Position numbers and translations under genes: made by a program. The notes under the pieces are model-generated. The model did not search any database. It was not told the origin of the DNA and was given only the letters and a program-made list of their open reading frames with translations. A DNA stretch of 5,215 bases from the IMG/VR virus record IMGVR_UViG_2778261347_000025; one strand, given 5' to 3'. Within the stretch, counting starts at the first letter, position 1. Each line of letters opens with the position of its first letter. This document shows, piece after piece, positions 1-5,215 of the stretch. This stretch comes from a virus. Its lineage: Duplodnaviria > Heunggongvirae > Uroviricota > Caudoviricetes.

Positions 1-1239
1 ATGAGCAGGGCAATTCATAGACTTAGCGACACTCTTTTACGAAAATTAAGCGGATCACCAACCACAAAAAACACCTTTTTTAATGATGGTGGCAACCTTA
101 GCGTAAGGCATTCAACCAATGGCCTGTTAACCTGGTATTTCACTTACAGGGCCGGAACAGGCAGGAAGGTAGCCCCTGAACGTCTGAGGCTGGGAAATTA
201 TCCAGATTTGAGCCTGAAAGCAGCCAGGGAAAAAGCGTCGCAGTGTCGCGCCTGGCTTGCTGAGGGGAAAAATCCACGCCATGAGCTTAATCACACCGTA
301 CAGGAAGCGTTATCACCTGTTACGGTTAAGGAAGCGCTCACTTACTGGCTTGAATCGTACGCGAAGGAAAAGCGCACAGATTACGAATCTCTGAAAAGCC
401 GGATCAATACACACATAATCAGCCATATTGGTGCTATGCCGCTGGAAAAATGCGAGCTACGCCACTGGCTGACCTGTTTTGATCAGCTTGCTATGCGTAA
501 TCCGGTATCAGCAGGATTTTTGTTACAGGTATGCAAGCAGGCGCTTAAGTACTGCCGCAAACGACGCTACGCAATTACCAACGTTCTAGATGATATGGTT
601 GTAGGTGATGTTGGGAAAAAAGCAGAAATAAGCGAGCGCGTACTAACAAACAAGGAGCTTGGGGAATTACTACGCGCCCTGGATGAAAAAATTTACACAC
701 CGTACTACAGCGCCCTGATTCGCCTCCTGATTGTCTTCGGATGCCGTACCACTGAGCTAAGACGCTCTGAGGTCCAGGAATGGGATTTTACAGAAATGCT
801 CTGGACTGTGCCGAAAGAACACAGCAAAACGAAGGTAGCAATATTCAGGCCAATACCGGAAGCGATCTTGCCGTTCGTAACGAAGCTGGTGGAGCAGAAC
901 CGACACACGGGCTTATTACTCGGAGAACTGAAAGGGCAATCATCTGTATCAGAGTACGGAAGAACGGCACACAGACGCATTAATCAAGCCCTCTGGACGT
1001 TGCACGACATCCGGCACACGTTTACAACGATGCTGAACGATTTAGGCGTGGATCCTCATGTAGTGGAGCAGCTAACCGCGCACCAGTTGCCAGGAATGCA
1101 ACGAGTCTATAATCACTCCCGTTATCTCGATGCAAAACGTGACGCTCTTAATCTATGGGTTGAGCGTCTCGAGCTTCTCCAGAACAATGATGAAAAAATC
1201 GTTGTTATGACCCCGCGAATTTACTCCCAAAATTCTTGA
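1..1239 (+). CDS. int: Tyrosine-type site-specific integrase, P4-like (412 aa)
   Basis: ORF track 1..1239. N-terminal pattern LSD..GGNLSVR..WYFTYR..LRLGNYPDLSLKAAREKA resembles the P4 integrase arm domain. C-terminal catalytic region has R in GCRTTELRR, H-x-x-R in HDIRHTF and the likely nucleophile Y in RVYNHSRY. ATG sits at window position 1, so a start further upstream cannot be excluded. Confidence 0.9.
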   Translation: MSRAIHRLSDTLLRKLSGSPTTKNTFFNDGGNLSVRHSTNGLLTWYFTYRAGTGRKVAPERLRLGNYPDLSLKAAREKASQCRAWLAEGKNPRHELNHTVQEALSPVTVKEALTYWLESYAKEKRTDYESLKSRINTHIISHIGAMPLEKCELRHWLTCFDQLAMRNPVSAGFLLQVCKQALKYCRKRRYAITNVLDDMVVGDVGKKAEISERVLTNKELGELLRALDEKIYTPYYSALIRLLIVFGCRTTELRRSEVQEWDFTEMLWTVPKEHSKTKVAIFRPIPEAILPFVTKLVEQNRHTGLLLGELKGQSSVSEYGRTAHRRINQALWTLHDIRHTFTTMLNDLGVDPHVVEQLTAHQLPGMQRVYNHSRYLDAKRDALNLWVERLELLQNNDEKIVVMTPRIYSQNS

Positions 1240-1280
1240 CAAATTACGGCTGTTTTTCTTGCGAAAAATGGCCCTCTAAA

Positions 1281-1317
1281 ATAAATCGTCGAATATCGGC
1301 AAATATCGACGATTTAT
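1281..1317. repeat. Perfect 12-bp inverted repeat ATAAATCGTCGA / TCGACGATTTAT with 13-nt spacer, 42 bp downstream of the int stop
   Basis: Read directly: 1281-1292 is the exact reverse complement of 1306-1317. The spacer contains a short direct repeat AATATCG. No U-tract follows, so it is not a clean intrinsic terminator; it may be a protein-binding site. Confidence 0.5.
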
Positions 1318-1648
1318 ATGTGTCAAGTATTGAAAAAATTTGAAATGTCTTCTTCTTAGTTCTTATTCTCTGTTTCTTGATTGTTCCAACACCTGATGGT
1401 TTATCTATTTGTTTTTAATGAGGTAATTCAGGTGTCATGCCAAATGACGACATTTTTTGTTGCGTCGCTTAAAAACTCGTGACACGATTTTAAACACTAA
1501 CGAGCTTCTACGAACCTTAGCGAACAAAGCCTTTAGCATGGTTGTGTTTTTAATTTAAGAGGTGAAAAAGAATCTAAGTAATATCCGATCTCATATATCT
1601 ACAGCTAAGATAAAAGTTTATATACGTAATTTTTATGTAGGTTTTTGT

Positions 1649-1858
1649 ATGCGTGAAATAAATGAAGATCGCGTAATCCGTGAGGATGAATGTCGTAAGT
1701 TAACTGGAGTGTGCCGCACTACACGTTACGAACTGGAGAAAAAAGGGCGCTTTCCGTCACGTCTTAATCTGGGCGGTCGTTCTGTAGGGTGGCTGCTGTC
1801 CGAGGTTATGGAATGGGTTAAAAGCAGGGATCGTATTAATTCAGGTAAGGCAGCGTAG
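1649..1858 (+). CDS. alpA: AlpA-family phage/island transcriptional regulator (69 aa)
   Basis: Sequence MREINEDRVIREDECRKLTGVCRTTRYELEKKGRFPSRLNLGGRSVGWLLSEVMEWV matches the AlpA helix-turn-helix pattern (..TG.SRST.Y.L...G.FP....LG.RSV.W...EV..W). ATG at 1649 has AGGT 6 nt upstream. The track ORF starts at GTG 1562, but that N-terminal extension is not AlpA-like and would make the protein longer than typical AlpA (about 70 aa). Confidence 0.85.
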   Translation: MREINEDRVIREDECRKLTGVCRTTRYELEKKGRFPSRLNLGGRSVGWLLSEVMEWVKSRDRINSGKAA

Positions 1859-1874
1859 GGGGAACATATGACAC

Positions 1875-1904
1875 ATAAAACAAAGGCGACCTGGGGCGGT
1901 CGCC
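1875..1904 (-). terminator. Rho-independent terminator, oriented for the minus strand (weakly bidirectional)
   Basis: GC-rich stem GGCGACC (1885-1891) / GGTCGCC (1898-1904) with a 6-nt loop. On the minus strand the stem is followed immediately by TTTGTTTTAT (1884-1875). On the plus strand, 26 nt after the alpA stop, the trailing tract is only AGTTTGG. Confidence 0.5.
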
Positions 1905-1968
1905 AGTTTGGAAACACTAAACATAAGCATGGCAATGATAGCCTCTATCAGGCTGGTGGGCAATGCTA

Positions 1969-2145
1969 TCAGTCTGTTTCAGTGCGTTGCCATAACTGCG
2001 AAGCTCTCTCCTTTGATGAGTATTCTTTAAGGTACTTCTCAAGGGCAAAAGAACACGGCGCGAATCGTTCTGATTCATGCTCTTTCTTTCTGCGTCGTCT
2101 TTTTCGTGCAGGTGATGTTTTTTCGGTTGATTCTTCGTTGGTCAT
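1969..2145 (-). CDS. Hypothetical small highly charged protein (58 aa), or the C-terminal part of a longer interrupted ORF
   Basis: Hand-translated minus-strand ORF, ATG 2145 to TGA 1969: MTNEESTEKTSPARKRRRRKKEHESERFAPCSFALEKYLKEYSSKERASQLWQRTETD. Below the 60-aa track threshold. No convincing Shine-Dalgarno. In the same frame as the upstream ORF 2382..2203. Terminator lies 64 nt downstream. Confidence 0.3.
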   Translation of the reverse strand: MTNEESTEKTSPARKRRRRKKEHESERFAPCSFALEKYLKEYSSKERASQLWQRTETD

Positions 2146-2202
2146 TGTGTGCGCCTGTAAAGCAATGCGCCGGAGTTCCTCACACCACGGCGCTGATAGT
2201 GA

Positions 2203-2382
2203 TTATTCTGATTCTTTGGCCTTGCGACGCTGGCGGCGTTTGATCTCGCCTCGCATGGCTGTAACGATAAATTGCGCAGTGCTCTCGCCTGTTTCTTTTA
2301 CTTGCTCCATAGCCTCAACAACTTCATGCGGGGCGCGAGCCTGTAATTTCTGTGATTTGTTATTGATATGGTCTCTTTCCAT
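2203..2382 (-). CDS. Small DNA-binding protein candidate with a ribbon-helix-helix-like pattern (59 aa)
   Basis: Hand-translated minus-strand ORF, ATG 2382 to TAA 2203: MERDHINNKSQKLQARAPHEVVEAMEQVKETGESTAQFIVTAMRGEIKRRQRRKAKESE. AAGGGA Shine-Dalgarno (2395-2390) 7 nt upstream of the ATG. Layout is a short basic N-terminal segment, helix, G-x-S turn, second helix with hydrophobic face, then a basic tail, as in Arc/CopG/MetJ-type RHH proteins (inferred by eye). The coding strand is purine-rich. Confidence 0.5.
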   Translation of the reverse strand: MERDHINNKSQKLQARAPHEVVEAMEQVKETGESTAQFIVTAMRGEIKRRQRRKAKESE

Positions 2383-2401
2383 TTCTGGTTCCCTTTGTGA
2401 T

Positions 2402-2483
2402 TACTGGAATCCAGTATACACGAAAAAGACCAAAACAAAACGCTTGAAGTGGATTCCACTTAGTGATTATACTGGAATCCAGT
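2402..2483. promoter_or_regulatory. Operator-like array of three palindromes sharing a TGGAWTCCA core
   Basis: Read directly: TACTGGA-A-TCCAGTA (2402-2416), AAGTGGA-T-TCCACTT (2447-2461), ACTGGA-A-TCCAGT (2471-2483). Centres at 2409, 2454 and 2477 give 45- and 23-bp spacing. Sites 1 and 3 share the upstream flank GTGATT(A). The array lies between the minus-strand ORF start (2382) and the plus-strand operon. Confidence 0.55.
2444..2473 (+). promoter_or_regulatory. Candidate sigma70 promoter for the plus-strand operon (TTGAAG -18- TATACT)
   Basis: -35-like TTGAAG (2444-2449) and -10-like TATACT (2468-2473). It overlaps palindromes 2 and 3. On the opposite strand a perfect TATAAT (reverse complement of 2466-2471) could be the -10 for the minus-strand unit. 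Hexamer matches only, no experimental support. Confidence 0.3.
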
Positions 2484-2578
2484 TGAGTGTTTATCACTCA
2501 ATGCAAACGAGGCTGAAAAGGATTGCCGTCCTTTCGCAGCCTCTGACCACCAACGATAGCGAAAGTATCGAGGTAGCT

Positions 2579-2782
2579 ATGAGAAATCATACCATACACC
2601 CGCAAGGGCGGGACTCGCACAACCTGAATAAATACATCTGGCGTTTTATCGCCCTGAGCACGGCACAACCGCGCGTGATTACCATCGAGGCCACCAGCGA
2701 ACAGGAAACGCGTCAGCAATCTCCTGATGGCTGCGTGATGGTATTCGCCGCCCGTATTCGTCAGGGGGTGTTCCATGCCTGA
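2579..2782 (+). CDS. Hypothetical small protein (67 aa), first gene of the primase operon
   Basis: ATG 2579 preceded by GAGGT (2570-2574). Translation MRNHTIHPQGRDSHNLNKYIWRFIALSTAQPRVITIEATSEQETRQQSPDGCVMVFAARIRQGVFHA, with E. coli-preferred codons (CTG, CCG, CGT, GCC, ACC). It is the 3' end of the track ORF 1868..2782. An in-frame ATG at 2501 (93 aa) lacks a ribosome-binding site. Confidence 0.5.
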   Translation: MRNHTIHPQGRDSHNLNKYIWRFIALSTAQPRVITIEATSEQETRQQSPDGCVMVFAARIRQGVFHA

Positions 2783-3095
2783 CATGACCAATTACCAGTA
2801 CCTGATTAATCCGCATTTTAACTGTGAGCATGATATTGCTAAAAAAGTTTATTCCGCTGCGGATGGGGCTACTGACAATATATCAATGGGTATTGCGTCA
2901 ATTGGTAGCCTGATGTGGCATGCGTCAGAAAATAAGGAATATGACGAAAAGACCATGCGCATTGATATGGGTAATATCGGTTTGTTACTGGCAATGCTTG
3001 GGCAGTTTGATATTTCGTTACGGTGCACCATTGAAAATGCCACAGATGCATTAAATGCCATAGAGAAAGCGAATACTGATTCAAATCGGGGATAA
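2775..3095 (+). CDS. Hypothetical acidic protein (106 aa)
   Basis: ORF track 2775..3095. AGGGGG (2763-2768) sits 6 nt upstream of ATG 2775. The start overlaps the previous stop by 8 nt (ATGCCTGA), indicating translational coupling. No family recognised by eye. Confidence 0.6.
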   Translation: MPDMTNYQYLINPHFNCEHDIAKKVYSAADGATDNISMGIASIGSLMWHASENKEYDEKTMRIDMGNIGLLLAMLGQFDISLRCTIENATDALNAIEKANTDSNRG

Positions 3096-3101
3096 ATAAT
3101 C

Positions 3102-3401
3102 ATGAGAACTTATTTATCTGGCTTGACTGCCAGCGGTTATGCACACCCCAAAATTATCCCCGGCGCTATTTATCTGGATAAGAACGGTAACAGAGTAACG
3201 GTAAAAGAACTGATGTTTGACCGTGTGTATTTTATCCGTGATGGCTATTCATTTCATAGTTCGCTGAACGTGGAGATCTTTATTAGCAGATTCAGGCGGG
3301 AAATCCCGCTTTCCAGAAATAACCATGTGTCATGTATCGATGTTGATAAAAAACTACAGGAACTGAAAAACATGATTGCCGCGTGGAGAGAGCAGAAATG
3401 A
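3102..3401 (+). CDS. Hypothetical protein (99 aa) immediately upstream of, and coupled to, the primase
   Basis: ORF track 3102..3401. GGGGA lies upstream of ATG 3102. Its TGA stop (3399-3401) overlaps the primase ATG (3398-3400) as ATGA. No family recognised by eye. Confidence 0.6.
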   Translation: MRTYLSGLTASGYAHPKIIPGAIYLDKNGNRVTVKELMFDRVYFIRDGYSFHSSLNVEIFISRFRREIPLSRNNHVSCIDVDKKLQELKNMIAAWREQK

Positions 3402-5215
3402 AAAAAGCGCCAAATTTAAAACACCAGCCACGTGACAAAATGACGGAAGTCATCATTTTTGCGGGTAGTGATGCGTGGGCACATGCGAAGCAGTGGCAGG
3501 AACAGGACGGGCGACTGGCTGGCGATAACGTGCCACCTGTCTGGCTTGGAGAGCAACAACTTGCCGAACTGGACAACCTGCAAATCGTACCGGACGGACG
3601 CTATCGCGTGCGTCTCTATCAGGCGGGGTTATTGAGTCCGGGGCTTGTTAATACCATCGGGCAGAAACTGGCAGTGGCAGGTGTCAGGGATGCTGATTAT
3701 TACCCTGAAGGAATGCACAGCCAGAAACGGGAGAACTGGCGCGAATATCTGGAACGTGAACGGGCAGAGCAGGCGGAAAAGAAAAAGGTAGTTGAACTGC
3801 CTGTAAAGAAAAAAGAGCGGGTAAAAGACGATAACGCTTCATCACTGGCGCTTAACCAGATGGGAGCAAGTCAACGCGGCGAAGTTCTCCTGGCACATTA
3901 TGGCGGTGAACTGGCGATTCATGCTGACTCTGACACTGTTCACTATTACAACGGCGTTGTATGGGAGCCAGTACAGGATAAAGAATTACAGCGAGCTATG
4001 GCACAGATTTTCATTGATGCGGAGATCAGCTATTCGCAGAACGCCATTAAATCGGCGGTCGATACCATGAAGTTAAGTTTGCCTGTAATGGGGAATACAG
4101 CCCGTAACCTGATTGGATTCAGTAACGGTGTTTTTGATACCCGGACAGGCGATTTTCGGGAGCATAACAAAAACGACTGGTTGTTAATTGCCAGTGAATT
4201 ACCTTTCAGCCCACCAGCAGAGGGGGAAACGCTGGCAACACATGCGCCGAATTTCTGGAAGTGGTTACGCCGTTCGGTGGCTGAGAATGACCGCAAGGCG
4301 GATCGCGTACTGGCTGCATTATTCATGGTGCTGGCGAACCGGTACGACTGGCAGTTATTCATTGAGGTAACAGGTCCAGGGGGAAGTGGTAAAAGCGTGA
4401 TGGCGGAGATTTGCACCATGCTGGCGGGTAAGGCCAACACGGTATCGGCAAGCATGAAGGCGCTGGAAGATGCCAGGGAACGCGCGTTAGTGGTTGGCTT
4501 TTCGCTGATTATCATGCCGGATATGACCCGTTACGCTGGTGATGGCGCAGGAATTAAGGCCATTACAGGCGGTGACAAGGTGGCAATCGACCCGAAGCAT
4601 AAAGCCCCCTACTCAACACGCATTCAGGCGGTAGTGTTGGCGGTGAACAATAACGCCATGTCATTCAGTGACCGCAGCGGGGGGATTTCACGTCGTCGGG
4701 TGATATTCAATTTTTCGGAGGTTGTACCGGAAAACGAACGCGACCCCATGCTGGCAGAAAAAATAGAAGGAGAGCTGGCGGTTGTGATTCGCCACCTGCT
4801 TACTCGTTTTTCTGACCAGGACGAAGCTAAACGCCTGCTGTATGAGCAGCAGAAATCAGAAGAAGCTCTGGTGATAAAACGCGAGGGCGATTCGCTGGTG
4901 GACTTCTGCGGCTATCTCATGTCGTCGGTAATGTGTGATGGTCTGTTAGTGGGTAATGCCGAAATTATTCCGTTCAGTCCGCGCAGGTATCTTTATCACG
5001 CCTATCTGGCATATATGAGGGCACACGGATTCGGTAAACCTGTAACACTGACGCGCTTCGGTAAAGATATGCCGGGGGCAATGGCGGAATATGGCAGGGA
5101 GTATATGAAACGGAAAACGAAGCACGGTTTGCGTTCAAATGTGACCCTGACAGAGGATTCAGAAGACTGGATGCCATCATGTGCATCGGTCACAAATGAC
5201 GATGGAAAAAATTAA
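3398..5215 (+). CDS. Replication protein: P4-family primase / SF3-helicase-type NTPase (605 aa)
   Basis: Track ORF 3383..5215 begins at a GTG; the more likely start is ATG 3398 (MKKAPNLKHQ...) with GGAGAG 7 nt upstream. Walker A GPGGSGKS at 4373-4396, followed by a hydrophobic-D segment LIIMPD (4505-4522), as in the phage/plasmid primase P4-family C-terminal domain. The N-terminal roughly 120 aa (EVIIFAGSDAW ... RDADYY) has an E...DxD pattern compatible with a small Toprim-like domain (tentative), then a K/E-rich linker. Stop TAA is at 5213-5215, the window end. Confidence 0.85.
   Translation: MKKAPNLKHQPRDKMTEVIIFAGSDAWAHAKQWQEQDGRLAGDNVPPVWLGEQQLAELDNLQIVPDGRYRVRLYQAGLLSPGLVNTIGQKLAVAGVRDADYYPEGMHSQKRENWREYLERERAEQAEKKKVVELPVKKKERVKDDNASSLALNQMGASQRGEVLLAHYGGELAIHADSDTVHYYNGVVWEPVQDKELQRAMAQIFIDAEISYSQNAIKSAVDTMKLSLPVMGNTARNLIGFSNGVFDTRTGDFREHNKNDWLLIASELPFSPPAEGETLATHAPNFWKWLRRSVAENDRKADRVLAALFMVLANRYDWQLFIEVTGPGGSGKSVMAEICTMLAGKANTVSASMKALEDARERALVVGFSLIIMPDMTRYAGDGAGIKAITGGDKVAIDPKHKAPYSTRIQAVVLAVNNNAMSFSDRSGGISRRRVIFNFSEVVPENERDPMLAEKIEGELAVVIRHLLTRFSDQDEAKRLLYEQQKSEEALVIKREGDSLVDFCGYLMSSVMCDGLLVGNAEIIPFSPRRYLYHAYLAYMRAHGFGKPVTLTRFGKDMPGAMAEYGREYMKRKTKHGLRSNVTLTEDSEDWMPSCASVTNDDGKN

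Follow-up and report, generated by a model that had tools for sequence, protein, structure and literature searches.

Introduction

The experimentally characterised PICI EcCICFT073, of the Rpp/cos type, has its genes in the order int, alpA and pri-rep, with the origin 3' of the replicase, and AlpA activates its island cycle in a helper-dependent manner (PMC6092414). It lies between ycfD (roxA) and phoQ, at a non-tRNA att site. It carries no TerS homologue, and a heterocomplex formed by Rpp and phage TerS packages its DNA from lambda-type cos sites. Two further islands, EcCIIHE3034 and EcCI18098, occupy the chromosomal site cspD–clpS with the core ATGATAGTTAT (Fillol-Salom 2018, Table S1; PMC6092414), and low-level transfer after mitomycin C has been published for both; a literature search found these named islands only in the supplement of PMC6092414 and not in paper texts. 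Among the S. aureus islands, SaPI1 and SaPIbov1 redirect packaging by means of an island-encoded, diverged TerS homologue, while SaPIbov5 acts on capsid assembly through Ccm, its own homologue of the capsid protein of the helper (PMC6092414, PMC8569155). Here we describe a locus that shares its site and core with EcCIIHE3034 and EcCI18098 and carries both a TerS homologue and a capsid homologue. EcCIMP1 (PMC11773190), 20 kb long and inserted at tRNA-Thr, was considered and is a different island.

Results

The window, that is the whole stretch of DNA analysed (5,215 nucleotides), runs from the ATG of int to the stop codon of the primase gene and makes up the left 57% of a 9,118-bp island, the boundaries of which were taken from E. 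coli O157 AR-0427 (NZ_CP044148). It very probably comprises the genes for integration, regulation and replication of a 9.1-kb E. coli PICI that belongs to the att-site group of EcCIIHE3034. Window and AR-0427 differ at only three positions (3003, 3059 and 3063; 99.9% identity), all of them in the gene of a 106-aa hypothetical protein. The flanks described below are those of AR-0427 and of two other genomes at least 99.4% identical and alike in layout, and they stand in for those of the window. The island sits at cspD/yljB–clpS in all three, and the annotated order in AR-0427 is macB, cspD, yljB, then int to the capsid homologue, then clpS and clpA. As the original prediction supposed, the integration site and the remaining modules lie outside the window: both att copies, the origin and the packaging module are found beyond it in AR-0427. 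A scan with the integrase of a contig collection holding one genome per species returned only an unrelated Alistipes recombinase (27% identity) and was uninformative on host range.

The integrase gene (1-1239, plus strand) encodes a P4/CP4-57-type tyrosine integrase (phrog_1) that combines an arm-binding domain at the N-terminus (PF13356, Arm-DNA-bind_3, DUF4102; E=1e-16) with a catalytic domain at the C-terminus (PF00589, Phage_integrase; E=1.5e-17). It is identical to the EcCIIHE3034 integrase at 379 of 412 residues (92%, BLASTP). The AT-rich spacer that follows (1240-1648, GC about 0.35 in the composition profile) is presumed to be the alpA control region; its promoter-like site (1340-1369) is a consensus match only, not above shuffle expectation. 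The AlpA-family HTH protein is encoded at 1649-1858 on the plus strand (PF05930, E=2.6e-16; phrog_2790, excisionase/regulator). The next interval, between alpA and ylcI/ynfO (1859-2202), differs in content in the IHE3034 and O111 islands, so that variable DNA is not confined to the region downstream of the primase, where alone a cargo hotspot had been expected. PADLOC recognised no known defence cargo among all small ORFs. Two small genes run leftward here, one for a 58-aa hypothetical protein (1969-2145, minus strand; RefSeq annotation in relatives; phrog_21027, of unknown function) and one for a YlcI/YnfO-family protein (2203-2382, minus strand; NF041551, 72 bits against a cut-off of 30; phrog_949), the latter divergent from the replication operon. 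At the end of this pair a consensus scan gave a terminator-like GC-rich hairpin with a T run (1885-1904, minus strand; 7-bp stem with 6 GC pairs).

Between ylcI/ynfO and the rightward operon lies a divergent control region (2383-2578) with promoter-like sites back to back, on the minus strand at 2493-2466 (10/12 matches) and on the plus strand at 2444-2473, both consensus matches only. The operon, on the plus strand throughout, opens with an Icd-like protein (2579-2782; NF033153, 64.8 bits against a cut-off of 25; phrog_6196; RefSeq annotation). A 304-codon ORF at 1868-2782 was judged spurious, since two annotated genes on the minus strand overlap it and family support is limited to its last 67 codons, those of the Icd-like protein. 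The 106-aa conserved hypothetical protein (2775-3095; phrog_15327, E=3.5e-71) is followed by a DUF4222 protein (3102-3401; PF13973, E=7e-17), which directly precedes the replicase also in IHE3034, in the O111 island and in the circular record described below. The last gene encodes Pri-Rep, a P4/D5-family primase with an SF3 helicase (3398-5215; D5_N, DUF5906, Pox_D5; phrog_864, E=1e-193), which scored 97.6 bits against TIGR01613, slightly below the cut-off of 108.7.

Since P4-type integrases usually insert at the 3' end of a tRNA or tmRNA gene, an att repeat and a tRNA had been predicted just upstream of position 1. The repeat was found and the tRNA was not. The int gene does adjoin the attachment site, the attL copy ending 167 bp upstream of position 1, and the expected matching repeat at the far boundary is present as well, attR beginning 3,716 bp beyond the window end; the window itself contains neither an attachment repeat nor, by ARAGORN, a tRNA or tmRNA. 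Alignment of attL and attR to the K-12 empty site, which confirms the junctions, bounds the island by a 21-bp imperfect direct repeat that reads ATAGATGATAGTTATCTATCA in K-12. Its 11-bp identical centre is ATGATAGTTAT. The two core mismatches segregate among attL, attR and K-12 attB as recombination within this centre predicts, and the crossover therefore falls inside it. The attB site is not a tRNA or tmRNA 3' end: it lies in intergenic DNA between cspD and clpS, where it overlaps the stop codon of yljB, a gene of 24 codons. ARAGORN and Rfam detected no tRNA or tmRNA at attL or attR, the nearest being a tRNA-Ser beyond clpA, 7 kb away and about 3 kb past attR. Rfam gave no tRNA-like or sRNA target at attB and, over the whole island and its junctions, matched only the cspD leader (cspA-like, sub-threshold) and, by chance, the iteron palindromes with an miRNA model. 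The integrases found at roxA(ycfD)-phoQ, 78% identical to that of our island, likewise have no adjoining tRNA. A P4-type integrase thus does not by itself imply attachment at a tRNA, as had been assumed.

Both island ends carry a sub-terminal repeat block, made of four TGTTCG-like motifs at a 10-bp phase followed by GGTGTAGTTAAT twice; after excision, the core of the circle would have one block on either side. The yljB-attL-int junction is present in 365 of 5,426 complete E. coli genomes, and this PICI group, carried by about 7% of such genomes, now has exactly defined boundaries (core, arm repeats and origin).

Packaging or interference modules had been predicted downstream of the primase, and modules of this type were indeed found there in AR-0427: an iteron-type origin is followed by three small ORFs, a small-terminase homologue and a 307-aa HK97-type capsid homologue. 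Ten TGTTCACC iterons (L001 20230-20450) start 15 bp past the primase stop codon and all lie within 235 bp of it; this cluster is the putative replication origin. The 162-aa TerS homologue matches PF03592 (Terminase_2) and phrog_641 and is 47% identical to the TerS of PPompW/Stx phages. The capsid homologue passes the PF05065 threshold with a weak score (28 bits) and is 24% identical to a phage capsid domain across the entire domain (E=8e-18); it lacks a protease or scaffold domain, and the phage protein that it resembles is a fusion protein. By analogy, the two proteins may act in packaging and in capsid interference, and the literature searched held no functional study of this module in E. 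coli. While the expected terS gene was recovered together with the capsid homologue, the sid/psu-like genes sought along with it were absent. No match to lambda cosN was obtained with up to 3 mismatches allowed. A sequence search of the PDB with the TerS and capsid homologues gave marginal matches to SF6-type small terminases and none to Rpp, which is a weak test, as two IHE3034 Rpp candidates likewise matched nothing. The last ORF (L001 23023-23211) is flagged as a pseudogene by PGAP, and attR is preceded by a repeat-rich, non-coding stretch of about 720 bp.

Besides site and core, EcCIIHE3034 shares with our island the sub-terminal repeat blocks and the order int, alpA, ylcI/ynfO, icd-like, DUF4222, pri-rep. 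The right halves differ: EcCIIHE3034 (10.5 kb) has an SSB, a 351-aa capsid protein, a head-decoration protein, a lambda-like cosN and a 180-aa terS-like gene, whereas the island described here (9.1 kb) has the three small ORFs, the 162-aa TerS and the 307-aa capsid homologue, and no cosN. EcCICFT073 has the same overall plan, but our island differs from this Rpp/cos type in having a Terminase_2 TerS homologue, no cosN and no protein matching Rpp in the PDB search qualified above. The likeness to the SaPIs concerns possible function, TerS recalling SaPI1 and SaPIbov1 and the capsid homologue recalling Ccm; sequence relation does not go beyond the family level, and regulation differs, with an AlpA activator here and an Stl repressor in the SaPIs.

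Discussion

The locus has the gene order described for Gram-negative PICIs (Fillol-Salom 2018), with int, alpA, pri-rep and an origin immediately 3' of the replicase, and an att site used by PICIs, with flanking direct repeats. Its 9,118 bp fall within the size of PICIs (about 8-15 kb), and tail, lysis and most structural genes are lacking. PICIs are further characterised by helper-dependent induction, packaging, high-frequency transfer and interference with the helper; for these traits, the circular record of a sibling island and the low-level transfer published for IHE3034 and 18098 offer indirect support. Whether it was a PICI or another AlpA/primase element had been left open by the original prediction; this is settled in favour of a PICI, with core and site as published for EcCIIHE3034 and EcCI18098, and the element is an ordinary representative of an already known PICI family. 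The virion gene set is limited to TerS and the capsid homologue; we therefore assign the element to the PICIs and not to the P4-like satellites, cf-PICIs, prophages or plasmids. A P4-like satellite, resident at a tRNA gene and using capsid redirection of the Sid/Psu/Delta type, is very improbable. The arm-binding P4-type integrase, the AlpA (Vis-like) gene and the P4-family primase speak for it, but the att of classical P4 lies within a tRNA-Leu gene, whereas neither boundary here has a tRNA or tmRNA. The late genes psu, delta and sid (and epsilon), which in P4-like satellites accompany a P2-type cos, had no Pfam or PHROGs match from the primase to attR, nor had any other P4 late function among the ORFs of this region; att site and gene order agree instead with published PICIs. 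PICIs and P4 moreover show only distant homology in Int, AlpA and Pri-Rep (PMC6092414). The presence of a capsid-family protein and a small terminase might also point to a cf-PICI or a small defective prophage that makes its own heads. However, the full head module of cf-PICIs (capsid, protease, portal, adaptors, TerS, TerL with HNH) is reduced here to TerS and the capsid homologue, the latter without the protease or scaffold domain of the similar phage fusion protein, and annotation, Pfam and PHROGs revealed no portal, protease, large terminase, head-tail connector, tail or lysis gene within the 9.1 kb, so that we regard this reading as hardly credible.

Equally implausible is a plasmid-borne or phage-borne segment, an alternative that the original prediction had raised and that gave way to a chromosomal integrative satellite. 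It draws on NZ_CP148328, a 10,790-bp circular 'plasmid' record that covers 94% of the window at 92% identity. This record is however a sibling island closed on its att core, ATAAATGATAGTTATTTATCA, with a junction colinear with the predicted attP and no plasmid replication or partition genes. It starts exactly at the core and could reflect assembly-graph resolution instead of a real episome; no integrated copy 100% identical to it was found. In complete E. coli genomes, 2,603 of the 2,606 places matching the window are chromosomal, and the sole matching phage record covers 25% of the window at 79% identity. A decayed PICI remnant, no longer mobilisable and inherited vertically at cspD-clpS, deserves more weight and is still unlikely. 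Some decay is possible because of the pseudogene flag on the last ORF and the non-coding right end of about 720 bp; the very low transfer that the literature gives for the related islands IHE3034 and 18098 and the restriction of the full right half to 25 genomes point the same way. Against loss of mobility, the core genes are all intact, both att copies and both arm blocks are kept, and a sibling with the same att system was found as a circle. In addition, near-identical copies occur in the O157 strain, a Chinese pig isolate and a human isolate from Idaho, with the island more conserved between strains (99.4-99.9% identity) than its flanks (98.4-99.2%).

For a mobile PICI, a life cycle can be proposed on the model of EcCICFT073 and the SaPIs. 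A helper prophage would turn on alpA, and AlpA would activate the rightward operon. Int, possibly with AlpA, would excise the island via the core and arm sites, and Pri-Rep would replicate the circle from the iteron origin. The island TerS would then direct island DNA into particles together with the helper large terminase, and the capsid homologue, like Ccm in SaPIbov5, might interfere with helper capsids or resize them. The lambdoid Stx1a, Stx2c and PPompW-type prophages of EHEC are likely candidate helpers because, among phage proteins, their TerS and capsid domain are most closely related to those of the island. An Stx-type lambdoid helper is thus a testable prediction from the packaging proteins. 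We suggest only tentatively that the TerS and capsid module is a Ccm-like system for capsid redirection and packaging hijack directed against these prophages; if so, this PICI variant would parasitise Shiga-toxin phages and possibly dampen their production.

The packaging module swaps freely among islands with unrelated integrases and replicases, and at least three different packaging modules occur on one and the same backbone for integration and replication. In the PICI of O111:NM 2010C-3053, located by tRNA-Pro downstream of yejM, the module (small ORFs, TerS, a 53-aa ORF and the 307-aa capsid homologue) is about 96% identical to that of our island. The integrase of this PICI, adjoining tRNA-Pro, has by contrast 23% identity to ours, its replicase is a RepA-family helicase and not a D5-type primase, and its origin repeats are others. 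It corresponds in site and rough size (9.3 kb) to the published EcCI11128. A AAAGTTAC repeat cluster is also common to the O111 PICI and the island described here.

Integration of the island at the end of yljB

In a megablast search of 5,426 complete E. coli genomes, the window was matched whole in O157 strain AR-0427 (99.9%), EC100 (pig, China; 99.7%) and 6883 (human, Idaho; 99.4%). Direct comparison with AR-0427 gave three differences (positions 3003, 3059 and 3063), all within the ORF at 2775-3095. The flanks were read from the AR-0427 locus (L001, from NZ_CP044148; window = L001 15001-20215), a proxy from which we infer the context of the window. The gene order in this strain is macB, cspD and yljB, then the island starting with int, then clpS and clpA. 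Junctions were set by aligning the K-12 empty site (L002) to both island ends. The K-12 attB contains ...ACGATAGATGATAGTTATCTATCATGTGGAG..., while the attL and attR cores read ATAGATGATAGTTATtTATCA (L001 14813-14833) and ATAaATGATAGTTATCTATCA (L001 23931-23951), respectively. Two core mismatches segregate as expected for strand exchange inside the common ATGATAGTTAT, which leads to a predicted attP core ATAAATGATAGTTATTTATCA. The 24-codon gene yljB overlaps the core with its final codons and stop codon, and integration leaves it intact. In AR-0427 the island measures 9,118 bp, 57% of which is the window, and 3,716 bp separate window position 5215 from the start of attR. The window itself is expected to be flanked by yljB and ATAGATGATAGTTATTTATCA upstream and by ATAAATGATAGTTATCTATCA and clpS downstream.

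According to the original prediction, the attachment site and the other modules would lie outside the window, and this was confirmed: both att copies lie beyond it and ARAGORN detected no tRNA or tmRNA within its 5,215 bases. As anticipated, int adjoins the att core, attL ending 167 bp before position 1, and a matching direct repeat, the attR core, stands at the far boundary. The 3' end of a tRNA or tmRNA gene was also expected just upstream. This is refuted, since ARAGORN found no tRNA at either junction and Rfam, at permissive thresholds, found nothing at attL or attR. The sole tRNA detected by ARAGORN in 35 kb of AR-0427 is a tRNA-Ser located beyond clpA, about 3 kb past attR.

Of the 5,426 complete genomes, 365 contain the yljB-attL-int junction. 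Between AR-0427 and strains EC100 and 6883 the island is 99.4-99.9% identical, compared to 98.4-98.8% for the left flank and 99.1-99.2% for the right flank. This higher identity of the island lends modest support to its horizontal acquisition over purely vertical descent. In AR-0427 the neighbouring cspD, on the minus strand, has a nonsense change at codon 8 (TGG to TAG; L001 14573-14575) some 430 bp before the start of the window, and PGAP annotates only a 57-aa fragment. cspD is intact in the other four island-bearing genomes examined, so this stop codon looks strain-specific and not caused by the island.

Gene content of the window

The window runs from the ATG of a 412-aa integrase to the stop codon of a primase-helicase (Pri-Rep) of about 605 aa. 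The integrase (1-1239, plus strand; Arm-DNA-bind_3 and Phage_integrase) is followed by AlpA (1649-1858, plus; PF05930), by a 58-aa hypothetical protein (1969-2145; phrog_21027) and YlcI/YnfO (2203-2382; NF041551), both on the minus strand, and then, on the plus strand, by an Icd-like protein (2579-2782; NF033153), a conserved hypothetical protein (2775-3095; phrog_15327), a protein with a DUF4222 domain (3102-3401) and Pri-Rep (3398-5215; D5_N, DUF5906, Pox_D5, TIGR01613, phrog_864). A 304-codon ORF at 1868-2782 (plus) was rejected as a gene because it overlaps the two annotated minus-strand genes; its family support is limited to the last 67 codons, which are Icd-like.

The interval between alpA and ylcI/ynfO (window 1859-2202) varies among related islands, as seen by comparison with the EcCIIHE3034 locus (L003 3825-4169) and the O111:NM tRNA-Pro island (L008 3376-4435). 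It holds the 58-aa ORF in the window and a BRO-N pseudogene in IHE3034, while the O111 island has at least two other small ORFs there, which suggests a variable or cargo slot; in the window this interval yielded no known defence gene. Back-to-back promoter-like sites occupy window 2383-2578, between the leftward ylcI/ynfO and the rightward icd-like/pri operon. This leftward small protein stands at the position of the repressor in Gram-positive PICIs (phage-inducible chromosomal islands); no repressor is known for Gram-negative PICIs (PMC6092414).

A probable origin and packaging genes downstream of the primase

Fifteen bases after window position 5215 starts a 220-bp stretch (L001 20230-20450) with an AT-rich centre surrounded by ten copies of TGTTCACC (eight perfect) in both orientations. 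In position and form it matches the PICI origins described in the literature, and is the probable replication origin of the island. The only Rfam match at these iterons was rejected as a chance fit of a miRNA model to palindromes. Three small ORFs without informative matches (79, 64 and 53 aa) lie 3' of the origin. Further downstream, a 162-aa TerS homologue (PF03592, Terminase_2; phrog_641, E=5e-44) and a 307-aa capsid homologue (PF05065, 28.4 bits for a cut-off of 24.2; TIGR01554, 26.5 bits for a cut-off of 27.5) are separated by another 53-aa ORF without informative match. A final ORF, annotated as a pseudogene, precedes some 720 bp of non-coding DNA with repeats, which extends to attR. Repeats (CGGTAACTnGnTGAACTTAAAGCAAAGCGCAAAnTTGC) stand 219 bp apart in this right end (L001 23206-23462), and related CGGTAAC/GCCTAACCCGTTGAT repeats are multicopy in IHE3034-type islands (right ends of loci L003 and L006).

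Six of the seven AAAGTTAC octamers present in 35 kb, where 1.1 are expected, cluster in 12-bp phase at L001 21315-21588. Two copies immediately precede the terS ATG; the gene itself contains three direct copies and an inverted one, and these intragenic copies (codons 58-77) encode a KKVT repeat. The cluster is kept in the O111 island and is a candidate pac or regulator-binding site.

Between the primase and attR we found no sid, psu, delta, portal, protease, terL, tail or lysis genes. Lambda cosN is absent from the island and PADLOC returned no defence match. Since the downstream genes include a TerS and a capsid homologue and no P4 late, other virion or lysis genes, the element is a PICI and not a P4-like satellite, a capsid-forming PICI, a prophage or a plasmid. 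The original prediction of a satellite rather than a plasmid or complete phage thus held (2,603 of the 2,606 matching places in the complete genomes are chromosomal, and tail and lysis genes are missing), as did the att repeat next to int and the packaging genes downstream of the primase; it failed on the tRNA or tmRNA target and on sid/psu-like genes, none of which occur up to attR. The element is of an already catalogued kind, an ordinary E. coli PICI, with a new combination of modules.

Likely mechanism and helper phages

In EcCICFT073, alpA is induced by helper phages, AlpA activates the island cycle, and excision and replication require Int and Pri-Rep (PMC6092414); by homology, the same AlpA/Int/Pri-Rep cycle would be expected here. 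The closest phage relatives of the TerS and capsid homologues co-occur in Stx1a-, Stx2c- and PPompW-type lambdoid prophages of EHEC, which carry the terS, terL, protease-capsid fusion and portal genes in that order. Over its full length the island TerS shares 47% identity with its 187-aa phage counterpart (E=1e-43), and the capsid homologue is 24% identical to the 645-aa phage protease-capsid fusion over residues 291-633 (E=8e-18). In staphylococcal islands (SaPIs), a diverged island TerS works with the helper TerL, and Ccm, the capsid homologue of SaPIbov5, alters capsid assembly (PMC6092414, PMC8569155). The gene content of this island follows that pattern. Based on this phage kinship and on the SaPI pattern, we propose that TerS would direct headful packaging of island DNA, that the capsid homologue would interfere with helper capsids, and that Stx1a-, Stx2c- and PPompW-type lambdoid prophages would be the helpers.

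Candidate arm sites and a circular relative

A sub-terminal block is found at each island end (L001 14912-14984 and 23798-23870; 73% identical), in which four TGTTCG-like motifs, spaced in 10-bp phase, lead into two tandem GGTGTAGT(T/C)AAT motifs. On its int side, the core is directly adjoined by two further TGTTCG copies. The sub-terminal blocks recur in EcCIIHE3034 (L003 1877-1933 and 12188-12244). Circularization would place them on either side of the core, at distances of about 60 and 78 bp, a spacing typical of arm-type sites for an integrase with an arm-binding domain. The 10-bp phased TGTTCG and the GGTGTAGTTAAT repeats are candidate arm sites, with Int and AlpA as candidate binders. 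Table S1 of PMC6092414 gives the sub-terminal repeat CGGTGTAGTTAATGGTGTAGTTAATT as 'att core' for a further PICI, EcCIDI14. Here, as in IHE3034, this repeat is found 60-120 bp in from each end and is not the crossover site, so some published PICI 'cores' of tandem form may be arm repeats. An analogous repeat, TTTAGTTATACG x2, is present at either end of the tRNA-Pro island (L008 1343 and 10635).

NZ_CP148328 (L011), recorded as a 10,790-bp circular 'plasmid' (PLSDB, RefSeq), aligns to 94% of the window with 92% identity. It carries int, alpA, ylcI, icd-like, DUF4222 and primase genes with a right half of a third type; plasmid functions are absent. Its junction is colinear with the predicted attP (87% over 365 nt), including the core ATAAATGATAGTTATTTATCA, and no integrated 100%-identical copy exists in the complete genomes searched. 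The record fits a sibling PICI excised and closed on its att core. Its circularity might also be an assembly-graph effect, to which the start of the record exactly at the core ATGATAGTTAT lends weight.

Known relatives and mosaicism

The cspD-clpS site and the att core ATGATAGTTAT are shared with two described PICIs, EcCIIHE3034 and EcCI18098 (Fillol-Salom et al. 2018, PMC6092414, Table S1); in the same study both were marked and showed low-frequency transfer following mitomycin C treatment. The published coordinates of EcCIIHE3034 match the core copies that we found in the genome (L003 1769-1789 and 12312-12332), and its integrase is 92% identical to that of this island. Integrases at the roxA(ycfD)-phoQ site of EcCICFT073, likewise not a tRNA, are 78% identical to it.

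One left half is combined with at least three different right halves: TerS and the 307-aa capsid homologue in this island and two other genomes (at least 99.4%); SSB, capsid, decoration protein, cosN and a terS-like gene in IHE3034 and its 95.7% relative 23CRST038; and a full ClpP-protease/capsid fusion, a 'tail assembly' protein and DUF1441 in the circular record NZ_CP148328. The complete TerS and capsid-homologue module of this island occurs in 25 genomes. Conversely, the O111:NM island next to tRNA-Pro has a right half about 96% identical to that of this island, but its integrase is merely 23% identical and its replicase is of RepA type. Some sister PICIs thus do conform to the expected tRNA attachment site, whereas this integrase clade does not.

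Follow-up and report, generated by a model that had tools for sequence, protein, structure and literature searches.

The two minus-strand ORFs at 2382-2203 and 2145-1969 of the window, that is, the whole 5,215-nucleotide stretch of DNA analyzed here, are, judged by comparison of homologous islands, two separate conserved genes and not one broken or read-through gene, and we place them with high confidence in a single leftward operon. Given that the stop codon and the spacer between them are constant, that second in-frame stops occur within the spacer, and that the downstream gene is found with four types of upstream partner, a split gene was excluded and readthrough was untenable. As posed, the ORF pair is ordinary, consisting of two small genes that already have separate CDSs in RefSeq, WP_000439004.1 (upstream, "YlcI/YnfO family protein") and WP_172435545.1 (downstream, "hypothetical protein"). 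Hence, there is no recoding event or gene decay to record. In Gram-negative PICI-like satellites, the cassette formed by the pair and its promoter region is a testable candidate for the source of a protein regulator that acts at the divergent promoters.

Genome comparison showed that the window is identical to DNA of Escherichia coli O157 strain AR-0427, and similar DNA was found at 1013 places, distributed over 715 of the 5426 complete E. coli genomes. The gene order in AR-0427 is integrase, alpA-family regulator, the two minus-strand ORFs, Icd-like protein, hypothetical protein, DUF4222, and primase, with a small terminase subunit and a major capsid protein encoded further downstream of the primase. 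The window is a P4-like or cf-PICI-like (capsid-forming PICI-like) satellite of E. coli O157. Its alpA/vis-family regulator gene (plus strand, 1649..1858; RefSeq annotation; phrog_2790 match, E=1.6e-17) is convergent with the leftward operon and lies directly upstream of a long plus-strand open frame that resembles eta of P4. The terminal, nested part of this eta-like frame is the gene encoding the 67-aa Icd-like (P4 Kil-like) protein (plus strand, 2579..2782; NF033153, E=5e-18; RefSeq WP_244575653.1).

A constant stop codon and spacer between the two ORFs

Translation of the minus strand of 1960-2400 gave MERDH...KAKESE and a stop, then SLSAPWCEELRRIALQAHT, then MTNEES...RTETD followed by two stops. 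This reproduced the arrangement described in the sequence-only reading, namely a 59-aa ORF (2382-2203) ending in TAA (2205-2203), 19 sense codons in the same frame, and an ATG at 2145 that opens a 58-aa ORF (2145-1969). A hypothetical fusion of both ORFs would be 137 aa long and span SLSAPWCEELRR. Two neighboring ORFs share a frame with a chance of 1 in 3 and 19 stop-free codons occur with a chance of ~0.4; the same-frame relation of the two ORFs is statistically unremarkable.

The same reading had considered two small genes, a nonsense-mutated pseudogene or, as the less likely option, stop-codon readthrough, and had proposed an alignment of homologous islands. Reading across the junction in over 20 loci yielded 16 distinct sequences. 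The upstream gene's stop was at the same place in every locus read, the TAA was never replaced by a sense codon, and the small gene started with ATG in all junction variants. The spacer (minus strand, 2146..2202) measured 57 nt in 16/16 variants. While TAA is the only interruption in the window, as had been stated, this does not extend to the relatives, where a second in-frame stop was found inside the spacer in 10 of the 16 distinct variants. The variable spacer columns of these 16 variants were distributed over the three codon phases as 12/14/12, without wobble-biased variation, and the even spread indicates that the spacer is non-coding. In the window, a T follows the TAA, and this TAA-T context is the most efficient stop signal in E. 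coli termination.

Eight nucleotides before the downstream ATG, a CAGG motif (2157-2154) was invariant in the 16 variants and extended to CAGGA in most relatives. In this window, CAGG would provide a weak Shine-Dalgarno sequence for the second gene. The earlier statement that the downstream ORF lacks a ribosome-binding site is therefore apt in that the window's motif is weak, but too strong in view of the conserved CAGG(A) at the right distance. For the same reason, a missing ribosome-binding site is a poor argument for regarding the ORF as a fragment.

Together, these observations bear on both explanations that invoke a single gene. A pseudogene, in which a TAA mutation split an ancestral ~137-aa protein and left the downstream ORF as a leftover fragment, would agree with the shared frame, the single stop between the ORFs in the window, and the weak Shine-Dalgarno sequence of the downstream ORF, yet database searches found no intact homolog of 120-140 aa and no fused YlcI relative or one longer than 75 aa. 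Fusions of YlcI to the small protein were likewise absent from 5.8 billion clusters and 1.84 billion representatives. In addition, the stop is present in all loci, is backed by the second spacer stops in 10/16 variants, and precedes a spacer without codon-phase bias; the upstream protein matches its family model from end to end and is encoded by a standalone gene in other genera; and the downstream gene combines with four upstream ribbon-helix-helix (RHH) types. We regard a pseudogene as highly improbable. Programmed stop-codon readthrough, which would produce the 137-aa fusion alongside the 59-aa protein, is more improbable still. The TAA-T context disfavors it, the second in-frame stops of most relatives would block the fusion, and the spacer is not conserved as protein. 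Nothing speaks for readthrough beyond the frame common to both ORFs and the run of 19 sense codons in the window. Since homologous islands keep the stop and two separately conserved ORFs, both explanations are contradicted, and the reading as two small genes is the one that the alignment upheld.

An inverted repeat is also present in the spacer (GCGCCGTGG ... CTACGGCGC; the two arms occupy window positions 2193-2185 and 2175-2167). Across the variants, the corresponding hairpin was 93% paired, with compensatory pairs amounting to one and shuffles reaching the observed covariation. The window's own hairpin has a U.C mismatch and a fold z-score of -0.5, making it no stabler than shuffled sequence, and the hairpin is present once only in the island. 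A role as an RNA element was rejected on the grounds of almost no covariation support and ordinary stability in the window. Given these properties and its single copy, it is reported as a conserved inverted repeat only. Two further candidates were discarded, an internal promoter at the end of the YlcI gene (direct repeat 2197-2210 vs 2461-2474, 13/14), the -10-like bases of which vary among relatives, and a 12-nt perfect inverted repeat (2097-2108 vs 2419-2430), which by eye was absent from relatives and was treated as chance.

Predicted products of the upstream and downstream genes

Gene 1 (minus strand, 2203..2382), the first gene of the leftward operon, encodes a 59-aa protein with a predicted RHH fold. 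Scoring 72.3 bits against NF041551 (cut-off 30) and covering model positions 1-42 of 42, the product is a full-length YlcI/YnfO-family member. All 108 YlcI relatives found across Enterobacterales were 52-75 aa in length, the product falls at the family's length (59-64 aa), and in Klebsiella and Serratia islands the YlcI gene occurred alone, the small ORF being absent behind it. A two-frame substitution test on the YlcI gene counted 63 synonymous to 32 non-synonymous changes, with a ratio of 11:6 in the discriminating class. The structure predicted from an alignment of database homologs consists of a short N-terminal segment and two helices, and its structural neighbors were mostly RHH proteins, the best being antitoxins such as MazE6, TacA2, ParD2, and VapB12. 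PDB sequence searches with both proteins and with the YlcI profile gave chance-level matches only. The YlcI-family protein is most likely an RHH DNA-binding regulator. Our literature search found no paper assigning a function to YlcI/YnfO members or to the gene 2 product, and none tying YlcI to satellite regulation.

Gene 2 (minus strand, 1969..2145; WP_172435545.1), the second gene of the operon, encodes a 58-aa basic protein. It matched phrog_21027, a PHROGs family without annotation, with E=3e-12 over 51/58 residues. A search with the whole stop-to-stop stretch returned 34 clusters; the family is confined to Escherichia, Shigella, and E. albertii, the origin of every cluster. The 29 complete, non-truncated members share the same start Met and are 52-72 aa long; three longer relatives are C-terminal frameshift extensions, and none is an N-terminal fusion. 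Only two further members, both divergent (P0040 and P0037), emerged when 1.84 billion representatives were searched with a profile; these keep the core F/Y-x-P-C-x-F-A-L-E-x-F-L-K, and the family is narrow, with 9 representatives at 50% identity. Deposited phage genomes, searched by tblastn with the small protein, yielded no match. The alignment has 16 invariant columns and a conserved core flanked by variable N- and C-termini, and AlphaFold (AF2) predicted a disordered Arg/Lys-rich N-terminus and one long helix (29-57, pLDDT 72).

Four types of RHH partner preceded the same spacer and small gene, comprising the 59-aa YlcI, a divergent 65-aa protein, a 101-aa protein carrying an insertion, and an unrelated, Arc-like protein of 57 aa. 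At two loci (L023 and L024), the small-gene homolog lay behind a degenerate RHH remnant. Variants of gene 2 were shuffled among the RHH types, and gene 2 was absent from islands of other genera.

Substitutions in gene 2 were compared among 14 distinct sequences. Over the gene, dN/dS was 0.29 in its own frame, 0.47 in the stop-free antisense frame, and 0.65-1.4 in the other frames. At single sites with identical local context, the substitutions that discriminate between the two frames were silent for the ORF alone in 14 cases and for the antisense frame alone in 5 (neutral expectation 30:37, p=0.01); those within the conserved core all favored the ORF (7:0). The synonymous excess is partly non-independent, as the antisense frame shares wobble positions, and in-frame indels carry no independent weight for gene 2 because the antisense plus frame must stay open. 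The comparison of substitution patterns on either side of the stop, which had been suggested from the sequence, thus favored coding on the minus strand in both ORFs and revealed no codon-phase bias in the spacer. On this evidence, gene 2 is very likely a real protein-coding gene.

Two other explanations for the downstream ORF were weighed against this. Should it be untranslated, its conservation would stem from the plus-strand frame, from RNA of the leftward 3' UTR, or from antisense pairing with an alpA read-through transcript. The antisense frame is indeed also stop-free in all variants, with its dN/dS of 0.47, and indels must be multiples of three anyway for the plus frame; likewise, the Shine-Dalgarno sequence in the window is weak and the family is narrow and matches no known domain. 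The discriminating substitutions (14:5, and 7:0 in the core, vs the neutral 30:37) nevertheless argue for translation, as do the invariant ATG and CAGG and a conserved core lying between variable termini as in real small proteins, and the eta-like frame was without amino-acid constraint where it is testable alone. We judge an untranslated ORF to be unlikely. Less likely again, and by a clear step, is a type II toxin-antitoxin pair with gene 1 as the RHH antitoxin and gene 2 as a small toxin. Against it, gene 2 gave no toxin, defense, or known-domain match in Pfam, NCBIfam, or PADLOC, and its product is predicted to be a single helix with a disordered basic tail. The two genes are 57 nt apart and do not overlap, YlcI has no toxin-binding C-terminal extension and occurs without gene 2 in other genera, and gene 2 variants are shuffled among RHH types. 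These points outweigh a gene order with the RHH gene first and the small partner behind it and the antitoxins found as the best structural neighbors of the RHH model. Given the shuffled variants, the lack of a toxin or defense match, and the absence from other genera, our best guess is that the gene 2 product is an accessory factor, regulatory or nucleic-acid-binding, that is expressed together with the regulator, rather than a toxin.

Putative divergent promoters, repeats, and a terminator-like hairpin

The intergenic region between gene 1 and the Icd-like gene (2383-2578) contains overlapping divergent promoter-like sites, and consensus matches together with a repeat search placed a putative divergent promoter and operator region at 2402..2493. 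The leftward promoter-like site P_L (minus strand) has a -35 element at 2493-2488 and a -10 element, TATAAT, at 2471-2466, and was called from a consensus match only. Its rightward counterpart P_R (plus strand; -35 at 2444-2449, -10 TATACT at 2468-2473) matched the consensus at 9/12 positions. The -10 elements of the two sites overlap, and the TTGAC-type -35 element of P_R is conserved in relatives. The 14-nt palindromes TACTGGAATCCAGT occur at 2402-2415 and 2470-2483, and TGGAATCCA-type repeats occur three times, at 2402-2415, 2447-2458, and 2470-2483, two of them overlapping the P_R core and the P_L spacer. At the far end of the leftward unit, a terminator scan found an intrinsic terminator-like hairpin on the minus strand (1885..1904), GGCGACC-GCCCCA-GGTCGCC then TTTGTTTTAT; no T run follows the same hairpin when it is read on the plus strand. 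With the promoter-like site, the palindromes, and the terminator-like hairpin in place, the proposal that an operator region and a minus-strand terminator bracket the unit was corroborated.

Related islands carry approximately three copies of a different, island-specific 10-mer with the spacing unchanged, and the repeat sequence tracks the residues of the predicted beta-strand. Two loci (L012 and L019) combine LTTVRV with GGTGTGTTTC, and three others (L016-L018) combine the beta-strand S(L/V)TARI with the repeat GTGTAAGAC. The window has KLQARAP with TGGAATCC, and a Klebsiella locus (L026) has KLQTRAP with TGGAGTCC. RHH proteins differing mainly in the beta-strand are accompanied by different repeats. 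Because the repeats overlap promoter elements and co-vary with beta-strand residues, the YlcI-family protein most likely binds the island-specific repeats and would thereby control both promoters.

The YlcI/YnfO family (NF041551; Pfam DUF3950) comprises small prophage proteins, including those of E. coli DLP12 and Qin, and a mobile-element context is common to these and to gene 1. Unlike them, gene 1 is divergent from a satellite icd-primase operon and stands beside co-varying repeats. RHH repressors from the control regions of phages and plasmids (P22 Arc/Mnt, CopG, and omega) and RHH antitoxins are similarly found beside their own promoters, as gene 1 lies beside its own promoter-like site with repeats and palindromes. 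Sequence similarity of gene 1 to these RHH families is insignificant.

The antisense open frame and a proposed regulatory model

On the plus strand, a 304-codon open frame (1868..2782) covers the two leftward genes in antisense orientation, together with their spacer and promoter region, and its terminal part encodes the Icd-like protein. No stop interrupts the frame from 1859 onward, and an AGGGGGA motif precedes its ATG at 1868, which is 9 nt past the alpA stop codon. The sequence-only reading did not mention this frame, which passes antisense through the whole unit that it described. In a simulation in which synonymous codons were resampled in the two minus-strand genes and non-coding segments were shuffled, the chance probability of the plus frame being open was ~1e-4. 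In 28/28 loci, including those of Klebsiella and Serratia, one plus frame passed over the cassette without a stop for 180-805 codons, against 10-48 stops in the two remaining plus frames. The distance from the YlcI motif to the icd ATG was 209, 215, 218, or 224 nt and preserved the same phase in 15 of 16 loci, though the promoter regions differ greatly in sequence. With the plus frame kept open, indels in the region are multiples of three. In its non-coding part, the eta-like frame had 2 synonymous to 12 non-synonymous changes in a small sample, with no wobble excess and hence no sign of constraint on amino acids. In the L005, L019, and Klebsiella loci, the plus frame does not reach the Icd-like domain and terminates immediately ahead of the icd start or overlapping it.

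P4 offers a parallel. There, eta contains an internal promoter and has kil as its terminal portion; translation of Eta requires an upstream promoter, is coupled to the alpA homolog, and prevents transcription termination (Forti et al. 1999, as summarized in PMC10111431). P4 Eta/Kil has the same C-terminal Icd/Kil-like domain (E=1e-20 against NF033153), and in P4 as in the island a long frame starts from the end of the vis/alpA gene, the P4 frame being open from the end of vis to position 8168. For the island frame, an internal promoter is predicted from the P_R consensus match. In contrast to P4, which has neither, the island frame crosses a two-gene leftward operon and its promoter region. 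The antisense nesting inside the eta-like frame is a variant of this known arrangement. Because the architecture is that of P4 eta/kil, we infer by analogy that the eta-like frame is most likely selected for translatability. This would extend the P4 eta principle, such a frame being present in many islands and here crossing an antisense operon, and the codon choice of the embedded genes is therefore constrained.

We propose a model in which the leftward operon would be transcribed from P_L (~2466-2493) to the terminator at 1904-1885. The RHH protein encoded by gene 1 would bind the three island-specific repeats over the back-to-back promoters and would repress the rightward icd/kil-primase operon as well as its own promoter. 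After the strong TAA-T stop, the fixed 57-nt non-coding spacer would present its inverted repeat and the CAGG(A) ribosome-binding motif, and translation of gene 2 would begin at its own ATG, yielding the 58-aa protein with its predicted disordered Arg/Lys-rich N-terminus and one long helix. On the opposite strand, ribosomes following alpA-driven transcription would translate the plus frame and so may prevent premature Rho-type termination before the replication genes. The whole of this model, a two-gene leftward satellite operon with an RHH repressor, a gene 2 product made from its own ATG, and an antisense position within a translatable eta-like frame, appears likely to us, and its regulatory part is plausible on the sequence features described.

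A more far-reaching version is speculative and, on balance, doubtful. In this version, Gram-negative PICI-type satellites would have the leftward RHH cassette as their repressor module, placed antisense within an eta-like frame that is selected only for translatability and shields alpA-driven read-through from Rho, and the small basic protein could be an arginine-rich-motif RNA binder acting on the termination/antisense circuit. The suggestion of an RNA binder derives from the Arg-rich N-terminus and the conserved hairpin just upstream of gene 2. If true, both strands of ~700 bp would be under selection, one for protein sequence and the other for mere openness and phase.

Rfam searches of both strands of the window, with E up to 1, gave no match, including to C4/CI and isrK/seqA RNA. 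C4/isrK matches were recovered from P4 and six related islands (L002, L008, L014, L015, L022, and L023). The idea that the RHH cassette is a general replacement of P4-type RNA immunity was rejected, as several related islands carry both, and for this reason the cassette would be an additional layer and not a simple replacement. Annotation by PGAP varied across genomes at the same stretch, two minus-strand CDSs being called in some and a plus-strand "Icd-like" pseudogene in others, an inconsistency that arises because the minus-strand genes nest antisense in the plus-strand frame.

Antisense eta-like frame and its annotation

On the plus strand, a 304-codon eta-like ORF (1868-2782) crosses antisense both small minus-strand genes, the YlcI/YnfO-family gene (2382-2203) and the 58-aa small gene downstream of it (2145-1969), together with their promoter region, and its C-terminal end is the Icd-like protein. 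The frame is laid out like P4 eta/kil, and a matching plus-strand frame without stops, spanning 180 to 805 codons, was found in 28 of 28 related loci. In the related loci L023 and L024, the leftward RHH cassette is present as two tandem copies (about 2300-3650), in the first of which an 81-aa homolog of the small protein comes after a degenerate RHH remnant, and the antisense frame is open through both copies (785-805 codons). RefSeq labels for the homologous stretch differ between genomes, with two minus-strand CDSs in some and, in others, a plus-strand pseudogene named "hypothetical" or "Icd-like, missing C-terminus". Inconsistently annotated stretches occur in the related loci L003 (2827-3184), L004 (2839-3432), L005 (2839-3286), and L007 (3009-3348); the Arc-like RHH gene of L004 carries no RefSeq annotation.

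Repeats in and around the divergent promoter region

The divergent promoter region carries an island-specific 10-mer in approximately three copies with conserved spacing, both in the window (2402-2483) and in the corresponding intergenic regions of L003-L031. The sequence of this repeat varies in step with the predicted beta-strand residues of the adjoining RHH protein, a matching of repeat and protein that resembles immunity types. We also scrutinized two other repeats in the window. The direct repeat TAGTGATTAT(T/A)CTG is identical at 13 of 14 positions between a copy overlapping the YlcI stop codon (2197-2210) and a copy overlapping the -10 region that the divergent promoters share (2461-2474). 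Given that the promoter-like bases of the stop-codon copy are not kept in relatives, this repeat probably arose by chance. A perfect 12-nt inverted repeat, GTCTTTTTCGTG / CACGAAAAAGAC (2097-2108 and 2419-2430), has one arm where the small gene encodes its Arg/Lys-rich segment and the other in the leftward transcript's 5' UTR, and showed no conservation in relatives when judged by eye.

RNA elements and the leader of the Icd-like gene

Rfam matches to the C4 (P4 CI-like) and isrK (seqA-like) RNAs were found in six related loci (L002, L008, L014, L015, L022, and L023), downstream of the rightward promoter and in some islands that also bear the RHH cassette. Neither RNA was matched by Rfam in the window or its closest relatives. 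The int-alpA RNA (RF02996) was found in L006 and the Klebsiella locus L026. In the window, the Icd-like gene is preceded by two plus-strand leader hairpins. The first (2510-2542) shows compensatory changes at six of eight pairs in a comparison of nine islands. The second (2549-2574; ACC..CGATA / TATCG..GGT) is invariant. Pairing of the Shine-Dalgarno GAGGT (2570-2574) within this invariant hairpin suggests that the kil-like gene is controlled at the level of translation.

Type of satellite

Further along the island, downstream of the window, are genes for the small subunit of a terminase and for a major capsid protein (10500-12074 in L001, the genome context of the window). Their presence suggests that the island is a capsid-forming PICI-type satellite and not a classical P4.

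What the first reader, a model, noticed from the sequence alone, without database searches (positions are those of the whole stretch)
2203..2382. Unannotated 59-aa minus-strand ORF with a ribbon-helix-helix-like pattern, a candidate island repressor or antitoxin-type regulator
The ORF falls below the 60-aa track cut-off and would be missed by a naive ORF call. It has a good Shine-Dalgarno, a purine-rich coding strand, and a beta-strand / helix / G-x-S turn / helix / basic tail arrangement resembling Arc/CopG/MetJ-type proteins. It lies directly beside the palindromic operators and is transcribed divergently from the replication operon. RHH proteins are also the DNA-binding module of many antitoxins, so a regulatory or toxin-antitoxin-like role is possible.
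Basis: inference. Interest (0 to 1): 0.55.

Follow-up and report, generated by a model that had tools for sequence, protein, structure and literature searches.

The report
Small ribbon-helix-helix repressor of a phage satellite
The 59-codon gene is real and encodes a small DNA-binding protein that most likely switches off the replication genes of an E. coli phage-satellite island, a role the literature I could read describes as unclear for satellites of Gram-negative bacteria.

Summary
The ORF at 2203-2382 (minus strand) is a real gene under purifying selection. RefSeq already annotates it as WP_000439004.1, "YlcI/YnfO family protein", with no known function. It sits in a PICI-type phage satellite: int, alpA | orf58, ORF59 (leftward) | icd-like, DUF4222, primase (rightward).

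Three 13-bp pseudo-palindromes lie in the divergent promoter region. O1 covers the leftward -10/+1. O2 fills the spacer of the rightward promoter. O3 covers the rightward -10/+1.

In 43 related islands from other Enterobacterales the three-site layout is kept. The 5-bp operator core changes in step with β-strand residues 12 and 14 of ORF59. AlpA, the first rightward gene and the primase stay 92-100% identical across operator switches.

Best reading: ORF59 is the autoregulated immunity repressor of the replication operon, with at least eight specificity classes. The antitoxin reading is not supported.

The same module is present in EcCICFT073. The 2018 paper that characterised that island called a global repressor in Gram-negative PICIs "unclear".

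Binding and repression are inferred from sequence, not measured.

The parts
2203..2382 (-). ORF59: 59-aa RHH protein of the YlcI/YnfO family (WP_000439004.1). Predicted β-strand about residues 9-17, helix A 19-28, G32-E33-S34 turn, helix B 35-58 with an invariant basic GEIKRRQR segment.
2390..2395 (-). Shine-Dalgarno (AAGGGA) of ORF59, 7 nt before the ATG.
2403..2415 (.). Operator O1 (ACTGGAATCCAGT). It overlaps the 3' end of the conserved leftward -10 and the predicted leftward start site. Inferred autorepression site.
2413..2418 (-). Leftward -10 hexamer TATACT. It is TATACT, TATAAT or TATTCT at the same position in all 42 distinct related regulatory regions. The -35 is weak and T-rich.
2444..2449 (+). 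-35 (TTGAAG) of the rightward icd-like/primase promoter, overlapping the left end of O2 by 2 nt. TTGAnn sits at the same position in 41 of 42 related regions.
2448..2460 (.). Operator O2 (AGTGGATTCCACT), inside the spacer of the rightward promoter.
2468..2473 (+). -10 (TATACT) of the rightward promoter, 18 nt after the -35.
2471..2483 (.). Operator O3 (ACTGGAATCCAGT), covering the rightward -10 3' end and the predicted +1. It also lies in the spacer of a window-specific second leftward promoter-like site (-35 2493-2488, -10 2471-2466).
1969..2145 (-). orf58: small basic protein (RKRRRRKK), probably co-transcribed with ORF59. tblastn finds it only in the E. coli-type islands.
1885..1904 (-). 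Intrinsic-terminator-like hairpin followed by TTTGTTTTAT, ending the leftward ORF59-orf58 unit. There is no T-run on the plus strand.
2480..2578 (+). Structured leader of the rightward operon, with three hairpins.
2579..5215 (+). Proposed regulated operon: icd-like (2579-2782), orf106 (2775-3095), DUF4222 (3102-3401) and D5_N/DUF5906 primase-helicase (3398-5215).
1649..1858 (+). alpA (Phage_AlpA). In EcCICFT073 its homolog is the known activator required for PICI induction.
1..1239 (+). P4-type tyrosine integrase of the island.

Best explanation
ORF59 encodes a ribbon-helix-helix DNA-binding protein. It most likely acts as a dimer that inserts a two-stranded β-ribbon into the major groove of 11-13 bp pseudo-palindromes of the form (G/C)TG-N5-CA(C/G). 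In that ribbon, S10, K12, Q14 and R16 face the DNA and L13, A15 and A17 face the protein core. Invariant S10 and R16 would read the constant outer triplets. Variable residues 12 and 14 would read the variable 5-bp core. Three such operators lie in the divergent control region. O2 and O3 bracket the -10 of the rightward promoter that drives icd-like, DUF4222 and the primase. Occupancy there should block RNA polymerase and keep the satellite's replication module silent. O1 sits on the -10/+1 of the gene's own promoter and should give negative autoregulation. ORF59 is therefore the immunity-type repressor of this PICI-class satellite. It has at least eight operator/recognition-strand specificity classes that are exchanged between otherwise near-identical islands. 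What is shown: the gene is real, the fold is RHH, the operator layout is conserved, and operator and protein covary. What is inferred: physical binding, the direction of regulation, and the link to AlpA- and helper-dependent induction.
Against: There is no binding, footprint, reporter or expression data. Pfam RHH families match only below their cut-offs (16 bits against 28.3). Foldseek against the PDB found nothing. Operators and the N-terminal codons are adjacent, so part of the covariation could reflect linkage. The pair counts are not phylogenetically independent. The leftward promoter has a poor -35, so start sites are uncertain. Published work on EcCICFT073 explains induction through the activator AlpA without invoking a repressor.
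Confidence: 0.72

Rival explanations
1. ORF59 binds the same operators, but mainly as an activator or Cro-like switch protein for one of the divergent promoters. It would not be the repressor that keeps the island quiescent.
For: The leftward promoter has a weak -35 in nearly all loci, as activator-dependent promoters often do. Some RHH proteins, such as AmrZ, both activate and repress.
Against: All three sites overlap core promoter elements (spacer, -10, +1) rather than upstream activator positions. The gene occupies the divergent-regulator position that Rpr/Stl takes in Gram-positive PICIs, although int lies on the opposite strand here.
Confidence: 0.12
2. ORF59 is the RHH antitoxin of a type II toxin-antitoxin pair with orf58 as the toxin. 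The palindromes would serve only for autoregulation of the pair.
Against: tblastn finds orf58 only in the three E. coli loci (L001-L003) among the 49 loci held then, while ORF59 and its operators persist in all the other genera. In many loci alpA follows ORF59 within about 230 nt. The two genes are separated by 57 nt and are not translationally coupled. orf58 has no Pfam, NCBIfam or PADLOC match above noise. ORF59 lacks a C-terminal toxin-binding extension. Two of the three operators sit on the promoter of the opposite operon.
Confidence: 0.05
3. The palindromes are bound by another island or host protein (AlpA, Icd-like protein, primase/iteron binding, or a host factor), and ORF59 has an unrelated role.
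For: PHROGs labels the icd-like family 'transcriptional repressor'. PICI replication proteins are known to bind repeats.
Against: AlpA, the first rightward gene and the primase stay 92-100% identical while operator cores switch class. Icd-like genes are not detected in many loci that keep the operators. A host factor cannot explain island-specific cores within one genus.
Confidence: 0.06
4. The ORF is a chance open frame and is not expressed.
For: It is short, and no expression data were available to me.
Against: dN/dS is about 0.21 and below 1 in 638 of 638 pairs. Start, SD and length are conserved across genera. The exact protein is seen on at least 1000 contigs. The fold prediction is confident.
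Confidence: 0.02

Closest known systems
Arc and Mnt repressors of the phage P22 immI region
   Different: There is no significant pairwise sequence similarity. ORF59 has three operators with fixed 45-bp and about 23-bp spacing, not one. It carries an invariant basic C-terminal helix extension (GEIKRRQR). Its target is a satellite replication operon, not an antirepressor gene.
Stl/Rpr master repressors of Gram-positive PICIs (SaPIs)
   Same: Both lie between the integrase side and the replication module and are transcribed divergently from the replication operon. The proposed role is the same: keeping the island silent until a helper phage arrives.
   Different: No homology was detected. ORF59 is a 59-aa RHH with no HTH or other Pfam domain match. 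In Gram-positive PICIs int is co-oriented with rpr, whereas here int and alpA are on the opposite strand. Stl is inactivated by binding a helper-phage protein, and whether that applies here is unknown. Gram-negative PICIs additionally require AlpA.
CopG / omega / CopA_SO-type plasmid and antitoxin RHH regulators
   Different: ORF59 has no partner toxin, partition ATPase or copy-control RNA context. It belongs to a separate narrow sequence family, with only 92 representatives at 50% identity among 1.84 billion proteins.
YlcI (DLP12) and YnfO (Qin) of E. coli K-12, the namesakes of NCBIfam NF041551 and Pfam DUF3950
   Same: Both match NF041551: ORF59 at 72.3 bits and K-12 YlcI at 37.6 bits. Both show the R-x-P...G-S...helix pattern of an RHH.
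   Different: Pairwise similarity is insignificant (E 0.66). ORF59 does not match Pfam DUF3950, whereas YlcI does at 72.8 bits. YlcI lies divergent from the terminase gene nohD in a lambdoid prophage, not beside a primase operon. I found no function reported for either protein.
Heteroimmune lambdoid CI/Cro-operator modules
   Same: Repressor recognition residues and operators are exchanged together as a cassette between otherwise similar elements, which creates immunity classes.
   Different: The fold is RHH, not HTH. The protein is much smaller, and there is no sign of a LexA-like self-cleavage domain.

Membership tests
Ribbon-helix-helix (Arc/MetJ/CopG) superfamily | β-strand, helix A, turn, helix B topology in about 45-50 residues | tested here: met
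   AF2 model pLDDT 87.9: extended residues 9-18 (pLDDT about 91), helix 19-28, helix 35-58. No DSSP strand is called in the monomer, as expected without the partner chain.
Ribbon-helix-helix (Arc/MetJ/CopG) superfamily | Structural superposition on solved RHH proteins | tested here: met
Ribbon-helix-helix (Arc/MetJ/CopG) superfamily | G-x-S/T/N turn before helix B, and alternating polar/hydrophobic residues in the β-strand | tested here: met
   G32-E33-S34. E33 is invariant and G32 nearly so in the 38-protein set. S10/K12/Q14/R16 are polar and L13/A15/A17 are hydrophobic.
Ribbon-helix-helix (Arc/MetJ/CopG) superfamily | Match to a curated RHH sequence family above threshold | tested here: not met
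   PSK_trans_fac scores 16 bits against a cut-off of 28.3. CB_ParB_C and HicB hits in homologs are also weak. A PDB profile search gave nothing significant.
Ribbon-helix-helix (Arc/MetJ/CopG) superfamily | Obligate dimer forming an antiparallel β-ribbon that binds the DNA major groove | not testable with these tools
Support is indirect only, from the pseudo-palindromic sites and the residue 12/14-operator covariation.
YlcI/YnfO family (NCBIfam NF041551) | Score above the curated cut-off of the family model | tested here: met
   72.3 bits against 30, covering model positions 1-42 of 42. RefSeq uses the same name.
Pfam DUF3950 | Score above the gathering threshold | tested here: not met
   No DUF3950 match at E ≤ 1 for ORF59 or for the 42 homologs. 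K-12 YlcI scores 72.8 bits.
Type II toxin-antitoxin module (RHH antitoxin) | Conserved, tightly linked toxin gene in the same operon | tested here: not met
   orf58 is 57 nt downstream and tblastn finds it only in L001-L003 among the 49 loci held then. It has no toxin or defence family match.
Type II toxin-antitoxin module (RHH antitoxin) | C-terminal toxin-binding region on the antitoxin | tested here: not met
   The protein ends about 7 residues after the invariant basic end of helix B.
PICI master repressor (Stl/Rpr-like, functional class) | Encoded between int and the replication module and divergent from the replication operon | tested here: met
PICI master repressor (Stl/Rpr-like, functional class) | Operators overlapping the promoter of the replication operon | tested here: met
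   O2 lies in the spacer and O3 at the -10/+1 of the rightward promoter. The arrangement is in register in 41 of 42 regions.
PICI master repressor (Stl/Rpr-like, functional class) | Represses island genes, and is relieved by a helper-phage product | not testable with these tools
   This needs reporter, deletion and interaction experiments.
PICI master repressor (Stl/Rpr-like, functional class) | Sequence or fold homology to Stl/Rpr | tested here: inconclusive
   ORF59 is a 59-aa RHH with no HTH or other Pfam domain match. No Stl/Rpr sequence was compared directly. Any equivalence would be functional, not by descent.

The most novel reading that the evidence does not exclude
ORF59 and its relatives are the master repressor of enterobacterial PICIs and capsid-forming PICIs, including the prototype EcCICFT073. 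They would be the functional counterpart of Stl/Rpr that the 2018 description of Gram-negative PICIs could not identify. The eight or more recognition-strand/operator classes would define satellite immunity groups. Induction would work by overriding this repressor. One route is AlpA-driven plus-strand transcription that runs from alpA, antisense through orf58 and ORF59, across the operators into the primase operon. Another is a helper-phage protein that targets the invariant GEIKRRQR helix.
Probability: 0.45. Interest if true: 0.75.

Novelty: new member of a known kind. Interest (0 to 1): 0.6.

Why it matters
Phage satellites of the PICI type move virulence, resistance and defence genes between enterobacteria. 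For Gram-positive PICIs the switch is a repressor (Stl) that helper-phage proteins inactivate. For Gram-negative PICIs only the activator AlpA is known. [quoted passage not shown] This analysis gives a function-unknown family (YlcI/YnfO; phrog_949, "unknown function") a fold, a DNA target and a probable role. The same gene and operator layout are present in EcCICFT073. The analysis also predicts which two residues set operator specificity. That makes the regulatory model directly testable with a gel shift, a reporter and a two-residue swap.

Tried and rejected
- An HMM profile search of PDB sequences gave only chance hits.
hhalign gave a short alignment in the correct register but at low probability (17%).
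- tblastn of ORF59 against 50,697 phage records found nothing at E ≤ 1e-3. I therefore could not examine phage-borne relatives apart from K-12 YlcI.
- Rfam at E ≤ 1 over the whole window found nothing, so there is no C4/IsrK-type RNA beside the icd-like gene.
- PADLOC found nothing for ORF59, orf58, the icd-like gene or orf106.
- The toxin-antitoxin reading was rejected because no partner is conserved.
- Operator binding by AlpA, the Icd-like protein or the primase was rejected because those proteins stay near-identical across operator-class switches.
- The promoter scan suggested a second leftward promoter (-35 2493-2488, -10 2471-2466). It is not positionally conserved in other loci, so I treat it as window-specific.
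- My first ORF-based extraction of the "first rightward gene" missed the icd-like gene, because a long spurious frame runs through it. The control therefore used the 115-141-aa rightward ORFs that could be extracted cleanly.
- Literature searches for YlcI/YnfO/DUF3950, for PICI with ribbon-helix-helix, and for PICI with AlpA and operator found no functional study. The library lacks most subscription journals.

Full report
**1. What the window is**

The window carries the left half of a PICI-type phage satellite of E. coli.
- The plus strand has a P4-type integrase (1-1239) and alpA (1649-1858).
- The minus strand has two small genes, orf58 (2145-1969) and ORF59 (2382-2203).
- The plus strand then has an icd-like gene (2579-2782), orf106, a DUF4222 gene and a D5_N/DUF5906 primase-helicase (3398-5215).
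- The window is 100% identical over the 741 bases tested to an island in E. coli O157 AR-0427. That island lies between cspD/yljB and clpS and continues into terS and a major capsid gene.
- A total of 1125 of 5426 complete E. coli genomes match at least part of the 741-bp region around the finding.

**2.

- The ORF is at the stated coordinates, is 59 aa long and has a GGGA Shine-Dalgarno 7 nt upstream. Its coding strand is 62% purine.
- It is not unannotated. RefSeq lists WP_000439004.1, "YlcI/YnfO family protein".
- NCBIfam NF041551 scores 72.3 bits against a cut-off of 30. PHROGs places it in phrog_949, function unknown.
- It is a real gene. Homologs of 57-64 aa occur across Enterobacterales.
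- Pairwise dN/dS has a median of 0.21 and is below 1 in all 638 pairs.
- The family is narrow: 92 representatives at 50% identity among 1.84 billion proteins. Some members carry a C-terminal coiled-coil extension.

**3. Fold**

- Pfam gives only sub-threshold hits. The most frequent (PSK_trans_fac in 10 of 43 members, CB_ParB_C in 4) and HicB belong to RHH-containing families.
- AlphaFold2 with a 43-sequence alignment gives pLDDT 87.9: an extended N-terminal segment, helix 19-28 and helix 35-58.
- Foldseek finds nothing.
- The sequence shows the RHH hallmarks. Polar and hydrophobic residues alternate in the strand: S10, K12, Q14 and R16 against L13, A15 and A17. R16-x-P18 precedes helix A. A G32-E33-S34 turn precedes helix B.
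- hhalign places K12/Q14/R16 on Arc Q9/N11/R13. The probability is low, but the register is the same as in the structural match. From my knowledge of the Arc-operator complex, those are Arc's base-contacting residues.

**4. Operators and promoters**

- ASTGGAWTCCAST occurs three times, at 2403, 2448 and 2471. The expectation is 0.23, and 0 of 200 shuffles reach three.
- The only other match at up to 2 mismatches in 18 kb that includes the whole island is a 2-mismatch hit inside clpA, outside the island.
- The rightward promoter (-35 TTGAAG 2444-2449, -10 TATACT 2468-2473) has O2 in its spacer and O3 over its -10/+1.
- On the ORF59 strand, a TATACT hexamer (2418-2413) directly precedes and overlaps O1.
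- A terminator-like hairpin with a T-run on the minus strand (1904-1885) closes the ORF59-orf58 unit.

**5. Comparative test**

- A scan of one genome per species returned 46 loci. In most of them the homolog lies between int-alpA and a primase-containing rightward module, on the opposite strand.
- Anchored on the start codon, the control regions share one layout:
  - a near-invariant GTATACTG followed by O1;
  - O2 exactly 45 bp upstream in 41 of 43 scored loci;
  - TCAA after O2, which is the rightward -35 TTGAnn, in register in 41 of 42 distinct regions with a TAnnnT 17-18 nt away;
  - O3 a further 22-35 bp upstream of O2.
- Each site is (G/C)TG-N5-CA(C/G). The outer triplets are constant and the inner five bases differ between islands.
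- The inner core tracks the recognition strand:

| Recognition strand (residues 9-18) | Operator |
|---|---|
| KSQK[LVI]QARAP | TGGAnTCCA |
| KSQKMSARVP | TGGCACCCA |
| KS[KR]KLEARVP | GTGTCAGCCAC |
| KSQQLNARFP | GTGAATCGCAC |
| KSQMTTVRIP | GTGTATTTCAC |
| KSQ[AS]LK[AS]RVP | GTGTGGCCCAC |
| KS[QK]KMQARVP | GTGTGCTCCAC |

  Further classes appear in single loci.
- Residue 14 carries 92% of the operator-class entropy. Residue 12 has MI/H of 0.93. Residues 7, 9, 10 and 16 are invariant in this set.
- Over pairs of non-redundant loci, identity at residues 12+14 against identity of the O2 core gives 106/29/5/563. Pairs are not independent, so this is descriptive only.
- The other candidate binders do not track the operators:
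  - The first rightward gene is 95-96% identical across three operator classes.
  - AlpA is 100% identical across classes.
  - The primase is 92-95% identical.
- The exchanged cassette is therefore the operators plus the N-terminal half of ORF59. This is what a recognition module should look like.

**6. Mechanism**

- I conclude that ORF59 binds O1-O3. Confidence is about 0.8 for binding and about 0.7 for the full repressor model.
- By position, it should repress the icd-like/DUF4222/primase operon at O2 and O3.
- It should repress itself at O1.
- The invariant C-terminal GEIKRRQR stretch is unexplained. It may contact DNA backbone, mediate dimer-dimer cooperation, or be the surface through which induction acts.
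- How this fits with AlpA is inference. AlpA is an activator required for induction of EcCICFT073 and EcCIEDL933, and helper phages switch on alpA.
- The hairpin after alpA has a T-run only on the minus strand. AlpA-dependent plus-strand transcription could therefore run antisense through orf58 and ORF59 into the rightward operon. I did not test this.

**7. Rivals**

- The antitoxin reading fails on partner conservation. tblastn finds orf58 only in the three E. coli loci L001-L003, and it is also present in EcCICFT073. It matches no toxin or defence model.
- Binding by another protein fails the mosaic controls in section 5.
- An activator or Cro-like role cannot be excluded without reporters.

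**8. Relation to what is known**

- Mechanistically this resembles P22 Arc/Mnt and CopG-type RHH repressors. In position it resembles Stl/Rpr of Gram-positive PICIs, although int is on the opposite strand here.
- It is a member of NCBIfam YlcI/YnfO, but not of Pfam DUF3950.
- It is only remotely related to K-12 YlcI, which sits divergent from nohD in the DLP12 prophage.
- EcCICFT073, the prototype Gram-negative PICI, carries the same module. C_RS30120 has a KSQALKARVP strand and GTGTGGCCCAC operators.
- A 2026 survey lists "YlcI/YnfO family protein" only as an accessory gene of Enterobacter cf-PICIs (PMC13612085).
- I found no functional study in the searchable library. That library omits most subscription journals, so prior work may exist.

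**9. Verdict**

The RHH and regulator interpretation is supported, and the antitoxin alternative is not. The protein type is known, and what is new is the assignment of fold, operators and probable role to a function-unknown family. I classify it as a new member of a known kind, with interest 0.6.

Noticed in passing
window 1969-2145 (-): orf58 is a very basic 58-aa protein (SPARKRRRRKKEHESERFAPC...) that follows ORF59 on the same strand. It is annotated 'hypothetical' (WP_172435545.1) and falls in phrog_21027. It is conserved in E. coli-type islands including EcCICFT073, with pN/pS of 0.15/0.38. tblastn does not detect it in the loci from other genera. Its function is unknown.
   Followed up: partly
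window 2480-2578 (+): The leader of the rightward operon folds into three hairpins (MFE -34 kcal/mol, z = -3.8, 0 of 200 shuffles as stable). Its 3' part (ccaccaacgatagcgaaagtatcgaggtagctatg) is kept in islands that have different operators (L003, CFT073). It matches no Rfam family. It could be a regulatory leader for the icd-like gene.
   Followed up: partly
window 1885-1904: This hairpin has a good T-run only on the minus strand. It should end the ORF59-orf58 transcript but may let alpA transcription read through, antisense to both small genes, towards the primase operon.
   Followed up: no
window 1868-2782 (+): A 304-aa open frame runs antisense through orf58 and ORF59 and into the icd-like gene. 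It is almost certainly spurious. RefSeq annotates a partial pseudo 'hypothetical protein' at the corresponding place in another island (L003 2839-3286).
   Followed up: partly
L002 (NZ_CP027325.1) 3342-3521 and 3939-6682: This related island has a disrupted icd-like region and a frameshifted primase. It still keeps ORF59 (identical over residues 1-57) and all three operators. The regulator appears to be retained in a decaying island.
   Followed up: no
L050 (E. coli K-12, DLP12) 4252-4446 (-): K-12 YlcI (MSTKNRTRRTTTRNIRFPNQMIEQINIALEQKGSGNFSAWVIEACRRRL...) also shows an RHH-like pattern. It is divergent from the terminase gene nohD across a 388-bp gap. The lambdoid namesakes of the family may be regulators as well.
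   Followed up: partly
P0141, P0145, P0153, P0155, P0164, P0170, P0178: Family members of about 100-130 aa have the same N-terminal RHH-like domain, then GEIARRQ and a predicted coiled-coil-like tail in place of the short basic end. They may be an oligomerising variant.
   Followed up: no
L030-L040 (Pectobacterium loci), upstream of the homolog: In the KSQQLNARFP class, O3 lies 35 bp from O2 rather than about 23 bp, while the O1-O2 spacing stays at 45 bp. The O2-O3 geometry is therefore class-specific.
   Followed up: no

What the first reader, a model, noticed from the sequence alone, without database searches (positions are those of the whole stretch)
2396..2490. Three TGGAWTCCA palindromes form an operator-like array in the divergent control region ahead of the primase operon
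Three near-identical 13-15 bp palindromes within 82 bp is well beyond chance and matches how dimeric repressors recognise operators. They sit between a divergent small minus-strand gene and the plus-strand operon, and overlap the best candidate -35/-10 hexamers on both strands. This is the layout of a phage-type immunity switch. For this island it would be the site where helper-phage derepression or AlpA-dependent activation of replication is decided. Which protein binds is not determinable from sequence.
Basis: partly seen in the sequence, partly recalled or inferred. Interest (0 to 1): 0.6.

Follow-up and report, generated by a model that had tools for sequence, protein, structure and literature searches.

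The report
Repressor operator array of a phage satellite
The three repeats are real operator sites of a swappable repressor-operator cassette in E. coli phage satellites (PICIs), most likely bound by the small neighbouring YlcI protein, which would give these islands the repressor that had not been identified for them.

Summary
TGGAWTCCA occurs exactly three times (2405, 2450, 2473). About 0.03 matches are expected by chance, and there are none elsewhere in the 29-kb locus.

The window is the left arm of an EcCICFT073-type PICI: int, alpA, ylcI (minus strand), Icd-like gene, DUF4222, primase.

In more than 40 related islands from many Enterobacterales genera, and in EcCICFT073 itself, three boxes sit at the same positions. 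Each box is TG-N5-CA. The five central bases match within an island but differ between islands, and they are often not palindromic.

Box 3 covers -8..+3 of the rightward promoter and box 2 lies in its spacer. Box 1 covers -8..+3 of the ylcI promoter.

The box core tracks the N-terminal segment of the 59-aa YlcI/YnfO protein, which is a predicted ribbon-helix-helix fold. It does not track AlpA or the Icd-like protein. Near-identical islands differ only by a roughly 250-320 bp cassette holding the ylcI 5' end and the boxes.

Most likely YlcI represses the replication operon and its own gene, as in a lambda OR or P22 immI switch. No binding was tested.

A long ORF nested with the Icd-like gene, as in P4 eta/kil, suggests that AlpA-driven read-through bypasses the switch.

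The parts
2402..2416 (.). Box 1 (family site C): TACTGGAATCCAGTA. It covers about -8..+3 of the leftward ylcI promoter.
   Evidence: Exact match. Sits next to the conserved GTATACTG. Its centre is 27 nt from the ylcI ATG in 38 of 41 loci.
2447..2461 (.). Box 2 (family site B): AAGTGGATTCCACTT. It lies in the spacer of the rightward promoter, about -31..-21, and touches the -35.
   Evidence: The spacing from box 2 to box 1 is 45 bp in 38 of 41 loci.
2471..2483 (.). Box 3 (family site A): ACTGGAATCCAGT. It covers about -8..+3 of the rightward promoter.
   Evidence: The spacing from box 3 to box 2 is 22-25 bp or 35 bp across loci.
2444..2473 (+). Rightward promoter P_R: -35 TTGAAG (2444-2449), 18-nt spacer, -10 TATACT (2468-2473), predicted +1 near 2480. 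It drives the Icd-like to primase operon.
   Evidence: Consensus scan 9/12. The TTGA(A/C)G and TATA elements are conserved in relatives. EcCICFT073 has TTGACG-N17-TATAGT.
2413..2418 (-). -10 hexamer TATACT of the leftward ylcI promoter P_L, predicted +1 near 2406. There is no good -35.
   Evidence: The consensus GTA.TAcTG is nearly invariant next to site C. The consensus scan did not call it.
2203..2382 (-). ylcI: a 59-aa YlcI/YnfO-family protein, predicted ribbon-helix-helix, and the candidate repressor that binds the boxes.
1969..2145 (-). A 58-aa very basic ORF downstream of ylcI, probably co-transcribed with it. Function unknown.
   Evidence: Annotated in RefSeq. Matches phrog_21027. Not found beside ylcI outside E. 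coli.
1885..1904 (-). Terminator-like hairpin followed by a T-run, ending the leftward ylcI transcript. The plus strand has no T-run here.
2483..2578 (+). Structured 5' leader of the rightward transcript: hairpin H0 (2483-2501), H1 (2509-2543), conserved CTGACCACCAA (2543-2553), H2 (2554-2570), then the SD and the ATG at 2579.
   Evidence: RNAalifold on 22 relatives: 10 of 14 pairs show compensatory changes. No Rfam family matches.
2579..2782 (+). Icd-like 67-aa gene, the first gene downstream of P_R.
   Evidence: NCBIfam NF033153. RefSeq annotation.
1868..2782 (+). A 304-codon ORF in the same frame as the Icd-like gene. It starts 9 nt after the alpA stop codon and runs through the antisense of ylcI and through the operator array, in an eta/kil-like nested arrangement.
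   Evidence: The frame is open for at least 400 nt upstream of the icd ATG in 26 of 42 loci, against 2 and 0 loci for the other two frames.
1649..1858 (+). alpA, the AlpA-family regulator that is the known activator of EcCICFT073-type PICIs.
   Evidence: Pfam PF05930, E 1.7e-16. PMC6092414.

Best explanation
The three boxes are operators of a two-way transcriptional switch in an EcCICFT073-type phage satellite (PICI).

The divergently encoded 59-aa YlcI/YnfO protein is probably a ribbon-helix-helix dimer. It would bind each 11-bp box, (C/G)TG-N5-CA(G/C), reading the central bases with its N-terminal beta-ribbon.

Boxes 2 and 3 lie in the spacer and over -8..+3 of the rightward promoter. Occupying them would block RNA polymerase and keep the Icd-like, DUF4222 and primase (replication) operon silent. 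Box 1 has the same geometry on the ylcI promoter and would give negative autoregulation.

The repressor N-terminus and its operators form an exchangeable specificity cassette with at least 10 types, so that co-resident islands do not cross-repress.

What is shown: the sites, their conserved positions, their covariation with YlcI, and the cassette exchange.

What is inferred: binding, repression, and the escape route. The proposed escape route is AlpA-driven transcription from upstream that reads through a translated eta-like ORF, bypasses the operators and runs against ylcI.
For: Sites and context:
- Exactly three sites, against 0.03 expected.
- The same int-alpA-ylcI(-)-icd-primase synteny is seen in AR-0427, in EcCICFT073 and in many genera.
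- An alignment of 43 upstream regions gives the consensus aggTG-N5-CAct ... aagTG-N5-cAC.TCAA ... GTA.TAcTG-N5-CAcc. The core is constant within a locus and differs between loci.
- Box spacing is fixed at 45 bp and 27 nt in 38 of 41 loci.

Covariation with YlcI:
- Pairs with at least 90% identity in the YlcI decamer K9-P18: 95 share the site and 16 do not. Pairs below 90%: 5 share the site and 704 do not.
- AlpA pairs at 90% identity or more: 29 share the site and 30 do not.
- Residue 14 carries the most information about the core. Residues 12, 14, 17 and 35 show little or no variation within a site type.

Cassette swaps:
- L018 and L034 (Proteus) have mostly 90-100% identical flanks and diverge only from about -170 to +150 around the ylcI ATG.
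- E. coli GPEC1189 has the same backbone at the same attachment site, but carries KSQQLNARFP with GTGCGATTCAC boxes. The strongest divergence, covering the ylcI 5' end and the boxes, lies at window 2283-2527; a second lower-identity stretch lies at about 1890-2030.
- Xenorhabdus innexi holds four islands with four different cores.

Fold:
- AF2 model pLDDT 84.
- The alignment to Arc is in register on the beta-strand.
- The G-E-S turn motif is visible directly in the sequence.
Against: - No binding or expression data exist; everything is comparative.
- Locus pairs are not phylogenetically independent, and the cassette also carries about 45 nt of leader (H0). A tightly linked element other than YlcI could therefore in principle covary as well.
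- ylcI lies antisense to a conserved long ORF whose wobble positions coincide with its own, so codon-level selection tests cannot separate the two.
- The leftward promoter has no recognisable -35.
- Published work shows that AlpA alone induces EcCICFT073 (PMC6092414). Any YlcI repression must therefore be overridable.
Confidence: 0.72

Rival explanations
1. AlpA binds the three boxes and activates the replication operon from them.
For: AlpA is the experimentally shown activator of EcCICFT073 genes (PMC6092414). It is an HTH DNA-binding protein encoded just upstream.
Against: AlpA segments are 96-100% identical between islands with unrelated box cores, for example L004 (GATTC) against L013 (TCAGC) against L038 (ATACA), and L018 against L034. 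Among pairs with at least 90% AlpA identity, 30 have different sites and 29 have the same site. A box in the spacer and one over -8..+3 are positions for repression, not activation.
Confidence: 0.05
2. Another protein binds the boxes: the Icd-like product (PHROG label 'transcriptional repressor'), the primase/Rep (boxes acting as iterons), a host factor or a helper-phage protein. On this view YlcI is a bystander.
For: phrog_6196 and phrog_1743 are labelled transcriptional repressor. Repeats near replication genes can be iterons. SaPI-type induction involves helper proteins.
Against: - The Icd-like protein and most of the next roughly 900 bp are 90-100% identical in L018 and L034, yet the boxes differ.
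- In GPEC1189 most of the sampled stretch from the Icd-like gene to the start of the DUF4222 gene (window 2577-3277) is 94-100% identical to the window, yet the boxes differ.
- A host factor cannot explain four different cores in one Xenorhabdus innexi genome.
- A helper protein would not covary with the adjacent ylcI codons.
Confidence: 0.1
3. The boxes act mainly at the RNA level or through DNA structure (hairpins or cruciforms in the leader or the antisense transcript), not as protein operators.
For: In this island each box is a perfect palindrome. The adjacent leader is structured, with covarying hairpins.
Against: In most relatives the box core is not palindromic (TCAGC, AATCG, GCACC), so no hairpin is conserved. 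What is conserved is the same sequence repeated at three fixed promoter-relative positions. Boxes 1 and 2 lie upstream of the predicted rightward +1.
Confidence: 0.03
4. The palindromes are chance or recent local duplications with no function.
For: None beyond the short length of the motif.
Against: The expected count is 0.03 against 3 observed. The architecture is conserved across more than 40 loci in many genera with concerted core changes. None of about 11 variable positions among four same-type E. coli islands falls inside a box.
Confidence: 0.01

Closest known systems
Phage lambda right operator (OR1-OR2-OR3 between PRM and PR, with CI and Cro)
   Same: Three similar operators lie between divergent promoters. 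Two overlap the lytic or replication-side promoter and one overlaps the repressor's own promoter. The region is exchanged among relatives as an immunity cassette, giving heteroimmunity.
   Different: The putative repressor here is a 59-aa RHH-like protein, not an HTH protein with a cleavable C-terminal domain. No Cro counterpart was identified. The box spacings are 23 and 45 bp. Cooperativity and induction were not tested.
Phage P22 immI region (Arc and Mnt ribbon-helix-helix repressors at the divergent Pant/Pmnt promoters)
   Same: Small RHH repressors bind operators that overlap divergent promoters in a secondary immunity region. The beta-strand of YlcI aligns in register with Arc residues 5-29.
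   Different: Sequence similarity is not significant (hhalign probability 20%). There is one protein and three boxes rather than two proteins and two operators. The controlled operon is replication, not an antirepressor. What I state about P22 comes from my own knowledge and was not checked here.
Omega repressor of plasmid pSM19035 (an RHH dimer on 7-bp heptads in direct or inverted orientation)
   Same: Short asymmetric boxes would each be recognised by one RHH dimer, and box orientation can be direct or inverted. Site A is inverted in L026, L038 and L042.
   Different: The box is 11 bp with invariant TG/CA ends. There are only three boxes, separated by 22-45 bp rather than contiguous. No homology was shown. 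What I state about omega comes from my own knowledge.
Satellite phage P4 left operon (PLL-vis-eta/kil with internal promoter PLE and CI RNA immunity)
   Same: An AlpA/Vis homologue lies upstream. A long ORF starts next to it and contains an internal promoter. A short nested C-terminal gene is the first one translated from that promoter. A primase gene lies downstream (the P4 summary is in PMC10111431).
   Different: P4 immunity is an RNA (CI), and no C4, isrK or other Rfam family matches here. The phage collection contains no YlcI homologue, although P4's presence in that collection was not verified. Here the internal promoter carries protein-type operators, and an antisense repressor gene sits inside the long ORF.
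SaPI/Gram-positive PICI master repressor Stl (Rpr) with its divergent stl-str control region
   Same: A satellite-encoded repressor is transcribed divergently from the excision/replication operon and is diversified among islands.
   Different: Stl proteins are larger HTH proteins inactivated by helper-phage proteins. [quoted passage not shown] No antirepressor is known for YlcI.

Membership tests
YlcI/YnfO family (NCBIfam NF041551) | Score above the curated cutoff of the family HMM | tested here: met
   72.3 bits against a cutoff of 30, E 2.4e-20, residues 9-50. RefSeq gives the same name.
Ribbon-helix-helix (MetJ/Arc/CopG) DNA-binding fold | N-terminal beta-strand followed by two helices | tested here: inconclusive
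   The AF2 monomer has helices at 19-28 and 35-58 and an N-terminal segment at pLDDT 64-80 that is not modelled as a strand. The strand forms only in the dimer, and the dimer could not be modelled here.
Ribbon-helix-helix (MetJ/Arc/CopG) DNA-binding fold | G-x-S/T/N turn between helix A and helix B | tested here: met
   G32-E33-S34 is read directly from the sequence. E33 is invariant, and G32 and S/T34 are mostly conserved in A1. The motif definition is from my own knowledge.
Ribbon-helix-helix (MetJ/Arc/CopG) DNA-binding fold | Structural or sequence similarity to solved or curated RHH proteins | tested here: inconclusive
Ribbon-helix-helix (MetJ/Arc/CopG) DNA-binding fold | Sequence-specific DNA binding through the beta-ribbon | not testable with these tools
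   Indirect only. Residues 12, 14 and 17 show little or no variation within a box type, and residue 14 carries the highest mutual information with the box core.
Phage-type immunity switch (tripartite operator between divergent promoters) | Repeated operators overlapping both divergent promoters, with the repressor gene on one side | tested here: met
   Box positions relative to the -35/-10 elements. ylcI is divergent from the operon. The promoters are predicted, not mapped.
Phage-type immunity switch (tripartite operator between divergent promoters) | Repressor and operators co-vary and are exchanged as a unit between otherwise similar elements | tested here: met
Phage-type immunity switch (tripartite operator between divergent promoters) | Repressor binding, repression and inducibility | not testable with these tools
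   Needs EMSA or footprinting and reporter assays.
EcCICFT073-type Gram-negative PICI | int-alpA-(regulatory zone)-primase synteny, with late genes such as terS or capsid, inserted at a chromosomal attachment site | tested here: met
   AR-0427 locus between yljB and clpS. EcCICFT073 has the same gene order, including ylcI and the Icd-like gene. Helper-dependent induction was not tested.
P4-type eta/kil nested genes with RNA immunity | A long ORF starting next to the alpA/vis homologue, containing an internal promoter and sharing its frame with a short terminal gene | tested here: met
   ORF 1868-2782. The frame is open for at least 400 nt in 26 of 42 loci against 2 and 0 for the control frames.
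P4-type eta/kil nested genes with RNA immunity | CI / C4 / isrK-type immunity RNA in the leader | tested here: not met
   No Rfam match at E of 1 or less anywhere in the window.
AlpA-binding sites | Site sequence tracks the AlpA variant | tested here: not met
   AlpA at 96% identity or more occurs with unrelated boxes in 29 locus pairs.

The most novel reading that the evidence does not exclude
AlpA-type Gram-negative PICIs, including the prototype EcCICFT073, carry an unrecognised master repressor. It is a modular YlcI-family ribbon-helix-helix protein with a three-box operator, in at least 10 exchangeable specificities. The cassette is embedded antisense inside a P4 eta/kil-like nested ORF. 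Induction would not need an antirepressor. Helper-triggered AlpA would drive translated read-through from upstream that both bypasses the operators and silences ylcI by convergent transcription.
Probability: 0.35. Interest if true: 0.75.

Novelty: new variant of a known kind. Interest (0 to 1): 0.62.

Why it matters
[quoted passage not shown] A later survey describes integration, Bro, replication and late zones and RNA immunity, but no protein repressor (PMC10111431). No paper in the searchable library assigns a function to YlcI/YnfO.

If YlcI is the repressor, several things follow:
- It would explain how these widespread islands stay silent. The cassette region matches 716 of 5426 complete E. 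coli genomes.
- It would explain why several islands can coexist in one genome.
- It would give a direct experimental handle: a 59-aa protein, an 82-bp operator region, and natural specificity swaps.
- The box and residue pairs form a small natural recognition table for an RHH family, which could be useful for orthogonal repressor design.

Tried and rejected
- Rfam scan of the whole window at E of 1 or less found nothing, so the leader is not a known C4, CI or isrK RNA.
- PDB sequence and profile searches with A1 and A3 gave no significant hit.
- Pfam gives only sub-threshold hits for YlcI.
- tblastn of YlcI against 50,697 phage records found no match.
- The Icd-like protein and the control-region DNA hit only one record, the satellite-like vB_KppS-Ant. 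Homology to P4 kil could not be shown.
- The Forti 1999 paper on P4 eta/kil is not held, so the P4 comparison rests on the summary in PMC10111431 and on my own knowledge.
- My first guess for the EcCICFT073 position returned a lambdoid prophage.
- Automatic extraction of the first rightward ORF was noisy and had to be restricted by distance and motif.
- The reverse complement of the conserved leader motif CTGACCACCAA is not found elsewhere in the window, so no antisense target was found.
- K-12 ylcI (DLP12) has no three-box array upstream, so the array is not a general feature of the protein family.
- The minus-strand promoter called by the scan (2493-2466) is not conserved in relatives, so I prefer the -10 next to box 1.
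- Among four same-type E. coli islands, none of about 11 variable positions falls in a box. That is only weakly significant (about 0.08), so I did not lean on it.
- A dN/dS test to decide between ylcI and the antisense long ORF was rejected, because the wobble positions of the two frames coincide.

Full report
**The observation.** The window carries int (1-1239), alpA (1649-1858), two small minus-strand genes (1969-2145 and 2203-2382), and then a plus-strand operon: an Icd-like gene (2579-2782), a 106-aa ORF, DUF4222 and a primase (3398-5215). TGGAWTCCA occurs exactly three times, at 2405, 2450 and 2473. The expected count is 0.03, and none of 200 shuffles reached three. These are the only exact copies in the 29-kb chromosomal locus of E. 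coli O157 AR-0427, which is 99.9% identical to the window. The extended palindromes are 13-15 bp long and span 2402-2483. Boxes 1 and 3 share an identical 14-mer in inverted orientation.

**What the element is.** In AR-0427 the island sits between yljB/cspD and clpS, and it continues with terS and a major capsid gene. EcCICFT073 is the prototype Gram-negative phage-inducible chromosomal island. It has the same order: int, alpA, a small hypothetical gene (-), YlcI/YnfO (-), Icd-like (+), DUF4222, primase, capsid. The 59-aa minus-strand protein belongs to NCBIfam YlcI/YnfO (72 bits against a cutoff of 30). The library holds no paper that assigns this family a function.

**Comparative anatomy of the boxes.** A profile of YlcI homologues retrieved 47 loci from one-genome-per-species contigs. 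Most have the same int-alpA-ylcI-icd-primase neighbourhood. Forty-three upstream regions align almost without gaps. Their consensus, read towards ylcI, is aggTG-N5-CAct ... aagTG-N5-cAC.TCAA ... GTA.TAcTG-N5-CAcc.
- The five central bases are the same at all three positions within a locus but differ between loci. Examples are GAWTC here, TCAGC, AATCG, GCACC, TGGCC, TCGGA and AAATA.
- Most cores are not palindromic. In three types (L026, L038, L042) the promoter-distal box is inverted.
- The family-level site is therefore an 11-bp box with invariant TG/CA ends. This island's perfect palindrome is a special case.
- Spacing is rigid: site B to site C is 45 bp in 38 of 41 loci, the centre of site C lies 27 nt from the ylcI ATG in 38 of 41, and site A to site B is 22-25 or 35 bp.

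**Relation to promoters.** The plus-strand promoter TTGAAG-18-TATACT (2444-2473) corresponds to conserved TTGA(A/C)G and TATA elements in relatives. EcCICFT073 has TTGACG-N17-TATAGT. Box 2 fills the spacer (about -31..-21), and box 3 covers about -8..+3. On the other strand, the nearly invariant GTATACTG places a -10 (2418-2413) directly next to box 1, with the same -8..+3 geometry. No good -35 is present there. These are positions from which bound proteins occlude RNA polymerase. This is an inference from standard promoter geometry, and the transcription starts were not mapped.

**Which protein binds.**
- The ten residues K9-P18 of YlcI predict the box. Pairs of loci with at least 90% identity in this decamer share the box in 95 cases and differ in 16. 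Pairs below 90% share it in 5 cases and differ in 704.
- For AlpA the corresponding split at 90% identity or more is 29 against 30, and the Icd-like protein is also uncoupled.
- AlpA segments identical over the aligned stretch occur with GATTC, GAGTA, TCAGC and ATACA boxes.
- Per-column analysis gives residue 14 the highest mutual information with the core. Residues 12, 14, 17 and 35 show little or no variation within a box type, whereas surface positions of helix A do vary.
- These pairs are not independent, so the natural recombinants matter more. L018 and L034 (Proteus) have mostly 90-100% identical flanks and diverge only from about -170 to +150 around the ylcI ATG.
- E. coli GPEC1189 has the window's backbone at the same attachment site but carries KSQQLNARFP with GTGCGATTCAC boxes. 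The strongest divergence, which covers the ylcI 5' end and the boxes, lies at window 2283-2527; a second lower-identity stretch lies at about 1890-2030, over the 58-aa ORF.
- A third E. coli island has a 65-aa variant with TGTGCGCACA boxes.
- One Xenorhabdus innexi genome holds four islands with four different cores. That rules out a host factor.

**Mechanism proposed.** YlcI dimers would occupy boxes 2 and 3 to silence the replication operon, and box 1 to limit their own synthesis. In several types the autoregulatory box deviates by 1-2 bases from the other two, as expected for a weaker site. The cassette behaviour suggests heteroimmunity between co-resident islands.

[quoted passage not shown] A route that reconciles this with YlcI repression comes from a second feature.
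- ORF 1868-2782 starts 9 nt after the alpA stop codon. It runs antisense through both small genes and through the operator array, and it shares its frame with the Icd-like gene.
- That frame stays open for at least 400 nt upstream of the icd ATG in 26 of 42 loci, against 2 and 0 loci for the other two frames.
- This is the layout of P4 eta/kil with the internal promoter PLE and the upstream PLL-vis, where translation of eta lets upstream transcription escape immunity (summary in PMC10111431).
- The only strong terminator between alpA and the operon is on the minus strand. The plus strand has only a weak terminator-like site, at 2327-2345.

I therefore infer that AlpA-driven, translated read-through bypasses the operators and collides with ylcI transcription. 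This step is inference only.

**Other features.** The rightward leader (2483-2578) contains hairpins with compensatory changes in 10 of 14 predicted pairs. No Rfam family matches it.

**Novelty and verdict.** Operator arrays and RHH repressors are well known. A YlcI-family repressor-operator cassette in Gram-negative PICIs is not described in the searchable literature. The 2018 paper states that a global repressor in these elements is unclear. I class this as a new variant of a known kind, with interest 0.62. Three refinements apply: palindromy is incidental, YlcI rather than AlpA is the likely binder, and the binder can be inferred from sequence comparison.

Noticed in passing
window 1868-2782 (+): A 304-codon ORF starts 9 nt after the alpA stop codon. 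It runs antisense through hyp58 and ylcI and through the operator array, in the same frame as the Icd-like gene. The frame is open for at least 400 nt upstream of the icd ATG in 26 of 42 related loci, against 2 and 0 for the other frames. This is the layout of P4 eta/kil nested genes. The N-terminal 211 aa have no family hit.
   Followed up: partly
window 2483-2578 (+): The 5' leader of the rightward transcript is conserved and structured: hairpins at 2483-2501, 2509-2543 and 2554-2570, and an invariant CT(A/G)ACCAC motif. Compensatory changes occur in 10 of 14 predicted pairs across 22 relatives. No Rfam family matches and no complementary target was found in the window.
   Followed up: partly
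L050 18654-18852 (EcCICFT073, NC_004431 about 1380653-1380851): The prototype PICI EcCICFT073 has its own ylcI (KSQALKARVP) and three GTGGGCCACAC-type boxes around a near-consensus promoter, TTGACG-N17-TATAGT. The small genes carry recent RefSeq locus tags and were probably absent from the original annotation.
   Followed up: yes
L051, L052, L053, L056 (E. coli islands at the yljB-clpS site and elsewhere): E. coli islands with nearly the same backbone carry different ylcI-operator cassettes (AATCG, TGCGC and TCGGA types). One island (L052) has an extra insertion of about 340 bp with an ash-family pseudogene between the leader and the Icd-like gene.
   Followed up: partly
window 1969-2145 (-) and 1885-1904 (-): A very basic 58-aa ORF lies downstream of ylcI. 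It is present in E. coli relatives only (phrog_21027). It is followed by a terminator-like hairpin that has a T-run only on the minus strand.
   Followed up: no
L005, L010, L011, L042 (Xenorhabdus innexi DSM 16336): One genome carries four islands of this family, each with a different box core (GAGTA, TCAGC, GCACC, AAATA) and a different YlcI N-terminal segment. This is consistent with heteroimmunity.
   Followed up: partly
L058 8252-8834 (E. coli K-12 DLP12, ylcI-nohD): K-12 YlcI is divergent from the terminase small-subunit homologue nohD. It resembles the 65-aa variant of L053. It has no three-box TG-N5-CA array upstream.
   Followed up: partly
L057 8182-9156 (Escherichia phage vB_KppS-Ant, LR881103): A 16.5-kb 'induced prophage' record has integrase, primase, capsid, portal and terminase genes and looks like a capsid-forming satellite. 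Its Icd-like segment is the C-terminus of a 324-aa ORF.
   Followed up: no

Follow-up and report, generated by a model that had tools for sequence, protein, structure and literature searches.

The window analysed here is a single stretch of DNA of 5,215 nucleotides. It carries three small genes, referred to as genes 1, 2 and 3, which lie downstream of a palindromic operator region and directly upstream of the gene for a Pri-Rep replicase (the primase). The features of the window are listed by coordinates and strand.

1..1239, + strand: tyrosine integrase of the island (Pfam Phage_integrase and Arm-DNA-bind_3)
1649..1858, + strand: AlpA-family regulator (PF05930, E 1.7e-16)
1868..2782, + strand: eta-like ORF of 304 codons, with a GGGGG Shine–Dalgarno (SD) sequence and a start 10 nt after the alpA stop; it ends as gene 1
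1969..2145, − strand: 58-aa basic protein (phrog_21027), second gene of the divergent operon, followed by a terminator-like hairpin at 1904-1885
2203..2382, − strand: YlcI/YnfO-family ribbon-helix-helix protein of 59 aa (NF041551, E 2.4e-20)
2402..2483, no strand assigned: operator/promoter region with three palindromes, TACTGGAATCCAGTA at 2402-2416, AAGTGGATTCCACTT at 2447-2461 and ACTGGAATCCAGT at 2471-2483
2509..2543, + strand: conserved stem-loop within the leader 5' of gene 1, with a smaller hairpin on either side (2482-2502 and 2554-2570)
2579..2782, + strand: gene 1, 67 aa, with an SD sequence GAGG 5 nt 5' of the ATG
2775..3095, + strand: gene 2, 106 aa, with an SD sequence GGGGG
3102..3401, + strand: gene 3, 99 aa
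3398..5215, + strand: Pri-Rep replicase of 605 aa, with D5_N, DUF5906 and Pox_D5 domains (Pfam); phrog_864
3398-3820, + strand: N-terminal module of the replicase (residues 1-140), a separate module common to unrelated replicases

The window covers the left half of a phage satellite, a phage-inducible chromosomal island (PICI) of ~9 kb that belongs to the EcCICFT073 family. It is 99.9% identical to a locus of E. coli O157 AR-0427, where an island of the order int-alpA-...-primase-terS-capsid is inserted at the cspD/yljB-clpS junction, between cspD and clpS, and where the RefSeq coding sequences are exactly genes 1, 2 and 3 and the primase gene. The integrase and alpA genes are co-oriented at the left end and are followed by pri-rep, which is the arrangement expected of a PICI. 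Island L001, which is ~9 kb long and has terS and the major capsid gene as its only packaging genes, fits the usual dimensions of these elements (~8-15 kb, few packaging genes, no lysis or tail genes). In the prototype EcCICFT073, AlpA is the activator of the PICI cycle; overexpression of AlpA induces the island, and the uncontrolled replication that follows harms growth (PMC6092414). A related cassette is found in 1894 of 5426 complete E. coli genomes (35%). Related cassettes are often present in several copies per E. coli genome. In a collection of phage genomes, the window has no DNA match, gene 3 has no match, and gene 1 matches a single satellite-sized "phage" record.

The closest described relatives are EcCICFT073 itself (the c1493 region) and Sakai Sp7, also called CP-933C or OI-51 (ECs1577-ECs1582). 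Both share the order of the early operon with the window: int, alpA, a divergent YlcI/YnfO gene, an Icd-like gene, small overlapping ORFs, a DUF4222 gene and an ATGA-coupled Pri-Rep gene. Gene 1 shares ~90% identity with the Icd-like protein encoded in islands of the EcCICFT073 type (L005-L009), whereas that of Sakai (ECs1577) is more divergent, and the replicases have their N-terminal domain in common with the replicase of the window. The islands differ in the middle slot, where the window has one gene (gene 2) and the EcCICFT073 and Sp7 islands have three or four unrelated genes, in the body of the replicase (D5_N/DUF5906 type in the window, DUF927 in Sp7) and in the integration site (cspD-clpS for the island of the window, as against roxA-phoQ).

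Genes 1 and 2 overlap by 8 nt (2775-2782), genes 2 and 3 are separated by 6 nt, and the stop codon of gene 3 overlaps the ATG of the primase gene (3398) in the sequence ATGA (3398-3401). These genes, overlaps and gap had been described in an earlier note on this DNA, and every coordinate holds. The same note had proposed that the window comes from a satellite or island, as the assignment to a PICI confirms, and that the three genes are co-oriented with the primase gene and translationally coupled to it, a coupling that is conserved in 11 related islands. The 4-nt overlap between the DUF4222 gene (the family of gene 3) and the replicase gene is kept in all 11, as is a gap of 4-6 nt 5' of the DUF4222 gene. 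The overlap 3' of the Icd-like gene (the family of gene 1) measures 4-11 nt in 10 of the 11; the exception, L020, has a second Icd-like gene followed by a 19-nt gap. Since these overlaps and gaps are conserved across the 11 islands, the tight packing of the cassette is not due to chance.

All three ORFs are real coding genes. The ratio pN/pS ranges from 0.29 to 0.47 in gene 1 and from 0.20 to 0.34 in gene 3. For gene 2 it is 0.34 in the most informative pair and ~1 in two pairs that have only 5-9 differences. It is extremely unlikely that at least one of the three ORFs is not a gene. Such doubt would have to fall on gene 2, which has no family assignment, a structure model of low confidence and a pN/pS near 1 in the two pairs of low divergence; however, its ratio in the most informative pair, remote homologues (25-42% identity) that keep the same length, a conserved motif and the operon position, and the SD sequences and conserved coupling found for all three genes speak against it.

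Gene 1 scores 64.8 bits against the NCBIfam model NF033153 (Icd/Kil; cutoff 25), compared with 52.6 bits for P1 Icd and 73.9 bits for P4 ORF137 (kil region, aa 85-132) as controls. By this profile match, gene 1 is a small basic protein (pI 10.0) of the Kil/Icd family, a membership resting on a single HMM of 48 columns. Pairwise BLAST gives no alignment with P1 Icd and an E value of only 0.25 with the kil region of P4. The position of the gene is that of an Icd/Kil gene, at the head of the translated ORFs of the early operon and overlapping the next gene. Gene 1 is ~90% identical across islands that differ in their middle genes.

The 304-codon ORF that starts just after alpA has gene 1 as its final 67 codons. 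Its frame contains no in-frame stop codon, where the other + frames have 17 and 24, and none of 300 dinucleotide shuffles was as open; this is true of the window and also of six distant PICI loci. The N-terminus of the long ORF is conserved ("KTKA..GRQ"). Several E. coli islands (L002 and L005-L007) carry a broken version of the ORF, and thus the long form is dispensable there.

The nesting of gene 1 in a longer, alpA-coupled ORF is the eta/kil arrangement of P4, whose left operon reads vis - eta/kil - CI RNA - epsilon - orf151 - orf106 - alpha. According to an account of P4, Kil is a truncated Eta and kills cells, and eta is coupled to the alpA homologue, translation there preventing termination (PMC10111431). 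The likeness to P4 extends to an AlpA/Vis homologue followed by a long ORF that ends in a Kil/Icd module of ~65 codons (NF033153), to an internal promoter inside the long ORF, and to a chain of small genes with 8-nt overlaps leading toward the primase gene (in P4, kil/eta to epsilon to orf151). Conversely, neither gene 2 nor gene 3 shows homology to epsilon, orf151 or ORF106, the annotation of the island (AR-0427 locus) contains no sid, delta or psu gene, and a scan of the region 5' of gene 1 against Rfam at E <= 1 found no immunity RNA of the C4, CI or isrK type. In place of a CI/C4-type RNA, the window has an antisense YlcI/YnfO protein regulator and palindromic operators within the long ORF. 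The immI operon of P1 (c4 RNA - icd - ant1/ant2) likewise has an Icd-family ORF as its first translated gene; in the P1 record, icd overlaps ant1 by ATGA (4 nt) and is "apparently required for expression of ant". It differs from the window in having the c4 RNA and in its downstream genes, which encode the antirepressor in P1 and satellite accessory and replication functions in the window. Since no RNA of the C4/CI type is detectable by Rfam, the RNA-immunity part of the analogy with P4 and P1 is not transferable.

The palindromic control region that had been noted upstream of the cassette is real: three palindromes are present where 0.24 are expected, and none of 300 shuffles reaches three. 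The palindromes overlap a sigma70-like promoter on the + strand, with a -35 element at 2444 and a -10 element at 2468-2473, and also a divergent promoter on the − strand (2493-2466). The -35 element can be aligned across six islands, and islands with another YlcI allele have different palindromes at the same place. The YlcI/YnfO protein, which is transcribed divergently, is likely the regulator that binds these operators. Its gene lies antisense within the eta-like ORF, and six of seven distant loci likewise have a homologue embedded in antisense, with the same third-position register in all five tested. The 58-aa protein encoded behind it has a homologue in Sakai Sp7. Between the operators and gene 1, the leader forms a stem-loop (RNAalifold and pair counts) in which 7 of 12 pairs are changed on both sides; none of 500 shuffles reaches 7, and slid controls give 0-2. 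The MFE of the leader has a z score of -4.1, and the stem-loop matches no Rfam family.

Gene 2 is acidic (pI 4.7) and predicted to be all-helical. No match was found for it in Pfam, NCBIfam, PADLOC or the PDB, and it matches phrog_15327, a family with no assigned function. Its relatives make up only 21 representative clusters among 1.84 billion. Judged by these relatives, gene 2 is a member of a small, uncharacterised satellite family that occupies a variable slot: at all seven loci with remote members, these follow the Kil/Icd-ending ORF directly or one small ORF further, and in other islands the same slot holds between one and five unrelated small ORFs. The AF2 model of gene 2 (pLDDT 54) is unreliable and too poor for a fold search. 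Two candidate relationships were rejected. Gene 2 is not a diverged form of the ECs1580-type protein (77-80 aa) encoded ahead of RgdR-type genes (BLASTP E 0.012, hhalign probability 0.08%), and BLASTP and hhalign found no similarity to P4 epsilon or orf151. Ten proteins of other islands, nine from the middle or pre-replicase slots and one eta-like ORF, gave no match in Pfam.

Gene 3 scores 61.1 bits against Pfam DUF4222 (PF13973; gathering threshold 27) and is basic (pI 9.7). To the same family belongs RgdR (ECs1581), the LEE and motility regulator of EHEC O157:H7, which is also 99 aa long and lies at the same position, with an ATGA overlap before the primase gene. The two proteins are only 31% identical over the full 99 aa (E 1e-12); K35 is common to both, whereas residues 20-22 of gene 3 are PGA (P20-G21-A22) instead of RGD. 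RgdR activates LEE1, represses motility and binds DNA non-specifically, and its RGD motif (aa 20-22) is important for the activation of type III secretion (PMC3378721). Modelling predicts that the core of gene 3 is a Tudor/SH3-like (Tudor/KOW-like) beta-barrel, to which a C-terminal helix is added. A similar Tudor barrel occurs in helicases of the UvrD/PcrA type, whose C-terminal domain is, like the RID of CarD/TRCF, an RNA-polymerase-binding Tudor-like domain, and a fold search among viral predicted structures (BFVD) returned only uncharacterised small phage proteins and DUF1653. A sequence search of the PDB with genes 1-3 and the N-terminal domain of the replicase gave nothing meaningful. 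Homology of gene 3 to P4 ORF106/DUF5375 was considered and dropped, as BLASTP and hhalign found no similarity.

The kinship with RgdR raises the possibility that gene 3 is a virulence or motility regulator of benefit to the host, a moron like RgdR or PerC/Pch whose coupling to the primase gene is incidental. RgdR and its CFT073 orthologue C1493 both activate type III secretion and repress motility (PMC3378721), PerC-family regulators are encoded in the same islands, and the closest match of the window is an O157 strain. We regard this as improbable. DUF4222 genes occur in about one third of E. coli genomes, including those of commensals and of strains without the LEE; a place in the operon and an overlap that never vary point to a function in the cycle of the island itself; gene 3 has no RGD motif and only the low identity to RgdR given above; and gene 3 is expected to be expressed only on induction.

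The earlier note had found no assignable motif in any of the three proteins and had named the cassette the best candidate in the window for something undescribed. The profile matches overturn the first of these claims for genes 1 and 3, whose families include the experimentally studied P1 Icd, P4 Kil and EHEC RgdR. The second holds for gene 2, the sole truly undescribed gene of the three, and fails for genes 1 and 3. As for whether the cassette is conserved or variable among islands, genes 1 and 3 are conserved and the middle slot is variable. Because two of the three genes belong to named but only partly characterised families that are conserved across islands, the proposal is only half refuted.

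The replicase falls below the cutoff of the model for P4 alpha-type primases (TIGR01613; 97.6 bits, cutoff 108.7), and only its first ~140 aa align with the DUF927-type replicase of Sakai Sp7 (69% identity). This N-terminal domain is also found on replicases of the RepA-helicase, DUF927 and P4-primase types, and the DUF4222 gene stands ahead of four or more unrelated replicase bodies. The DUF4222 slot of distant PICIs is filled by an unrelated protein of 112-122 aa, for which no relation to DUF4222 was found; DUF4222 is thus not universally required by replicases with the shared N-terminal domain. These observations bear on the possibility that genes 2 and 3 encode nothing more than accessory proteins of replication, for instance an origin-binding or remodelling factor, a helicase loader or an adaptor, with no role toward helper or host. 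The ATGA coupling of gene 3 to the replicase gene in all 11 islands, the basic character of gene 3 together with the non-specific DNA binding of RgdR, and the Tudor barrel of the helicases are all in keeping with such a function. It is nonetheless unlikely: the rep gene and ori of EcCICFT073 sufficed for plasmid replication in a construct that apparently lacked the upstream small genes (PMC6092414), DUF4222 accompanies several unrelated replicase bodies and gives way to a non-homologous protein beside the same N-terminal domain, and the slot of gene 2 varies far too much to hold a core replication factor.

A further parallel is the "prophage-encoded superinfection exclusion system" of ECOR61, a six-gene block of like architecture that opens with an Icd-like gene and contains a primase gene (Silas et al., bioRxiv 10.1101/2023.04.06.535777, preprint). 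In ECOR61, the phage accessory gene orf24 triggers cell death; suppressor transposon insertions lie in the Icd-like gene and the two following small genes; and all six linked genes including the primase gene are needed, removal of the Icd-like gene abolishing death (bioRxiv 10.1101/2023.04.06.535777). Compared by sizes and overlaps alone, the first three genes of the block equal Sakai ECs1577-79 of the Sp7 cassette. The cassette could accordingly be foremost an abortive-infection or superinfection-exclusion system, in which a phage protein triggers expression and the Icd/Kil-like protein, the small proteins and the primase kill or arrest the cell and so block competing phages. The ECOR61 results make this possible but not probable for the window. 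Ordinary satellite induction, with Kil toxicity and runaway replication as in EcCICFT073, explains the phenotype equally well, and the transposon insertions are polar on the primase gene. Moreover, none of seven window proteins matches a defence-system model in PADLOC-DB, the cassette is part of the conserved PICI core beside the replicase and not hotspot cargo, and the middle genes of ECOR61 are of the Sp7 type and unlike gene 2.

The best explanation, which we consider probable, is that the three genes make up the 5' portion of an early operon for regulation and replication in an EcCICFT073-type PICI. Built on the observed gene structure, families, order and coupling, nested ORF, operators and leader hairpin, it would work as follows. 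Transcription likely starts at two places, an upstream promoter controlled by AlpA and the internal sigma70-like promoter at 2444-2473, and the three palindromic operators that overlap the latter are probably bound by the YlcI/YnfO protein. Gene 1 is the Kil/Icd module of the satellite, nested as the 3' end of the alpA-coupled eta-like ORF. The analogy with P4 kil and P1 icd suggests that its translation may let ribosomes and RNA polymerase proceed into the downstream genes and that its product may inhibit growth upon induction of the island; the dependence of cell death in ECOR61 on the Icd-like gene is indirect evidence of such toxicity. Gene 2 occupies a recombining accessory slot after Kil/Icd, the position held in P4 by the helper-derepressor gene epsilon, and this position suggests that it most likely targets the helper phage or the host during induction. 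Owing to the ATGA overlap, gene 3 would be produced in stoichiometric amounts with the replicase, and it is most likely a cofactor of replication or transcription associated with nucleic acid or RNA polymerase. The phenotypes of RgdR would then be explained by spill-over of a gene 3-like activity onto host promoters.

Three unproven extensions of this explanation, together held to be quite unlikely, are compatible with the data. The gene 2 family could act on the helper or the host as an effector, for example as a derepressor or by interference, that is epsilon-like in function, unrelated in sequence and exchanged between PICIs to match their helpers. DUF4222 could be a free-standing, Tudor-like factor that binds RNA polymerase or nucleic acid and is made together with the PICI replicase. 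The eta-like ORF and the antisense YlcI/YnfO repressor gene could form a conserved switch of overlapping genes, in place of the RNA immunity that P4 and P1 have.

For the window, the result is mostly a re-annotation, in which two of three "unknown" genes turn out to be already named. Beyond it, one operon links three literatures: the life cycle of PICIs (AlpA, Pri-Rep), the virulence of EHEC (RgdR) and phage-triggered cell death (ECOR61). If DUF4222 is a polymerase- or nucleic-acid-binding factor of the kind proposed, it would provide a mechanism for the sequence-independent effects of RgdR on the LEE and motility. If the logic of the operon is true, virulence effects of the RgdR type would be by-products of satellite induction, the toxicity of induction would be explained by the Kil/Icd module, and the variable slot would be the place to seek factors of satellite-helper specificity.

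The three small genes upstream of the replicase (the Pri-Rep primase) and the long frame in which the first of them is nested are arranged in the window as follows.

Open reading frames of the cassette (coordinates, strand, description)
1868-2782, +, eta-like ORF of 304 codons, 10 nt past the alpA stop, with a GGGGG Shine-Dalgarno sequence; ends as gene 1
2579-2782, +, gene 1, ORF of 67 aa
2775-3095, +, gene 2, ORF of 106 aa
3102-3401, +, gene 3, ORF of 99 aa
start 3398, +, replicase, ORF of 605 aa

These ORFs and their junctions (genes 1 and 2 overlap by 8 nt, genes 2 and 3 are 6 nt apart, and gene 3 meets the replicase in an ATGA overlap) were confirmed as described in the earlier note, and a Shine-Dalgarno sequence precedes the start of each of the three genes and of the replicase. 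A locus of E. coli O157 AR-0427 with 99.9% identity to the window carries annotations for the identical four CDS. There, the window forms the left half of an island of ~9 kb at a site between cspD/yljB and clpS, in the order integrase, AlpA-family regulator, two small minus-strand genes, genes 1-3, primase, three hypotheticals, terS and major capsid gene. The cycle of Gram-negative PICIs is activated by AlpA and their replication is driven by Pri-Rep (PMC6092414); the gene order of the AR-0427 island is the layout of these elements. The order of the window recurs in the prototype EcCICFT073 (YlcI/YnfO on the minus strand, Icd-like gene, four small ORFs, DUF4222 and primase with a 4-nt overlap) and in Sakai Sp7 (CP-933C, OI-51). 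The cassette represents a variant form of the early operon found in known PICIs. All three genes had been taken as unknown, which holds for gene 2 only; the other two belong to named, partly characterized families. A perfect 12-nt inverted repeat (ATAAATCGTCGA / TCGACGATTTAT, 13-nt spacer) at 1281-1317, between int and alpA, may act as the int terminator or be bound by a protein.

On the Icd/Kil model matched by gene 1 (NCBIfam NF033153), P1 Icd scores 52.6 bits and the terminal part (aa 85-132) of the old P4 'cI ORF137' scores 73.9 bits. Pairwise BLAST gave no link between gene 1 and P1 Icd and barely linked gene 1 to P4 (E 0.25); as a sequence assignment, Icd/Kil membership holds at the profile level only. 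The PHROG label 'transcriptional repressor' on gene 1 (phrog_6196 / phrog_1743) is misleading for Kil/Icd-family proteins and was apparently inherited from the obsolete P4 annotation 'cI protein (ORF137)'. In the P1 record, icd and ant1 share an ATGA overlap, and icd is 'apparently required for expression of ant'. The P4 kil gene is reportedly 65 codons long. P4 Kil is a truncated Eta that kills cells, and translation of the eta/kil region prevents premature termination (PMC10111431). The window reproduces this nested eta/kil arrangement. The eta-like ORF contains no in-frame stops, compared with 17 and 24 in the other plus-strand frames, and its openness was matched by none of 300 dinucleotide shuffles. 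Six distant PICI loci contain ORFs of 276-407 codons that are likewise open beyond chance and have the N-terminus 'KTKA..GRQ' in common; several E. coli islands with a disrupted long ORF have an intact short Kil-like ORF.

The eta-like ORF (1868-2782, +) runs antisense to the YlcI/YnfO gene (2203-2382, -) and to a 58-aa gene (1969-2145, -), and third codon positions coincide between the strands. The same combination of an eta-like ORF and a YlcI/YnfO gene embedded in it was seen in five or six distant PICI loci (L012-L018), all of which have a long ORF far more open than expected by chance (0/300 shuffles). The 58-aa protein, encoded by the second gene of the divergent operon, is very basic, with a KRRRRKK stretch, belongs to phrog_21027 (no assigned function) and has a homologue in Sakai Sp7; a terminator-like hairpin (1885-1904, -) follows its gene. 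Short direct repeats at 1931-1976 (GGCAATGATA/GGCAATGCTA, 28 nt spacing; CTATCAGGCTG/CTATCAGTCTG, 21 nt spacing) are found shortly after alpA, within the beginning of the long ORF and the 3'-terminal part of the 58-aa gene.

Three palindromes (TACTGGAATCCAGTA, AAGTGGATTCCACTT and ACTGGAATCCAGT; chance expectation 0.24) lie within 2402-2483 and overlap both a sigma70-like plus-strand promoter (-35 at 2444, -10 at 2468-2473) and a divergent promoter. The -35 element can be aligned in six islands. The divergent gene encodes a ribbon-helix-helix protein of the YlcI/YnfO family (E 2.4e-20). Among the islands compared, a different YlcI/YnfO allele is accompanied by different palindromes at the same location, as would be expected of cognate operators. 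No C4/CI/isrK RNA was detectable. In the leader, the pairing of a stem-loop at 2509-2543 is preserved across seven islands despite sequence change: both sides are altered in 7 of 12 pairs, which 0 of 500 shuffles equaled and for which slid controls gave 0-2. Most of these double changes are contributed by the stem of the window itself, which is very different, so the support, although real, comes down to few events. The structured 5' leader of gene 1 also includes 2482-2502 and 2554-2570; its central stem-loop matches no Rfam family and corresponds in position to the CI/seq RNA elements of P4. The logic of the cassette resembles that of the P4 left operon and, as far as gene 1 is concerned, the P1 immI operon, but it differs from both in having an antisense-embedded protein regulator and no RNA immunity element.

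Eleven islands were compared (the window and the loci L002, L004-L009 and L019-L021). In all of them, the first cassette gene is Icd-like and the last is DUF4222, whose stop shares 4 nt with the start of the replicase (11/11). The interval between them holds one to five small ORFs of unrelated families, mostly with 8-nt overlaps. The replicase body varies (D5_N/DUF5906 primase, DUF927, RepA helicase or P4-type primase), whereas an N-terminal domain of ~140 aa is common to all 11. This separate module (3398-3820) is 69% identical to that of Sakai Sp7, occurs on all four otherwise unrelated replicase types and is, as DNA, the most conserved block among distant islands; it belongs to phrog_2850 (no assigned function) and has no Pfam or PDB match. 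In L004, which has a different integrase, the window's genes 1-3 precede a DUF927 replicase, and in L020, gene 2 is paired with an RgdR-type DUF4222; the modules therefore recombine independently. Recombination has also occurred inside these genes, since L020 (E. coli JNEC-KY203, 1880-3153) carries a tandem pair of Icd-like genes and a gene 2 that is truncated at the 5' end, and its DUF4222 is a chimera, with residues 1-12 of the window type and the remainder of the RgdR type. With 2380-3820 as query, distant-mode BLAST showed that 1894 of 5426 complete E. coli genomes contain related DNA, in as many as seven copies each, and in 446 genomes a single match spanned at least 80% of the query.

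Gene 2 has no match in Pfam, NCBIfam, PADLOC or PDB, and its PHROG match is without assigned function. A word-indexed search returned close E. coli relatives only; an exhaustive HMMER search of 1.84 billion representatives returned 21 clusters, including proteins of ~100 aa with 25-42% identity and the common core G..S.IG.LM..A....Y......DM...G. Seven remote loci, from one Superficieibacter genome and six IMG/VR contigs of 10-16 kb that also encode capsid proteins, share the order alpA, long eta-like ORF with an Icd-like end (out of frame with the long ORF in L016), zero or one small ORF and gene 2 relative; an unrelated protein of 112-122 aa follows and overlaps the replicase by 4 nt. The gene 2 protein is acidic (pI 4.7) and predicted to be all-helical, in a poor model (pLDDT 54). 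It occupies the position of P4 epsilon, the helper-derepression gene, and both genes overlap the preceding kil/eta-type stop by 8 nt. The two proteins have no sequence relation, so a helper- or host-directed role for gene 2 is suggested by position and variability alone.

Gene 3 matches Pfam DUF4222 (61.1 bits) and aligns end to end with RgdR (ECs1581; 31% identity, E 1e-12), which is likewise 99 aa long and has an ATGA overlap with the primase start. RgdR is an activator of LEE1 and of type III secretion and a repressor of motility, and its DNA binding is non-specific; the CFT073 orthologue C1493 has the same effects (PMC3378721). Gene 3 retains K35, but its residues at the RGD motif are PGA. 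In an AlphaFold model built from 31 family members, four strands and a short helix make up a confidently predicted core (residues 20-66, pLDDT 86-89), with a long helix C-terminal to it. The Tudor-like fold of this model is a fold-class assignment, with which Foldseek agrees (best E 0.026, none significant), and a viral structure library returned uncharacterized proteins only. Such a predicted fold suggests binding of nucleic acid or RNA polymerase. In L012-L018, the DUF4222 position immediately before the replicase is occupied by the conserved 112-122-aa protein (e.g., L013 5310-5657), which is likewise coupled by 4 nt. It has a coiled-coil N-terminus, the motif 'GLSTSKAEELAR' and a C-terminal 'KRKYGSKYWYHPxIGKF'. 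It belongs to no Pfam family, and hhalign shows no relationship to DUF4222.

In E. coli ECOR61, the phage accessory gene orf24 triggers cell death via a 'prophage' locus; suppressor insertions fell in an Icd-like gene and the next two genes (supplement coordinates 9309-9675, 9131-9317 and 8940-9132), and the effect was reconstituted only with all six linked genes, primase included, and was lost without the Icd-like gene (bioRxiv 10.1101/2023.04.06.535777). The sizes of 186 and 192 nt and the overlaps of 8 and 1 nt are those of Sakai ECs1577-ECs1579. From these sizes and overlaps, we infer that the six genes form an Sp7-type operon (Icd-like gene, three small genes, RgdR and primase). Uncontrolled replication of EcCICFT073 impairs growth (Fillol-Salom et al., PMC6092414), and the ECOR61 phenotype is compatible both with a dedicated exclusion system and with ordinary satellite induction. 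The by-products of most value are the connection of RgdR and the PICI replication operon with the ECOR61 cell-death locus, the Tudor-like fold predicted for DUF4222 and the conserved sense/antisense pair of eta-like ORF and YlcI/YnfO gene.
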